From: an uncultured Gammaproteobacteria bacterium
GTDB lineage: Bacteria; Pseudomonadota; Gammaproteobacteria; JACCXJ01
Direction of reading: 5' to 3'
Assembly (NCBI GenBank): GCA_963764725.1
Contig: CAVXTM010000016.1
Coordinates: 224,001 to 288,000 of the forward strand
DNA: 64,000 bases
Shown: positions 1 through 64,000 of the stretch, piece by piece
Position numbering within the stretch: position 1 is the stretch's first letter
How the letters are laid out: each line of letters starts with the position of its first letter
Position numbers and translations under genes: made by a program
The notes under the pieces: model-generated
What the model was told of the DNA's origin: nothing
The model's database searches: none
The model's input: the letters and a program-made list of their open reading frames with translations, nothing else

Positions 1-77
1 CCCATGAATCCCCCGATCATCAGCGTGGCGCCGTCGGGTATCAAGGCCACCGCTTCATTAAGTGCAATGCCTTTCAT
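1..77 (-). CDS. CoA-transferase subunit A (AtoD/ScoA-like), N-terminus only; runs off the window edge
   Basis: Manual translation from ATG at 77 gives MKGIALNEAVALIPDGATLMIGGFMG, the typical family I CoA-transferase alpha N-terminus; lies directly downstream of fabI. Confidence 0.75.
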   Translation of the reverse strand, partial: MKGIALNEAVALIPDGATLMIGGFM

Positions 78-102
78 TTGGTCTTGTCTCCCACGGTTCC
101 GC

Positions 103-893
103 TCACCCCATCACGTGATAACCGCCGTCGATATAGACGGTATCCCCGTTGATCATGCGTGCGATCGGGAGGGCGAGAAAGGCTACGGCCGCCCCCACGT
201 CTGCAATCGTCGCGAGCTGATAGCTGGGTGCCCGCTCCGCGGCTTCGTTTAACATCTCGTCGAAATGTTTCAACCCCGAGGCGGCACGGGTCTTCACGGG
301 ACCCGGCGAGACGGTGTACACGCGTATTCCTTTCGGGCCTAGCTCGTAGGCCAGATAGCGCACGACACACTCGAGCGCCGCCTTGACGGGGCCCATGAGG
401 TTGTAGTTCTTCACCACCTTCTCGGCGCCATAGAAGCTCATCGCGAACAGCGCTCCACCATCGGTCATTAGCGGTTCCGCCAGCTTCGCCATACGGATGA
501 ACGAATGGCAGGACACGTCTATCGCCTTAAGGAACCCGGCACTGGAAGAGTCTACAAGCCGCCCCTGCAAATCTTCCTTAGGCGCGAATGCGATGGAGTG
601 CAAGGCAAAATCCAGTCGTCCCCACTTCTCCCGAATCTCTGCAAACAGCGATTCGAGCTGCCCCTCCTGTTGTACGTCGCAGGGCATGAAGATTCCGGCG
701 CTTCCAGTTCTTCGGCGATGGGCTCAACATAGGGTTTAGCCTTGTCGTTGAGGTAGGTGAGGGCAAGCTCCGCCCCTATGGTCTTAAACGCCTTGGCGCA
801 TCCATAGGCAATCGAATCTTGATTGGCGATGCCGAGCACTAAACCTTTCTTGCCTGCCAGGGTCCGGTTTTTGGGGTCAAACAGTTCGAACAT
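103..893 (-). CDS. fabI: Enoyl-ACP reductase FabI, split by one frameshift near 690
   Basis: ORF 552..893 has GKKGLVLGIANQDSIAYG; ORF 103..687 has LHSIAFAP, YNLMGPVKAALE, SPGPVKTRAASG and YIDGG. Confidence 0.9.
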
Positions 894-957
894 GAGTATT
901 CCTTCGTTTTCAGTTGGTTTAGCGGGTTACAGGCCGGGTCCCCACGTCCCCACTCGC

Positions 958-2170
958 CTAAATATTCTGCGCAATAGCAACGTCCGTCGGCGCCACGAGC
1001 CGCCGCGTGTGCATGGCGATCATGCGCTCCTCGTCAGTAGGTATGATCCAGACCGACGGGGAGGTACCAGGGCGAGAAATGCACGCTCGGCCGTCACGGT
1101 TGGCCACATCATCCAGCTCTACCCCCAGCCAGGCCGCATCCTTGCAGACGCGGCGGCGGATCTCCGGGGAGTTTTCGCCGATGCCGGCGGTGAAGACGAG
1201 CGCGTCCAATCCGCCCAGCGATGCGGCCAAAGCGCCCAGCTCCTGGCCGATGCGGTAGACAAAGTAATCGATGGCTTCGCTGGCACGTGGCTCTTGGCTC
1301 TTTAGTAGGTCCCGAAGATCGTTGCTGATCCCGGAAATTCCGAGTAAGCCCGAGTCCTTATACAAAAGGTCTTCGAGCTGATCGACATTCATGCCCTTCT
1401 CGCGCATCAGATATAATAGGACACCGGGGTCCAAGCTTCCGCAGCGCGTACCCATGGGTATTCCGTCCAACGCCGAAAAGCCCATGGTCGTTTCAACACT
1501 CTTACCGTTCTTGATCGCGCACATACTTGCGCCGCTGCCGAGATGGGCTACTACCACCCGCCCATCCGCGATCGAGGGCGCCACCTCCCTAAGCCGCCGT
1601 GCGATGTACTCATACGACAACCCGTGGAACCCGTAGCGCCGAACACCGCTCTGGTAAAGCTCATCGGGCAGACCAAAGCGGTCCGCTACCCGCGGATGGC
1701 CCCTGTGGAACGCGGTGTCGAAGCACGCCACCTGCGGAAGCTCAGGTCGCGTTTTCATGATCGCCCGGATGGGCTGGAGATTATGCGGTTGATGCAGAGG
1801 CACCAGCGGTATGAGCGACTCCAGGGCCCCGAGCACACGGCTGTCGATCACTACGGGTTCCGAAAACTGAGGTCCTCCGTGGGCCACCCGGTGCCCGACC
1901 GCCGTCAGTTTCGACTCCTGCGGTATATTCGCGCAGCCACGCCCCGAGGACCTCGAACGCCTTGCCATGCGCTTCTTCCTCCGCAGCGGCCTCCCACCGG
2001 GTCTCTGTCAGTACGGCTCCCGCGGCGTCCTTGGCAATGAACCGCGGCGCCGTGATGATCCCGTCGATTTGGCCCTTCGCGATCAGCGTCAGGTCGCTGT
2101 TGGCCGGCTCGAAAACGGAGAATTTGACGCTGGATGAGCCGGCGTTGAGGACAACCACAAGCCCGCTCAT
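958..2170 (-). CDS. ackA: Acetate/propionate kinase, one frameshift near 1920
   Basis: ORF 1781..2170 has [11 protein letters not shown]; ORF 958..1968 has [40 protein letters not shown] and IPTDEE. Confidence 0.92.
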
Positions 2171-3579
2171 GCGGCTCCCTCAGTAGCCGTTGTGCCGCGC
2201 AAGGCATGGGCGTAGAGGACGGCAACCCCGCAGGAGGCCATCCGCGAGCGCACATTGTCCGCTCGGCTGGTCAAAACGATCGGCACCCTTGCCCCGAGCA
2301 CGATCCCGGCCGCGTCGGCATGGGCTAGGAACGTGAGCTGCTTAGCCAGGATGTTGCCCGCCTCGAGGTCGGGCGCCAGCAAGATGTCCGCATCCCCAGC
2401 CACCTTCGACTCGATGCCCTTGGTCTTAGCGGCCTCCTCGCTGATGGCGTTATCCAGCGCCAAGGGGCCATCCAAAATGGCGCCGCTGATCTGCCCGCGC
2501 TCGGCCATCTTGCACAGCGCCGCGGCTTCTACGGTTGAGGGGATTTTCGCTCGCACCGTTTCTACAGCCGAGAGGATCGCGACTTTCGGGGTTTTGTTCC
2601 CGAGAGCATGAGCTAGATCGATGGCGTTTTGGCAGATGTCCCGCTTAGTATCGAGATCGGGTGCGATGTTGATCGCTGCATCGGTTACCAGCAGAACCTT
2701 GTGATAGGTAGGAACATCCATGACGAAAACATGGCTGATCCGGCGCTCTGTCCGCAGCCCCGTGCTTGATGAGACGACAGCCGCTAGCAGTTCATCCGTG
2801 TGTAGGCTACCTTTCATCAGCACCTCGGCTTCGCCGGCCCGAATGAGTTCCACGGCCTTGGCGGCGGCACCATGGCTGTGATCGGCGTTCACCAGTCGAT
2901 AGGCTTTGAGGTCGAGTCCGCATTCGCCAGCCACCTGCAAAATTTTCTCTGTCGGCCCCACCAAGGTTGGAATAATGAGTCCCGCTTCAGCCGCCTCGAT
3001 GGCGCCTCTGAGCGCCGTCTCCTCGCAGGGATGGGCCACCGCCACAGACACGGGATCGAGCTGCGAGCACCTATCGATCAGCGCCTTATAGCGATCGTGG
3101 CGCTGGACCAAGACGCCGGACGCCTCCACTACTGCCCCGGCCCACTTTTCTTTGGGCGCGAGCACCTCAGCCGTGCCCGTCAGTACAAGCTCCTGGTGTT
3201 GGTTGACCACGCGGCAGTCAAAGGCCACCGAATTGTCCCTGGGCTTCTTGTCCGTCACGGTGATAGTAACGGAGGCGGTGTCGCCGACAAAAAGTGGCTG
3301 CAGAAACCGCAGGTCCTGACGTCGATAGACCGTGCCGGGCCCCGGCAAGACGTTTCCGAGGAGGCTCGAGATGAGGGAACCGCCCCATAAGCTATGGCCC
3401 ACGACCCCCCCTTGACCGCTTTTTTTCATGTAAGCGCTGTCCAGATGTGTTGGGTTTAGGTCGCCCGAAGCGGCGGCAAAAAGGTTGATGTCCTGCTCGC
3501 TGAGTGTCCGTGTAACCGTGGCGGAATCGCCGATCTGGATCTCGTCAAAGGTCCGGTTCTCGATAGTTTCTTTACCCAT
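2167..3579 (-). CDS. Bifunctional MaoC-type enoyl-CoA hydratase / phosphate acetyl(butyryl)transferase
   Basis: N-terminal MaoC motif FAAASGDLNPTH...LPGPGT; C-terminal PTA/PTB motifs LMKGSLHTD, TDAAINIAP, DGPLALDNA, PDLEAGN and LTSRAD. Confidence 0.9.
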   Translation of the reverse strand: MGKETIENRTFDEIQIGDSATVTRTLSEQDINLFAAASGDLNPTHLDSAYMKKSGQGGVVGHSLWGGSLISSLLGNVLPGPGTVYRRQDLRFLQPLFVGDTASVTITVTDKKPRDNSVAFDCRVVNQHQELVLTGTAEVLAPKEKWAGAVVEASGVLVQRHDRYKALIDRCSQLDPVSVAVAHPCEETALRGAIEAAEAGLIIPTLVGPTEKILQVAGECGLDLKAYRLVNADHSHGAAAKAVELIRAGEAEVLMKGSLHTDELLAAVVSSSTGLRTERRISHVFVMDVPTYHKVLLVTDAAINIAPDLDTKRDICQNAIDLAHALGNKTPKVAILSAVETVRAKIPSTVEAAALCKMAERGQISGAILDGPLALDNAISEEAAKTKGIESKVAGDADILLAPDLEAGNILAKQLTFLAHADAAGIVLGARVPIVLTSRADNVRSRMASCGVAVLYAHALRGTTATEGAA

Positions 3580-3612
3580 AGATATCCTCTTGCAACGACG
3601 CCGGATCGAAAA

Positions 3613-5967
3613 TTAGGCAGCCACACCCTTCTTGCGGCTTGCCGCCACGGGTTTGACTGCTTCGACCCCGAAAAGCCCGGCGACACGGATGAGGCGCCGG
3701 CGCCGCTCTTCGCTCGGCTCGCCGGCGGCCAGCACGATCTCCCGTATGGTTGCGAACCATCTCTGCCTCTGCTCACGGTCCTCAGGCAGCATACTCGGGA
3801 TGGCGCGAACCGCGCCCTCTTCGTCGAGCAGCAGCATGAAGAACTGCTCGCGTAGCTTGTGCTTGAACTCCGCAAGCGGTATTCCCTTATGTTCGGCCCG
3901 CACGCGGCGGAGAACGGCGAAACCACGCTCGTCGACGAAGGCATCCCGGAGCCCGATGTAGAGCAGCGCACGGATCCCCGCCTCACGCAAACCACCCTCT
4001 GCGATCCGAGCCTTGAGCTGCGCGATCTTCTCCTCGATGTAGGCCCGCTCCTCGGGCTCGAGGCCGGGCCGGCGCCGGGGGCTCTCGTCGGTAGCATTAA
4101 GGCCAAGCAGTGGCTGGACCAAGGGCGAGCCATAGATGGTGTGAAAGATCGCTTCCTGGGTTTGGTCGCGGAGATCGCCGTAAGCCTCAAGCATGGTGAC
4201 GATCATCCGCGACACCTGCTCCTGAAAAGCCACGAAGGGATTATCAGGCGAGGCAGCGCGGCGCTGTGTGCGTACCTGCTCGGCAAGCTTAGCCACCGGT
4301 CGCATGAATGGATTGGCGTCGGAAAAGAGCTCGTATTGCAGGCGCAGCGGATGAGTCTTGTGCAGCCACTCCGCCGTCTGCTCGTTGACCATCATCTTGA
4401 CCCAGGGCTGGAGAAAGGTGCGGTAGAGCCCGAGATTGATCTCGGAGAGTCTGGCCACCGCGGCGAATTTGCGCTCATCCGTGACGCTGTTGTACCCGAG
4501 TGCGCGGATGTCGTCGAGCGTGCGCATCTCGAAGCGGACGATAAAGTCGCCGGTCGCGAGATCCACGTTTGCTTCCTGCCCAGACTTAGGCCGGATCACC
4601 GCCTCGTAGAGACCCGGTGGCAGGCAATCGATCAGATCGATATTGTGGGCAAACTCCTGGTGCTCCTTGACCGCTACCTTGCCCGAAACGAAGATCCCGA
4701 GGTGACCGATCGACTCGTGAACACAGTAGACGATGGTCTGACCGTGCGCGCGGATGTCGTCGACGTCTTTATAAAGGTCGAGGATCCAGTCGAGCGCCTG
4801 CTGCGGTGGGGTGATATCGTCGCCCCAGGAACAGAAGCAGATGATGGGGGACTTAATTCTGCGCGGATCGAGGCGCTTCCCGTCCGAGGTCACGATCTCG
4901 GCGGTGGCGAGCTTGTTTCCGACGAAGAGCTTGTCGACGATGTACTGCATCTCCTCGCCGTTAAGGGTAGGATGCACAGTCCACCACTTCTCGAAGCCGA
5001 GGTAACGTGGAGCCTCGGTGTCGACCTTAGCCCAGAGGTTGTATTGCTTGGTCCAGAGCGTATTAGCCGGATTGAGGTTCTCGAAGTTGGCAACCAACCA
5101 GGAACCGTTAAATTTTCCGTGGCCGAGGTCGCTCGTAAGGGCGGTGAGCCAACTCCCGCCCAGAAGCCCGCCCGTGTACCGCATTGGATTCTTTCCGCGC
5201 ACGCCCGCCCAGTAAGAGAGTGGCGACCCGGCAAGCAGGATCGGCCCAAACAGCTCGGGACGCTGCGCGGCCACCAGCATGACGGCCCAGCCGGCCTGAC
5301 AGTTGCCGATGACGAACGGTTTGCCGTCGGCCTCGGGATGCAGCTCGATGACCTTCTCTAAAAATTGCGCTTCCGCTTCGGCGATATCCTCGATGGTTTG
5401 GCCCGGAACGGGCTCCGGCAGGAAGCCGATGAAGTACGCTGGATGGCCGGCTTCGATAGCCATACCGATCTCGCTCTGCGCCTTGAAGCCGCCGATGCCG
5501 GGACCGTGGCCAGCGCGCGGGTCGATGACGACGAAAGGACGGTTTTTCGGATCCACCGTCTTGCCCGCCGGCGGTTTGATCCGCACCAGAGCGTAATTGA
5601 CCGGCCGCTCGAGCGAGCGGCCGTCCATGACGACCTCCAAGTCAAACTCGAGCACGTGCGGCGCGGTCTTTGAGGTCTGTTCGAGGTGCTGGTTGCCGCG
5701 CTCTCGCAGCACATCGAGAAACAGGCACGTACGCTGGCTAGCGTCGATCAGGTATTCCCAGCCAGGAACGAAGAGACCGGCGGCAAGAAAGGACCGAGGA
5801 TTGTTACTCTGTCCCGTTTCACCGAGCACTGGCATAAGGCCCCAGAACTGCGGGGTGGGCTGGCTGGCGTCGATTAGCTTTCCCCAGGAACTCGTGCAGG
5901 CGTTCATGAACTGGGAAGCCAGGCCGAAGCCGGTTTTAACAAATTCAAGAGGCATATTACTCGACAT
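3613..5967 (-). CDS. DUF3141 family alpha/beta-hydrolase-fold protein (PHA synthase-like)
   Basis: 784 aa; DPRAGHGPGIGGFK, lipase-box-like GNCQAG, GDDITPP (Asp) and GHLGIF (His); first gene of the pta/ack/fabI operon. Confidence 0.85.
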   Translation of the reverse strand: MSSNMPLEFVKTGFGLASQFMNACTSSWGKLIDASQPTPQFWGLMPVLGETGQSNNPRSFLAAGLFVPGWEYLIDASQRTCLFLDVLRERGNQHLEQTSKTAPHVLEFDLEVVMDGRSLERPVNYALVRIKPPAGKTVDPKNRPFVVIDPRAGHGPGIGGFKAQSEIGMAIEAGHPAYFIGFLPEPVPGQTIEDIAEAEAQFLEKVIELHPEADGKPFVIGNCQAGWAVMLVAAQRPELFGPILLAGSPLSYWAGVRGKNPMRYTGGLLGGSWLTALTSDLGHGKFNGSWLVANFENLNPANTLWTKQYNLWAKVDTEAPRYLGFEKWWTVHPTLNGEEMQYIVDKLFVGNKLATAEIVTSDGKRLDPRRIKSPIICFCSWGDDITPPQQALDWILDLYKDVDDIRAHGQTIVYCVHESIGHLGIFVSGKVAVKEHQEFAHNIDLIDCLPPGLYEAVIRPKSGQEANVDLATGDFIVRFEMRTLDDIRALGYNSVTDERKFAAVARLSEINLGLYRTFLQPWVKMMVNEQTAEWLHKTHPLRLQYELFSDANPFMRPVAKLAEQVRTQRRAASPDNPFVAFQEQVSRMIVTMLEAYGDLRDQTQEAIFHTIYGSPLVQPLLGLNATDESPRRRPGLEPEERAYIEEKIAQLKARIAEGGLREAGIRALLYIGLRDAFVDERGFAVLRRVRAEHKGIPLAEFKHKLREQFFMLLLDEEGAVRAIPSMLPEDREQRQRWFATIREIVLAAGEPSEERRRRLIRVAGLFGVEAVKPVAASRKKGVAA

Positions 5968-5996
5968 CTTAATTCTCCAAGGGCAAGGTCATTCCT

Positions 5997-6029
5997 CCTA
6001 GGCGTTTCCTAGGCGCTTCCTATGCGATT
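5997..6029. repeat. Three tandem 11-bp imperfect repeats upstream of the DUF3141 gene
   Basis: cctaggcgttt / cctaggcgctt / cctatgcgatt read directly from the sequence. Confidence 0.7.
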
Positions 6030-6292
6030 GTAGCGCAGCGGAAAATTCTTACGGGCGTGCGTGCGAACGCTTTCCTGTGCTTGTCGAAGCACGCGCAGCA
6101 GATACGTCTGTTTCCCAACGTTAAGGTTGACGCAATGCACAATATCATAGAGACAGTGGACAATCTAGATCAAAACTACTCAGGTTTCCCGCGTTGATAT
6201 GCTATGTGTAGGGCTTACCGTTTTCTTTAAGATGACTTTTCAACCCCATCCAAGTAAAGCGCCTCGATTAAAGGACAATTCGGGATATCCCG

Positions 6293-6489
6293 GTCTTCGC
6301 AGCGGGCAGTCAACCTCTGGTGGTCGAATCGCGCCATGGCGAGATTACCGCCAGATGCCGAGCAAGGTGCGAGGATCTGCAAGCACGTCAAGACAAGGAT
6401 GGCAAGGTACTGAGCCGCAGGATGCGTTCGGTGATCGAAGAGGTCCCATAGGCCCCTCCGTGGTTCCACGAAGCTCAACCGCCGTAACC
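6293..6489. repeat. Internally deleted copy of the element at 15344-15716
   Basis: 6293-6347 is identical to 15344-15398; 6354-6489 matches 15580-15716 with three differences. Confidence 0.95.
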
Positions 6490-6955
6490 TCCGCCAGCGC
6501 CTTGCCTCGGTCGTCCGCTTGGCGCCTCCCCGCACCGCTTGGTTCTTCCTTCCCACCGAGCACCCCCAATAACACATCGTGCCGCAGGGTGTCGTGATCG
6601 TTCAGATCCTCGTACCCGAGCGCCATCCCATACACCCGCTGTTCGATGAGCGACTCCACCGAGTGCTCGATCAACTCCGGATCCCGATGATCGATGAAAC
6701 ACCCCGCCAGGCGCTTCAGAATATGCGTCCGCGACTCCACCTCCCGCAACAGCACACTACCCCCATCGGAGCTGATCCTCCCCCCATCAAACCTCCCTAC
6801 CACCCGCCGCGCTCCAAGACCGTGAAATTCCATCCGCCCTGCATTACACTGTGTTTCCATAAGGCCGTCCTCGTCATTGTGTATAACATGCTGATCGCAC
6901 ACATATTATGCCACGAGCTACGGCCTTTTTCTTGGCTATCGGTGAGAAATCCGGG
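6490..6955 (-). mobile_element. IS1380-family remnant (one end plus the 5' part of the transposase)
   Basis: Protein has VVGRFDGGRISSDGG, DHRDPELIEHSV and GYEDLNDHDTLRHD, and stops matching the family at GKALA; end sequence cccggatttctcacc (minus strand from 6955) abuts CTAG at 6956-6959. Confidence 0.85.
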
Positions 6956-7430
6956 CTAGCGCAGCAGGGGACATACCCGGCATCAAAGTTGATAATGGCG
7001 CGAAACCACTTGCCGGCTCGCCGGGAGAAAACATCACCGAAGGACTCGATGGGCTCGGTAACCGCCTCAAGGAGTACCGCGACATGGGCGCGCGCTTCGC
7101 CAAATGGCGGGCGGTGATCGCCGTAAGCGATACGCTCCCGAGCGCCACCTGCGTGAATGTAAACGCGCACGCGCTCGCTCGTTATGCCGCACTCTGCCAG
7201 GAGCACGGCGTGGTACCCATCGTTGAACCCGAAGTGCTAATGGACGGATCGCACACCATCGAGCGTTGCGAAGAAGTGGGCGCGCGCTGCAGGACGAAGC
7301 GCTTAATGCCTGGCATGGAAGGAACGAAAATCTCAAAGCAGGCCAGCGGGCATTTTATCATCGCGCCAAGTGCGACAGCGCGGCTGCCCTGGGCAAATAT
7401 ACGACTGCTATGGAAGCGAATTGAAATGCG
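6956..7430 (+). pseudogene. Class I fructose-bisphosphate aldolase remnant (5' part lost at the IS, plus an internal deletion)
   Basis: PGIKVD...TEGLDGL...GARFAKWRAVI...HALARYAALCQEHGVVPIVEPEVLMDG, then after about 7280 a jump to a C-terminal-like segment ([17 protein letters not shown]) in another frame. Confidence 0.85.
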
Positions 7431-7474
7431 GCGCACAGCGCCGCGAGCTTTACCAGAAAACAATGGAGGATGCA

Positions 7475-9841
7475 ATGGAAAATCCATTAACTACTAGAGA
7501 GCTGGCGCTGATGAACGCCTATTGGCGAGCCTGTAATTACCTTTCGGTAGGGATGATCTATCTCAAGGATAACCCGCTGCTCAAGGAGCCAATGAAAACA
7601 GAAGATGTGAAGCACCGGTTGTTGGGCCACTGGGGCGCGAGCCCGGCGCTGTCCTTTGTCTGGGTGCATCTCAACCGGATGATCGTCAAACACGACCTCG
7701 ATGTGATTTTCGTCGCCGGTCCCGGCCATGGCGCGCCGGGGGTGTTGGGGCCGACGTATCTCGAAGGCACCTACTCCGAGATCTATCCGGACAAGAGCGA
7801 AGATGCGGAAGGGATGCAGAAGTTCTTCAAGCAGTTCTCGTTTCCCGGCCATATCGGGAGTCACGTCACTCCGGAAACGCCGGGCTCCATCCATGAAGGC
7901 GGCGAGCTCGGTTATAGTCTCTCGCACGCCTACGGCATGGCGCTCGACAACCCCCATTTGATCGTCGCCTGCGTGGTGGGTGACGGCGAAGCGGAAACCG
8001 GGCCACTCGCTACAGCGTGGCATTCCAACAAATTCATCAATCCCGTGCGCGACGGCGCGGTGCTGCCGATCCTGAACTTGAACGGCTACAAGATCGCCAA
8101 CCCGACGATCCTCTCACGGGTCAGTCACGAGGAGTTGGAAGCGCTGTTTGTCGGCTACGGCTACAAACCCTATTTCGTGGAAGGGGACGACCCGACGGCC
8201 ATGCACCACAAAATGGCCGCCACGTTGGAAGAAACGATCGGCGAGATCCGCGCCCAGCAGAAAACCGCGCGAGAATCGAACAACACCTTTCGGCCGCGCT
8301 GGCCGATGATCGTGTTTCGGTCCCCCAAGGGTTGGACCGGGCCGAAGGAGATCAGAGGACACAAGGTCGAAGGTTTCTGGCGCTCGCATCAGGTGCCCTT
8401 TGCCGATGTGCGCGACAATCCAGCGAACCTAAAGCTCTTGGAAGACTGGATGCGTAGCTACAAGCCCGAGGAGTTGTTCGATGCCAACGGCAAGCTCGTG
8501 CCCGAACTCAAAACGCTGGCGCCCAAGGGAGGTCGGCGCATGAGCGCCAACCCCCATGCTAACGGCGGGCTATTGCGCAAAGAACTCAAGCTTCCTGACT
8601 TTCGCAAATACGCCGTCGATGTTCCTACCCGCGGCGCGGTGGCATACGAGAACACCAAACCGCTGGGCGAGTACCTGCGCGACGTAATGAAGAATAACAT
8701 GACTAATTTCCGCGTGTTCGGGCCGGACGAGACCGCCTCTAACCGGCTGCAGGCTATCTACGAGGTGAGCAAGAAAACCTGGATGGCGGAAATGTTGCCG
8801 GAGGACGCCGACGGAGGCGAGCTCTCCCGCGATGGCCGTGTCATGGAAATGCTTTCCGAGCACACTTTGCTAGGCTGGCTTGAGGGATACCTGCTGACCG
8901 GGCGGCATGGGTTTTTTCACACCTATGAAGCCTTTGCCCACGTCATCGATTCCATGTTCAACCAGCACGCCAAGTGGCTGGACATGTGTAAGAACCACGT
9001 CCCGTGGCGTGTCTCGGTCGCTTCCGAGAATATCCTGCTGTCGTCCACGGTCTGGCGCCAGGACCATAACGGGTTTTCTCATCAGGACCCTGGATTCATT
9101 GATCTTGTTACCAACAAAGGCCCATCGGTCACACGTATTTATCTGCCGCCCGACGCCAACACCTTGCTGTCGGTCGTAGATCATTGTCTGCGTTCGACCG
9201 ACTACATCAACGTCATCGTGGCCGACAAGCAGAAGCACCTGCAGTTCACCACCATCGACGAGGCGATCATTCACTGCACCAAGGGCATCGGCATCTGGGC
9301 GCGGGCGAGCACTGACGCGGGCGAGGAGCCGGATGTGGTTTTGGCTTCCTGCGGCGACGTGGCCACCATGGAGGCGTTGGCCGCAGCCGCTATTTTGCGC
9401 GAGCGAGCGCCCGATCTAAAATTGCGCTTCGTTAACGTGGTGGATCTGTTCAAGCTGCAGCCGGCATCCGAGCATCCGCATGGGTCAACGGATCGCGAGT
9501 TCGACAGCCTGTTCACGACGGACAAGCCGATCATCTTTAACTTCCACGGCTACCCCTGGCTCATCCACAAGCTCTCGTACCGTTTCAAGGGGCATGACAA
9601 CCTGCACGTGCGCGGCTACAAGGAAAAAGGCAATATCAATACTCCGCTCGAGCTGGCGATGCTGAACGAAACCTCGCGCTTCCACCTGGTGATGGACGTG
9701 ATCGATCGGGTGCCGAAGCTGCGCACGAAGGCTACGCATCTAAAGGAGGAGATGAAGAACGCCATCGTAGACAATCTGCGCTACGCGCACGAGCAAGGCA
9801 CTGACCGATCCGAGCTTGCCAACTGGACCTGGCCGTACTAG
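7475..9841 (+). CDS. xfp: Xylulose-5-P/fructose-6-P phosphoketolase
   Basis: [22 protein letters not shown] motif GDGEAETG...NGYKI, SEH and [12 protein letters not shown]; ATG at 7475 follows GGAGG. Confidence 0.95.
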
Positions 9842-10155
9842 CGAGTGACGCGGTCGAGTAACGAGTGACGAGTGGCAAGTTGGCGAGGACAACAAGAAAG
9901 AAGAGCATCGATGAAAATCTTTTTGGTTTGTGCGAAGTGGGAAACGTGGGGCGGCTGGCACGATGCTGTGGCAGGGGTGAGCCCCACTGGGTCCGGTTTC
10001 CCTCATTCATGCGGGTCGACCAGCTCCTCTCCCCTCGACCCGTCCGCGTCGGTTCCATGGCGGGCCGCCCGGAACGCGACCTTTTACAGGACCCCGGTCG
10101 GGCACACAATTGGCCTGCCAATGTTCACTGATGCAACGGTTGTGGAACGATCCTT

Positions 10156-11617
10156 ATGAAAGTCCATGTAAAGCGCCTGCCGATCGAGCTCGAGCCGGAT
10201 TCGAGCCGCGTCATCACCCGGTTCTTTGGACCGGGAGAGGAGAACCGGATCCGCGACATTATCGGGCGGTTGCTCGCGATTCCCGAAGCGACCGTCGCGA
10301 CCCTGCTGGCCAACCTCGAGCGCGACTTCCGGCCGATCCACTCGAACATCGACGACATCTTTCGCGAGCACTATGCGACCGTCAAACATCACATTGCAAA
10401 CCAGGGTGCGGTCAGCGAGGTGCGACAGCGGTTCATCGGCGCCTGCTTCACCATGGAGTATGCGATCGAGTCAGCCGCCTTGTTCAATCCGTCGATGGTC
10501 CCGGCCATCGACCAATCCAACGTGCCGCCGGGGTCGGTTCGCTTCCTCATGAGTCTGCGCGCAACCGGCGAGGGGCATCTTTCATCCATTGTCTTTCGGC
10601 GGGGCCTGGTCGATGCGGATGGCTCGGTCACCGTTGACCCGCCCGGCCGGTACAGCCGGCCGCTCCGGGCGACCATTCCGGACTCATTTCGAAAAGGCTG
10701 ACTTCATTCGGCAATTGCAAGCGCTCGATGCGTGGACCAAACACGCACAGGCGATCTTAGGCCGGCTTGGCGACCGATTTACGCGGGCCGAGCTTTCCAG
10801 CGCCATCGACGAAATCCGGAAACAGGCGGCGGTCTCGGGCGAGTCGGAGGAATCCAACGATGCTCTGCTCGCCCTGACCCAGGCGAACTACCAGATTCCA
10901 CTGCCGCCAGGCACAGATATTTCCGAGGTCGTCATCTTCCCGTATTCCGATAACGAACGACGCGGAATTGAGGATCTGCGACTCGTCCGCTTTACCGGCG
11001 ACGACGGATCGGTTCACTACTACGGGACCTACACCGCCTACAACGGTTTTCGAATCTTTCCCCACCTGCTCGAGTATCCAGTCGGCCAGAACGTCGAGAT
11101 CCACATGCTCACCGGTCGTTGTGCGAAGAACAAGGGAATGGCCTTGTTTCCGCGAACGATTCGCGGCCGGTATGCGATGATCGCCCGGCTGGACAACGAG
11201 AACCTCTACTACATGGAGTCGGACGATGTGCGCGTCTGGGACGAGGCCCGGCTGTTGCGCGGCCCGGAATTCCCATGGGAGGTGATCCAGATCGGCAATT
11301 GCGGCCCGCCGATCGAGACCGAGGCGGGATGGCTGCTCTTGACCCACGGCGTTGGCCCGATGCGCCAATACTGCATCGGCGCAATCCTGCTGGACCTGGA
11401 CGATCCCTGCCGGGTGATCGGCCAAACCAGCGAGCCCCTGCTCGTTCCAACCGGAAAGGAGAGATTCGGTTATGTCCCAAACGTCGTCTACTCGTGTGGC
11501 GGAATGATCCATGCGGGCAAGTTGATACTTCCTTACGCGATGAGCGACTTGGCGACCAGCATCGCCGTCATCGACCTGCAGGAGTTGCTGGATTCCCTCG
11601 CATCGCAGAGGCGGTGA
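10156..11617 (+). CDS. Glycoside hydrolase family 130 (beta-mannoside phosphorylase-like) protein, frameshift near 10697
   Basis: EYAIESAALFNPS and SLRATGEGHLSSI (ORF 10156..10701); GIEDLR, YYGTYTAYNG, KNKGMALFPR, QIGNCG and GYVPNVVYSCG (ORF 10589..11617); the break falls in an A-run. Confidence 0.85.
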
Positions 11618-11888
11618 ACTGTGAATATTTATCCAGGCGACGTCTACAAGCCGCGCATGTATGCGCTGGCCCCGGACGAGGCCGCGGCGACGAGGACTGC
11701 CGGGATGCTGTTCCGCCGGGGATTCGCCTATGTCGGCCGCGCCGCGGACAACCCCGGCCAAAAGGGCGGCTTCGCCGTTTCCACAGGGGGGAGAGAATTC
11801 GTGGCCGAGGCGCCGCCTACGCCGCCCAGGACGGCCTCGCCCCTTCCCCAGCCGCCCTGAAATAGTAAAATTCTCCAAAAGGATCCCC

Positions 11889-13283
11889 GTGACGGCCCCC
11901 AATACCTCCATCCGCCTCTCCCACCCCCTCGTCCTCCAACCCGTGGAGAGCCCCAAGTCTTGGGGAGGGGAAACCTGGCTCAACGCCACCCAAAAGGACG
12001 GCCCCGCGCGGGTGGCGAACCTCCCCGGCGCGCCCACCCTGGCCGAAACGGTCAAAAACCGGCCTGAAATCCTGGGAAAATGGGCCCGCCTGCTGTTCGG
12101 GGATGACGTGCCCATCTTCACCAAGTTTTTGTATACAAACTTCCCGCCGCTCGTCCATATGGGATTCTGCAATCAATTGAATAAAAAAGATTTTTTTAGT
12201 CTTCTTGAAGTAGAGCAGGATATCCTCCGCCGGCTGTATTCTTTCCTCAAAATCGGGGATGAAGCGGCTTTCAAAAGCTTCCAAAAGCTTTACGAAGTTT
12301 GGGCGGTGGACCAATCCCTCAAACGCTGGCGCGATCCCGGCCGGGACAAGCCGTTTTTGGCCGCCCTTGCCCCATTCCTGCGTCCCGGGGCGCCCGCCGA
12401 CATGCCCCGCCTCCTGGAATCCCTGCGGGAGAACCGCGCCCGCATCGTGGAGGCCCTCAACGAAGTGGATTTGACCCGGGAGATAGGGAACCTCCTGCTT
12501 TCCGAGGCGGGGATCGCCCACGCCATCTTCGGCCTGTCCCACCAGACGCACCCCTTGGACGGCGCCAAACGGGCCTTGCAGGGCCTGTTCCGTACGTTAG
12601 GCGAGCTTTCCAAGCAAGGCGCGCCGGAAAGCGTCCTAAAAAAGGCCGTCCGGGAAGCCAGCCTGCCGGAACTGCGCCGGAAAAACGCCGGCGACCCCAA
12701 GAGCGAGGCCTGGATCCCGGTTCGTCTGAACGGGCGCCTGGCCCTGGTGGAGCCCCAACAGACCTCCAACGTCACCTATAGCTTCGCGGACTTCTATACG
12801 CCCTTCACGTGGAAGAACGGCGTCGCCTTCCGCAAAGGGGACGCGGCCCAAGGCGTGGCGCGCGCGGACCTGGAGGCTTTCACTAACTCCATTGATTTTT
12901 CCGTCACGCCCGTCGATGGATTGCGGCGCAAGCCCGTTTCGGTGGACGCGGGGAAGGACGCCAAAAATGCCGCTCTGTTCCGGCTTGTGGACGAGCCCGA
13001 AACGTGGCCGTTTTTTACGACCTATCGGTTGGATCTCCAGGGGTCCGCCGCCGCCGAGGCTTCTTGGAAAGGCCGGCCGTCCCGCGGCGCGTTCCAGCAA
13101 ATCGTCGTGGTGGAGGGGGAGATTGCCTTATCCCATGCCGGTTTTGAGGAGACCCAATTGACTCCGAACGTTCCGGTGTTCGTCCCGGCCACTCTCGACG
13201 GGGATTACACTCTGTCGGCGCGGGGGCCGGCGAGTCTCCTGCTGTTCAGCGTCCCGGTGCCCAAAACTGGAGAGGAGGCCTAG
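11889..13283 (+). CDS. Type I mannose-6-phosphate isomerase-like cupin protein with unusual motif order
   Basis: LQPVESPKSWGG, IFTKFL, AGIAHAI, SHQTHP, PKSEAW and EPQQTSNVTY; directly upstream of a phosphomannomutase; GTG start at 11889 is inferred. Confidence 0.7.
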   Translation: MTAPNTSIRLSHPLVLQPVESPKSWGGETWLNATQKDGPARVANLPGAPTLAETVKNRPEILGKWARLLFGDDVPIFTKFLYTNFPPLVHMGFCNQLNKKDFFSLLEVEQDILRRLYSFLKIGDEAAFKSFQKLYEVWAVDQSLKRWRDPGRDKPFLAALAPFLRPGAPADMPRLLESLRENRARIVEALNEVDLTREIGNLLLSEAGIAHAIFGLSHQTHPLDGAKRALQGLFRTLGELSKQGAPESVLKKAVREASLPELRRKNAGDPKSEAWIPVRLNGRLALVEPQQTSNVTYSFADFYTPFTWKNGVAFRKGDAAQGVARADLEAFTNSIDFSVTPVDGLRRKPVSVDAGKDAKNAALFRLVDEPETWPFFTTYRLDLQGSAAAEASWKGRPSRGAFQQIVVVEGEIALSHAGFEETQLTPNVPVFVPATLDGDYTLSARGPASLLLFSVPVPKTGEEA

Positions 13284-13284
13284 G

Positions 13285-14982
13285 ATGGATTCCTCCCCCC
13301 GGCCCCCGGCGTTCCTGAGCTATACCCCCGTGCCGCTGCAGTTCGGCACCAGCGGCCTCCGAGCCCTCGTCAAAGACATCACGGACCTGGAAGCGTACAT
13401 CAACGCCAAAGGTTTTGTCCGCTACGCCCTGCGCGCGGCCGACGTGAAGCCGGGCGACACGGTGGTCCTAGCCGGCGACCTCAGGCCCAGCACGGACCGC
13501 ATCCTGGCCGCCGTGGCCACGGCCGCGCGCGATGCGGGCTTGAGCGTGGAATACGCGGGCAGGATCCCCACCCCGGCCTTGACCTACTACGCCATGCGAA
13601 CGGGCCGCGCCAGCGTCATGGTGACGGGCAGCCACATCCCCTTCGACCGGAACGGGATCAAATTTAACAAGACGCGGGGCGAGGTGCTCAAGGCGGACGA
13701 GGCGGGCATTTTGGAGGAGGTGGCCGCGGTGCGGCGCGAGGAGTACGGCCGGAACGGGGAGGAATCCGCCTTCGACGCGGCCGGCACGGTAAAGCCGGGG
13801 CGACGCGCGCCCCTGCCCCCGCTTAACGCGGAAGCCGAAGAGTCTTACGTCCGGCGCTATCTCGATGCTTTTCCCAAGGACTGCCTGAAGGGCCGGCGGA
13901 TCGCGGTTTACCAGCATTCGGCGGTGGGACGGGACGCGCTCGTCCGCATCTTCAAAGCCCTGGGCGCCGACGCGGTCCCGGCGGGGCGCAGCGACACCTT
14001 CATCCCCATCGACACGGAGAACATCACCGACGAGCAACTGGACCGCCTGGAGGCCCTGGCCAAAGAAGCGGGAGGCCCCGTGGAAGCCGTGGTCTCCACC
14101 GACGGCGACAGCGACCGGCCCCTGCTGGCGGCCGTGGACCGCGCGCCCGACGCCCGCGGCCGGCGCGTCCGATTCTACGGCGGCGACCTCCTGGGCGCGG
14201 TGGTGTCGGACTTCCTGGCGGCGGACCTCTGCGTCACGCCGGTCAGCGCCAACGACGCGGTGGAACTGGACTTGGCGCGGCGCGGCGTCCGCCTTCTCAA
14301 GACCCGCATCGGTTCGCCCTACGTCATCCAGGCCATGGAGGAATCCAAGGCCGGGGGCGGCTATGCGCGGATCACCGCCTGGGAAGCCAACGGTGGGTTC
14401 CTCACCGGCACGGACATCGCCCTGCCCGGCGGGGTTTTGAAAGCCCTGCCGACCCGCGATGCGGTGCTGCCTCTCCTCGCCGCGCTCCTGGCCGCCTGGG
14501 GCAAGGGCCTCACGCTGCCGGACCGCTTCGCGCAGCTTCCGCCCCGCTTCAGTAAAGCCGGGCTGCTGGACAATTTTCCCGTGGAGACCAGCCGGAAAAT
14601 CGTCTCGCGTTTTTCCATCCCCGGCGGCGCCGCGGACGAAGCGGCCTTTGAGGGGGGGAACGTCCTGCTCGCCGGCAAGGACGGCGCCAAGCGCCCCGCG
14701 CCGACGGATGCGGCCAACGCCTTGAAGGAATCCAAACGCGTCCTGGAATCCGTCTTCTCCCCGGCGCGCGGGTTCGACGGCCTCGTCCGGCTCAACGCGG
14801 TGGACGGCATCCGCCTTTACTTCGCCAACGGGGACATCGCCCACGTGCGTCCTTCAGGCAACGCGCCCCAGCTCCGCGTCTACGCTGTGAGCCGCAACCA
14901 GGCCCGGGCGGATGAAATCGTCCGCCTCGGACTGACCGAGCCCGACGGGCTGCTGCGCCGCCTCGCCCAAGCCGCCGGCTGA
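13285..14982 (+). CDS. Phosphomannomutase/phosphoglucomutase
   Basis: FGTSGLR, phosphoserine loop TGSHIP...NGIK, metal loop DGDSDR, WEANGG and RPSGNAP. Confidence 0.92.
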   Translation: MDSSPRPPAFLSYTPVPLQFGTSGLRALVKDITDLEAYINAKGFVRYALRAADVKPGDTVVLAGDLRPSTDRILAAVATAARDAGLSVEYAGRIPTPALTYYAMRTGRASVMVTGSHIPFDRNGIKFNKTRGEVLKADEAGILEEVAAVRREEYGRNGEESAFDAAGTVKPGRRAPLPPLNAEAEESYVRRYLDAFPKDCLKGRRIAVYQHSAVGRDALVRIFKALGADAVPAGRSDTFIPIDTENITDEQLDRLEALAKEAGGPVEAVVSTDGDSDRPLLAAVDRAPDARGRRVRFYGGDLLGAVVSDFLAADLCVTPVSANDAVELDLARRGVRLLKTRIGSPYVIQAMEESKAGGGYARITAWEANGGFLTGTDIALPGGVLKALPTRDAVLPLLAALLAAWGKGLTLPDRFAQLPPRFSKAGLLDNFPVETSRKIVSRFSIPGGAADEAAFEGGNVLLAGKDGAKRPAPTDAANALKESKRVLESVFSPARGFDGLVRLNAVDGIRLYFANGDIAHVRPSGNAPQLRVYAVSRNQARADEIVRLGLTEPDGLLRRLAQAAG

Positions 14983-15003
14983 GCTTCTCCATTTCCCGCC
15001 GAT

Positions 15004-15037
15004 AAAAAACCCGCGGCCGTTCGGTCTGCGGGTTTTT
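15004..15037 (+). terminator. Intrinsic terminator, possibly bidirectional
   Basis: aaaaaacccgcggccg-ttc-ggtctgcgggttttt hairpin with A and T tails, just after the PMM stop. Confidence 0.8.
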
Positions 15038-15098
15038 GTCGTCATAGGTTGTGCGGCAATCCAGTCGGACGCCATCTGGTGGTCGATTGTTCGAGGGA

Positions 15099-15343
15099 AT
15101 GCGCCCGCTCCTGATCGTGATGATGCTGGGTAACTTTCTCCAGATCGTGATCTGGTGAGCTATTGTCATCTGGTTGGAGGAGTTCTACGAGCTATATGAG
15201 GCTGTCTTCCATTCGGCAGTGAATTTCACATCACTTGGCTATGGCGACGTGGTGATGAGCCCCCGATGGAAGTTGCTGGGTCCCCTCGAGGCAGCCAATG
15301 AGATACTAATGTTAGCAATCACGGGGGCGGCTTTATGGCGATC
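15099..15343 (+). pseudogene. Two-TM potassium-channel-domain protein fragment
   Basis: HSAVNFTSLGYGDVV pore motif and LLGPLEAAN; an in-frame TGA near 15156; the 3' end is cut by the repeat element. Confidence 0.7.
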
Positions 15344-15716
15344 GTCTTCGCAGCGGGCAGTCAACCTCTGGTGGTCGAATCGCGCCATGGCGAGATTAGG
15401 CCACGGCCCGAGCGTCAAACGACAGGACTAGCTGCCCGGATCACAGCGTTGGCCCTTCTCGATGAACCCTTGAGGTGACAGTTGCCTTTATCGCTTAGCG
15501 CAACGCTGGGGTATGGGTGCGAGCATTACCGCCACGGCCCGAGCGGACGCTCACACGCAGGCGGGTACCGTGATGATGCGATGCCGAGCAAGGTGCGAGG
15601 ATCTGCAAGCACGTCAAGACAAGGATGGCAAGGTGCTGAGCCGCAGGATGCGTTCGGTGCTCGAAGAGGTCTCCATAGGCCCCTCCGTGGTTCCACGAAG
15701 CTCAACCGCCGTAACC
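15344..15716. mobile_element. 373-bp structured, apparently non-coding repeat element (putative non-autonomous mobile element or ncRNA)
   Basis: Second copy at 6293-6489; internal 15-bp direct repeat gccacggcccgagcg (15400-15414 and 15531-15545); stems cgggcag/ctgcccg and cagcgttg/caacgctg; interrupts the genes on both sides. Confidence 0.6.
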
Positions 15717-16878
15717 CCCGACTAGCGCTGCCGGAGCGTACGGTGCGAAAACCGAGATGATTGGTCCCGGTGCTGATTTCCCCTTTGCCGCGGGTTCCCA
15801 CCATGTAGCGCGAGCAGTACTGGTCGGTGCAGAGGAACGACCCGCCGCGATGCACGCGCTTTTTCTCCGTCGGCTCCGACGGGTCGTAGGGCGAGTCTGG
15901 GCCCTTCGGATTGCGCACGACACCGCCAGCCGCCACCAGTTGCGCGTAGTAATCGGGCCGATACCAGTCGCTCGTCCACTCCCACACGTTCCCGCCCACG
16001 TCATAGATCCCGTACCCATTGGCGGCAAACTGCGCTACCGGCGCGATGCCTAAGAACTTATCCGCGCCCGTGTCCTGGTTCGGGAAGTGCCCTTGATGGA
16101 TATTGGCCATCCACTTGCCGCCTTTCATAAACTCATCGCCCCAAGGAAACACTTTGCCGCTCAGGCCGCCGCGCGCCGCAAACTCCCACTCCGCCTCGGT
16201 GGGCAACCGCTTGCCTGCCCACCGGGCGTAGGAAACGGTGTCTTCGTAGGCGATGTGCACAACGGGGTAGTTTTCCCGGCCCTTTAGATCGCTCCTAGGT
16301 CCGAGCGGATGGCGCCAGTCCGCGCCTTTGACATAGCTCCACCACTGGAAATGATCGTTGAGCGGGACGGCATGATCCGGGGGTGAAAAAACCACCGAAC
16401 CCGCCACCAGGTTTTCGGGCGGCGCGCCGGGATAATCCTCGGCCTTTGGTGTGCGCTCAGCGACAGTGACGTAGCCGGTCGCCTTCACGAATTTCTCAAA
16501 CTGCTCGTTGGTTACTTCAGTTTTGTCCATCCAGAAGCCATCGACATAGACGCGATGGATCGGGCGGGAGTCCGTGGTCGCCTGCATACCGACGTCGTTC
16601 ATCCCCGGCGGATCCGCCGCCCCCATGGAGAATTCGCCGCCGGGGATCCAGACCATGCCGTCGGGTGCCGGGCCGGGCGGTGGAGCGGTGTTGGCCGCGG
16701 TGGGTTGGAAAGAGAGCGACGTCATGGGCCGGGCACCGGACGCTGGGCTGCGTCCAGGGCCCAACCCAACCCTTGAGTCATTAGGAGCACCGCCAGGATC
16801 ACGCCGATCCGCATAGTGTTCGCACGTCCAACAGACGGCTGATGACGACTCTTCAGCGGCGCTGTGGCCATAGACCAT
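15526..16878 (-). CDS. Formylglycine-generating enzyme (FGE-sulfatase) family protein; C-terminus reads into the repeat element
   Basis: GMVWIPGGEFSMG, EVTNEQF, RLPTEAEWEFAARGG, GNVWEW, RGGSFLC and NHLGFR. A signal-peptide-like frame from ATG 16814 (MRIGVILAVLLMTQGLGWA) suggests the true 5' end is frameshifted. Confidence 0.85.
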   Translation of the reverse strand: MVYGHSAAEESSSAVCWTCEHYADRRDPGGAPNDSRVGLGPGRSPASGARPMTSLSFQPTAANTAPPPGPAPDGMVWIPGGEFSMGAADPPGMNDVGMQATTDSRPIHRVYVDGFWMDKTEVTNEQFEKFVKATGYVTVAERTPKAEDYPGAPPENLVAGSVVFSPPDHAVPLNDHFQWWSYVKGADWRHPLGPRSDLKGRENYPVVHIAYEDTVSYARWAGKRLPTEAEWEFAARGGLSGKVFPWGDEFMKGGKWMANIHQGHFPNQDTGADKFLGIAPVAQFAANGYGIYDVGGNVWEWTSDWYRPDYYAQLVAAGGVVRNPKGPDSPYDPSEPTEKKRVHRGGSFLCTDQYCSRYMVGTRGKGEISTGTNHLGFRTVRSGSASRGLRRLSFVEPRRGLWRPLRAPNASCGSAPCHPCLDVLADPRTLLGIASSRYPPACERPLGPWR

Positions 16879-16955
16879 TCCTCGCCTGACAGTTTAGCAA
16901 TTGACCATCGCTCACGGGATGACGAGGCCGTGCTCCTGTCAAAAGCCGGATCGCG

Positions 16956-18209
16956 TCAGGCTGAAACATTGCTAGTAGCGGGGCGATCCGGCGCCGGTTC
17001 CAGCATGCGTGGCGCAAAGCGCTGCGTCAGTACTGGCCCCAGGATGGACGTGACCAGCACCATGATGAGAACGCCGTTGAGCATGCGGCTGTCGAGCAGC
17101 GGCTGACCGGAGGCATTGAAAGTCCTGTACGCGACGAGCGTCGCCGCGAGCGTCGCCGCGACCTGCGGCAGCGTGAGCGACCACACCGTCTTGCGCGCTG
17201 CTGGGGCGTAGCCGAAGGCACGCCCGCAAAACTCCGCCGCGATCCACTTGCCGGCAATGAGCGCACCGATGATGCCCGCCGCGAGGAAGAAATCGTCCGT
17301 GAGGCCACGGGCCAGCGCGAGCGGGTCGATCAGGAAGCCGGTCACGAAGAAGAAGGATGGTATGAACATGGCATTGGCTATAAATTCTAGCTTCGTCTTG
17401 GCCGGCTTATCTTTCACTGCCGCATTGACCGCCAAGCCGGCCAGGAACGTTCCGACGATGCCCGGCAGATTGATGAGCTGAGCAAGCAGCGCCGTCACTG
17501 CGAGAATGCCGAGCATCAGAATGAAATAGGTTTCCTCCTCATCCTCCACTTTCCTCAAGACGTATGCACCGGCACGGCTCAGCCCGAACAGTACGAGAGG
17601 GATGAACACGATGATTTCGATGACCTGGATGGCGAGCCCCGAAGCCGAAAAGCCACTGGCGTACAAAGGCACGCAAATGGCGAACACGAGCAGCGACAAG
17701 GTGTCCGATATCATCGTGGCGCCGATTGCGACAACGATGGGCTCGAGACGGTTCACCCCCAGTTTGGCCACGATGCTCGCACCGAGCAGCGTATGCGAGG
17801 CGAGCAGCGATCCCACAACGATTGCCGGCAGCAGGCCGTAGCCAAGCCAGAGGGCTGCCATCGTGCCCAGGAGCAATGGGACTGAAGTCGTAGCCACACC
17901 GAACACGATCGACCGGGAGATCTGTTGCCGAAACAGTGTCAGGTCTATTTCCAGTCCCGCGAAGAACATCAGCAACAGCATGCCCAGCTCGGAGAAGAAT
18001 TGCACAATCGGGTGCTGGGGAGGAAAAATGTCGAGCACGTGGGGCCCGAACACCACGCCGCTCAGCAGCAGCCCTACTGCCCCCGGCAGGCGGACGCGGC
18101 GCGCGAGTCGCGGAATGATGATGATCAGCAGCATGCCGATCGCAAACCTCGCCAGCGCCGGAAGAAATGCGATCGCCTGATGAAGGTGTTCAAGGACCGA
18201 CATGGTCAC
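16956..18209 (-). CDS. Cation:proton antiporter (CPA2 / Na+/H+ exchanger family)
   Basis: Many hydrophobic helices; LMFFAGLEID, LLASHTL and GTFLAGL. Confidence 0.85.
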   Translation of the reverse strand: MTMSVLEHLHQAIAFLPALARFAIGMLLIIIIPRLARRVRLPGAVGLLLSGVVFGPHVLDIFPPQHPIVQFFSELGMLLLMFFAGLEIDLTLFRQQISRSIVFGVATTSVPLLLGTMAALWLGYGLLPAIVVGSLLASHTLLGASIVAKLGVNRLEPIVVAIGATMISDTLSLLVFAICVPLYASGFSASGLAIQVIEIIVFIPLVLFGLSRAGAYVLRKVEDEEETYFILMLGILAVTALLAQLINLPGIVGTFLAGLAVNAAVKDKPAKTKLEFIANAMFIPSFFFVTGFLIDPLALARGLTDDFFLAAGIIGALIAGKWIAAEFCGRAFGYAPAARKTVWSLTLPQVAATLAATLVAYRTFNASGQPLLDSRMLNGVLIMVLVTSILGPVLTQRFAPRMLEPAPDRPATSNVSA

Positions 18210-18309
18210 TTTCCTGAATCGATCTGGTCTTCATCACACCAGTCGGGCTGAGACACGGTGCCCTCGGCGACCAACGCCTCGCGCCGCAAGCCAGCCACTC
18301 ATGGCGGTC

Positions 18310-19587
18310 TTAGAAATTTGCCATGAGCCTAAACCCCGTCACCACGTCCGTATCGACCACATCCAGGCTGGGCGAGAAGACTTGGAGGTCAGGCGTAAAA
18401 TGGAGCCATGGCGTCAATTCAAAGTTGTAGTAGATCTCCCCGCCGTAGCTGTCGTCCAACCTGCGGAGGATTCCTTGGAACTGGTCGGTGAGCTCGACGT
18501 AGTAGAACGCCGCGCCGAAACTGTCTCGCCCGCGCCCGGGAATGACCCCCTTACCGCCCACGCCGACGCTGTAGAAGCGCTCCACCGGGTTGGTTTCGTC
18601 ATCGGCGAAGCCCAGACGGCCGAAGAGGCCGACACCCCGGTCTTCGGGACCAGGCTCGGTGTACACATACTGGTCGAAGTTATAGTACACCGACCAGGAG
18701 CCGCTCTGCTGCTCGAGCGGAAACAAACCGGGCGCGACGATCTGGGCCAGGAACAAGCGCGGATCCTGATTGAGGGAGGTAAACTCCTTGGTGTTCCCGG
18801 TCGCCCCCAGGAGCTGATGTCCCGGGAGACCGAAGAAATCGGTCTTGATGCGCGTCTCCATCGCATAGGCCTGGCCATCATCGAAGGCATCGCCGAATTT
18901 TTCCGCTGTGCCACTGGGGCCGAGGACTGAAAACGTGACGCTGCCCCGCTTTTTCGGCAGTAGAAACGCCAACCCGCCGCCCAGGGTCGAGTAGGGTATG
19001 GTCTGGAGGATCACCGGGTTGAAGGCAAGATTTTGGTTCATGAACTGAGTCTGGCCTCGACCGCCGGCGAACTCATTCGTATCGCCTTGCGTAGCGGTGA
19101 TGGTCACCAACTTACCCCCAAAGACCCCGAACCAATCGGTAAAAAACTGGGTGAACTGCACGCTGCTCAGGGTCGTGATCTCGTCGTTCGGCACCGGAAA
19201 CAGAGCGTTGGTATTGACGGCCATGAGCGCACCCGTGCTGCTGCGGTTGACCCCAGGCCCAAATTGGCTCTCGGCGAATATCTTCAGAAAACCGCCGGGC
19301 CAGAGGCCCAGCTTGCCGAAGTCCACGTTGAAGTCGTATAACGCCTCGCCGTTGTATTCCCACGCGCTGTTGAGACCGCCCGCGGCTACGCCCTGGCCGG
19401 TCTGTACCAGGTCCACGTCCAAGGTCACGCCTTTCTTGCTCAAGTCATCGCGCCAACCGCCCCAATCCCCGGTAAGCGTAGATCGGGTCATCAGATCGCC
19501 GCCATAGGACTGCTCGGCACCGGGAGCCGCGCCGGCTATCGCCAAGAGTGTCAAGGCAGTCGAAAGCTTGGCTTTCATCGTCGTCAT
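18310..19587 (-). CDS. Carbohydrate-selective porin, OprB family
   Basis: Signal peptide; LTGDWGGWRDDL, KLGLWPGG, YYNFDQY and EIYYNFELTPWLHFTPDLQ; C-terminal Phe. Confidence 0.85.
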   Translation of the reverse strand: MTTMKAKLSTALTLLAIAGAAPGAEQSYGGDLMTRSTLTGDWGGWRDDLSKKGVTLDVDLVQTGQGVAAGGLNSAWEYNGEALYDFNVDFGKLGLWPGGFLKIFAESQFGPGVNRSSTGALMAVNTNALFPVPNDEITTLSSVQFTQFFTDWFGVFGGKLVTITATQGDTNEFAGGRGQTQFMNQNLAFNPVILQTIPYSTLGGGLAFLLPKKRGSVTFSVLGPSGTAEKFGDAFDDGQAYAMETRIKTDFFGLPGHQLLGATGNTKEFTSLNQDPRLFLAQIVAPGLFPLEQQSGSWSVYYNFDQYVYTEPGPEDRGVGLFGRLGFADDETNPVERFYSVGVGGKGVIPGRGRDSFGAAFYYVELTDQFQGILRRLDDSYGGEIYYNFELTPWLHFTPDLQVFSPSLDVVDTDVVTGFRLMANF

Positions 19588-19896
19588 AGTTCTCTCCTCC
19601 CGTCTTTCTGCTTTGAGCGGACGGCAAAGGATAGGAAAGTCAACGAGTCTGTGCAAGAGACACTGTTGCGTCGGACGGGCCCCAACCGGGAAGGAGCCAT
19701 GCTGTCGGATAATGGGTCGCTTGGTGATTTTTTGGTAGACATGCTATCTTTATATCCAACCATCCGCCGTGCGCGCCGAGTGGTTGTGGAAACGCTCGGC
19801 GGTCACAGGGGAGATGGCGTATCCTAGTCCCTGCCCGCTGAACTGCCTGCGGACAAGGGGGTGTTATCCTGTAAGAAACTTACGAGGAACAACGTC

Positions 19897-20235
19897 ATGC
19901 TAAAAAAAAGAACAGTCGGCGCATTTTTGATGGCGGTCTTGTTGACGTCCGCGAGCAGCGCCGGTTTCGCCGAGGGGCCTGTGGAGTTCGACTGGCGTCC
20001 GATACGAGACCCGGCGGTACAAGCGTTGCAGCAGCTCGAGGCCGGCAAGGTTGAGGAGTACAAGGGGACGATGGCGCGACTCGTAACCTTGACCGAGGAA
20101 ATGAAGTCGCTGAAGCCGGATGCGAATATGGACAGTGCCTACGCGACACTGGTGAAGATCCAGGGCGAAAAAGACCTGGCCGTCGCCGCAAGGATGCTGG
20201 GTGACTTCATTACGACCTTACCGGCTAAACCTTAG
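19897..20235 (+). CDS. Small secreted hypothetical protein
   Basis: MLKKRTVGAFLMAVLLTSASSAGFA signal peptide after an AGGA ribosome-binding site. Confidence 0.6.
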   Translation: MLKKRTVGAFLMAVLLTSASSAGFAEGPVEFDWRPIRDPAVQALQQLEAGKVEEYKGTMARLVTLTEEMKSLKPDANMDSAYATLVKIQGEKDLAVAARMLGDFITTLPAKP

Positions 20236-20348
20236 TGGACTGGTGATCGCGCCGGGGTTTCGCAGGGACCGCATGCCGGTTCACAGGGCGGGGTCACATC
20301 TAGTACCGGGTGCCCTCAGCAGGAGCCCGGTCGCGATTTAGGCAGCGC

Positions 20349-20376
20349 GCGACCCCCTGCCAAGGCAGGGGGTCGC
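20349..20376. terminator. Perfect 13-bp-stem hairpin between convergent genes
   Basis: gcgaccccctgcc-aa-ggcagggggtcgc; no U tail, so it could instead be a REP-like palindrome. Confidence 0.5.
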
Positions 20377-20433
20377 AAGGTCCGACGGGGCGCGGGCCGC
20401 GGTTGCACTACGCCGGTTGGCGCGGACCGCAGG

Positions 20434-20853
20434 TTATTTTGCCTTCGCGCCGGTGTCCTTGATCGCCTGGCTGCAACGACTGCTCAGGGCCTTTTCGTTC
20501 TTCTTCATGCACTCGATGACACGCCCTTCGCCCGGCTTGATGGCCGCGCAGTATTTCTCGAGATCGTCGTCGCACTCGTTGGTCAGGTAGGTCAGGGCCG
20601 CCACCGCGTTTTCGAGCTGCGCCCCGGCGTCGTACAGTGCATACTCGCAGCGCGCCGAGAGCTTGTCCTGGTAGGCGTACAGGCAGGCGAGCACCCGGCC
20701 TTCGCCCGGTGTCACTTTGGCACAGAATTCCTTCAGTTCTTTGTCACAGCCCTTGCGGACGGTATCGACGAGCGTTTCCGCGGCCCCGGCACCCCCTGAG
20801 AGTAGGGCGAACGCCCCGATCAGCATACCGGCGAGAATGTGTCTTTGGTACAT
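20434..20853 (-). CDS. Secreted cysteine-rich repeat protein (GLG1/Cys_rich_FGFR-like, two repeats)
   Basis: Signal peptide, then CDKELKEFCAKVTPGEGRVLACL...LSARC and CDDDLEKYCAAIKPGEGRVIECM...LSSRC. Confidence 0.85.
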   Translation of the reverse strand: MYQRHILAGMLIGAFALLSGGAGAAETLVDTVRKGCDKELKEFCAKVTPGEGRVLACLYAYQDKLSARCEYALYDAGAQLENAVAALTYLTNECDDDLEKYCAAIKPGEGRVIECMKKNEKALSSRCSQAIKDTGAKAK

Positions 20854-21166
20854 GATGTTCCCCTATCGTTAATTAACACATATGTGGTATAGAGGACGGC
20901 GTTGCTTCTTCTACCAAGTCCCCCTTCGTTATGGTGCAGCCTCAGCATTATATTACGATAAGGAGTGCGCGCGTCTCAAGTCAGCCGGGAATCATGCGGA
21001 CCTGTACAACTTCACTCGGTCTGGCGGGCCTGTGCGACGGCACTGAGATTATCGCCGCCCACGCCAGGGCGCACACGGTGCTGGTAGCTCGTATTTCATG
21101 ACGTGGGATGGTTTTCGCTCGTCCTTTGAGGCAACATTCGCCGCACATCACCACCGGAGGATACCC

Positions 21167-22679
21167 ATGGAGACACTCAGCCGCCTGTCGGTCGCCGGGC
21201 TTACCGCATTGTGGCTGCTCCACAGCGCGGTCGCGGCCGAGGACGTCCAGCCCCAAGCCGCCCCGCAGACGGAACCTTCGGCGCAGGAACAGGCTCAGCA
21301 GAACCTGTTCCCGGCGGCACAAATCGAGCAGCTTGTCGCCCCCATTGCCCTGTACCCGGACGCGCTGATCGCGCAGATCCTCATGGCCTCTACCTACCCT
21401 TTGGACGTGGTGCAGGCGGCACGCTGGCTCAAGGGCCACAAGGACCTCGAGGGTGAGGCCCTGGAAAAAGAGGCAGCGCAGGAATCCTGGGATCCGAGCA
21501 TCAAGGCGCTCTTGTTCTTCCCCAGCGTGCTCGGCTATATGAACGACAACTTGGACTGGACCCAGGACCTGGGAGATGCGGTCCTCGGCCAACAAGACGA
21601 CGTCATGGATGCCGTGCAGCGCCTGCGAGGAGAGGCCGAGGCCGCCGGCAACCTCAAGACCACGGAGCAGCAGCGGGTGGCGACCGAGGGCGACACCATC
21701 GTGGTCCAGCCGACGGACCCGAAGGTGGTATACGTGCCCAGCTACAACCCCTCGACGGTTTACGGTCAGACCGCGCCGCCGGCGACCACGTATTACCCCG
21801 CCACCTACACCACACCCGTCTATGCCGCCCCTGCCACAGAGTCGAGCACTGATAGTCTGGTGAGCTTTGGCGTGGGTGCTCTGGCCGGCGGTCTTCTCAC
21901 CGCCGCCATCATGTGGGACGACGATGACGACGATAGGCTCTATTACGGGGGGCCGGGCTATTGGGGTCAATCGGGTTACTGGAACAGTCCCAACTACTGG
22001 GACGGCGACTGGCGCCGGCCGGAGAATCTAAACATCAATCGGGAGATAAACCGGGAGGTCAACGTCGGCGACGTCAACATCAACAAGGGTATCGTCGGCA
22101 GCGAGATCAACAGAAACGAGATCAAGAAATGGGAGCACAACCCCGAGCGCCGGGGCGGCGTGCGCTACCGCAACGAGGGGACGAAGCAGAAGTTCTCCAA
22201 TGTCAGGAAGGAAAACAAGATCGACCGCGACATCGCCCGAGGACGCGATCCCGCCCGCAACCGCGAGCAGCTTGCCAACCTGCAGCGCCCGGGTCCCGGA
22301 CAGGCCGAGCGCCCCGGCCTGGCAGACAAGAACCGCCCGAACATGGGCGAGATAAAGCGCCCCGAGACTAGGAAGGCGAAGCGTCCGGAGACGAAGAAAC
22401 CTGAGACCCGGAAAATCAAGCGCCCGGACACGCGCCAGGCGAAGCGCCCCGAGGTCAAGAAGCCGCAGTCGCGCCCGGCAAACCTGAAGGCGCCAACGCG
22501 GAAGGCGGGGCGGTCCGCCTCCTCGAAAATCCAGAAACCCGCGGCGAGGAGCGGAGGCAGATCCAGCGCATTCAAAGTACAAAAAGGCGGTGCGGACCGC
22601 GCGGCCAGTAAGCGCGGTGTAGCGAGCCGTGGCGGTGGTAGCCGCGGCGGGACGGAGCCACGGCCGCCGCCGCGGCTAA
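21167..22679 (+). CDS. DUF3300 family secreted protein with a basic low-complexity tail
   Basis: EQLVAPIALYPDALIAQILMASTYP, WDPSIKAL, WTQDLGDA, VYVPSYNP and WEHNPERRGGVRY. The probable true stop TAA at 22677-22679 needs a frameshift near 22652; otherwise the ORF runs into the next gene. Confidence 0.85.
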
Positions 22680-22724
22680 GCAGCCGAACCTATCCCCGAT
22701 GGAAAAAATCTGGAGAACATCGAC

Positions 22725-23651
22725 ATGATTGCCACCAAGTATGCAAAAAGCCTCGCGCCGGTCTGCGCCGCGGCGCTGGTACTGGTCGCCGGTATTGCCG
22801 CCGCCGCCGGACCGGCCCACTACCCGACGCCCGACGCCGCCGTCCAGGCGCTCGTCGACGCCACCGCGTCCGAGAAGCGCGGAGCCCTGCTCGCGGTGCT
22901 CGGCTCCGGGGTCGAAGCATTGCGCTCCGGCGACCCAGTGGCCGACGCTGCGGACCGCGAGGAATTCGTCCATGCCGCCAGCGAGTCCGCCCGGATCGAG
23001 CAGGAGGACGACGACCACGCCATCCTGACCATCGGGCCGGACGACTGGCCTTTCCCCATCCCGTTGGTCCGGGACGCCAAAGGCTGGTATTTCGACGTCG
23101 CCGCTGGTAAGCAAGAGATCTACAACCGCCGCATCGGTCGCAACGAGCTCGATACCATCGAGGTCATGCGTGCGTTCGTGGACGCGCAGGACGAGTACGC
23201 CCAAGCAGACCGAAACGGCGACGGCATGCGCGAATACGCCCAGAAGCTCATGAGCAGCCAAGGGGCGCGCGACGGCCTCTATTGGCCGACCAAAGAGGAC
23301 GAGCCCGACAGCCCCATGGGGCCCCTAGTGGCCGAGGCGGTGGCGGAAGGCTACAAGCCCGGCCAGAACAGCCAACCCAAGCCCTACCATGGCTATTACT
23401 ACCGAATGCTCAGCGCCCAGGGCGAGCACGCACCCGGCGGGGCGAAGAGCTATCTCAACGACGGGCACATGACCAAGGGCTTCGCCGCCCTGGCTTACCC
23501 CGCCGAGTACGGCAACTCGGGCGTCATGACCTTCCTGGTCAACCAATCCGGGATCCTGTTCCAGAAGGACCTCGGGGATGACACCGCCAAGGCAGCGGCG
23601 GCCATCACCGCCTACGACCCCGACGACACCTGGGACCCGGTAACGGACTAG
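22725..23651 (+). CDS. DUF2950 family secreted protein
   Basis: WPFPIPLV, RRIGRNE, RDGLYWP, PYHGYYYR and YPAEYGNSGVMTF; usual partner of DUF3300. Confidence 0.88.
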   Translation: MIATKYAKSLAPVCAAALVLVAGIAAAAGPAHYPTPDAAVQALVDATASEKRGALLAVLGSGVEALRSGDPVADAADREEFVHAASESARIEQEDDDHAILTIGPDDWPFPIPLVRDAKGWYFDVAAGKQEIYNRRIGRNELDTIEVMRAFVDAQDEYAQADRNGDGMREYAQKLMSSQGARDGLYWPTKEDEPDSPMGPLVAEAVAEGYKPGQNSQPKPYHGYYYRMLSAQGEHAPGGAKSYLNDGHMTKGFAALAYPAEYGNSGVMTFLVNQSGILFQKDLGDDTAKAAAAITAYDPDDTWDPVTD

Positions 23652-23701
23652 GAATGGACTAATCCCGTCGCAAGGGCAAAAGACTCGAAGGGGAGACAGC
23701 C

Positions 23702-24874
23702 GTGAGTGCATCGGAACTGGAGATCTCTTTGGTCCGAGACGACCCGTTCTTTCGCATTCAGCGCCGCATCGGGCTGATCCCGAGCCAAGGCCTGGGCAGT
23801 GTGCGGCGGGCGATCTTCTTCGCTCTGTTGGCCTGGCTGCCCATCGTGGTTTGGGCGGGTTACACGGGACGCGCACTGTCGGGCCTGGCCGACGAACCCT
23901 TGCTCCAGCACTTCGGCATCCATGCCCGCTTTCTGATCGCCGTGCCACTGTTCATCCTCGGGGAAGGCGTGGCACACGGTTTAACGACGAAGCTCATACC
24001 CTATTTTCTTACGTCCGGGCTCGTTCGGGAGGAGCAACGGGAGGCTTTGCGAGAAGTCGTCCAGGGGATCGTCAGGTTGCGCAACAGCACCCTGCCCTGG
24101 GTCATTATCCCAGTCATCATCTTGGCATGGCTGGTGTTCGAGCCGCCCCACCGCGAGGAACATGAACTGGTCTGGGCCCACGTTAACGCGTCGGCGCCGT
24201 TCGATCTGGGGTTCGGTGGCTGGTGGCTGATCTACGTGGCCCGTCCGATCTTCATCGCCTTGCTGGCGGTGTGGCTGTGGCGTCTGATACTACTGTTCCT
24301 GCTGCTGAAACGCATCGCCGCGCTCGACCTCGCGATCGTACCGACCCATCCCGATCGTTCGGGAGGTCTGGGCTTCATCGAGAAACTGCCTGCCGGCTTC
24401 AGCCTGTTGGCCTTTGCGATATCCGCTGTCCTGGCGTCGCGTTTGGCGCACGATGTGGTCTATCACGGGGTCCATGTCCAATCCTTGAGGCTGTTGGTCG
24501 GGGTGTTCCTAGTCTTGCTGGTGATGTTGTGCCTCGCGCCGCTCACGGTGTTCATCCCTAAGCTCATAGCGGCCAAGCGCCGGGCACTGCTCGAGTACGG
24601 TGCCCTGGTCGGCGCGCACGGGCGCCTCGTCCGACGCCGTTGGATCCTGGGCGAATCCGTGGACGAGCATCCCCTGCTGCAGGCGCCCGAGATCGGACCC
24701 GTGGCCGATACCCTGAGCCTCTACGAGGCCGTGACGAGGATGCGGGCGGCGCCCATTGGCAAGACCGCGCTTCTCACCATCGCGCTGCCCGCCGCGCTTC
24801 CGATGCTGGCGCTGTTCGCCATCGAGGTTCCGATTAAAGACCTGCTGCAAAAGATCGCCGGAATGTTGGTTTAG
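23702..24874 (+). CDS. Conserved hypothetical integral membrane protein
   Basis: 390 aa, several TM segments, PTHPDRSGGLGF motif. Confidence 0.75.
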   Translation: MSASELEISLVRDDPFFRIQRRIGLIPSQGLGSVRRAIFFALLAWLPIVVWAGYTGRALSGLADEPLLQHFGIHARFLIAVPLFILGEGVAHGLTTKLIPYFLTSGLVREEQREALREVVQGIVRLRNSTLPWVIIPVIILAWLVFEPPHREEHELVWAHVNASAPFDLGFGGWWLIYVARPIFIALLAVWLWRLILLFLLLKRIAALDLAIVPTHPDRSGGLGFIEKLPAGFSLLAFAISAVLASRLAHDVVYHGVHVQSLRLLVGVFLVLLVMLCLAPLTVFIPKLIAAKRRALLEYGALVGAHGRLVRRRWILGESVDEHPLLQAPEIGPVADTLSLYEAVTRMRAAPIGKTALLTIALPAALPMLALFAIEVPIKDLLQKIAGMLV

Positions 24875-24955
24875 CGAGTAGCCCCGATTAAACGCAGTCA
24901 TTCCAATTGACCTGTTCGAGCTCCGCGCTGGCCAGGCGGTTCACCGTGCCGGCAA

Positions 24956-25231
24956 TCAAGTCCGAATCTCCCTCTGTGTATCGCTCCCTGGGAGAGTTGC
25001 TTCACCACCATCAGTCGATGAGTCGCCCCTCCTGGCGGTCCTGGATTTTCCATCCGTGCTGTTCGAGCGCCGCTCGTCGACTCGATAGTTATGACCCTTG
25101 ACCACACCGGGAGGAAAGAGCTTCGATGCCTCGAAAATCGGCGGGGCCTCGTACCGTTCCGCCGCGAACAGCACCGTACCGCTTGCGTACCAGCCGGCGA
25201 CGAGCACAGTGCAGAGGATCGATAGCACCAC
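24956..25231 (-). pseudogene. Fragment of a secreted hypothetical protein
   Basis: Signal-like N-terminus and YEAPPIFEASKLFPPGVVKGHNYRVDER, after which the frame degenerates. Confidence 0.35.
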
Positions 25232-25720
25232 CGCTAGGAAGGACCGTCCTTGCGCCGCTCCCGGGGACGGTCGGCGTGCAGGAGTAACGGCGGTCTTTCG
25301 GCATGCGAGTCAATTCTCTCGGGCAATCCGAGCGCGTCGCCGTATTGGCATTTAGGTGTCGTCTCTAGCCCTATACCCTTCACGAGCCGGCTCATAGCAC
25401 CACGCGCATAGTACTGTACGGATACAGGCCCACATGCTCCTCCCCCACCGTGATAGACAAAACCCTGTCCATACGCGGAGCGCAGGATTTTTCTTGATTC
25501 AGGTTACGATTTCTTGACTTTGATTGTATGGGCATTTCCCGTTTGCTACAATCACCGGCCTCCGGGCTTTTTGGGAGGCTTCGCTCCACCGAGAACACCC
25601 ACTGGGTATGAGGGAGTGATGGACTTCCCGCGCTTGACTTCGGTCCCGGACGCAACCATGCTTGTTTTGTGTAGGCCAATGGGGACTGTGCTGTTAAGCA
25701 CTCAAGAGAGGAGGTGGACG

Positions 25721-26120
25721 ATGACACGAAGAACACTGACCCTATTTACGGCCTACGTGTGGCTCGTGGCTGGGCTCTGGCCGCCGCAGTCCCGTGCCGA
25801 TACGGCCGACAGCTTTCTGGTCCGCAACGCCCTCGATATGGTCACCTTGTGTTCCGCAGCCAAGGAGGACCCCCTGTACACGGCGGCAGTCAATTTTTGC
25901 CAAGGTTATGTGGTCGGGGCATACCATTATTCCAGGGCTTTGACCGCCCGGGATCCGGATCGAAAACGGCTCGTCTGCCTGCCCAATCCTCAGCCTACGC
26001 GGGATGAGGCGATTCGCGCCTTCGTCGCGTGGGCGTCAGGCCCATCCCCAGTACAACAACGAGCCGGCGGTGGAGACCTTATTCAAGTTCGCGATCGAGA
26101 GATGGCCTTGCCATCCCTGA
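25721..26120 (+). CDS. Rap1a/Tai-like secreted protein, frameshift near 26040
   Basis: Signal peptide, LC...FCQGYVVG...VCLP...AFVAWA; the shifted frame continues HPQYNNEPAVETLFKFAIERWPCHP*, giving the family's WPC ending. Confidence 0.7.
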
Positions 26121-26138
26121 TCCGGAGGGCACACGGAT

Positions 26139-26414
26139 ATGAAACGTCATGTAAATTTACTTTTAGCGGTATCTCTGGCGATCGGATTGGCCGGTTGCTC
26201 GGGGATGACTTCATCGCAACAGCGGATGATGAGCGGCACCGGCATGGGCGCGGCGGGCGGCGCCGTCATCGGGGCGATGGCCGGGAACGCCGGGCTCGGA
26301 GCCGGGATTGGTGCGGCCACCGGCCTCTTGGGTGGCTACCTCTACGACCAGCACAAGCAGGGGGAGGAGAAGGCCTACCAGCAAGGATACCAGCAGGGGC
26401 AAGGCGCGCACTAG
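26139..26414 (+). CDS. Glycine-zipper lipoprotein
   Basis: Lipobox LAGC followed by GAAGGAVIG...GAGIGAATGLLGG. Confidence 0.85.
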   Translation: MKRHVNLLLAVSLAIGLAGCSGMTSSQQRMMSGTGMGAAGGAVIGAMAGNAGLGAGIGAATGLLGGYLYDQHKQGEEKAYQQGYQQGQGAH

Positions 26415-26558
26415 CCCTGTAGCTGCTGCGTTCCGGAGCGTGCTCAAGTTAACCGGCACCGATCCGCTTATCCTTTTGAACTTGAAGCCGCTCCGAGAGC
26501 TTCGATTCGTGAGACCACGGGTGATAGCGGGCTCAGCCATTGAACGATTACGGCTGGG

Positions 26559-28394
26559 TTAACGCTTCAACGACTTGATCTCCACGGTCGCCTGGCGCAA
26601 CTTCTGCGACAACACGCGGCCGATGTTGGTGATCAGCTTGAGCCGGATGCCGGTGAAAATCTCCGAGCGATCTTTCTCCAGACTCTCGAAAGCGAGAAAC
26701 AGGCAGGAGAGGTTTGTATCGGCGATGACATCGGCGGAGCGTATCCCGTGATCGAGCATCGCCATCTCGCCGAAGGCCGACCCCGCGGACAGGGTGGTGA
26801 TCCTCCCAGTCCTTCGATGATCCAGCGGGACGACCACGCTGACTTGTCCCGACAGTATAAAGAACAGGCCGGTCGCCTGTTCGCCCGTGCGGCAGATGGG
26901 GGCGCCTTTTTCATAGGACCGAGGCTCGAGCAAGGACTCAAGAGCGCGCAACTCTTCCGCCGTGAATCCCGCGCAAAAGACCTGTGCCTTGAGGGGCGCT
27001 TCCTTGCCGGCGAGGAAAGACCGCCCGGCTAGCAACTGGTTCTCACACCACTCCAGCGCGTGATCGACATCCTCATACTTCAGTAACGGAATATCCCGAA
27101 ACCGCGTAACCCGTTTCTTCATAACCGACTCTAGGGCATAGGGATCTCGCACGCTCGTGAAGAGGACGGTTTTACCTTTGGCGTCTAGCGACTGAACAAG
27201 ATGGCCAAGTAAGTTCATCGCGCCCTCGTTGATGGACGCGGCGCGCCGGAAGTCAAGAATAAGAAAATCGGCCTCGCGCGCCGCCCGCGTGGCCTCCGTA
27301 ACCACGATCTCGGCGGAAGCGAACATGAGATCGCCTTGAAGCTCCAGTACCGCAATTATATGACCCAGCTTGCGCAGAAGCTCGGTCTGCTCCGGATTAC
27401 GCGTGCATTTGGAAGCCACCTGCGCGGCGTTATACATCGAGTGGATGACGGACGCTATCGTCGCGCGCCCCGTATGAAACATATGCAGGCCAAAATCGCT
27501 GGAAATCTTCCGGCACACGGCAATCCCGCGCACGCTGTTTCCGTGCTCATCGAGACGCGGCGAGAATACTGCTAGGCCGAGCTGACCGGGAAGGACCGCT
27601 AAAATCCCGCCGCCGACCCCGCTCTTGGCGGGCATCCCGACCTCGTAGATCCAGGCCCCCGAATAGTCGTACATGCCACAAGAGCTCATGACGCTCAGCA
27701 CCTTGGGAACGAATTCACTTTTCAAGGCGCGCACCCCTTTGATGGGATTAACGCCGTCGTTGGCAAGCGTCGCGGCCATGAGCGCCAGATCACGGCAACT
27801 AACCAATAGGGAGCATTGCTTGAAATACAGATCCAGCAAGCTGTCCGGATCGCGCTCGATGATGTTCGAGCTTTGCAGTAAGTAAGCGATCGCGCGGTTG
27901 CGATGACCGCTTGCCTTCTCGGAGCGGTAGACCGCTCCATCGATGGAAACCTCGTGACCGAGATAGCCACGGTAGGCCATGAGCAGTCGCTTAAGCTTAA
28001 GCTCCGGCGTGTCACCCTCGACAAAGGCCATCGCGGCGATGGCGCCAGCGTTGATCATAGGATTCTTTGGCCTTCCGGTTCCCGGCTCGAGGCTGATCGA
28101 ATTGAACGCCTCGCCCGAGGGCTCCACATTGATCTTTTTCAGTACCGCCGCAACACCATTGTCCTCCAACGCGATACCGTAGGTAATCACCTTGGAGATA
28201 GACTGGATGGTAAACGCCTGTTGCGTGTCGCCCACCTGATAGACATGCCCATCAACGGTAACGATCGCGATTCCGAACCATTCCGGATCCGCCTTCGAGA
28301 GTTCCGGAATGTAACCGGCCACTTCGCCGTGCATCATGGACGCATGGTCTTGATGCAAGGATTCTAGATAATCCAAAAACAAATCAGTAGGCAT
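26559..28394 (-). CDS. glsA: Glutaminase with C-terminal STAS and cyclic-nucleotide-binding domains
   Basis: YIPEL, TIQSISK, EPSGEAFN, NPMINAGA, GMYDYSG and PAKSGVGG; then LELQGDLMFASAE (STAS) and FGEMAMLDHGIRSADV (cNMP). Confidence 0.92.
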   Translation of the reverse strand: MPTDLFLDYLESLHQDHASMMHGEVAGYIPELSKADPEWFGIAIVTVDGHVYQVGDTQQAFTIQSISKVITYGIALEDNGVAAVLKKINVEPSGEAFNSISLEPGTGRPKNPMINAGAIAAMAFVEGDTPELKLKRLLMAYRGYLGHEVSIDGAVYRSEKASGHRNRAIAYLLQSSNIIERDPDSLLDLYFKQCSLLVSCRDLALMAATLANDGVNPIKGVRALKSEFVPKVLSVMSSCGMYDYSGAWIYEVGMPAKSGVGGGILAVLPGQLGLAVFSPRLDEHGNSVRGIAVCRKISSDFGLHMFHTGRATIASVIHSMYNAAQVASKCTRNPEQTELLRKLGHIIAVLELQGDLMFASAEIVVTEATRAAREADFLILDFRRAASINEGAMNLLGHLVQSLDAKGKTVLFTSVRDPYALESVMKKRVTRFRDIPLLKYEDVDHALEWCENQLLAGRSFLAGKEAPLKAQVFCAGFTAEELRALESLLEPRSYEKGAPICRTGEQATGLFFILSGQVSVVVPLDHRRTGRITTLSAGSAFGEMAMLDHGIRSADVIADTNLSCLFLAFESLEKDRSEIFTGIRLKLITNIGRVLSQKLRQATVEIKSLKR

Positions 28395-28519
28395 GGCGGT
28401 ATCCGGGTTCGGGGCGTAAAGTCCCCTTTTATCTTCCGTGGATTATGCGCTTGTCAAGCCCCTGGTTGTTAAGCGGCGCCCATGTCTCTCCTCCGGAGCA
28501 CAATCGATATACACTCGCT

Positions 28520-28534
28520 AGGCACGGGTTTTGC
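28520..28534 (+). promoter_or_regulatory. Putative sigma-54 (-24/-12) promoter
   Basis: aGGCACgggttTTGC with correct GG-N10-GC spacing, about 110 bp upstream of the HD gene. Confidence 0.45.
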
Positions 28535-28642
28535 CGTCTCTCAATGCGCATTACCCGCTCGCGCAACTTAAGGCAACTTCGGTAGCGGCGGCACCAGTAA
28601 ACAGACCATGGCCTGACAGCCAAAGCACAAACCTGTTAAATT

Positions 28643-29359
28643 ATGACTAACACATTGCACACACTTCCCATGCAGCGGAATAACACAGAACGCCGGATCG
28701 CTGGAGCCACGTACTCGCCAGCCAAGCTCAAGACGCGTTTTTGTTTGCTCTGGAACCGCTGTCTAACTCCGGGCGCGGAGACGAGCTCCATGCGGGTTTG
28801 GGCGGATCTGAGCCGCCATTACGCCGAGCCCCACCGGCATTACCACACCTTAACCCACATTTTTCGTTGCCTGCGGCAATTGGACGCGGCCAAATCGCTC
28901 ATCGAAGCCCCCGATGCCGTGGAAATAGCGGTCTGGTTCCACGATGTGGTCCATAATCCGGAGGCTTGCGACAACGAGCAACGGAGCGTGGAACTCTTTG
29001 ATCTCGCCGCGAGCAGCCATTTCCAGCAGGATTTCGTAAACAAGATCGGTGAGCTTATCCTCGCCACCACGCACCGGGGAACCCCCCATAACCACGATGA
29101 GCGGGTCCTTTGCGACATCGATTTCGCCAGTTTCGGCTCTCCCTGGGACGAATTTCTAGATGACAGCCAGGCCTTGAGAATCGAGCACGCCAAGACTCCG
29201 GACGAACTGTTTTATCCCGCTAAATTGAAGTTTCTTAAAGCCATCCTTGAACGTCGAACGATCTTTTTTACGGATTTCTTCCGCGCCCGCTACGAAACCT
29301 CGGCAAGAAAAAACATCCAGCGTTACATTGCCAACCTGGAAGCCGAGGCGTACGTCTGA
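28643..29359 (+). CDS. HD-superfamily metal-dependent phosphohydrolase (COG4339-like)
   Basis: YAEPHRHYHTLTHI, WFHDVV, LILATTH, CDID and ARKNI; the start may lie further downstream. Confidence 0.85.
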   Translation: MTNTLHTLPMQRNNTERRIAGATYSPAKLKTRFCLLWNRCLTPGAETSSMRVWADLSRHYAEPHRHYHTLTHIFRCLRQLDAAKSLIEAPDAVEIAVWFHDVVHNPEACDNEQRSVELFDLAASSHFQQDFVNKIGELILATTHRGTPHNHDERVLCDIDFASFGSPWDEFLDDSQALRIEHAKTPDELFYPAKLKFLKAILERRTIFFTDFFRARYETSARKNIQRYIANLEAEAYV

Positions 29360-29402
29360 GAGGTTGTCAATAAATCGTCGCGAGCAGCGCCAGGAGCCGC
29401 GG
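29357..29402. repeat. Short dispersed repeat, copy 1 (copy 2 at 47283-47335)
   Basis: tgaga..tgt.a.taaatcgtcgcgagcagc...aggagccgcgg is shared by both loci. Confidence 0.7.
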
Positions 29403-29428
29403 AGGGAGTGCGCCGCTTGCTCGTGGCT

Positions 29429-31858
29429 TTACCCGCCCGCGGCCACGTACAGCGGCGTTCTCGCTAACAACTCCGCGCAGGCCTCGGCGCGGAGAGGATG
29501 ACTGAAGAGATATCCCTGCGCTACCTCGCAACGCTGCTCGCGCAGGAACTGGCATTGCGCGTGGGTTTCCACCCCTTCCGCCACCACGCCGATCTTGAGC
29601 TGCTTCGCCATCGCCAGGATCGTCTGAACGATCACCACATCGTCAGCGTCCTCGGGAATGTCGCGCACGAAGGACTGGTCAATCTTGATGCGATCGATAG
29701 GCAGGCGCTTGAGGCAGGAAAGGCTCGAGTACCCGGTGCCGAAGTCATCGACGGTGATCTGGAGGCCCATGCCATGCAACTCACGCAGCACCTTGATGGC
29801 ATGTCCGGGATCGGCCATCAAGGTCGATTCCGTGATCTCGATATCGAGGCTGGGCGCCGCGAGCCCGGAATCCCGCAAGACGGTACCAACCAGCGCCGGG
29901 AGGTCAAACTGCCGGAGGAGTTGACGCACCGAGAGATTCACGGCCATTCGCACCGGCGGCAAGCCGGCCGCCTGCCATGTGCTCGCCTGATTGCAGGCGG
30001 TACGCAGCACCCACTCGCCGATCTCGGCGATAAGCCCCGTCTCCTCGGCGATCGGGATGAACTCATCGGTCGGCACCATCCCCCGCTCGGGATGTTGCCA
30101 GCGCAGCAGCGCCTCGACCCCAACGACCGCATTGCTGCGGAGATCGATCTGGGGCTGGTAGTGCAACGACAACTCTCCGCGCGGGAGCGCGCGCCGCAGG
30201 TGGTTTTCCAGCAACAGCCTTTCATGCGCTTGGGCGTTCATGCGCGCATCGAAGAACTGATATTGCTGGCGGCCTCGGTCCTTGGCCTGGTAAAGGGCGG
30301 TATCGGCGTGCTTAAGCAAGGTCTCCGCGTCCGTCCCATCCTTGGGGAACAGCCCCAGCCCGATGCTGGTGGTCGCGTGCAACTCGTATCCGAACACCGA
30401 GAACGGCACGGACATCGTGTCGAGGGCCTTAGTCGCCACCTGCGCGGCATCGCGCGCCGTGAGAACGTGTGGGAGTAGGATAACGAACTCATCGCCCCCG
30501 AGGCGCGCGACCGTGTCGCCCTCGCGCAGCACCGTACGCAGGCGTAAGGCCACCTGGCGCAGCAGCTCATCCCCGGCCAGGTGGCCCAAGGTGTCGTTGA
30601 TGGTCTTGAAGCGGTCGAGATCGATGTAGAGCACCGCGATCTGGGCACCATCGCGCTCCGCCTGGGCGAGCGCCTGCCTCAGCCGGTCGAGCAGTAACAC
30701 CCGGTTGGGGAGCTCCGTCAACGCATCGTGGTAGGCGAGATGATGGATCTGTACCTCCCGGGAGCGTGCCTGTTCCTCGGCCCGCTTCCGCTCGGTGATG
30801 TCAAGGCAGCCTCCGATGAAACCGGCCAACGCGCCGTCGGGCGAGAAGCGCGGCCCGCCGCTATCGAGTATCCAGCGGTATACCCCATCGCGCCCCTTGA
30901 CCCGGTACTCCAACGTGAAGGCGACACGCGCCTGTAGCGCCTTCTCGTAGCTCCGCCGACAGCCGTCGACATCCTCTGGATGCACCTCCTGCATCCAACC
31001 GTAGCCGATCTCCTCATCGAGCGTGCGGCCGGTAAAGTCGAGCCAGGTCTTGTTGAACCACGTGCAGCGCCCCGCGGGGTCCGCGACCCAGACCATGACC
31101 GGGAGGCTATCGGCCAGGGTGCGAAAACGCGCCTCGCTTTCACGCAGCGCTGCTTCCGTCCGGTAGCGCTCTCCTTGTTCCAGGGCTAGCGCAATGAGGT
31201 TCGCGATCGCAATGCTGAATAAGCGGTCCTCGGGCATCCAGGGCATGGGCGAGCCCGTCCGCTCGTGACAAAGCACTCCCTCGAGGCGGCCATGCACGTG
31301 CACGGGTATATCCATCATCGCGGTGATGCCGAGGGGCCCCAGGTAAGTGGCCGAGAACTCGCACGTGCGCGGATCGCTGTGGGCATCATCGGCGACGATG
31401 GCCTCGCTGGTCGCGAGAGCATGAAAATAAGCCGGGTAGAGCACCGCCTGGAGCTCGGCGCCGGCGCTGTGCCGGTCGGGCCCCAGCTGGTAGAGATCGA
31501 CACAGCGGATAGCCGTTCGATCCTCGCTGTAGCGCCAAAGACTGACGCGCTCGACCCCGAGCGAGCGCGCGGCGGTCTCGGTCAGTAATCGAAACGCTTG
31601 CCCCACGTCCTCACTCTGGAAGACCTGGCCTTTGGTGAGGGCCGTCAGAGCCGCCTGCTGTTCCAGCAGGCGTTCGTGCCGCATGCGGAGGGCGGCCGCC
31701 TCATCATTCGCCGGATCCTCGCGTTCACCGCGTGTAAGCAGGCGGGCGCCAAGGCGCCAGAGCCTACTTAGGATCGATGCTATGCCGCCGCCTGGCCTGC
31801 GATACCTCTTCTGCAACCCGCGCACCCTCTTCCGGACGTGCCCAAGCTCTAGGTTCAA
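29429..31858 (-). CDS. GAF-PAS-GGDEF-EAL diguanylate cyclase/phosphodiesterase
   Basis: GAF (DAHSDPRT), PAS (VHPED), RLGGDEF, VEALLRW and DDFGTGYSSL. Confidence 0.93.
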   Translation of the reverse strand: MNLELGHVRKRVRGLQKRYRRPGGGIASILSRLWRLGARLLTRGEREDPANDEAAALRMRHERLLEQQAALTALTKGQVFQSEDVGQAFRLLTETAARSLGVERVSLWRYSEDRTAIRCVDLYQLGPDRHSAGAELQAVLYPAYFHALATSEAIVADDAHSDPRTCEFSATYLGPLGITAMMDIPVHVHGRLEGVLCHERTGSPMPWMPEDRLFSIAIANLIALALEQGERYRTEAALRESEARFRTLADSLPVMVWVADPAGRCTWFNKTWLDFTGRTLDEEIGYGWMQEVHPEDVDGCRRSYEKALQARVAFTLEYRVKGRDGVYRWILDSGGPRFSPDGALAGFIGGCLDITERKRAEEQARSREVQIHHLAYHDALTELPNRVLLLDRLRQALAQAERDGAQIAVLYIDLDRFKTINDTLGHLAGDELLRQVALRLRTVLREGDTVARLGGDEFVILLPHVLTARDAAQVATKALDTMSVPFSVFGYELHATTSIGLGLFPKDGTDAETLLKHADTALYQAKDRGRQQYQFFDARMNAQAHERLLLENHLRRALPRGELSLHYQPQIDLRSNAVVGVEALLRWQHPERGMVPTDEFIPIAEETGLIAEIGEWVLRTACNQASTWQAAGLPPVRMAVNLSVRQLLRQFDLPALVGTVLRDSGLAAPSLDIEITESTLMADPGHAIKVLRELHGMGLQITVDDFGTGYSSLSCLKRLPIDRIKIDQSFVRDIPEDADDVVIVQTILAMAKQLKIGVVAEGVETHAQCQFLREQRCEVAQGYLFSHPLRAEACAELLARTPLYVAAGG

Positions 31859-31955
31859 CCTTGAAGTATTATAGCGTTTGAGCCAATAGGAAGCTTGTCG
31901 AATCGGCGGCGCGGGTATACCTGCGCCCGCGGTCTACGCCATCCTATACCATTGA

Positions 31956-32639
31956 ATGACATCCACGCTTCCCACGATCGAACGCGCATCCACGATGCCC
32001 TATGCAGCTTCGCCCACGCTTGAAGCCCGCGATCTGTGTTGCCGCCGCGGTGATCGCCTGCTTCTCACCGAGGTCTCCTTTACGCTTGCGTGCGGGGAAA
32101 TCTTGCAGATCACAGGCGCCAACGGCGCCGGTAAAACCACGCTATTGCGGATGATCGCCAGCCTGACGCAACCGGATTCCGGGACGCTCCATTGGCGCGG
32201 CCAACCGCTGGAGAAGGTCCGTTGCGCCTATCTCCGAGATCTCATCTACATTGGCCACGCCGATGGCGTGAAGGGCAGTTTGAGCGTCGCGGAAAACCTC
32301 TCGCTCGCTTCCGCCTTACATGGGGGCGGGATCCCCATCAACGCGGCCTTGCAGCGTTTGGGTCTTGGCGATCTCGCGCATACGCTAACCCACCGGCTGT
32401 CCGCGGGCCAGCGCCGGCGCCTGGCCTTGGCGCGCTTGCTGGTCAACCAAGCCTGCCTGTGGCTTCTGGACGAACCCTTTACCGCCTTGGACAAAACTGC
32501 TATAAAAACGGTGGCCTCGATGCTGGAAGAGCGCGCCGCGCGCGGCGGGCTGGTTATCTTCACGAGCCATCACTCCACCGACATCACAATCAGCCGCGCT
32601 TTGCACCTAGAGGATCAACGGGAATGGAACGAGGACTAG
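31956..32639 (+). CDS. ccmA: Heme exporter ATP-binding subunit
   Basis: GANGAGKTT, LSAGQRRR and LLDEPF; first gene of the ccm operon. Confidence 0.92.
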   Translation: MTSTLPTIERASTMPYAASPTLEARDLCCRRGDRLLLTEVSFTLACGEILQITGANGAGKTTLLRMIASLTQPDSGTLHWRGQPLEKVRCAYLRDLIYIGHADGVKGSLSVAENLSLASALHGGGIPINAALQRLGLGDLAHTLTHRLSAGQRRRLALARLLVNQACLWLLDEPFTALDKTAIKTVASMLEERAARGGLVIFTSHHSTDITISRALHLEDQREWNED

Positions 32640-33304
32640 CGCACGCTTGCGCTTGGATCGTGAAGCGCGATTTGCTCTTGTTCTGGCGGCACCGCGCCGA
32701 GGCCGCCAATCCCGTTCTGTTCTTTTTCGTGATCGCGCTCACATTTCCGCTCGGCCTGGGGCCAGAACCGCAAATGCTCCAGTCCGTGGGCCCCGGCGTG
32801 ATATGGATCGCGGCCTTGCTCGCGACGCTCCTGTCTCTCGAAGCCGTCTTTCGCTCGGACCTCGAGGATGGGAGTCTCGAACAGTTATTGCTGAGCCCGC
32901 ATCCGCTGACACTCCTGGTGATGGCCAAGATATTTTCGCATTGGCTGACGGCCGGCTTGCCTTTATTGCTGCTCGCGCCGATCTTGGGACTGCAATTCGG
33001 GATCGCTTGGTACACGCTCGGCGTGTTGCTGCTGACCTTGATACTCGGCACGCCCGCGCTCAGCCTTATGGGCGCGATTGGGGTGGCGCTGACGGCGGGT
33101 TTGCGCGCGGCCGGGATCCTGGCGACCTTGCTACTCTTACCCCTTTATGTGCCAATCTTGATTTTCGCGACCGGTGCGACCGCCGCCGCGAGCCGCGGCT
33201 TAGCCTGGGGGCCTCAACTTTATATGCTGGGCGCCCTGCTGATGCTCGCCATCACGCTGGCGCCGCTGGCCGCGGCCGCCGCGCTGCGGATCCGCGCTAG
33301 CTGA
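32624..33304 (+). CDS. ccmB: Heme exporter permease
   Basis: FPLGLGPEP, FRSDLEDGSLEQLLL and LPLYVPILIF; ATG at 32624. Confidence 0.92.
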   Translation: MERGLAHACAWIVKRDLLLFWRHRAEAANPVLFFFVIALTFPLGLGPEPQMLQSVGPGVIWIAALLATLLSLEAVFRSDLEDGSLEQLLLSPHPLTLLVMAKIFSHWLTAGLPLLLLAPILGLQFGIAWYTLGVLLLTLILGTPALSLMGAIGVALTAGLRAAGILATLLLLPLYVPILIFATGATAAASRGLAWGPQLYMLGALLMLAITLAPLAAAAALRIRAS

Positions 33305-33307
33305 AAT

Positions 33308-34030
33308 ATGCAGCAGCTACTCGCTCCGAAAAACTTCTACCTCTGGTGCGGGCGTTGGCTGCGGCCCGTGGCCTGGGCCACCGGCTTATGCACACTCACG
33401 GGTCTCTATTGGGGCCTGGTCGTCGCTCCTCCCGATTATCAGCAAGGCGACAGCTACCGGATCATGTTCGTGCATGTCCCGAGCGCGTGGATGTCGCTGT
33501 TCGTTTATGCGGTTATGGCCGGCGCCGGGGCCGTGGCCTTGATCTGGCGGATCAAGATTGCCGAGGTCGTGGCTTCCGCCAGCGCACCAATCGGAGCGGC
33601 CTTTACCGCCTTGGCGTTGATGACCGGTTCGCTGTGGGGGAAGCCCATGTGGGGCACCTGGTGGGTCTGGGATGCGCGGCTTACCTCGGAATTATTGCTG
33701 TTGTTCTTATACCTCGGCTATATGGCCCTGGAGCAGGCCATCGAGGATCGCAGGACCGCGACCCGGGCCGCCGCGGTGCTGGCGCTCGTGGGCGCCGTCG
33801 ATCTGCCGATCATTCACTATTCCGTGGAGTGGTGGCACACCTTGCACCAAGCACCGACGGTCACGCGCTTCGGCGCGCCCGCGATCCATGGGTCCATGCT
33901 CGCGCCCTTGCTCGTCATGGCGCTCGCCTTTGTCGGCTACTATGTGAGTTTGCTGCTCGTGCGTTCGCGCTGCGAATTGCTCGAACGCGAGCGGACCCAC
34001 CCCTGGGTAGGCGAAGTGTTGCGGAGCTAG
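33308..34030 (+). CDS. ccmC: Heme exporter CcmC
   Basis: HVPSAW, WGKPMWGTWWVWDARLTS and WWHTLHQ. Confidence 0.96.
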   Translation: MQQLLAPKNFYLWCGRWLRPVAWATGLCTLTGLYWGLVVAPPDYQQGDSYRIMFVHVPSAWMSLFVYAVMAGAGAVALIWRIKIAEVVASASAPIGAAFTALALMTGSLWGKPMWGTWWVWDARLTSELLLLFLYLGYMALEQAIEDRRTATRAAAVLALVGAVDLPIIHYSVEWWHTLHQAPTVTRFGAPAIHGSMLAPLLVMALAFVGYYVSLLLVRSRCELLERERTHPWVGEVLRS

Positions 34031-34034
34031 CACC

Positions 34035-34235
34035 GTGCGCGAATTCTTTTCGATGGGCGGCTACGAGTTCTATGTCTGGTCCGCGTATGGCGTCGCGGCC
34101 GTCGTTATGCTCGGACTCTTACGGAGCTCCCTGGCCTGGCACCGCCGGCTGACAAGACAACTCAGGAATAAATCACGGCACTCGGTATCCGCACCGCCCG
34201 CCGCGCTCGATAATACCGGCGGGGATTGGAAATGA
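34035..34235 (+). CDS. ccmD: Heme exporter CcmD
   Basis: FFSMGGYEFYVWSAYG; position between ccmC and ccmE. Confidence 0.9.
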   Translation: MREFFSMGGYEFYVWSAYGVAAVVMLGLLRSSLAWHRRLTRQLRNKSRHSVSAPPAALDNTGGDWK

Positions 34236-34666
34236 CACCCCGCAGGCAGAGGATCATCGCGATCACCCTGATCTTGGCGGGCGTCTCCGCCGCGGCCGCC
34301 TTAGGGCTCACCGCCCTGCGCAGCAATATCTTGTTCTTCTATACGCCGACGCAATTGCTCGCCGGCGAAGTGCCTCCGGCCGCACCGATCCGCCTGGGCG
34401 GGCTGGTGCCTAAGGGCAGCGTGAAGCGGACACCCGATAGCCTCAAGATCAGCTTCGATTTGACCGACCAGCAACACACGGTCAGGGTGCGCTACGAGGG
34501 ACTGCTCCCCGATCTGTTCCGGGAAGGCCAAGGCATCGTGGCCCAGGGGCGTCTCGCGGCGGACCAAGTCTTCAATGCAACCGAGGTGCTCGCCAAACAC
34601 GACGAAAACTACATGCCGCCCGAGCTGGCCGCGCACCTTCCCAAAGCCAAGGACAGCGCGCCGTGA
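34232..34666 (+). CDS. ccmE: Heme chaperone CcmE
   Basis: LPDLFREGQG and LAKHDENYMP. Confidence 0.96.
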   Translation: MTPRRQRIIAITLILAGVSAAAALGLTALRSNILFFYTPTQLLAGEVPPAAPIRLGGLVPKGSVKRTPDSLKISFDLTDQQHTVRVRYEGLLPDLFREGQGIVAQGRLAADQVFNATEVLAKHDENYMPPELAAHLPKAKDSAP

Positions 34667-36645
34667 TTCCGGAGCTCGGTCATTTTGCCTTGATCCTGGC
34701 CTTGGTCATCGCCACCCTGCAATTCGCCTTGCCGCTCGCCGGCGCTCAGCTCGTCCAGGTGCGCTGGATGGCGCTCGCGCGCCCCGCCGCGGCGGCCCAG
34801 TGCTTGTTCTCGGCCCTGGCCTTCGGGTGTCTGATCGCGAGCTTTATCGGCAATGATTTCACCGTTGTCTACGTCGCCAATAACTCCAACACGGCGCTTC
34901 CGCTGGCCTACCGCATCGCTGCGGTCTGGGGCGCGCACGAGGGTTCTCTGCTGCTCTGGAGCCTGATCCTGAGCGTTTGGATGGTCGCCGTCGCGCGCTT
35001 CAGCCACGCCATGCCGCTCGCTTTCGTGGCCCGTGTCCTGGCGGTCATGGGGATCATCAACGTGGGGTTCCTATCGTTCATGCTCTTGACCTCCAATCCC
35101 TTCGCTCGCCAGTTTCCCGCTGCCGCCGAGGGCCGCGATCTCAACCCGCTGTTGCAGGACCCAGGGCTGGTGATGCATCCACCTATGCTGTATATGGGTT
35201 ATGTGGGGTTCTCGGTCGCGTTTAGCTTTGCCATCGCGGCTTTGATCGGCGGGCGGCTCGACGCGCCCTGGGCACGCTGGTCGCGTCCGTGGACGCTCAT
35301 GGCGTGGATCTTTCTTACGGTCGGCATCACGCTCGGTAGCTGGTGGGCTTACTATGAGCTCGGATGGGGAGGATGGTGGTTCTGGGATCCGGTCGAAAAC
35401 GCCTCCTTCATGCCCTGGCTCCTCGGAACGGCGTTGATTCATTCTCTCGCCATCACCGATAAACGCGATGCCTTTAAGCGCTGGACTTGTCTTCTGGCGA
35501 TCTGCGCCTTTTCGTTGAGCCTGCTGGGAACGTTTCTGGTGCGCTCCGGCGTATTGACCTCGGTGCACGCCTTCGCCACCGATCCCGAGCGCGGGGTCTA
35601 CATCCTCGGTATCTTAGGGCTTACCGTGGGCGGATCGCTCTTGCTGTACGCCGTCCGAGCCCCGCGGATCGTGGATACCGGACGCTTCAATCCGCTCTCG
35701 CGCGAGGGCCTTCTGCTCATCAATAATTGCGTGCTTGTGGTCGCGGCGGCCGCGGTATTATTGGGCACCCTGTATCCATTGGCGATCGACGCGCTCGGGC
35801 TCGGGAAGATCTCGGTCGGACCTCCGTACTTCGATACGGTCTTCGTGCCGCTGATGCTGCTCTTGGGGCTGACGCTTGGACTGGGTCCGCTGACGCACTG
35901 GAAAAGCCACGGCGGGCGTGAGCTTGCGAATCGGTTGCGGCCCGTAGCCTTCGCCTGCGCCACCGTCGCGATGACCGTCGCTATCGTGCTCGGCCAAGGG
36001 AAGGTGATCTTCACATTTCTCGGTCTCTTCGTGGCGACCTGGGTCCTGCTGAGCACCGCACTCGCGGTACGGGAGCGTTGGGCGCATCAACACACCTTGA
36101 AAGGGATGATGCGCGCGTTATCACCGGGGTTTTCAGGCATGGCATTGGCTCACCTCGGCTTCGCGTTCACGCTGGCGGGGGTGACGATGACCTCGCTCTA
36201 TGGGGCCGAGCGGGATGTGAAGCTTGCCATTGGGGAAACCGCCGAGCTCGGCGGATACCGTTTTCGCATGGAGCGCTTGCGGAGCGTGCAGGGCCCGAAT
36301 TACGACGCGACCGAGGCTAGGATCGTCGCCCTTCGCGGGGAGTCGGTGGTCGCGGAGCTGCAACCGCAGAAAAGGATCTATCGCGTGCAAACCAGCCCGA
36401 TGACCGAAGCCGCCATTGACGCTGGATTCACCCGCGATCTCTATGTGGCCTTGGGGGAGCCGGTCGGTAAAGAGGCTTGGAGCGTACGCATACAGGTGAA
36501 GCCGTGCGTGCGTTGGATCTGGTTGGGCGGGGTGGTCATGGCGCTCGGGGGGATCCTGGCCGCGAGCGATCGGCGCTACCGCTTTGGTCCGCGGGCTGCT
36601 CCCGTGCCGCTCGCCGGCGCTACGATTGCGGAACGGGCCAGCTAA
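34663..36645 (+). CDS. ccmF: Heme lyase CcmF
   Basis: WGAHEGS, HPPMLY, WAYYELGWGGWWFWDPVENAS and SVHAFA. Confidence 0.96.
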   Translation: MIPELGHFALILALVIATLQFALPLAGAQLVQVRWMALARPAAAAQCLFSALAFGCLIASFIGNDFTVVYVANNSNTALPLAYRIAAVWGAHEGSLLLWSLILSVWMVAVARFSHAMPLAFVARVLAVMGIINVGFLSFMLLTSNPFARQFPAAAEGRDLNPLLQDPGLVMHPPMLYMGYVGFSVAFSFAIAALIGGRLDAPWARWSRPWTLMAWIFLTVGITLGSWWAYYELGWGGWWFWDPVENASFMPWLLGTALIHSLAITDKRDAFKRWTCLLAICAFSLSLLGTFLVRSGVLTSVHAFATDPERGVYILGILGLTVGGSLLLYAVRAPRIVDTGRFNPLSREGLLLINNCVLVVAAAAVLLGTLYPLAIDALGLGKISVGPPYFDTVFVPLMLLLGLTLGLGPLTHWKSHGGRELANRLRPVAFACATVAMTVAIVLGQGKVIFTFLGLFVATWVLLSTALAVRERWAHQHTLKGMMRALSPGFSGMALAHLGFAFTLAGVTMTSLYGAERDVKLAIGETAELGGYRFRMERLRSVQGPNYDATEARIVALRGESVVAELQPQKRIYRVQTSPMTEAAIDAGFTRDLYVALGEPVGKEAWSVRIQVKPCVRWIWLGGVVMALGGILAASDRRYRFGPRAAPVPLAGATIAERAS

Positions 36646-36648
36646 GCC

Positions 36649-37194
36649 ATGTTGCGCTATGCGCTGCCGCTGACGGCGTTTGTCCTCCTTATTGCACTGC
36701 TCGTGGTGGGTCTGCGGCGCGATCCGAGGCTCGTCCCCTCCCCGTTTATCGATAATCCCGCCCCCGAATTCGATCTCCCGCAATTGCGCGATCCGGCAAA
36801 GCGCATCAACACCGAAGACTTAAAAGGCATGGCCACCTTGGTCAACGTGTGGGCGAGCTGGTGCGTGGCCTGCCGCGATGAGCACCCTCTGCTCCTCGAT
36901 CTGGCGCGCACGGGTGGACTGCGGATCATCGGATTGAACTATAAGGATGAACGTGAACAAGCGCTCGCCTGGCTGCGGCGCTTGGGCGATCCGTATGAGA
37001 CGATTGCCTATGACGGCGACGGGCGGGCCGCGATCGAGTGGGGCGTCTACGGCGTCCCGGAAAGCTTCCTGGTCGATGCCGGCGGCGTCATTCGCCTAAA
37101 GCACGTGGGACCGCTGACCCCCGAGGTGGTCGAATCGGATCTGCTGCCGCGGCTGCGGGAGACCGGCCCACGCTCCGCAAACGACGCCGAATAA
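36649..37194 (+). CDS. ccmG: Thiol:disulfide interchange protein DsbE/CcmG
   Basis: NVWASWCVACRDEHP and GVYGVPE. Confidence 0.94.
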   Translation: MLRYALPLTAFVLLIALLVVGLRRDPRLVPSPFIDNPAPEFDLPQLRDPAKRINTEDLKGMATLVNVWASWCVACRDEHPLLLDLARTGGLRIIGLNYKDEREQALAWLRRLGDPYETIAYDGDGRAAIEWGVYGVPESFLVDAGGVIRLKHVGPLTPEVVESDLLPRLRETGPRSANDAE

Positions 37195-37197
37195 TCC

Positions 37198-37650
37198 ATG
37201 CGTTGGCTCCTAGTATTGACTTTGACCTATTCGTTTGCCGCGGCGGCCGCCGATCCGGCCGTCTTCGAGTTCAGCGATCCCACGCTCGCGCAACGCTTCC
37301 AAGAGATCACCGGCGAGCTCCGTTGCCTGGTGTGCCAGAATCAATCGCTCGCCGATTCTCACGCGGAACTGGCCGGCGATCTGCGCCGCGAGATCTTCGC
37401 AATGATGCAAGCGGGCCGAACCGATCGGGAGATCCTCGACTTCATGGTAAAACGCTACGGCGAGTTCGTCCTCTATCGGCCTCCCATCACGCTTAAGACC
37501 CTGGCGCTTTGGTTCGGCCCCGCGGTGATTTTATGCGTCGGGATCCTGTTCCTGTTGCGCACCGTGCGCCACCGCCGCGGCCAGTCCCTCACCCTCGCAC
37601 CCGCTGAGCGCGAGCGCGTCGCCAGATTGCTCGGGACGAAAGACCGCTAA
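37198..37650 (+). CDS. ccmH: Cytochrome c biogenesis protein CcmH
   Basis: LRCLVCQNQSLADS and RYGEFVLYRP. Confidence 0.94.
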   Translation: MRWLLVLTLTYSFAAAAADPAVFEFSDPTLAQRFQEITGELRCLVCQNQSLADSHAELAGDLRREIFAMMQAGRTDREILDFMVKRYGEFVLYRPPITLKTLALWFGPAVILCVGILFLLRTVRHRRGQSLTLAPAERERVARLLGTKDR

Positions 37651-37706
37651 CGCTAGCGCCCGGTACGGCCGCCTTTAATTGTTTTGATTTCACGCGCAAA
37701 GGACCC

Positions 37707-38924
37707 GTGATTCTATTCTGGGGCCTCACGGCCGCGATGGTCACCGTGGCATTGGGATTGATATTGGCGCCGCTAGTGCGCCGGAGCGAGTTACCCGGCC
37801 GTGATCCTCAGGAAGCGGCGCTCTCGGTTTACCGCCAACGCTTCCAGGAGCTAGGCGATGATCTCGGGCGCGGATCGCTGACCCAAGCGCAGTTCGAGGA
37901 GGCCCGGGAAGAACTTGAGACGGCACTCGCGGGGGACCTGCCCGCGGAGACGATCCCGCCGCAGGCACGGGAACTTCCGCGCAATTGGCGCACCGCCCTG
38001 GCCGTTTCCATCGCGGTGCCGATCCTCTCGGCCGGCGGCTATCTGTGGCTCGGCGCTACCGAAGAGCTTGCTACCGCGATGCGCCAGACCGAGGACGAGG
38101 CAAACCGCCGCCAACATTTGCAAGAAGCGATCGCAACGCTCGAGTCGCGGCTTAGCGCCGACCCCGATCTTGGTGAAGGCTGGCTGTTGCTCGGGCGTAC
38201 CTATCTCGCGCTCGCTGAACCCGTGAAAGCAACAGCAGCGCTCGCCCGGGCGCACCGGCTTCTCGGTGATAATGCCGATCTCCTCATCGATTATGCGCGC
38301 GCGGTCGCGATGTCGGACGGCGGCCGGCTGGATGGCCAAGCTGCCGAATTGATCGAACGCGCGCTCAAGCTCGAACCCGAACACCCGGGAGCACTGTGGC
38401 TGGCGGCGGCGGCGAGCATCGACCGTGGCGCTAACGCCGAGGCGCGCAGCTATTTGCAGCGGCTCGCGCAGCAGTTACCTCCGGGGAGTGAGCAGGAGCG
38501 CTTGGTGCGCGTGCAGCTCGAGCAACTAGGCGAAGACGGCGCCCGAACCTCCATGAGCGTAAAAGACGCGGTGCGGCTCGAAGTCCAGGTGGCACTGGAC
38601 AAATCCTTGGCAGAGCAGATTGGTCCCGACACGACAGTCTTCGTGTTCGCCCGTGCAACTCAGGGTCCGCGAATGCCTTTGGCTATCGCACGTATCCGCG
38701 CTCAGGACCTCCCTGCGACGGTCGTCCTCGACGACTCGCAGGCCATGACCCCGGAGATGAAGCTATCGAACTTCGATGAAGTCGTGGTCGGCGCCCGCGC
38801 CTCCCTTTCAGGTGAAGCACGCGCGCAAAGCGGCGACCTCGAGGGATACACGCCGAACGCCATCTCGCTCACGGAACGCCCGAGCGCACCGATCGCTGTG
38901 ACTATTGACCGCATCGTGCCTTAA
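37707..38924 (+). CDS. ccmI: Cytochrome c biogenesis TPR protein CcmI/CycH
   Basis: N-terminal TM helices, TPR-like helices (GWLLLGRTY) and C-terminal VFVFARA...PLA...LDDSQAM domain. Confidence 0.9.
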   Translation: MILFWGLTAAMVTVALGLILAPLVRRSELPGRDPQEAALSVYRQRFQELGDDLGRGSLTQAQFEEAREELETALAGDLPAETIPPQARELPRNWRTALAVSIAVPILSAGGYLWLGATEELATAMRQTEDEANRRQHLQEAIATLESRLSADPDLGEGWLLLGRTYLALAEPVKATAALARAHRLLGDNADLLIDYARAVAMSDGGRLDGQAAELIERALKLEPEHPGALWLAAAASIDRGANAEARSYLQRLAQQLPPGSEQERLVRVQLEQLGEDGARTSMSVKDAVRLEVQVALDKSLAEQIGPDTTVFVFARATQGPRMPLAIARIRAQDLPATVVLDDSQAMTPEMKLSNFDEVVVGARASLSGEARAQSGDLEGYTPNAISLTERPSAPIAVTIDRIVP

Positions 38925-39200
38925 CGACAAGCATGTGCTTTCCTGACTTCTGTGACAACGGGGCGTGGACCCACCCGTGATCGGCGGGAAAAACGCCACT
39001 TCGTCTCCGTCATGGACCGGCGCCGCGAGAGTCGCATAGTCCTGGTTAACGGCGATCAGAATATTCGCGGGTAGTGGCATACCGTGGCTCACGCGCGTCC
39101 AGACATCTTGGACCGTCATGCCCGGCGCGGCCTGCACGCGTTCCTCATTGCGCCCGAGGCGTTCCCTCAGGCTTGCGAAGAATTTGACTGTGATCGACAC
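38808..39200 (-). CDS. moaD: Molybdopterin synthase sulfur carrier with an extension after the Gly-Gly motif
   Basis: [11 protein letters not shown]...AVNQDY...[13 protein letters not shown], with no stop after GG. Confidence 0.85.
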
Positions 39201-39312
39201 CTATGCTCTCCTTCTTGCCACTGGCATCACGTCGATCGAGTTCCATGATTTCCAACCACAGGCTCGTGATAACGGCTTCCTCAATGGCCGCCGTAACAGT
39301 ATAGTACGGACC

Positions 39313-39786
39313 ATGTCGAAACTTTCGCATTTTAATCGCCACGGGGAAGCCCAGATGGTAGACATCACGGCTAAAGCGGTGACCCACCGGATCGCCATCG
39401 CCGAAGGGACCATCGCGATGAATCGGGAAACGCTGACGATGGTTCAGGAAGGTCTCCACAAGAAAGGGGACGTGCTCGGCATTGCAAGAATCGCCGGGAT
39501 CATGGCGGCTAAAAAAACCGCCGATCTTATCCCGCTCTGCCACTCGCTTCCTCTGACACACATCGAAATCAGTTTTTTCCTAGATGCCACGGCAAACGCA
39601 GTAAGGTGCGAGTCGAAGGTAGAAACGAGCGCGCAGACTGGCGTTGAGATGGAGGCGTTGACGGCCGTGCAGGTGGCGTTGCTGACCGTCTATGACATGT
39701 GCAAATCCGTGGATCGCGGCATGAGCATCTCGGGCATACGCTTACTTGAAAAAATGGGCGGCAAGTCGGGACACTGGCGCCGCTAA
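39313..39786 (+). CDS. moaC: Cyclic pyranopterin monophosphate synthase
   Basis: LSHF...[29 protein letters not shown] and EKMGGKSG. Confidence 0.96.
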
Positions 39787-39799
39787 TTTGCCAACGTAG

Positions 39800-40879
39800 T
39801 TATTCTTTTTCCGCGCCCGTCTGAATCTTTTGCAAGCGCGTTTCCATGAGGACGGGATCGGCTTTCAAACGGCTCTTTTGGGTGTCCAATAGGGCTTTTC
39901 GTAGCATGCTCAATTCTCGTTTGACCATGCTCCCAAGGGATTCCAGCGACGTTTCCAGCACAGCAATCCGGCCCTCTTCATTCGCGCTGCCTAGGTCCGA
40001 TCGCAAAGGTAACATCCTAGCATCCTCCTTACCTTCAGGCGCGGATTGATCATCCGCGGTCATGAGAAGATCTTCTTCGCTGAGATCATCGGTCACCGCT
40101 TTTAACACGTCGACATCAATGAGATGCTTTTCTTCCAGGCAACCGAACAAGAGGATCCGGTCGCAGAGCATATTGATCTTGCGTGGCACGCCTTGAGTGA
40201 TCCGGTGTATCAGCGGAAACGCCTCTTGCGCGAAAACCGGGTCCTGATTCCACCCGACCAAACGCAGTCTGTGCTCGATGTAAGCCTGGGCCTCTTCGGC
40301 ATCCAAGGGTTTCAAATGATACGCGGCGATCACCCGTTGCCGGAGTTGCACGAAACTGGGAGATCGTAGCAATACCCTAAATTCCTTTTGACCGAGCAGA
40401 AAGCTCTGCACCAACGGCCGGCCGTTATGTTGGAAGTTCGACAGCATGCGCAGCTCTTCAACGGAGCGCGACGGCAGATTCTGTGCCTCATCGACCAGGA
40501 GCAATACCCGTTTCTTCTGCTGCGCGCATTCCCGGAAGAACTCCTCCAAGCTTTTCAATAGCACCGCCTTGGACTCGGACTTGTAAGCCAGTCCGAATTC
40601 TGCGGCGGCGACGCGTAACAGATCCTCGGCTTCGACCTGTGTGGAAACGATTCTCGCGACGACGATGTTGTAGCCCTCGAGCATCGCTTCCAACGCCCCC
40701 ACCAATGTGGTCTTACCGGTACCGACATCGCCGGTAATGACGATGAAGCCATCGCCTTGTTTAACTCCGTATAAGAGGTAGGAGAGCGCACGTTTATGAC
40801 TGTGGCTGCTAAAAAACATCTTAGGACTGGGACTTAACCTAAACGGTTTGTCCTTAAGCTTGTAAAATGATTCGTACAT
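39800..40879 (-). CDS. ExeA-like AAA ATPase (XrtA/PEP-CTERM-associated type)
   Basis: MYESFYKL..KPFRLSP, TGDVGTGKTT, LLVDEAQNL, QLRQRVIAAYHL and GVPRKIN. Confidence 0.85.
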   Translation of the reverse strand: MYESFYKLKDKPFRLSPSPKMFFSSHSHKRALSYLLYGVKQGDGFIVITGDVGTGKTTLVGALEAMLEGYNIVVARIVSTQVEAEDLLRVAAAEFGLAYKSESKAVLLKSLEEFFRECAQQKKRVLLLVDEAQNLPSRSVEELRMLSNFQHNGRPLVQSFLLGQKEFRVLLRSPSFVQLRQRVIAAYHLKPLDAEEAQAYIEHRLRLVGWNQDPVFAQEAFPLIHRITQGVPRKINMLCDRILLFGCLEEKHLIDVDVLKAVTDDLSEEDLLMTADDQSAPEGKEDARMLPLRSDLGSANEEGRIAVLETSLESLGSMVKRELSMLRKALLDTQKSRLKADPVLMETRLQKIQTGAEKE

Positions 40880-40894
40880 TGAGTTTCGATCCTT

Positions 40895-41635
40895 CTAAGC
40901 CATAGGAACCACATGTTCCAGCAGGCGCTGCACTTGCATTATCCCGACTTTGAGGTTTGCCTCAATGACTTTCATCGACAGCGGCTCCCGGCCTCGCCCC
41001 GCGGCCCGGTTAGCGACGACCGCACAGGTTGCATAGCAAAGCTCAAGCTCACGCGCCAACGCGGCTTCGGGCATCCCGGTCATGCCGACCATGTCACAGC
41101 CGTCGCGCTCTAAGCGGTCGATCTCGGCGGCGGTCTCTAGCCGCGGCCCTTGCGTGGCTCCATAGGTCCCGCTGGCCAGTGCCCCTATCCCCGCCTCCCC
41201 CGCGGCGCGGATCAATGCTTGGCGCAACGTCTCACAGTAGGGCCGCGTAAAATCGATATGTGTTACATGGTCAATGCCGTCTTCAAAAAAGGTGTTTGCG
41301 CGCGACCAGGTGTAATCGATAATTTGGTCGGGAAACGCGAGTCGGCTTGGGGCCAATTCGGAAGTTATACCACCGACCGCCGCGATGCTGATGAGCTTTT
41401 CTATACCGATGTCTTTCAAAGCCCAAAGATTGGCACGGTAGTTGACGCGGTGCGGCGGGATTGCGTGAGAAACGCCGTGCCGCATCATAAACACGATCTC
41501 CTTACCGCACAACAGCCCGTGAACGAGCGGGCTCGAGGGCTCGCCGTACGGGGTTTGCTTTACCTCCCGGCGCTGGATTTCCAACCCCTTCAGACTACGC
41601 AGGCCGGTGCCGCCGATGACTGCCAGGCGACTCAT
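40895..41635 (-). CDS. S-methyl-5'-thioinosine/thioadenosine phosphorylase
   Basis: IGGTG, TPYGEPS, RHG..H.IPPH.VNYRAN, GPRLETAAE and GMTGMPEA. Confidence 0.92.
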   Translation of the reverse strand: MSRLAVIGGTGLRSLKGLEIQRREVKQTPYGEPSSPLVHGLLCGKEIVFMMRHGVSHAIPPHRVNYRANLWALKDIGIEKLISIAAVGGITSELAPSRLAFPDQIIDYTWSRANTFFEDGIDHVTHIDFTRPYCETLRQALIRAAGEAGIGALASGTYGATQGPRLETAAEIDRLERDGCDMVGMTGMPEAALARELELCYATCAVVANRAAGRGREPLSMKVIEANLKVGIMQVQRLLEHVVPMA

Positions 41636-42183
41636 GCGCTAACCGCGAAGATGCCGGGCGCGTTGCGCAGGTAGTTTTTATAGTCCATGCCGTAGCCGAA
41701 GAGATAACGCCCATCCGTCTCCAATCCGACAAAGTTCGGGCTTGGGATGCCGGTGCAGCGCTGCAAACGCTTGTTGATTAGAACCGCGGTTAAGGCTTCC
41801 GCCGCGCCGCCCCGTTTACACGCTTCAAGGATCGCGGACAACGTACGTCCTTCATCCAAGACATCATCGACGACGACCACGACGCGGCCGCTGAGCAAGC
41901 AATGAGGACGCCGCAGCCACTCGATTTCACCGCCGGAGGTTTGCCCCCGGTAGCGTGATACGTGCAGGTAATCCAGCTCCAAGGGAAAGCGCAATCGAGG
42001 TAACAACAGGCCCGTCGGCACGACGCCTCCGGTCATCACACATAGCAGCAACGGATCTTTTTCCGCAAGCGCCGCGTTCATTTCCGCGGCCATTCGATCG
42101 ACGGCGACGTCCACATCCTCGGGAGAGAAAAGCCGCTCGGCGTGCGCGAAGACTTTGCGTATTTCGTCCCGACTCGTGCTCAT
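41632..42183 (-). CDS. hpt: Hypoxanthine-guanine phosphoribosyltransferase
   Basis: SRYRG, PRPP loop VVDDVLDEGRTL and FGYGMDY. Confidence 0.9.
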   Translation of the reverse strand: MSTSRDEIRKVFAHAERLFSPEDVDVAVDRMAAEMNAALAEKDPLLLCVMTGGVVPTGLLLPRLRFPLELDYLHVSRYRGQTSGGEIEWLRRPHCLLSGRVVVVVDDVLDEGRTLSAILEACKRGGAAEALTAVLINKRLQRCTGIPSPNFVGLETDGRYLFGYGMDYKNYLRNAPGIFAVSA

Positions 42184-43097
42184 ACCTTGATGCCCGGCAT
42201 CGCTTTACTCCTTCGTTCAAGACCATACCGTCCGGCCCAATCGCGGGCGAATTGATAACCGGCGCGCCCGCTCCTCGAACCGCGCAGCAGAGCCCACCGC
42301 AAGGCCTCCTGCCGAACCAGCTCGTGGTCCGTGACCTCGGCTCCGTAGCGCGCCAGCCAATAGAACACAATTTTAAGGTATTCCTCTTGCTGAAAAGGAT
42401 GGAACGCCAACCATAATCCGAATCGTTCCGAGAGCGCTATTTTTTGCTCTACTCCTTCCGTCTGATGAATCTCGCCCGCGACGTTATGGGCACTTAGATT
42501 CTCATCCAAGTATTCCGGCATTAAGTGCCGGCGATTGGAGGTGGCATAGATTAACGCATTGTCTGGAACACTACTCATCGATCCATCAATAGCTATCTTA
42601 AGGGTTTTATAGACAGAGTCGTTGGCTTCGAAGGAGAGGTCGTCGCAATATAAGATAAACCTCTCCGGACGATTGAAAATCCGATCATAGATCCGCGGTA
42701 AATCGTCGAGGTCGTGGTTGCCGATCTCGATTAATCGCAGTCCCTTGGACTCGAAAGCATTGAACACCGCTTTAATCAACGACGACTTGCCCGTGCCGCG
42801 CGGGCCCCAAAGCAAGGTGTGATTCGCCGGGAGGTGATCGATAAATTGCCGTGTGTTGCGTTCGATCTCGGTCTTCTGCCGATCGATGCATTGCAGGTCA
42901 TCAAGCCGCACCGAGGAGGCATACCGAACGGCGCTCACAATCCCCCTCGCGCCGAGCTTCCGCCAATGAAACGCCGTGGCGTGATCCCACGCTGTCTCCT
43001 CGGGATCGGCCGGGATGAGCTTTTCGAGCCGCGCGAGGATCCGTTCGGCGCGCCCAAGGACGTTCTCGAAGTCTGGCTGTGGCGAGGATGAGTGCAT
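42180..43097 (-). CDS. DUF815 family AAA+ ATPase
   Basis: LLWGPRGTGKSS, YCDDLSFE, YATSNRRHL, LSERFGL and RSGR; start at 43097 is inferred. Confidence 0.88.
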   Translation of the reverse strand: MHSSSPQPDFENVLGRAERILARLEKLIPADPEETAWDHATAFHWRKLGARGIVSAVRYASSVRLDDLQCIDRQKTEIERNTRQFIDHLPANHTLLWGPRGTGKSSLIKAVFNAFESKGLRLIEIGNHDLDDLPRIYDRIFNRPERFILYCDDLSFEANDSVYKTLKIAIDGSMSSVPDNALIYATSNRRHLMPEYLDENLSAHNVAGEIHQTEGVEQKIALSERFGLWLAFHPFQQEEYLKIVFYWLARYGAEVTDHELVRQEALRWALLRGSRSGRAGYQFARDWAGRYGLERRSKAMPGIKV

Positions 43098-43170
43098 CGA
43101 ATGAATGACCCGCTCCGCACGCGGTGTTTGGATGTATCGGCAGGTTGCTTTTGTTAATGCGGGACGTATC

Positions 43171-45234
43171 CTAACAGACCGCCCGGAGCGCGGAAACCAC
43201 ATCCAGGCGGGCGCGGTTCGATGCAAACGATACGTTGTCGATGAATCTTTCCATCGCGCCGGTGGCGGCATTCTCACCCGGACTCGAAACCAGGCAAACC
43301 TTGATTTCGGGCCAGCTCGCATCACCGGACGCTGAACACGCACGCAGGTATTCACGCAGACTATCGAACAGCGCTTTGCCTTGGCGCTGCTCGTCTACAT
43401 AATGATGACAGTACAACTCACCCCAACTCGTAGCGAATACGAGATCGACGGATTCCGGGCCGTGGATTTTGAGGCGCTCTAAATCGTCCGGTCTTTCATG
43501 TGGCAACGCCCGCCCCGGTTCAAGAAAAAAAACAGCACGCGTCACGCGCGGGTTTTCGCGCGCGTCGCCTTCCTCATCGCCATGACAATCAGTGATCGAA
43601 AAATACTTGCCGAGGATTTGTCGAATGGCTTCTACGCGCTGTAACGCGGATTGCGGGTCCGGCGCGACCACGGAGATCTCGGTCTCCGCATCCATGATGC
43701 CGTTGAAGTGGCTCCAGGCGAGTATCTCCACTAACCCCGAAGTGGTTTTGATGGATGTAGCGTCACCGCTCCCGGCCGGCGCACCTCGGAGCAGCGCCCA
43801 TTCGCGCGTATTCTCCCCCGCACGCGCATGCAAGCAGATGTGCCGTTCGCGCAGGTCAGCGCCGGTACCGCGATTGAAGATATCGAGCTTGTTGGCCGTC
43901 CGATCATAGGCCCCATGAAAGCGTTTGCTCAACACCGCTAGGTCGCGCCGCGCGATACCAGCGCCTCCGGCATAAGGCCGCGCGAATTCCGCTAAGACGG
44001 TAAAGCTCGTTGCAAGCGCCTTGAACAACTCGCGCCGTTCGCCGTATATCGTGTCGAGGGAAACGTTATCCCGGTCGCAAAGCCGGCTTACCTGGTCTCC
44101 GTCCCACCCCCATGCGCTGAAGAGGGTCTCGAGACAGCGGCGGCGCCAGCCGCCGACATTCCGTGGGCTCCATGCATCCGCTACTTTCAAGCACATACAA
44201 CGGCGCGCAACCTCCAACCGCTGCCAGTCCTGCCGCTCCATCAAATACCCCTCCACGCGCCGGTACATAAAAAGATAGGGATCTAAGGTGTCCAGATCGA
44301 TCGTCCCGGCGCAAACGGCCCGTTTGTATCGCAGGCTCAGCAAATCATAGGACGGAAAACTGCTCACGTAAGCCTCAAGCAGCAATAGCTTGAGGATGGA
44401 CTTGTAAGGCGAGGTTAGGCTCTTGTACAACTGCCATAGCGTCGCGCCCGAAAATTCCGCGGCGGGAATTTGCGCAACGCTTCCGAAATCCACGTATTGG
44501 CCGCGGCGTTCCGGCGATTGCAGGTATATTCTTTCGATGCAGCGCGCATAATCGCCTTGCTCATCGAGCGGCGTCAACCACCAAACGGGCGATAATCCGG
44601 CCGCGATGACGGCCGAACGGTAAAATTCATCCAGTAGCAAATAGCGTTGCGTGCTGCCGCTGCTGTCAGTGGAAAGCTGCGGACGCTCACCGCCGCGGAA
44701 CCGATCGGGGGAAAAAACGAAGAAGTGAGCGTCGAGACCGAGTTGTTTGGCCCATCGCGAGACGGACTGGGCTTTCCGGAGCAGTTGTTCCACGCGCGGC
44801 TCATCGAGATCGGGAGCATGGCAGATCCAGATATCAAAATCACTGTGCATGGAATGGGCGATCGTACCCGTGCTCCCCAATAGGTAGATTCCGACAATGT
44901 CGAGGGATCCCATGAACACCGGGCGGATGTGATCCGCGCCGGTCATTTGCTCCGCGATGTCGAGCGCAATCCAGGTGGGAGTATATTCACGGATACCCGC
45001 GGGCGTCTGCTTGCTCACAAACCCGGGCAATGCCGGATCATTGAGGTGAAACAACACCGGGAGGGTGTCCACGAAGCGGCTCTGCTCGGGCGACAACAGC
45101 TCTCGAATACGCAGTAAGCGGGCGCGGTTAATCGCAAGGAAGCGCCCCTCGACCGATAAATCCACGGCGGCCGGGGGAGGATGGGACCTGCTGGGCATGG
45201 CAATACATAGCGGCGCGGTCCTCGAAACTTTCAT
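43171..45234 (-). CDS. cyaA: Class I adenylate cyclase
   Basis: LFHLN.P.LPG, GSTGTIAHSMHSDFDIW, SSGSTQRYLLLDEFYR, LWQLYK...PYKSILK and LDPY. Confidence 0.88.
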   Translation of the reverse strand: MKVSRTAPLCIAMPSRSHPPPAAVDLSVEGRFLAINRARLLRIRELLSPEQSRFVDTLPVLFHLNDPALPGFVSKQTPAGIREYTPTWIALDIAEQMTGADHIRPVFMGSLDIVGIYLLGSTGTIAHSMHSDFDIWICHAPDLDEPRVEQLLRKAQSVSRWAKQLGLDAHFFVFSPDRFRGGERPQLSTDSSGSTQRYLLLDEFYRSAVIAAGLSPVWWLTPLDEQGDYARCIERIYLQSPERRGQYVDFGSVAQIPAAEFSGATLWQLYKSLTSPYKSILKLLLLEAYVSSFPSYDLLSLRYKRAVCAGTIDLDTLDPYLFMYRRVEGYLMERQDWQRLEVARRCMCLKVADAWSPRNVGGWRRRCLETLFSAWGWDGDQVSRLCDRDNVSLDTIYGERRELFKALATSFTVLAEFARPYAGGAGIARRDLAVLSKRFHGAYDRTANKLDIFNRGTGADLRERHICLHARAGENTREWALLRGAPAGSGDATSIKTTSGLVEILAWSHFNGIMDAETEISVVAPDPQSALQRVEAIRQILGKYFSITDCHGDEEGDARENPRVTRAVFFLEPGRALPHERPDDLERLKIHGPESVDLVFATSWGELYCHHYVDEQRQGKALFDSLREYLRACSASGDASWPEIKVCLVSSPGENAATGAMERFIDNVSFASNRARLDVVSALRAVC

Positions 45235-45282
45235 CGCTCGCCCGGCTAAGCATGGCGGCGCACCCGAGCCGGCCGCCGAGGG

Positions 45283-45840
45283 TCACCACCACCCGTTATA
45301 GATCCCGAAGCGGAAGCGATTCCAGTACGGATAATAGGGATAGTACGGGTAATAGAATGGATCGTAATAATAAGGTCGATTACGCCACTGCTCCCCGTAG
45401 TCCGGCCAAAGAAACACCTTTTGTGCGCGAACCATCGGGTAGGTGTACGGGCGTTCGCCGATAGCGCGGTTCACGGGAGGCTCCAACACGCCGTAGACCG
45501 TCACCTGGCGCCCGGCGCGGTAGACCGCCGGATCGAGAAAACGTCCCGCGCTTGCCAGGAATCGCCCAAACGATTGGTCGGTCCCCTGCGGACGGCCCTC
45601 CTCATCCAATTCCTGATTCAGGATCTCGATCCAGGTATCATTGGATTTATTCTCGACGGCGACAATCGCTCCGCCCCATCGAATAGGCTTGCCCACGTAG
45701 AGCTTGGGATCGGCCTGCACCTCGACGGCGCTCAAAAGCGGGAACGCCGGCTGGCGGATCTCGAGCGGAACACTGCTCTGACACGCGCTCAGCAGCACCG
45801 GAACTAGAGAATACAGAGGTATCATTCGCATGGGCAGCAC
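45283..45840 (-). CDS. Slp family outer-membrane lipoprotein
   Basis: Lipobox LSAC, RWGG.I, GRFLA...FLDP..Y..GR.VTV.G, and a Tyr/Pro-rich tail. Confidence 0.88.
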
Positions 45841-45950
45841 CTATCAAGATCTGGAAGGCTAACCGATTTTTCGACTGGCTTGGTAGTATTTTAGTTCGAT
45901 GCGGCGAAACATGCTTCCGAACAATAATCGAACACCGGGAACGTCCGTTA

Positions 45951-46118
45951 ATGAAAAAATGGCAGTGCATTGTTTGTGGCTTTATCTACGATGAGGCGAA
46001 AGGTTTACCCGAGGGCGGCATCGCGCCCGGCACGCGCTGGAAGGACATACCCGATACCTGGGTTTGCCCGGATTGCGGCGCCGCCAAATCGGACTTCGAG
46101 ATGGTAGAAGCCGCCTGA
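45951..46118 (+). CDS. rubA: Rubredoxin (55 aa; absent from the supplied ORF track)
   Basis: Manual translation: [55 protein letters not shown]. Confidence 0.95.
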
Positions 46119-46127
46119 GAGCCCTCG

Positions 46128-47285
46128 ATGAAACCGCTCGTGATCATCGGAACCGGTCTCGGCGGCTATTCGCTTGCCCGTGAGGTTCGCAAGCTGGATC
46201 CGAATCTAGCGCTTGTCCTCATCAGCGCCGATGACGGCCGCTATTATTCCAAACCCATGTTATCGAACGCCTACACCAGCGGCAAGACCCCCGAGACTAT
46301 CGCCAACGCCGACGCGACGACGATGGCCAAGCAATTGAACGCCGAAGTGCGCCCCTGGACGACTGTAACGGCAGTCGATCCGGTTGCCCACACTGTCAGC
46401 ACCGGCGCTCAAGCTCTTGAATACCACAAGCTCGTTTTAGCCCTAGGCGCCGATCCGATTCGGCTCGCCGTCTCGGGAACCGCCCAAGACCGAATCATGT
46501 CCGTCAACGATCTCATCGACTACACCAAGTTTCGTACTGCGGTTCAAGGTGCGCGGCGGGTTGCGATCATGGGTGCGGGATTGATCGGGTGTGAGTTCGC
46601 CAATGATATTCGCCAGGGCGGAATCACGGCAGAGGTGATCGATCCCGCACCCTATCCGCTAAGCCGGTTTCTACCCGCAGCCGCGGGCCGCACGCTACAA
46701 AAAGCTCTCACCGATGCCTTGGGCGTTGCTTGGCATTTGGGTCCGATCGTTACCTCGATTGATCACGCCGCGGAAACGCTCGCGGTGACGCTCTCCGATC
46801 ATCGGGTCCTCAGTGTCGATGCGGTCCTGTCATCGGTCGGCTTGCGGCCGCGTACGGGCCTGGCCGAACGCGCCGGAATCGCGGTCAAGCGAGGCATCGT
46901 CGTCGATCGCTGCCTTGCCACCAACGCACCCGACGTTTACGCCCTCGGTGATTGCGCCGAGGTCGAGGGATTGGTCCTGCCCTTCGTTATGCCCATCATG
47001 CATGCCGCGCGCGCATTGGCCAGGACGCTCTGCGGTGAACCCACACGGCTCACCTATCCGGCAATGCCAATTGTCGTTAAAACCACGGCCTATCCGGTGG
47101 TGGTCGCGCCGCCTGCCGCGGAAGTAGACGGCGTCTGGCAGGTTGAGGATCTGGCAAGCGGCTTGCGCGCCCTATTTCATGGAGCGGATGGATCCTTGGC
47201 CGGCTTTGCCCTCACCGGCACCGCCGTCTCCGAGAAAAATAGCTTGGCCAAGGAACTGCCCCCTGTGCTTGGCGAAATCCCCTGA
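46128..47285 (+). CDS. rubB: Rubredoxin-NAD(+) reductase
   Basis: IGTGLGG, YSKPMLS, GAGLIGCEFAND, ALGDCA and VVKT; follows the rubredoxin. Confidence 0.9.
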   Translation: MKPLVIIGTGLGGYSLAREVRKLDPNLALVLISADDGRYYSKPMLSNAYTSGKTPETIANADATTMAKQLNAEVRPWTTVTAVDPVAHTVSTGAQALEYHKLVLALGADPIRLAVSGTAQDRIMSVNDLIDYTKFRTAVQGARRVAIMGAGLIGCEFANDIRQGGITAEVIDPAPYPLSRFLPAAAGRTLQKALTDALGVAWHLGPIVTSIDHAAETLAVTLSDHRVLSVDAVLSSVGLRPRTGLAERAGIAVKRGIVVDRCLATNAPDVYALGDCAEVEGLVLPFVMPIMHAARALARTLCGEPTRLTYPAMPIVVKTTAYPVVVAPPAAEVDGVWQVEDLASGLRALFHGADGSLAGFALTGTAVSEKNSLAKELPPVLGEIP

Positions 47286-47335
47286 GATGATGTGACTAAA
47301 TCGTCGCGAGCAGCCCCGAGCGTTAGGAGCCGCGG
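47283..47335. repeat. Short dispersed repeat, copy 2, at the left boundary of the defence island
   Basis: Shares taaatcgtcgcgagcagc and aggagccgcgg with 29371-29402. Confidence 0.7.
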
Positions 47336-47387
47336 TGCGAGCAACGAGACATATCATAGTTAGCCCTCCTGAGAAACGCGGAGTCAC

Positions 47388-49380
47388 ATGGAACAGGGGC
47401 AACTCAACTGGATCGCCAACTTCATCTGGGGCATCGCCGACGACGTGCTCCGCGACCTCTACGTCCGCGGCAAGTACCGCGACGTCATCCTGCCGATGAC
47501 CGTGCTGCGCCGGCTCGACGCCGTGCTCGAACCGACCAAGCAGGCGGTGCTCGACATGAAGGCGTCGCTCGACAAGGCGGGCATCGCCAACCAGGACCAG
47601 GCCGCTGCGCCAGGCGGCCGGGCAGGCCTTCTACAACACCTCGAAGTTCACGCTGCGCGATCTGCGGCCCGCGCCAGCCAGCAGCAGCTCAAGGCCGACT
47701 TCGAGGCCTACCTGGACGGCTTCTCGCCCAACGTGCAGGAGATCCTCGACAACTTCGAGTTCCGCAACCAGATCCCGCGCCTCTCGAAGGCCGACGCGCT
47801 CGGCACGCTGATCGAGAAGTGCTCTCGACCGGACATCAACCTGAGCCCCAAGCCGGTGCTGAACGGCGACGGCTCGGTGAAGCACCCCGGCCTCGACAAC
47901 CACGCGCATGGGAACGATCTTCGAGGAGCTCGTCCGCCGCTTCAACGAGGAGAACAACGAGGAGGCCGGCGAGCACTGGACGCCGCGCGACGCCGTGAAG
48001 CTCATGGCGAAGCTGATCTTCCTGCCGATCGCCGACCAGATCGAGTCCGGCACCTATCTGCTCTACGACGGCGCCTGCGGCACCGGCGGCATGCTGACCG
48101 TCGCCGAGGAGACGCTGCAGCAGCTCGCCGAGGAGCACGGCAAGCAGGTCGCCACGCACCTCTACGGCCAGGAGATCAACGCCGAGACCTACGCCATCTG
48201 CAAGGCCGACCTGCTGCTCAAGGGCGAGGGCGAGGCGGCGGACAACATCGTCGGCGGGCCGGAGCACTCGACGCTCTCGAACGACGCCTTCCCCTCGCGC
48301 GAGTTCGACTTCATGCTCTCGAATCCGCCCTACGGCAAGAGCTGGAAGAGTGACCTGGAGCGGATGGGCGGCAAGGAGGGCATCAAGGACCCGCGCTTCG
48401 TCATCGAGCACGCCGGCGACCCCGAGTACTCGCTCATCACCCGCTCCAGCGACGGCCAGATGCTGTTCCTGGCCAACATGCTCTCGAAGATGAAGCACGG
48501 CACGAAGCTCGGCAGCCGCATCGCCGAGGTGCACAACGGCTCGCTCGCTCTTCACCGGCGACGCCGGCCAGGGCGAGAGCAACATCCGCCGCTGGATCAT
48601 CGAGAACGACTGGCTCGAGGCCATCGTCGCCCTGCCGCTCAACATGTTCTACAACACCGGCATCGCGACCTACATCTGGGTGCTCACCAACCGCAAGCCC
48701 GACGCACCGCGCGCGGCAAGGTGCAGCTCATCGACGCGACGCAGTGGTTCAAGCCGCTGCGCAAGAACCTCGGCAAGAAGAACTGCGAGCTGTCGGACGA
48801 GGACATCCAGCGCATCTGCGACACGCTTCCTCACGTTCGAGGAGACCGAGCAGTCGAAGATCTTCCCGAACGCCGCCTTCGGCTACTGGAAGGTGACCGT
48901 CGAGCGACCGCTGCGCCTCAAGGGCATCGACCCGGACCGCGCCTACACGCCGAAGGAGATCAAGGCGCTCGAAGGAGACCGGCCGCGCGTCGCCGAGGCA
49001 CGCTCCGCCGGTCATCAGGAAGATCCACAAGACGGGCACGGCGCCCGACCCCTGCGCGGCCTGTTTCGAGGCGACGATCGGCGGCAAGCCCGTGCGTCGT
49101 CGAGTACGAGCCCGACACCGACCTGCGCGACACCGAGCAGGTGCCGCTGCTGGAGGAAGGCGGCATCGAAGCCTTCCTGCGCCGCGAGGTGCTGCCGCAC
49201 GCCGCCGACGCCTGGTATGTCCCGGACAGCGTCAAGACCGGCTACGAGATCAGCTTCACGCGCTACTTCTACAAGCCGCAGCCGCTGCGCACGCTGGAGG
49301 AGATCCGCGCCGACATCCTCGCGCTGGAGAAGGAGACCGAGGGGCTGCTCGGCGAGATCATCGGAAGCGGCGGGCGATGA
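47388..49380 (+). CDS. hsdM: Type I restriction-modification methyltransferase, multiple frameshifts
   Basis: [46 protein letters not shown] and [11 protein letters not shown] spread across several frames. Confidence 0.9.
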
Positions 49381-49829
49381 GCGTGCTTTTCGACCCTGAA
49401 GGCCAGCATCGGCGCTCGCTACGCCTTCAGGGATACGATTACACACAGGCGGGGGCGTACTTCGTGACCATCGTTAGCCAAGATCGTGCCTGCCTGTTGA
49501 CAACCGTTGCCTATACGCACGGGGTCAAAACGCAGCGATGGCCGCCGTTTCGCGGGCGATTGTGGCAGCGCAATTATTTCGAACACATCGTTCGCAACGA
49601 GGATTCCCTGCACCGCATCCGGCAATACATCGCGGACAACCCTGCCCGGTGGACGGACGACCCCGAAAAGCCGCAGCGAATTGTAGGGGCGGTCCCTGGT
49701 GGCCGCCCTGATGCGGAACAGATATTTTGCGGTGCCGGTGCGAACCCGGATTCCGATGATCGCGGACAATCCCATGACGAGGAAGGGCACCCACAAGGGG
49801 TGCCCCTACACGGGGATGAATTACAATGA
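49377..49829 (+). mobile_element. REP-associated tyrosine transposase (RAYT/Y1) remnant with an internal deletion and a REP pair
   Basis: HRRSLRLQGYDY..AGAYFVTI and LWQRNYFEHIVRNE...IRQYIADNP; the central NHxH segment is absent; GTAG-type REPs at 49683-49708 (gtaggggcggtccctggtggccgccc) and 49785-49809 (gggcacccacaaggggtgcccctac). Confidence 0.85.
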
Positions 49830-51273
49830 TCGACGGCCTCAAGCCCTATCCTGCGTACAAGGATTCGGGGGTGCCGTGGTTGGAAAGGGTGCCAGGCGGT
49901 TGGCGGCTGCTACGCGGCAAGAATGTCTTCCGCGTGATGGATGTTCGGTCAGAGAGGGGCGAAGAAGAGCTGCTCACGGTGTCTTCCAAGGACGGAGTGG
50001 TGCCCCGCAGTCAGAAGGCGGTGACGATGTTCAAGGCAGAGTCCTACGTCGGACTACAAGCTCTGTTGGCCCGGCGACCTTGTGATCAATAGTCTCTGGG
50101 CTTGGATGCAAGGCCTCGGGTTTGCCCGCGATCATGGATTGGTGAGTTCTGCGTACAGCGTATACCGACCGCGCCCAGAGTTCCGCGATTATGCAAGCTA
50201 CTTCCACCACATGCTTCGGTCTGCCCCGTACAAGTGGGAGTTGCAGACTCGCTCCAAGGGCGTCTGGTTGTCGCGCTTACAGCTTTCGGATGCGGCATTC
50301 CTTGACATGCCGATTCTTGTTCCTCCGCCTGATGAACAATCCGCCATCGTCCGCTTCCTCGACCACGCGGACCGGCGGATCCGGCGCTACATCCGCGCCA
50401 AGCAGAAGCTGATCAAGCTGCTGGAGGAGCAGAAGCAGGCCATCATCCACCGCGCCGTCACCCGCGGCCTCGACCCCAACGTCCGCCTCAAGCCCTCCGG
50501 CGTGGAGTGGCTCGGGGATGTGCCGGAGCATTGGGAGGTGCTGCCGCTCAAGCGAGCATTCGTCTCGATGGAGTACGTGGATCTCAGAGTCCGCGAGTCG
50601 ACACCGGCACGATCCGTCTCTTGACAATGGCGAACATCCAGAGTGACGGCGAGTAACAATCGCCTAGGATGCGGTCGAGTGTCGCTGACGAGTCGATGCG
50701 TCGCTGCTTCTGGACGCTGGCGATGCTCCTGTTTGATCGGACAGACAGCACCGAACTCGTTGGCAAGGTCGGATCGTTTGCGGGAGCTGACGCGCCTGTG
50801 ACTTCTGCTTCCTGATCATGTTCGGATGCGTCCGTGCGCAGAGCACGAACCGGAATACCTGAGCGCTATCCTCAACGCTGTCTCAGTGCTATCGACAGCC
50901 CGTCGCGATGCGCCAGTACCGAGCCTTCACGCAGTCGAACCTCAATGCCGACGAGATATCGGAAGACTGTCAAGTGTCTGTTACCGCCTCTCGACGAGCA
51001 ACGAGCAATCGTTCGAAGGCTCGAGGTCAGAGACTGCTGATCTCGAAAGGGCGATCGCCGCAGCCGCAGCGCGAAATCTCCCTCCTCCGCGAGTACCGCA
51101 CCCGCCTGATCGCCGACGTGGTCACCGGCAAGCTCGACGTGCGCGAGGCGGCGGCGCGGCTGCCGGACGAGGTCGAAGAGCCCGAGCCGCTCGACGAGGC
51201 CGAGGCTCGACGAGCGACGCGGAAGAAGCAGCCGACGATCGTCGACGCCGCACCCGAGGAGGCCGAGGCGTGA
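49826..51273 (+). CDS. hsdS: Type I R-M specificity subunit, multiple frameshifts (second TRD badly corrupted)
   Basis: LKPYPAYKDSGVPWL, PPPDEQSAIVRFLD, EQKQAIIHRAVTRGLDP.V.LKPSGVEWLG and LLREYRTRLIADVVTGK. Confidence 0.85.
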
Positions 51274-54200
51274 CCACCGACACCAGCGAACGCGGCCTCG
51301 AAGAGCCTGATCGTGCGCGGCGCTGACCGGCGCGCCGGCGATCCGTGCGCCGCTCGGCGCACGTCGCGACGCGAGCCGCCGCGCCGCTACGGCGGCACCG
51401 GCTGGCTCTGCGGCGACGCCGAGGACTACGACCGCGAGTACTGCGTCGACCTCGTCGCAGCTTCGCGCCTTCCTGCGGGCGACGCAGCCGGACGTCGCCG
51501 ACGCGCTCGACCTCGGCCAGGACGGCCCGACGCGGCGCAAGTTCCTCGCCCGCCTGCAGGGCGAGATCACCAAGCGCGGCACGATCGACGTGCTGCGCCA
51601 CGGGATCAAGCACGGGCCGCACCACCTCGACCTGTTCTACGGCACGCCCTCGCCCGGCAACGCGAAGGCCGCCGAGCGCTACGCGGCCGAACCGCTTCAG
51701 CGTCACGCGCCAGCTCCGCTACAGCCGCGACGAGACGCAGCGCGCGCTCGACCTCGGCCTCTTCATCAACGGCCTGCCGGTCGCCACCTTCGAGCTGAAG
51801 AACAGCCTGACCAAGCAGACGGTCGACGACGCCGTCGAGCAGTACAAGCGCGACCGCGACCCGCGCGAGCAGCTCTTCGAGTTCGGCCGCTGCGTCGTGC
51901 ACTTCGCCGTGGACGACCACGAGGTGCGCTTCTGCACGCACCTGAAGGGCAAGGCGCTCGTGGTTCCTGCCCTTCAACCAGGGCTGGAACGACGGCGCCG
52001 GCAACCCGCCGAACCCGGACGGCCTCAAGACCGACTACCTCTGGAAGCGCATCCTGACCCGCGAGGGCCTGACCGACATCCTCGAGAACTACGCCCAGGT
52101 CGTCGAGACGAAGGACGCGAAGACCGGCAAGAAGAAGCCGGTGCAGATCTGGCCGCGCTACCACCAGCTCGACGTGGTGCGCAAGCTCCTGGCCGACGCG
52201 CGGCCAGCACGGCGCGGGCAGGCGCTACCTGATCCAGCACTCGGCCGGCAGCGGCAAGTCGAACTCCATCGCCTGGCTCGCCCACCAGCTCATCGGCCTG
52301 ACGCAAGGACGACGCGCCGGTCTTCGACTCGATCATCGTCGTCACCGACCGGCGCATCCTCGACCAGCAGATCCGCGACACGATCAAGCAGTTCGCCCAG
52401 GTCGGCGCGACCGTCGGCCACGCCGAGCACTCGGGCGACCTGCGCAAGTTCATCGCCGAGCGGCAAGAAGATCATCATCTCGACGGTGCAGAAGTTCCCG
52501 TTCATCCTCGACGAGATCGGCAACGAGCACCGCGGGCGGCGCTTCGCGATCATCATCGACGAGGCGCACTCGAGCCAGGGCGGGCAGGACCTCGGCGGCG
52601 CTCTCGATGGCGCTGTCGGCGGCCGGCGCCGAGGAGGACGACGAGACCCTCGAGGACCAGATCAACCGGCTGATGGAGGCGCAAGAAGCTGCTGCCGAAC
52701 GCCAGCTACTTCGCCTTCACCGCCACGCCCAAGAACAAGACGCTGGAGATCTTCGGCGAGCCGTATCCGCAGGCGGACGGCACGACGAAGCACCGGCCCT
52801 TCCACAGCTACACGATGAAGCAGGCGATCCAGGAGGGCTTCATCCTGGACGTGCTCAAGCACTACACGCCGGTCGAGAGCTACTACAAGCTGGTGAAGAC
52901 GGTCGAGGGCGATCCGGAGTTCGACACCAAGCGGGCGAAGAAGAAGCTGCGCCGCTACGTCGAGAGCCACGACCACGCGATCCGGCTCAAGGCCGAGATC
53001 ATGGTGGACCACTTCCACGAGCAGGTGCTGGCGCTCAACAAGATCGGCGGCGCAGGCGCGGGCGATGGTGGTGACGAGCGGCATCGAGCGGGCCATCCAG
53101 TACTTCCACGCCATCCGCGACTACCTGGCCGAGCGCAAGAGCCCGCTACCAGGCCATCGTCGCCTTCTCGGGCGAGCACGAGTACGGCGGCGCGAAGGTG
53201 ACCGAGGCGTCGCTCAACGGCTTCCCGTCGAGCCAGATCGCCGACAAGATCCAGGAGGACCCGTACCGCTTCCTGATCTGCGCCGACAAGTTCCAGACCG
53301 GCTACGACGAGCCGCTGCTGCACACGATGTACGTGGACAAGGTGCTCTCCGGCATCAAGGCGGTGCAGACGCTCTCGCGCCTCAACCGCGCGCACCCGCA
53401 GAAGCACGACGTCTTCGTGCTCGACTTCATGAACGACGTCGGACACGATCCAGGAGGCGTTCGCCGACTACTACCGCACGACGATCCTCAGCGAGGAGAC
53501 CGACCCGAACAAGCTGCACGACCTGAAGGCCGACGCTCGACGGCTACCAGGTCTACGCCGACGACGCAGATCGACGAGCTCGTCGCGCTGTACCTCGGCG
53601 GCGCCGACCGCGACAAGCTCGACCCGATCCTCGACGCCTGCGTCGCCGTCTACAAGGAGCAGCTCGACGAGGACGGCCAGGTCGACTTCAAGGGCAAGGC
53701 CAAGGCGTTCATCGCGCACCTACGGCTTCCTCGCCTCGATCCTGCCCTACACCAACGCCGAGTGGGAGAAGCTCTCGATCTTCCTGAACTTCCTCGATCC
53801 CGAAGCTGCCGGCGCCCGATCGAGGAGGACCTGTCGAAGGGCATCCTCGAAGCGATCGACATGGACAGCTACCGGGTCGAGAAGCAGGCGGCGGTGAAGA
53901 TCCAGCTCCCGGACGCGGACGCCGAGATCGAGCCGGTGCCGACGACCGGCGGCGGCCACAAGCCCGAGCCCGAGCTCGACCGGCTCTCGAACATCCTCAA
54001 GACCTTCAACGACCAGTTCGGCAACATCCCGTGGACCGACGCCGACCGCGTGCACAAGCTGATCACCGAGGACATCCCGGACCGCGTCGCCGCCGACACG
54101 GCCTACCAGAACGCCAAGCAGAACTCCGACAAGCAGAACGCCCGCATCGAGCACGACAAGGCGCTGGCGCGCGTGATGACGGCCGTGCTGAAGGACGACA

Positions 54201-54336
54201 CGGAGCTGTTCAAGCAGTTCAGGACAACGAGTCGTTCCGGCGCTGGCTGACGGACACGGTGTTCGGGCTGACCTACGAATCATCGGGGGAAGATCCGCGA
54301 GCGAGCATGCGACGCAGCGATCGGTATCTCCGGTAG
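51270..54336 (+). CDS. hsdR: Type I R-M restriction subunit, multiple frameshifts
   Basis: MTTDTSE start, DLGLFINGLPVATFELKN, PRYHQLD, HSAGSGKS, IIDEAHSSQ, FTATP, KFQTGYDEP and QTLSRLNR. Confidence 0.9.
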
Positions 54337-54450
54337 ATTCACGCACAATTTCCTGAGCAGCTCTCAAGAACGACTCGAGCTTGTTGACGTGGCGAGTTTA
54401 CTCGCTAGAATGATGCCTTTGTGCACTGCGGCAATTATTGACTCGAATGC

Positions 54451-54534
54451 GCCCTACCCTACGCCCGACGCGACCGTTCTTCTCGTCGGGGCCTTGCGCC
54501 AAACATCGCCACCGGTGAGCTTGGTCGTTTAGGC
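54451..54534 (+). other. Degenerate attC-like site
   Basis: gccctac...gcgaccg...ccggtgagcttggtcgtttaggc: the right half resembles an attC L'/R' end and both core boxes are imperfect. Confidence 0.45.
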
Positions 54535-54543
54535 GCCTCAGCG

Positions 54544-55347
54544 TCACACCGCCGGAACGGTGCCGCCGTCGATAACGTATTCGCTACCGTTAATCGAGGC
54601 TGCCCGGTCGGAGACGAGGAAGGCCACCAGTTCTGCGACCTCGTCTGGCTGGCCGGGTCGGCCAATCGGAATGCCGCCGAGCGAATTCATCAAACCCTGG
54701 CGGGCTGCGTCTTCGCCGGTCCCGGCTTTTTCGGCGAGACGGACGATCAGGCGATGTGCGGCCGCGGTTTCGATAAATCCAGGCGCAACCGTGTTGACCC
54801 GGATACCCTTGGGCCCGAGTTCCTTTGACAGCCCCTTGCTGTACGTCGTGAGGGCGGCTTTGGCGGCCGCGTAAGCGAGCGTTGCCTCGAATAGCGGCAG
54901 CCGTCGCTGGATGGAAGAGATGTGCACAATGACGCCGTACCGCTGCTTGAGCATTCCGGGTATGAATGCACGATCCAGCCGAACCGCGGGGAATAGGTTG
55001 AGATTGATCTCCTTCTGCCAGTCCTCATCCGTGAGTGCGAGTGCGCCGCCACTCGGTGCACTGGAACCGCCAACTACGTTGACGAGAATGTCGACGCCTC
55101 CGAAGCGCTGAAGCACTTGCTCGGCCACTTTGTCCGCACCTTGGCGCGTGCTGATGTCGGCCTGAACAAACAGTCCCACCGTTTGCCCCTCCGGCAGGGG
55201 TGAACGCGCAGTCGTAGCCACCATCGCACCGCTGCCGACCAGGCGTTGCACGATGGCCTGCCCCATGCCCTCCGTGCCCCCAGTGACCAGGACACGCTTG
55301 CCCGCGAATTCTGTCGGGTCGAACGAAAACCTTGAAGCGGAGGCCAT
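54544..55347 (-). CDS. Short-chain dehydrogenase/reductase
   Basis: VTGGTEGMG, YAAAK, NTVAPG and IDGG; ATG at 55347 overlaps the upstream stop. Confidence 0.92.
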   Translation of the reverse strand: MASASRFSFDPTEFAGKRVLVTGGTEGMGQAIVQRLVGSGAMVATTARSPLPEGQTVGLFVQADISTRQGADKVAEQVLQRFGGVDILVNVVGGSSAPSGGALALTDEDWQKEINLNLFPAVRLDRAFIPGMLKQRYGVIVHISSIQRRLPLFEATLAYAAAKAALTTYSKGLSKELGPKGIRVNTVAPGFIETAAAHRLIVRLAEKAGTGEDAARQGLMNSLGGIPIGRPGQPDEVAELVAFLVSDRAASINGSEYVIDGGTVPAV

Positions 55348-55676
55348 CACGAGATCTCCAGGCGCTCGATCTTTCCCCCGGTCAGGGTGAAGACGTAGCG
55401 CAGATCGATCGGGCTGCCCGGGAAGTCGCCCGATACCCGACCCGTGAGAATCGTTTTGCCGCCCGCCTGCGCAACGTCGAGTATTTCGACAGTCGGGCGG
55501 TACTTCTTTCCGACCTCCGTCGCCCACTGTCGGATGGCGGCAATGCCTTGGCGGTCCCGTCCCTCATCCCGGACGACGGCAGCTTCACTGAAACTTGCTG
55601 CCACCGCGTCGACGTCTTGGGCGTTCGCAGCTGCAATGTAGTTTGCAACCGGCTCGGTAAGTGTCGTGATCTTCAT
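55347..55676 (-). CDS. SnoaL/NTF2-like protein
   Basis: AANAQD...F...AVVRDEG, VSGDFPGSP and F.L.GGKI..LEI. Confidence 0.85.
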   Translation of the reverse strand: MKITTLTEPVANYIAAANAQDVDAVAASFSEAAVVRDEGRDRQGIAAIRQWATEVGKKYRPTVEILDVAQAGGKTILTGRVSGDFPGSPIDLRYVFTLTGGKIERLEIS

Positions 55677-55732
55677 GTCGATTCCTTTTCCGCGTGTTGC
55701 ATTCGATTTATTATTGGCTCTACGCTAACCAA

Positions 55733-56122
55733 ATGACAAGAACGCACGAAAAAGTAAGTCACTCACCTGAAAGTGAGCGCCTTGAATACACAGCAGCTTC
55801 CGCTGCGCAGGGTATCGAGCGGGCTCTCAGTTTTCTCGAAGGCCGCTGGAAACTGCTGATCCTTTTTCATCTCTTCGGCGGCAAAGTTCTGCGGTTCTCA
55901 GACTTGGAACGCGCGATTCCGGCGATCTCTCAAAAGATGCTCGCACAGCAGCTTCGCCAGTTGGAAGCCGACGGAATCGTCCAGCGGATAGTCCACAACC
56001 AAGTGCCGCCAAAGGTGGAATATCACCTCACGACTTGGGGACAATCCCTCTGCCCAGCGCTCGATGCCTTGCTGAAATGGTCAGAGAATCGCGGCCGCCC
56101 TTCTGCGGATGTGGGCGCCTAG
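55733..56122 (+). CDS. HxlR family transcriptional regulator
   Basis: GRWKLLIL, RFSDL, ISQKML..QLRQLE.DG and PPKVEY.LT; divergent from the SnoaL/SDR pair. Confidence 0.92.
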   Translation: MTRTHEKVSHSPESERLEYTAASAAQGIERALSFLEGRWKLLILFHLFGGKVLRFSDLERAIPAISQKMLAQQLRQLEADGIVQRIVHNQVPPKVEYHLTTWGQSLCPALDALLKWSENRGRPSADVGA

Positions 56123-56176
56123 CTCAAGGTGGAACGGACGGGCAAGAGCAGCCCGCCGTTCACCACAACGTTAGGC
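56117..56176 (+). other. attC site
   Basis: gcctagc...ggtggaacgg-acgggc-loop-gcccg-ccgttcacc...gttaggc: R''/R' boxes (AAC changed to AGC), imperfect inner stem, 60 bp. Confidence 0.75.
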
Positions 56177-56219
56177 AGCAACCGGGAGCTAGCATCTAGA
56201 ATGGGACGAGGAAAACTAC

Positions 56220-57455
56220 TTGTTTGCCGAAGGTGACCTGGACGCGACGCTGCGAGCCCACCAAGGCACCATTGGTGCAAAGATTGATGCGATTCCTCGC
56301 GATCAGTTCATGAATGCACAACCTGAAGAGATCACCGACCATATCCTGTCTGCGATGACGGTTGATCCGTTGGTGATCTACGAGGATCGCGCGGAGATGG
56401 ATCAGCGTGAAACGAAGATTGACGTTAGCGGATGGCGCGACAGAAATCCGTTCGGCGACCGTGGGCCGATCCACGTCGCTGGCGTCGCAGTATCTGTGTC
56501 GATCCCTTTCACTGGTGACTCGTCCTTGTGGAAGCTAAGGCCGAATCAGCGGCAGTCAGTTTTTCCGCGCGCCACAATTGTTAGTTCGCGTGGAGAGAAT
56601 GCTGGACATGTCCGCATTGACATGGCGCAACCAACTGACGAGGCGCCAGACCGATTCAAAGCACGCTTAGATGAAGAGGTGAAGACCATCCGTTTCTACG
56701 TTCAGGCGCAAAAACAGCAAATTGAAGGGTTCAACGCCGGGCTTCGCGCACAAGTTCTTGCCGCAGTTGGAGCAAGGCGAGACCGGATAAAGAAACACGA
56801 AGGTTTACAGGACATCATGGGCATCCCCTTGAAGCGCAAGGAGGGGGTGCCAGCGCTCGCGCCCGTGAAGATTGCCAGGAAGCTTGTCCGTCCGTTGCCA
56901 CCGCCCCCCAAGTCCGGATACAAACCGGAGCCTGGGATTACGGAAGAAGACTATTCGCATATCTTGTCGGTGATTCGGCACGAAGGCAGGACTTTCGAGA
57001 CAACTCCGAAGACCTATGCCGTTCACGACGAGGAACAGCTTAGAGACATTCTCCTCGCGCATCTGAATGGCCACTATCAAGGTGACGCTACCGGCGAGGC
57101 GTTTCGACGAAGCGGCAAGACGGATATTCGCATCGAGGATGACGCTCGAGCCGCATTCGTAGCTGAGTGCAAGGTATGGAAGGGACCGAAGGAATTGTCC
57201 CAGGCCATCGACCAGCTTCTTGGCTATCTGACTTGGCGCGACTGCAAGGCCGCCATCGTAGTATTCAACAAGCACAACGCGAAGTTCAGCGGGATCATCG
57301 ACGCCGTCCCTGGGGTCTTCGAGGCTCATCCCCGGTTCCAGCGTGTGCGTGCGGCTGAAGGGGCGGGCGAGTGGCAGTTCGACATGACATCTCGTGAGGA
57401 TGAAGGCCGACAGGTGCGTGTTCATGTGTTCGTCTTCAATCTCTTCGTGGCGTAG
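56220..57455 (+). CDS. Gene-cassette protein with a C-terminal PD-(D/E)xK nuclease-like domain
   Basis: EEQLRD...GEAF..SGKTDI...AECKVW; a single ORF filling the space between two attC sites; the real start may be ATG 56201 with a frameshift. Confidence 0.7.
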   Translation: MFAEGDLDATLRAHQGTIGAKIDAIPRDQFMNAQPEEITDHILSAMTVDPLVIYEDRAEMDQRETKIDVSGWRDRNPFGDRGPIHVAGVAVSVSIPFTGDSSLWKLRPNQRQSVFPRATIVSSRGENAGHVRIDMAQPTDEAPDRFKARLDEEVKTIRFYVQAQKQQIEGFNAGLRAQVLAAVGARRDRIKKHEGLQDIMGIPLKRKEGVPALAPVKIARKLVRPLPPPPKSGYKPEPGITEEDYSHILSVIRHEGRTFETTPKTYAVHDEEQLRDILLAHLNGHYQGDATGEAFRRSGKTDIRIEDDARAAFVAECKVWKGPKELSQAIDQLLGYLTWRDCKAAIVVFNKHNAKFSGIIDAVPGVFEAHPRFQRVRAAEGAGEWQFDMTSREDEGRQVRVHVFVFNLFVA

Positions 57456-57457
57456 CC

Positions 57458-57520
57458 GCCCAACCCTCCGCTCAACGCGGACGCGCCGCAAGCGGCGCGC
57501 CGGTTAACGGCACGTTAGGC
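57458..57520 (+). other. attC site
   Basis: gcccaac...ctcaacgcgg-acgcgccgc-aa-gcggcgcg-ccggttaacg...gttaggc, 63 bp, 2 bp after the stop codon. Confidence 0.85.
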
Positions 57521-57796
57521 GGCACGGGGGCTTGAAGGCTGCTATCGGCCACCAGACGACCTGAGCCAGCCGCTCGAAGCAGACCTTCAATGGCGCGTCC
57601 CGATGGAATCGGTCACTTCTTGGTGTAGCCGACGTTCACAACAGTTCAAGTCAGACCTGCGGTCTCGGCAGCTCACCACGCTTCACGGCGCCAACGCCTA
57701 CGTTTCAAACCGAGGCTGGAGTAGCATTCTTGATTGCGTTATCGACACGTCGAAGATACGATGCCGCCGGTAGATCGACAGCAGACTGGAGGGAGC

Positions 57797-57990
57797 CATG
57801 CCGTATATTCACTTGCTCGCCGCCGGGCATGAACTACACGCTAAACCGGCCCTTGCTCGACGGCACGTCGCCGGCGCGCCTGAAGGAAATCGGCGCGGTA
57901 GCCCCTGAGATCAAGGACTACAAGAGCTGGCACACGGTCTGGCTCGGTTTGGCAAAACGCGCAGAACGCGAACAACGGTCGTTGGATGCC
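57797..57990 (+). pseudogene. N-terminal fragment of a probable alpha/beta hydrolase
   Basis: GGAG then ATG at 57798; MNYTLNRPL...EI..VAPEIKDYKSWHTVWLGLAKRAE, truncated and frameshifted. The family assignment is tentative. Confidence 0.35.
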
Positions 57991-58436
57991 GACGAACCCC
58001 CCGCCTTCACGCCATTTTTTGCGGTTAACCGCAGAAATTTATGCAACTGGAAGGTTTATTAAGGGAATTGTTTCGGTGAAGGGTGGGTGATGTGGTGGCT
58101 ATGGGCATCGGGAGAGAGAGAAAGCCAGAGTAGAGGGCGATCGGATCGGGGGGTTGGGTATCGTAATCGGGTTTAGGGAACTGTTAATAATGCCTTTCAG
58201 GGTGGGATTAGGGGTAGCAGGCAAAGGGAGGCCGTGACCCGAAGAAGACACCGGGCGGCAGCGCGGGCGTTTGCAAGTTGAAGGGCTACACAGGGGCTGG
58301 GGATCGTGTCGAGCCGGGTGGTCCGACGTTTGTGGGCATCCATGGGCGGTGGATGCGCCGTGAGCTATGGAAGCGGAGTCGTCTCCACAGGCCTGGCAGG
58401 CCGGCTGCGGCCAAGGGGATAGCTTGAGGAGAGGCA

Positions 58437-58907
58437 ATGGTTACACACTTCGACCACATCACGATTGTTGTCCGCGACCTCGACGCGGCCAAACGGTTCT
58501 TCGGCCTGCTCGGGTTTGAACACGACCGCTCGGTCGTCATCTCGGGCGATGTCTTTTCCGAATACATGGGGATACCCGGCATCGAGGCCGAACACGTGAC
58601 ACTGGTGCTGACGGGTGCGGTGCTGCGCGCCGAGGTTCAATTGCTGGCGTACCGGGCGCCGGACCCAGAGCCCAGCCCGCACATCGAGCACTTGAACACG
58701 GTCGGGTTCAACCACGTGTGCTTCGCGGTCGAGGACCTAGACGGCGAATTGGGTCGGTTGCGAGCGGCGGGGATCGAGACGCGAAACGACGTGCTCAACT
58801 TTCACGGCCGCAAACTGGTGTTTCTGCGCGGTCCGGAAGGGATCACAGTGGAGCTTTCGGAACGCTATGACGCAGCGTCTGTTGACTCCGGGACGCCGCC
58901 GAAGTAA
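58437..58907 (+). CDS. VOC/glyoxalase family protein
   Basis: FDHITIVVRDL, GFNHVCFAVEDL and GPEGITVEL. Confidence 0.9.
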   Translation: MVTHFDHITIVVRDLDAAKRFFGLLGFEHDRSVVISGDVFSEYMGIPGIEAEHVTLVLTGAVLRAEVQLLAYRAPDPEPSPHIEHLNTVGFNHVCFAVEDLDGELGRLRAAGIETRNDVLNFHGRKLVFLRGPEGITVELSERYDAASVDSGTPPK

Positions 58908-58978
58908 CGCATGCACCGGAGCCCGCGCAGCTCTGTTCTTGCGTCCCCCGGTTGGTGCCGTGCGCGGGGATGCTGTGT

Positions 58979-59568
58979 TCCGAAGAAGCCAACAGACACA
59001 GGCAATTTATATGACAGAATCTCCTCCTGGTGGAACGACCAACAGGACCAATCAACGACTGGCATTCATTTTCTCCAGATGGCTATAAGGCTCGCTGCCA
59101 ACAACGACAACGCCCTCGACGTTGGTTGTGGAAGTGGCGGCAGGATAGTCGCTACGCTGCTCGATGCAAGTTACAGGAATCGATGTCTCTGAAGCAATGC
59201 TTAAGTATGCAAGAACGCGCCATCCAGATTCGGATTTTATACATGCTGACATCTGCGAATGGAAACCTCAGGAGCAGTACGATGCGATAATAGCTCGGGA
59301 TAGTATCTTTCACGTACCTTACTCTGAACAACGCAGAGTTATCGGGAAACTGTGTGATGCTCTCGCAAACGGTGGGATAATTCTGTTTACTGCAGGTGGA
59401 GTAGATGGTGAGATAACTGGACAGATGTGCGGGCAGCATTTCTACTACAGCTCATTGGCATAAGAAAAATACTTGAGGATAATGAAAGAGAATGGGTGTA
59501 AGTGCATTCTCATGGAGCGGGATCAACATCCAGAAGAGCATGTGGTCTTTATCGGCGCAAAGGGCTAA
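58979..59568 (+). pseudogene. Class I SAM-dependent methyltransferase cassette (frameshift plus in-frame TAA at 59461)
   Basis: ALDVGCGSGG, VTGIDVSEAML, ADI and DSIFHVP; low GC; its stop overlaps ggctaac. Confidence 0.75.
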
Positions 59569-59597
59569 CAATCACATTCACCGGAGGGGCGTTAGAC
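59563..59597 (+). other. Centrally deleted attC remnant
   Basis: ggctaac-aatcacattcaccgga-ggggc-gttagac: both core boxes present, only 35 bp long. Confidence 0.6.
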
Positions 59598-59622
59598 GGA
59601 GCGAAGAACGAGGACTTGATCC

Positions 59623-60369
59623 ATGAGTACCGTGAACGAACTCTGGCCGAAGGCTGTCGAGGACGGGTTGATCCCGACCGACAACGCGATGGGCATCATG
59701 ACCGAGGAACCCTCACCCGCGGCCCAGGCGTTCATCGAACTGGCGGCCAGCGCCGGCCGGCCGCTGCTGGAGATCGGTGCGGCCTACGGCAACGCCACAC
59801 TGCCCGCGCTGCGCGCCGGTGGCACGGTGATCGCGAACGACCTTTCGGCCTCGGAACTCGGCGTGTTGGCATCGACCGCGCCAAATGAGGATCGCAAGCG
59901 GCTCGTGCTGATGCCGGCGCGGTTTCCCGATCAAATTCGCCTCGGCGACGGCAGCTTGAGTGGAATGCTTGCCGCGCAAGTACTGCATTTCTTCGATGGA
60001 CCGACGGTCGACCTGGCCTTCCACAGCGCCCTTCGCTGGCTCGAGCCGGGCGGGGCCTTGTACGTGGTCGTGATGACACCCAGCCTGAGCTTCTACAGCC
60101 AGTTCCGGCCGGAGTATGAGAAGCGAGCCCGCCGTGGCGAACGCTGGCCGGGAATTTTCGATCCTCGCACCGTCGCCACGCCGGATTGGAAGGAGAGACT
60201 CCCGCCGATGGTGCATCTCTTTGAGAAAGAGGTGCTGCGGCGTTGCGCGGAGGAGGCCGGCTTCACCGTGGAGACCTTGAAATACTTCTGCTTCCGCCAT
60301 TTTCCAGCGAAGCACCGCACCGACGGTCACGAGTTCCTTACGCTCACCGCTCGGAAACCTGTTGCTTAG
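59623..60369 (+). CDS. Class I SAM-dependent methyltransferase
   Basis: LLEIGAAYG, VIANDLS, QVLHFF and WLEPGG. Confidence 0.85.
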   Translation: MSTVNELWPKAVEDGLIPTDNAMGIMTEEPSPAAQAFIELAASAGRPLLEIGAAYGNATLPALRAGGTVIANDLSASELGVLASTAPNEDRKRLVLMPARFPDQIRLGDGSLSGMLAAQVLHFFDGPTVDLAFHSALRWLEPGGALYVVVMTPSLSFYSQFRPEYEKRARRGERWPGIFDPRTVATPDWKERLPPMVHLFEKEVLRRCAEEAGFTVETLKYFCFRHFPAKHRTDGHEFLTLTARKPVA

Positions 60370-61998
60370 CTTCTACAAACTCTTGTGCAAAAAAGCAAAG
60401 AGTGTATGCGGGGCCACGACCTGAGAAGGCATACAACGTACTCCGGATAGCGAGTGCGGTGATGAGCACACGACGACCGAAGGTAGTGAGGTAGTACTTG
60501 TAGCGATGTCCAATCTTTTTGATGAGGCCATGGGTGCGCAAGCGTTTCAACCAGTAGGAGGCACGGCCGGTGGAGAGATCCCGGAGATGGGCTCGGAGAT
60601 CGGAAGCGCGAAAGCCGCTGATGTTCCACTCCCCGCGGGCGAGGGTGATAAAAAGGCTATGATCTTCACGGAGGAAGAGATTGAAGCCCCGATAGGAGCG
60701 GTCGTTCTCTCGTATGGGTTTAGCCATTTTGTCGATGGCGTGCAGAGCTGCATTGGGGTTATCGATGCTGGCCATGAAGCTGAGATAGCGTTCAGTGGCA
60801 GCATGCACCAGCTCTCGCAGATCGGGGAGGCATAGATGTTTTTTCGCAGGGGTGCGAGTTCGAATTGCTTGCGCCCATTGCGTTGTTCCACGAAGCGGTG
60901 GTGTTTGAAGAAGGAGACATCGTTGGCGGTGCATTCCACCCGAGCCATGAGACTGAATTTATCGTAGAGCTTGAGGCTCGCTGGCCCCATATGGTGGCGG
61001 ATGCGTGTACCCTGAATGCGGGTGTGAAAATCGTTACCGGCCTCCCCGCTGAAGGCCGAGGTGAGTTTGCGTCCCAAGAAGGTGGCGACGTGTTCTGCCT
61101 TGAGGGCATGCACGGCGGTACGCACGATGGCTTGATAGAGGGGTTGGAAATCGGCTTGGCGGTGGAAGATGACATCGGTCGAGAACTCCACCTGCATGAA
61201 GCTCCAGTGGTAAGCACTGTGAAAGTGACCCACGATGGGGCAGAAGTGCTTGGCCCATTTATCCAGACGACGATGCAAGCCTTTGGGATCGAGGCTATCG
61301 GCAAGCGACTGAGCACGGCGGGGATCGCCGATGGACAAGAAGGCATTATCGGCGCGCTCAAAGGCGATCCCTGCCTTTGCCAGTCGGTGGGCCAACCAGT
61401 GATGGCCGTTCAAGTAGACTTGCAGGCGAAACGGCGCCCAGGTGGGTACTCGGACATAACAGAGCCCGAAGATCTCATCGATGAAATAGAAGTAATAATG
61501 CAAACACTTGCCCGGGGTAGACTTCAAACGGGTCGTATGCTGAAGCTTGTCATGCCAGGGGCGATACGAAGGACAGGCCTCCATCGCCGAGAAGATATGC
61601 ACCAGCCCCGGGTGCTCACCGCGCAAAGCCAAAATCGCTTTGATCCGTTCTTCTTTGCGAAACGCCTTGTAATGGCGGATGAACTCGATTTCCAAACAAG
61701 CCTCAGCGGCCAGCCCCTCGGCATGGGTCCGAAGCGCCTCGCGCAGCGGTTCCGCCCAGCGGGGGTAGTCAAACAGACGCATACCCCGGACACCCAAATA
61801 CCGGGCCATGGCCTCGGCATGGGCGATCTCCGGAAGCGTGCCAGTGATCACGATGCGGTCAAAGCAACAAAGCACCGCGGCGATCTTCTCTTGATGGCGT
61901 TCGACAAAGGGATTCATGGTGACAACTCATCTCAATCTTTATTGCCCATCCGCCAGAATAGTACATTTAACACTTTGGTTCCGGCTCTGCCGGGTTAG
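60370..61998 (-). mobile_element. IS-like element encoding a roughly 500-aa putative transposase/Rep-like protein with a C-terminal wHTH (frameshift near 60835)
   Basis: ORF 60547..61917 (FDRIVITG, CLHYYFYF, LKLYDK...RVECT.ND) continues in ORF 60344..60934 (RSYRGFN, GFRASDLR, LKRLRTHGLIKKIGHRYKYYLT); TTAG at both boundaries; subterminal hairpin ccggc-tct-gccgg. Confidence 0.7.
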
Positions 61999-62159
61999 GT
62001 TCTACAAACGCTTGCCGCGCAGGCCACGCCTAAGCCAGCTCCGAGGCGCTACCGGGTCGCCGTCCTGCGCTTTGACCCCTAGGTCCTGTTTGCAACCGAC
62101 GCGCGTGGGAGTAGAGTGACGGTATCTGCTCAAGAACAACAACGGAGCCCGCCGCTGCC

Positions 62160-62860
62160 ATGCGAGTCCTCGCCGTTCATCCGAGCCCCCTCATGTATAC
62201 CCGGATCTACCTGCGCCTCGAGCCGCTCGGGCTCGAGCTGGTCGCGCAGGCCGTGCGGCGCGCGGGCCATGAGGTGCGGATCATCGACCTACAGGTCGAG
62301 ACCCACCGCGATCTCTTCCGACTAATCGAGGGTTGGGCACCGGAGGTCATAGCCTTCTCGTGCAATTACCTCGCGAATATCCCGGAGATAGTGGACCTCG
62401 CCAAGGTCATCAAGGCGGCCCGGCCCCGCTGCTTCGTCTGCGTCGGCGGGCACAGCGCCTCGTTCGTCGCCGAGGAGCTTATCGAGCATGGTGCCGGAGC
62501 CATCGACTGCGTGCTCCGCGGTGAGGGGGAGGCCGGGATCGGCCGGCTTCTCTTGGCCGTCGAGAACGACCGCCGGGCATTAGCCAAGGTGCCGGGCACG
62601 GTGAGCCCGGAGGGACGCGGCCCGCCGCCGATCTTCGTGCAGAGATGCTATGGAAGTTCAACAGCGTCTATGACCCGCGCTTGCAGATCGCCGATCACGA
62701 GCGGCCGGCCAGCTACGAAATACGGCTGCCGCCGCCACCCCAGGAGCGCGTCGAGCGGGCGCAGCTCTACGTCCACGCGACCCGCGGCCGGCAGGGACGC
62801 GCTACCGACGAGGCCACCGAGCGCTTCGTCGAGGAGACCCGCATGGGGACCGGCGGCTAA
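62160..62860 (+). pseudogene. hpnR: Hopanoid C-3 methylase remnant: B12-binding N-terminus joined to the extreme C-terminus, radical SAM domain deleted
   Basis: MRVLAVHPSPLMYTRIYLRLEPLGLE...GGHSAS...GEGE, then MLWKFNSVYDP...DH.RP..Y...LPPP; no CxxxCxxC motif. Confidence 0.75.
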
Positions 62861-63031
62861 GGAGAAAAAGGGGACGATACGGAACAATTCACGGTGTTCT
62901 GCGAGAGACCAGCTAGGAATTTTGCTTGAACCGTGGGTATTTCGCTATTGGGATAGCCTCGTAGGCAGCCTGGCCTGTAATTTTAGCTATACGTGAAAGC
63001 TTCGGGTCAATAGCAAGCCTCGGGCTCAAGG

Positions 63032-63856
63032 TTAAACCATCGTTCCGAGAATGACGCTGGATGCTTTGAAGATCGCAACCGCCCGTTTACCGGCTTCAAG
63101 CCCAAGCGACTGAACGCTTGGATTGGTCACGATCGCGGCGATGCGCCCGCCGCCATCAATATCTAAGACCACCTCCGCGTTTACCGCTCCAGGAATCACA
63201 GAAGCAACGGTTCCATGGAGTTGGTTGCGGGCGGAAAGCTTGGCTCCATCAAAATCGCTAGCGATGATGATGGAAGATGCCTTAATAAGTGCGAACGCTT
63301 GACTGCCGACCCTCAGTCCGAGTGCCTCTGTGCTTTCTCGGGTCACAACGGCCACGATCCGAGTGTTCTTCCCCACTATAAGTTCGATTTCGTCGTTGAC
63401 CGCACCGCTCTTCACGGCAGTGACGACTCCGGAAAACTGGTTTCGGGCACTGCTTTTCATATTCAGGGTTCGCAGCAGATTAAGGTCGGACGTGAGGTCG
63501 ATGGCTTCATTGCTCAGCATTTGCACGAACCGTCGATGGGCCGCTTCGATCTGGCCGAAACGCTCGACGAGTTGAAGGCCTCGCGGTGTCAATTGCGTCC
63601 AGCCTCCGCCTCGGCCGCCGCTGCTTCGTTCAACCAGCGGTTCACCCGCCAGATTGTTCATGGTGTCGACCGCATCCCAGGCGGCCTTGTAGCTCATGCC
63701 AATCGCCTTGGCCGCCTGGGTGATCGAGCCTTTCTCCGCGATGGCGCGCAACAACCCCACGCGGCTACGGCCACCTAGGTTTTCGTCACCGACTTTCATC
63801 CAGACCGCGCCGTCCAGTTGAATGGGATCGTTAGCTTGATTGGCTGTTTTGGCCAT
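63032..63856 (-). CDS. modE: Molybdenum-responsive regulator (wHTH plus two TOBE domains)
   Basis: GSITQAAKAIGMSYKAAWDA, GGRGGG, and two SARNQ...KASS repeats. Confidence 0.95.
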   Translation of the reverse strand: MAKTANQANDPIQLDGAVWMKVGDENLGGRSRVGLLRAIAEKGSITQAAKAIGMSYKAAWDAVDTMNNLAGEPLVERSSGGRGGGWTQLTPRGLQLVERFGQIEAAHRRFVQMLSNEAIDLTSDLNLLRTLNMKSSARNQFSGVVTAVKSGAVNDEIELIVGKNTRIVAVVTRESTEALGLRVGSQAFALIKASSIIIASDFDGAKLSARNQLHGTVASVIPGAVNAEVVLDIDGGGRIAAIVTNPSVQSLGLEAGKRAVAIFKASSVILGTMV

Positions 63857-64000
63857 GAGAATTCCGGATAACCGTTACGGCATCTGTTGCTTGCGGGCGA
63901 AAGCAGACTGGGAACTCGTCACAGTTCGCGCATCGACAAGACCTTGCACATGGCATGGTATTCATCAACATTCAAGCCCAGCGTGCGAACCGAGGCCGGT

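Follow-up and report, generated by a model that had tools for sequence, protein, structure and literature searches.

The 64-kb stretch of DNA analysed here (the window) contains, on its minus strand at 60381..61994, a copy of a true insertion sequence, about 1.65 kb long, that has a single gene. This copy is dead, since it lacks 16 terminal nucleotides and its gene carries frameshifts. Taken as a whole, our account, in which an aberrant copy has lost its activity and the protein of the element is a transposase of the Rep_trans type, is in our judgement probably correct. We also lean towards the view that the element represents a new class of prokaryotic transposon, in which the transposase combines a TBP-fold tyrosine nuclease of the Rep_trans superfamily and a wHTH (winged helix-turn-helix) domain and would be the bacterial counterpart of the archaeal Rep-Arvir initiators. 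The element family is widespread in bacteria and in current databases is not annotated as transposases.

Two 20-mers, TTAGCTTCTACAAACTCTTG (60366-60385) and TTAGGTTCTACAAACGCTTG (61995-62014), form a direct repeat with 18 of 20 positions identical, and a hairpin, ccggc-tct-gccgg, lies at 61981-61993. Both had been reported in a first-pass annotation, and their coordinates are exact in the letters of the window. Allowing up to three mismatches, the 20-mer occurs at just two places in the 64 kb (mean of 0.00 in 100 shuffles), and a repeat scan recovered the pair as a direct repeat while finding no terminal inverted repeat. The left 20-mer had been taken for the element's own end, which the alignment to other copies does not bear out. 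Only TCTTG (60381..60385) is element-derived, being the first such bases at the aberrant junction, where other copies read AAATCTTGTGC and the empty site reads AAACGCTTGCC; 60366..60380 (TTAGCTTCTACAAAC) is the left copy of a duplicated target, which matches 61995-62009 at 14 of 15 positions and is single in the empty site. The right copy, TTAGGTTCTACAAAC at 61995..62009, is the native target by comparison with the empty site, and its TTAGG reads on the other strand as CCTAA, the insertion site. The segment 60366..60380 also contains the TAG stop of an upstream methyltransferase-like ORF (59623..60369).

The empty site is found in a same-genus genome (G403, locus L095 at about 2167-2186), where the uninterrupted sequence holds the 20-mer once. 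Thus 15 nt of target (TTAGsTTCTACAAAC) are duplicated in the window, and the repeat around the element stems from duplication of target DNA rather than from mimicry of a target. The idea that it is a relic of a tandem copy was rejected as well, since the 20-mer on the right belongs to the native target. By alignment to other copies, the gene-5' (hairpin) end of the window copy is intact and the gene-3' end is truncated, without the normal 16 terminal nucleotides (TCCCTTATCCATGAAA in window orientation). The bases CTTG of TCTTG (60381..60385) are common to the target GCTTG (62010-62014), a 4-nt microhomology. Relative to a 99%-identical copy in the genome (C10, at L002 1580-3097), whose 505-aa protein is intact, the window copy has 0 differences over 60862-61986 and 22 over 60381-60861; 14 of the 22 lie within 60405-60443 and five are 1-nt deletions. 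We propose that the hairpin end was joined precisely, and that the far end broke off 20 nt short of the terminus (by 16 nt of the element and the terminal tetranucleotide) and was closed onto target sequence 15 nt upstream by way of the CTTG microhomology, with error-prone synthesis. Sealing of this kind would leave a 15-nt duplication followed by four shared nucleotides, and hence the apparent 18/20 repeat. Microhomology and error-prone repair are suggested by this one junction, and the difference of the two repeat copies at 2 positions counts against them.

That the element is mobile and IS-like, as the first-pass annotation held, is supported by its multiple copies and sharp ends. Among 17 matches in the source genome there are 8 full-length copies, and the rest are fragments. 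The other left ends in this genome read TTAG-TCCCTTATCCATGAAA-TCTTGTGC (n=11); at the boundary itself a variable base gives way to TTAGTCCCTTATCC in 11/11 other left ends, and GCCGGGTTAGG gives way to a variable base in 10/11 right ends. In gene orientation a normal element runs from flank-CCYAA into CCCGGC-nnn-GCCGG-AACCAAA, through the gene, and ends with GTAAGRnA-CTA-A before the other flank; the end opposite CCTAA and the hairpin is GTAAGGGACTAA. Insertion occurs at 5'-CCYAA (TTAGG on the window strand), which is single in empty sites, and every normal copy has a TTAG to its left and to its right, where empty sites have one. For a further copy (C5), the empty site in G403 and G405 holds one TTAG(G) or TTCGG, and the occupied site has one T more than the empty sites. 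A paralogous empty site reads GCGCTGTTAGGTGG. The flank search for the C9 copy gave no match, and the flank of the C18 copy had strong matches in unpublished genomes only and was left out of the evidence. The flanking TTAG is not a simple 4-bp duplication, because the two junctions are discordant: CCAA is found in 6/44 distinct 5' junctions, and four of these elements end in CTAA and two in CTAC. Even L017 and L022, which are 99.1% identical, differ in this respect, with CCAA in one and CTAA in the other.

The two ends of the element are unlike each other. Normal copies have no terminal inverted repeats, and one hairpin adjoins one TTAG, as had been noted before and as the repeat scan and the end alignment agree. 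This subterminal palindrome, CCGGC-nnn-GCCGG, lies just inside the junction (61981..61993, minus strand, in the window) and is followed in gene orientation by AACCAAA. In an alignment of 45 distinct ends, pairing holds in 98.2% of cells, and a compensatory change from C-G to T-A is seen in 2 sequences. An obvious conserved hairpin is present at this end only; when the 3' end was joined to the 5' end, as in a hypothetical circle, and folded, no structure was common to the four other lineages compared. The 5' non-coding end is usually 74-106 nt long, with one at 141 nt, among 29 loci with a recognised motif. A promoter and terminator scan gave nothing beyond chance, and no Rfam family was matched inside the element. 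An RNA-library run includes parts of the element, which is no demonstration of transcription.

The same boundaries recur in other lineages. In contigs from other samples the matching sequence stops at these two element ends and gives way to different flanks, and many family matches are on contigs of 1.6-2 kb, which is about element length. Genomes carry 7-11 chromosomal copies at unrelated CCYAA sites. In a Nitrospirota genome there are 7 copies with 100% identity, and both orientations occur within 100 kb; CTAAT is the end of each of six Nitrospirota copies. In the source genome the gene-sense strand is on the G-rich strand in 10/13 copies, a weak bias. Given this weak skew and the two orientations in Nitrospirota, a strict single-strand preference for the lagging-strand template is not supported. 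No circle junction, excision product or back-joint of a circle or tandem was seen in assembled contigs.

In the window the minus-strand gene falls into a pair of ORFs, 61917->60547 and 60934->60344. Relative to intact copies, the frame is broken by a 1-nt deletion after codon Y362 (60832-60834); at 60831..60832 intact copies read AGC (Ser363) and the window reads GCC, which shifts the frame. Codons 1-362 of this pseudogene (60832..61917) cover a two-lobed domain that the translation, the predicted model and the conservation mark as TBP-like or Rep_trans-like. The remainder, in the shifted frame at 60344..60831, includes a C-terminal MarR-like winged helix (residues ~395-505). A second 1-nt deletion near 60443 alters the last ~12 codons, and the frame leaves the element to reach a stop at 60344. 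A programmed -1 frameshift at the A-AAA-AAC upstream of the break was considered and rejected: intact copies read through, and the window is simply one base short. The KLYDK...RVE signature is present in the window protein, where the invariant residues are encoded on the minus strand at 61858-61860 (D20), 61186-61188 (E244), 60964-60966 (Y318), 60940-60942 (R326) and 60934-60936 (E328).

The sole gene of the element encodes a 505-aa protein and is the only long ORF conserved across lineages; no second conserved ORF was found across them. A 520-aa form of the protein has a 15-aa insert between E244 and D248. The protein family comprises 7,656 cluster representatives (50% identity) at E <= 0.001, which are named MarR or ArsR family regulator, or hypothetical protein. 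The 80 family loci that were retrieved are all bacterial and come from many phyla, and the gene has the same ends throughout. Searches against Pfam, NCBIfam and PHROGs gave no match to any transposase or catalytic family, in agreement with the earlier remark that DDE, DEDD, serine-recombinase and HUH signatures are absent from the protein. An hmmscan of 65 members returned wHTH families only, together with one weak TBP-TOTE match, among the 25 of 55 families listed. A single-sequence search of the PDB had no match, and in a PDB profile search nothing was significant (best E 0.015), the top two being wHTH proteins and the rest unrelated. The ESM Atlas returned 'hypothetical protein' clusters only.

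The predicted model, which is confident (pLDDT 92.3 overall, 94.4 within the domain), has a two-lobed TBP-like domain and a wHTH; the wHTH takes up ~110 of the 505 residues and the conserved two-lobed domain the other ~390. Among 65 diverse members 14 columns are invariant, including D20, E244, Y318, R326 and E328, all on predicted beta-strands. In addition, Y142 and Y144 in the first lobe are invariant, and K320, which lies with Y318 on strand 313-320, is at least 90% conserved. Foldseek against the PDB, which had been recommended for the predicted structure, placed Rep_trans 4cij first (E 7e-5, probability 1.0), followed by 4cwe/4cwc and TBPs; in fold searches TBPs score as high as Rep_trans. 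A structure search of BFVD returned TBPs of giant viruses and Rep proteins of Inoviridae. Pfam, NCBIfam and Foldseek gave no match to a DDE or RNase H-like fold or family. The first-pass annotation had named a DDE fold and single-copy homologues as counting against its reading; the fold is TBP-like, and the source genome has 8 full copies. A homodimer prediction for the catalytic domain scored 0.00 and gave no answer.

The guess that the protein belongs with Rep_trans is thus supported at the level of fold and motifs, with the invariant Y, R and E among them, but not by membership of a sequence profile. Rep_trans proteins (pT181 RepC/RepD, RepSTK1; PDB 4CIJ, 4CWC, 4CWE; related MOBT relaxases) and the element protein share a TBP-like sheet with two lobes. 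In both, FDxhxIxG and xx[DE]xxxD motifs with acidic residues come in the same order, and an invariant tyrosine in [IL][RK][IL]Y[ND]K, on a strand that in the element protein is predicted, is followed by RVE; these may be counterparts. The motifs of RepC would pair with those of the element protein as FDAMTIVG/FDRIVITG (D46/D20), RLDLAFD/QVEFSTD (D142/E244), IRIYNK/LKLYDK (Y191/Y318) and WRVEI/ARVEC (E214/E328), putative equivalences that rest on motif order and predicted strands. The roles of D46, D142, Y191 and E214 in RepC follow PMC13107129, and the Rep_trans motif list follows PMC5714925. In Rep_trans the catalytic tyrosine lies in motif III (YxK), and the three acidic metal ligands are a D in motif N', a D in motif I and an E in motif IV.

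The likeness has limits. The tyrosine is 10 residues from the glutamate in the element protein and 23 in Rep_trans, the lobes contain large insertions (~390 residues against ~200), and a C-terminal wHTH is fused, unlike in Rep_trans. Furthermore, the gene resides in a 1.65-kb multi-copy chromosomal element, whereas Rep_trans genes reside in a plasmid, phage or ICE. PF02486 had no hmmscan match in the window ORFs, nor in the 65 members among the 25 of 55 families listed. Run over the whole source genome, the PF02486 model had 0 matches, with a positive B. subtilis control; it is found in 4/400 genomes of the class. An hhalign comparison of the family with a shallow alignment of 10 Rep_trans sequences (RepC relatives and two proteobacterial Rep_trans) gave no significant match, whether with the full-length protein or with each lobe (probability 0.2-0.25%, E 0.24-0.26). 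On the DNA side, both systems have a GC-rich hairpin adjoining the presumed nick site. The origin region of pT181 has a hairpin with the same 5-bp stem, CCGGC/GCCGG, and we take the pT181 nick to fall in its loop.

Based on these observations, we propose a model in which the 505-aa protein acts as the transposase. The N-terminal two-lobed TBP-like domain would be a Rep_trans-type tyrosine nuclease, with Y318 as the nucleophile and D20, E244 and E328 as likely metal ligands, and the C-terminal MarR-like wHTH would read the hairpin end. One strand would be nicked adjoining the hairpin, linking the enzyme to the 5' phosphate. The element strand would then be displaced or copied up to the CTA(A) terminus. 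Finally, the strand would be joined again, at a CCYAA site and with no true duplication of the target, in the way that IS91 or IS200/IS605 do with HUH enzymes.

Four other explanations have been weighed against this model. In the reading of the first-pass annotation, the element would pick targets resembling its own far end, and the 20-mer pair would be an attL/attR-like signature. The repeat is real and far beyond chance, but a single 20-mer is already present at the empty site of G403, and the left copy replaces the true terminal 16 nt that are present in 11/11 other left ends. The flank adjoining the hairpin, predicted to resemble the far end, matches it at 0-5 of 16 positions in 9/9 copies of the same genome and at 1-9 of 16 in 24/24 copies from 6 other lineages (0-9 overall), against 14 of 16 in the window copy. 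For the copies examined this reading is refuted, and we give it practically no credence. A second alternative is an ordinary cut-and-paste or copy-paste IS with a 4-bp TTAG duplication, like the IS5 group, whose transposase would use some other chemistry and resemble Rep_trans superficially. Three observations would suit it: TTAG flanks every normal copy and is single in empty sites, sequence profiles give no link to Rep_trans, and TBPs equal Rep_trans in the fold searches. Nevertheless, we regard it as unlikely. The element does not group with DDE insertion sequences of that kind, given the lack of inverted termini, of any RNase H-like or DDE family or fold match, and of agreement between CCAA in 6/44 5' junctions and CTAA or CTAC at the other end, even in near-identical copies. 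Both the ends, with one hairpin, and the target, TTAGG, are asymmetric, and the invariant residues fit the Rep_trans motif set.

The same Rep_trans-like fold and motifs, with a wHTH as in the replication initiator RepSNJ2, and the hairpin stem shared with the pT181 origin region, might instead point to an integrating mini-replicon. Its excised circle would replicate by rolling circle, with the protein as Rep, as in pT181 or Rep-Arvir plasmids, and the chromosomal copies would be integrated forms. We consider this rather improbable for an element of 1.65 kb with one gene and no recognisable second-strand origin, which has 7-11 copies per genome at unrelated CCYAA sites. The family is mostly on contigs of element length, which is typical of genomic repeats, though free circles would assemble alike; nor is there a circular junction in assembled contigs, which cannot exclude circles. 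It is very improbable, in our opinion, that the protein is a MarR/ArsR-type DNA-binding regulator and that an unlinked enzyme moves the repeat unit. The database names say so, and the wHTH is the one part detectable by sequence, but the ~390 residues outside it form the conserved domain of two lobes, in which D, E, Y, R and E residues are invariant, the gene always has the same ends across many phyla, and no second conserved ORF exists.

According to the abstract of 10.1101/2022.12.15.520654, all Rep-type tyrosine nucleases so far reported to act as transposases belong to the HUH superfamily (IS200/IS605, IS91/ISCR, Helitrons and Replitrons). For Rep_trans enzymes, PMC5714925 and PMC13107129 name plasmids, filamentous phages and conjugative elements as the carriers. 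No published description of such an IS was found in the literature searched, which did not include ISfinder. If our model is correct, the other kind of rolling-circle nuclease, which in structure is unrelated to the HUH enzymes, would have been taken up for transposition too, and a further enzyme superfamily would join the transposase types already known (DDE, DEDD, HUH, serine, tyrosine recombinase and Cas1). It would also link bacterial Rep_trans with archaeal Rep-Arvir, and thousands of genes named as MarR/ArsR regulators or hypothetical across many bacterial phyla would be transposases. The family breaks assemblies and is misnamed by annotation pipelines. Furthermore, a small single-protein element that is specific for a 5-nt site and whose hairpin end is defined might be attractive as a tool for DNA insertion.

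Several known systems share features with the element. IS200/IS605 elements have an HUH Y1 transposase (TnpA), hairpins at both ends and no terminal inverted repeats. Like them, the element lacks terminal inverted repeats, has a subterminal hairpin and adjoins a short specific tetra- or pentanucleotide, on our model without true duplication. In contrast, its hairpin is at one end only, it shows no clear strand or orientation bias, and the enzyme folds are unrelated: the element protein has no HUH motif and no Y1_Tnp or HUH match or fold in Pfam, NCBIfam or Foldseek. IS91/ISCR and Helitrons are HUH Y2 rolling-circle transposons. They resemble the element in their distinct 'start' and 'stop' ends, their short target tetranucleotide and the aberrant copies that arise upon failure of one end. 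The element is of about the same size and has no helicase, and its enzyme is from a different superfamily, with a TBP-like fold and no Pfam or NCBIfam match to the IS91/ISCR HUH Y2 transposase; its only obvious nucleophile is the invariant Tyr318, which is in a Rep_trans-like position (Y142 and Y144 being invariant too). In IS110/IS1111 elements the transposase is of the DEDD (RuvC-like) type, and a guide RNA comes from a non-coding end that is long. Here, there was no DEDD or Transposase_20 match and no Rfam family inside the element, and the 5' non-coding end is short.

A further parallel is Rep-Arvir (DUF7845, PF25227), for example RepSNJ2 of the haloarchaeal virus SNJ2. For the first member of our family there was no match to PF25227, and in the scan of the 65 members it does not appear among the 25 of 55 families that were listed. 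According to PMC13107129, an N-terminal TBP-fold nuclease with a MarR-like wHTH is the defining architecture of archaeal Rep-Arvir. The element protein has the same arrangement, and in both the nuclease bears a distant likeness to Rep_trans. Both are detectable by structure only, with the same Foldseek pattern of giant-virus TBPs and Inoviridae Rep, and both are often misannotated as regulators. They differ in the tyrosine motif (KLYDK in the element protein, KHYYM in Rep-Arvir) and in the extra C-terminal domain of Rep-Arvir, which the element protein lacks. Rep-Arvir is reported in PMC13107129 to be exclusive to archaea, on viruses, plasmids and ICEs, whereas the family described here occurs in bacteria of many phyla, as the only gene of an insertion sequence.

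The two 20-mers (60366-60385 and 61995-62014) and the hairpin (61981-61993) that the first-pass annotation described in the insertion sequence at 60366-62014 lie exactly at these positions. Their 18/20 direct repeat is beyond chance, since with up to three mismatches only two sites were found in the 64-kb window and none in 100 shuffles, and the reported absence of terminal inverted repeats was borne out by a repeat scan that ranked the 20-mer pair as the first direct repeat and returned no inverted termini. The two overlapping minus-strand ORFs (61917->60547 and 60934->60344) are a single gene with a frame break: one base is missing after codon 362 relative to intact copies, and a second 1-nt deletion near 60443 alters the C-terminal tail. 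Programmed frameshifting at an A-AAA-AAC run just upstream of the break was excluded because intact copies have one uninterrupted ORF. The window feature itself is thus a pseudogene copy, and the interest resides in the family. The element is intergenic, lying between a methyltransferase-like ORF (59623-60369), whose TAG stop falls inside the target TTAG, and an ORF from 62160 that begins like a B12-binding/radical-SAM protein, both neighbour names being read from the translations.

The element is multi-copy and mobile, and the window copy is atypical. A DNA search gave 17 matches in its own genome, and a second blastn with one element copy as reference identified eight uninterrupted full-length copies (contigs C1, C5, C9, C10, C13, C15, C16, which is the window copy, and C18). 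Two further copies are interrupted by inserts of 1154 bp and 1379 bp, another runs off the end of its contig, and the rest are a truncated copy, a 125-nt piece of one end and two diverged fragments. Intact copies have a single ORF, which encodes 505 aa in the C10 copy and 520 aa in those of the C18 type. In an alignment of the ends, in window orientation, 11/11 other left ends read flank|TTAG-TCCCTTATCCATGAAA-TCTTGTGCAAAAAAGC, and 10/11 right ends, that of the window copy included, read ...GGTTCCGGCTATGCCGGG-TTAG-G|flank. The left end TTAG-CTTCTACAAAC-TCTTGTGC is unique to the window copy, with 11 other nt in place of the 16 terminal nt.

The suggestion that the element picks targets resembling its own end did not survive a copy-by-copy comparison in which 16 nt of the hairpin-side flank were set against the 16 nt of the far end: the two agree at 14 of 16 positions in the window copy, whereas the nine other copies examined in its genome all score 0-5 and 24/24 copies in six other lineages 1-9. 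The origin of the repeat is seen instead in G403, a genome of the same genus, where the left flank of the window copy (97% identity) continues uninterrupted as ...cctgttgt-TTAG-T-TTCTACAAAC-GCTTG-ccgcgcaggcc...; this continuation corresponds to the right flank of the window copy, and the site holds one 20-mer and no element. Because the empty site carries the 20-mer once, the right-hand 20-mer is the native target, and the left-hand one contains a second copy of the target in its first 15 nt (60366-60380), while its remaining TCTTG is the element's own, as all copies read AAATCTTGTGC; it has CTTG in common with the target's GCTTG. The base after TTAG differs between the two repeat copies and G403 (C, G and T). 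At the hairpin end the joint lies at the canonical TTAG|G, and at the far end 16 nt and the tetranucleotide are gone; the junction with the target there coincides with a 4-nt microhomology and comes 15 nt too early. Compared with the 99%-identical C10 copy, the window copy has no differences over 60862-61986 and 22 over 60381-60861, five of them single-base deletions and 14 packed into 60405-60443 beside the aberrant junction. This gradient, rising steeply toward that junction, looks like the footprint of low-fidelity synthesis. We propose from this one junction that the enzyme made one joint of the window copy precisely, whereas the other failed and would have been sealed by microhomology-primed, error-prone synthesis.

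The normal insertion site can be read from other copies. The empty site of the C5 copy is ...GGACAT-TTAG-GTATAGGGGG... in G403, and another genome, G405, has TTCGG there; the occupied site has TTAG on each side of the element and one additional T in a T-run, for which polymorphism is the only explanation we can offer. A repeat forms the left flank of the C10 copy, and an uninterrupted paralogue of it reads GCGCTG-TTAG-GTGG. The ends were also compared in 80 loci from other bacteria with the gene set on the plus strand, so that TTAGG becomes CCTAA. The 5' junction is flank-C-C-Y-A-A-CC(C/T)GG(C/A)-nnn-GCC(G/A)G-AACCAAA in 45 distinct sequences, among which both A's, the C preceding CYAA and most hairpin positions do not vary. 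Of the cells in the 5-bp stem, 98.2% are paired, with compensatory C-G to T-A changes in two sequences and one-sided changes in two; covariation is thin because the stem is so conserved, and a hairpin and a double-stranded palindromic binding site are equally possible. The 3' end, ...GTAAGRnA-CTA-A|flank, is conserved over ~30 nt. CCAA occurs at the 5' junction in 6/44 distinct loci, where four of the elements end CTAA and two CTAC; L017 and L022, 99.1% identical over 3 kb, nonetheless differ in CCAA and CTAA, and the fourth base of the 3' end differs between near-identical copies in three genomes. This discordance suggests a target origin for the 5' tetranucleotide and an element origin for the 3' CTA(A), although six Nitrospirota copies all end CTAAT. 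A classical duplication is probably not the source of the two flanking tetranucleotides.

Some copies have more complex surroundings. In several gammaproteobacterial MAGs (L017, L022, L031, L036; also L024 and L033) the element ends CTAC and is followed by a shared hairpin, GCTTTTTCCGAG...CTCGGAAAAAG, and in one such genome also by at least 1.4 kb of common sequence; a larger composite unit may therefore include the element. On chromosome OY762711, three 100%-identical copies (L056-L058) lie within a slightly larger repeat with outer ends like ~17-nt inverted repeats (TACTCAAAsTGACCGAT) and, by these ends, seem nested in another element. The Nitrospirota genome G410 has solo fragments (C2:750465-750546 and 634059-634134) of ~75-82 nt, with the hairpin end alone at 79-83% identity. 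In the window's own genome, the commonest subtype carries a 45-nt REP-like repeat with a hairpin (AAGCCAGGGCCAGGG..GGCCCTG...) in frame within the transposase gene, at C18:213174-213221 (L004 about 2311-2357) and in eight other element copies; solo copies of the repeat lie at at least 14 other loci (e.g. C1:2656, C10:672, C15:171900), and the insert is absent from some metagenome contigs. These nine element copies are 99-100% identical, with 15 aa added exactly between the invariant E244 and D248. The 520-aa subtype seems to have spread recently, and the 505-aa form may thus mobilise it in trans. The interrupted copies lie at C11:178520-179675 and C18:265102-266482. The 1154-bp insert sits inside the 45-nt repeat and may be a REP-targeting element; at the 1379-bp insert the reference positions overlap by 8 nt, which may be a target duplication. 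The intact 505-aa C10 copy (C10:266719-268363; L002) has a non-canonical hairpin-end junction, GCCGGGT + TCATAGTTAGG, and lies between the tail of an IS4-like transposase and a repeat end, TCATA(A/G)GTTAGGTACTTAAGCC, which belong to different repeat families; this suggests rearrangement or deletion by the element. Adjoining the C18 copy, a sub-threshold match to the group II intron domain V/VI model RF00029 (L004 3167-3242, minus strand; 30.4 bits against a gathering cutoff of 40, E 0.007) begins at the element's last base and extends past the junction TTAG to the flanking DNA.

The ~505-aa ORF is the sole long ORF retained in low-GC relatives; the long antisense ORFs of the window's own genome are GC artefacts. 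The family is very large: among 8,000 scored candidates 7,756 reached E <= 0.001, nearly all of 505 aa and many on 1.6-2 kb contigs, and in a 50%-identity library 7,656 representatives passed E <= 0.001, while 736 passed E <= 1e-30. Databases name them 'MarR family transcriptional regulator', 'ArsR family transcriptional regulator' or 'hypothetical protein', the last for all ESM Atlas clusters. A public example is on plasmid pOLGA1 of Paraburkholderia phytofirmans OLGA172 (NZ_CP014580.1 252808-254322), with a CCTAA-hairpin-AACCAAACAGG end upstream and ...GCGACTAA downstream. The 80 loci span Gammaproteobacteria, Deltaproteobacteria, Nitrospirota, Acidobacteriota, Planctomycetota, Gemmatimonadota, Chloroflexota and others, yet distribution is patchy, with the family in 12/400 sampled genomes of the window's class (two unpublished genomes included). 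One Nitrospirota genome has seven 100%-identical copies, so the family is currently active.

The first ~390 residues match nothing in Pfam, NCBIfam (including NCBI's IS-family models) or PHROGs, and the C-terminus gives only weak winged-helix (wHTH) matches. Across all 65 members of a diverse alignment, matches were likewise confined to wHTH families, HVO_A0261_N in 30/65, HTH_45 in 12 and MarR in four, besides one weak TBP-TOTE match. AlphaFold2 with this alignment (pLDDT 92.3 overall, 94.4 for residues 1-390) predicts two N-terminal repeats of strand-helix-four strands-helix and a winged helix in the C-terminal ~110 residues. Foldseek against the PDB ranked first the Rep_trans initiator of pSTK1 (4cij; E 7e-5, probability 1.0), then RepDE (4cwe, 4cwc) and TBPs, with low TM-scores of 0.2-0.34; in a viral structure library the matches were TBPs of giant viruses and Rep proteins of Inoviridae, A0A345MNV4 among them. 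The 65 sequences share 14 invariant columns, which include D20, R21, E113, Y142, Y144, E244, Y318, R326 and E328, and Q242, D248, K316 and K320 are at least 90% conserved, all on predicted strands. Rep_trans proteins have motifs N' (D), I (RxD), II, III (YxKxxE) and IV (W/LxRxE), with the tyrosine in a beta-sheet and a D-D-E metal site (PMC5714925); the corresponding residues are Y191, D46, D142 and E214 in RepDE and Y283, E25, D207 and E303 in RepSNJ2 (PMC13107129). Local motifs of full-length pT181 RepC appear to recur here in the same order: D46 (SFDAMTIVG) as D20 (CFDRIVITG), D142 (TRLDLAFD) as E244 (MQVEFSTD), Y191 (IRIYNK) as Y318 (LKLYDK) and E214 (WRVEIE) as E328 (ARVECT). The earlier guess of a Rep_trans-like enzyme from KLYDK...RVE agrees with these ordered motifs, but profile methods see no relationship: PF02486 had no match in the window's own genome, whereas a control genome did, and hhalign gave a probability of 0.2-0.25% against a Rep_trans profile that is shallow.

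This is a single-gene element with asymmetric ends and no inverted termini. On the side of the gene's 5' end a conserved hairpin directly adjoins the junction from within, and the insertion site, CCYAA, is single in empty sites. We propose that the protein binds the hairpin end, plausibly via its wHTH, a binding role also proposed for Rep-Arvir (PMC13107129). One strand would be nicked at CCYA(A), with Y318 linked to the 5' phosphate and the metal held by D20, E244 and E328. The strand would then be peeled off, or displaced by replication, as far as the CTA(A) terminus, where a second cleavage and rejoining would free it or insert it at a different CCYAA site. The window copy is consistent with a process whose start is defined and whose finish can fail. 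Circular intermediates found no support in the assembled contigs, nor strand bias in copy orientations in the own and Nitrospirota genomes, and dimerisation is not supported so far.

Our full-text literature search returned no paper on an insertion sequence whose transposase is Rep_trans-like or has a TBP fold; an unnoticed ISNCY entry in ISfinder may exist. The abstract of the Replitron preprint (10.1101/2022.12.15.520654) names HUH-based groups exclusively. We lean towards regarding the family as a genuinely new transposase class. The mode of action inferred here is like that of the Rep-driven transposons IS200/IS605 and IS91, but the element lacks the HUH enzyme and so falls outside both groups. 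The enzyme resembles Rep_trans, though not at the level of sequence profiles. Its architecture is like that of archaeal Rep-Arvir, described in April 2026 and also reported with giant-virus TBP and Inoviridae Rep matches (PMC13107129), but the present family is bacterial, and the Rep-Arvir profile (PF25227) was not among the profile matches listed for its members. The element can be described as a Rep-type transposon with a different nuclease superfamily. The pT181 origin region contains CCGGC-TACTCTAATA-GCCGG, with a 5-bp stem identical to the element's, which may be coincidence; we take the pT181 nick to fall within the loop of this hairpin. The mechanism proposed here parallels the pT181 cycle, in which a cruciform is extruded and nicked, a helicase is recruited and a second strand transfer brings termination (PMC5703833).
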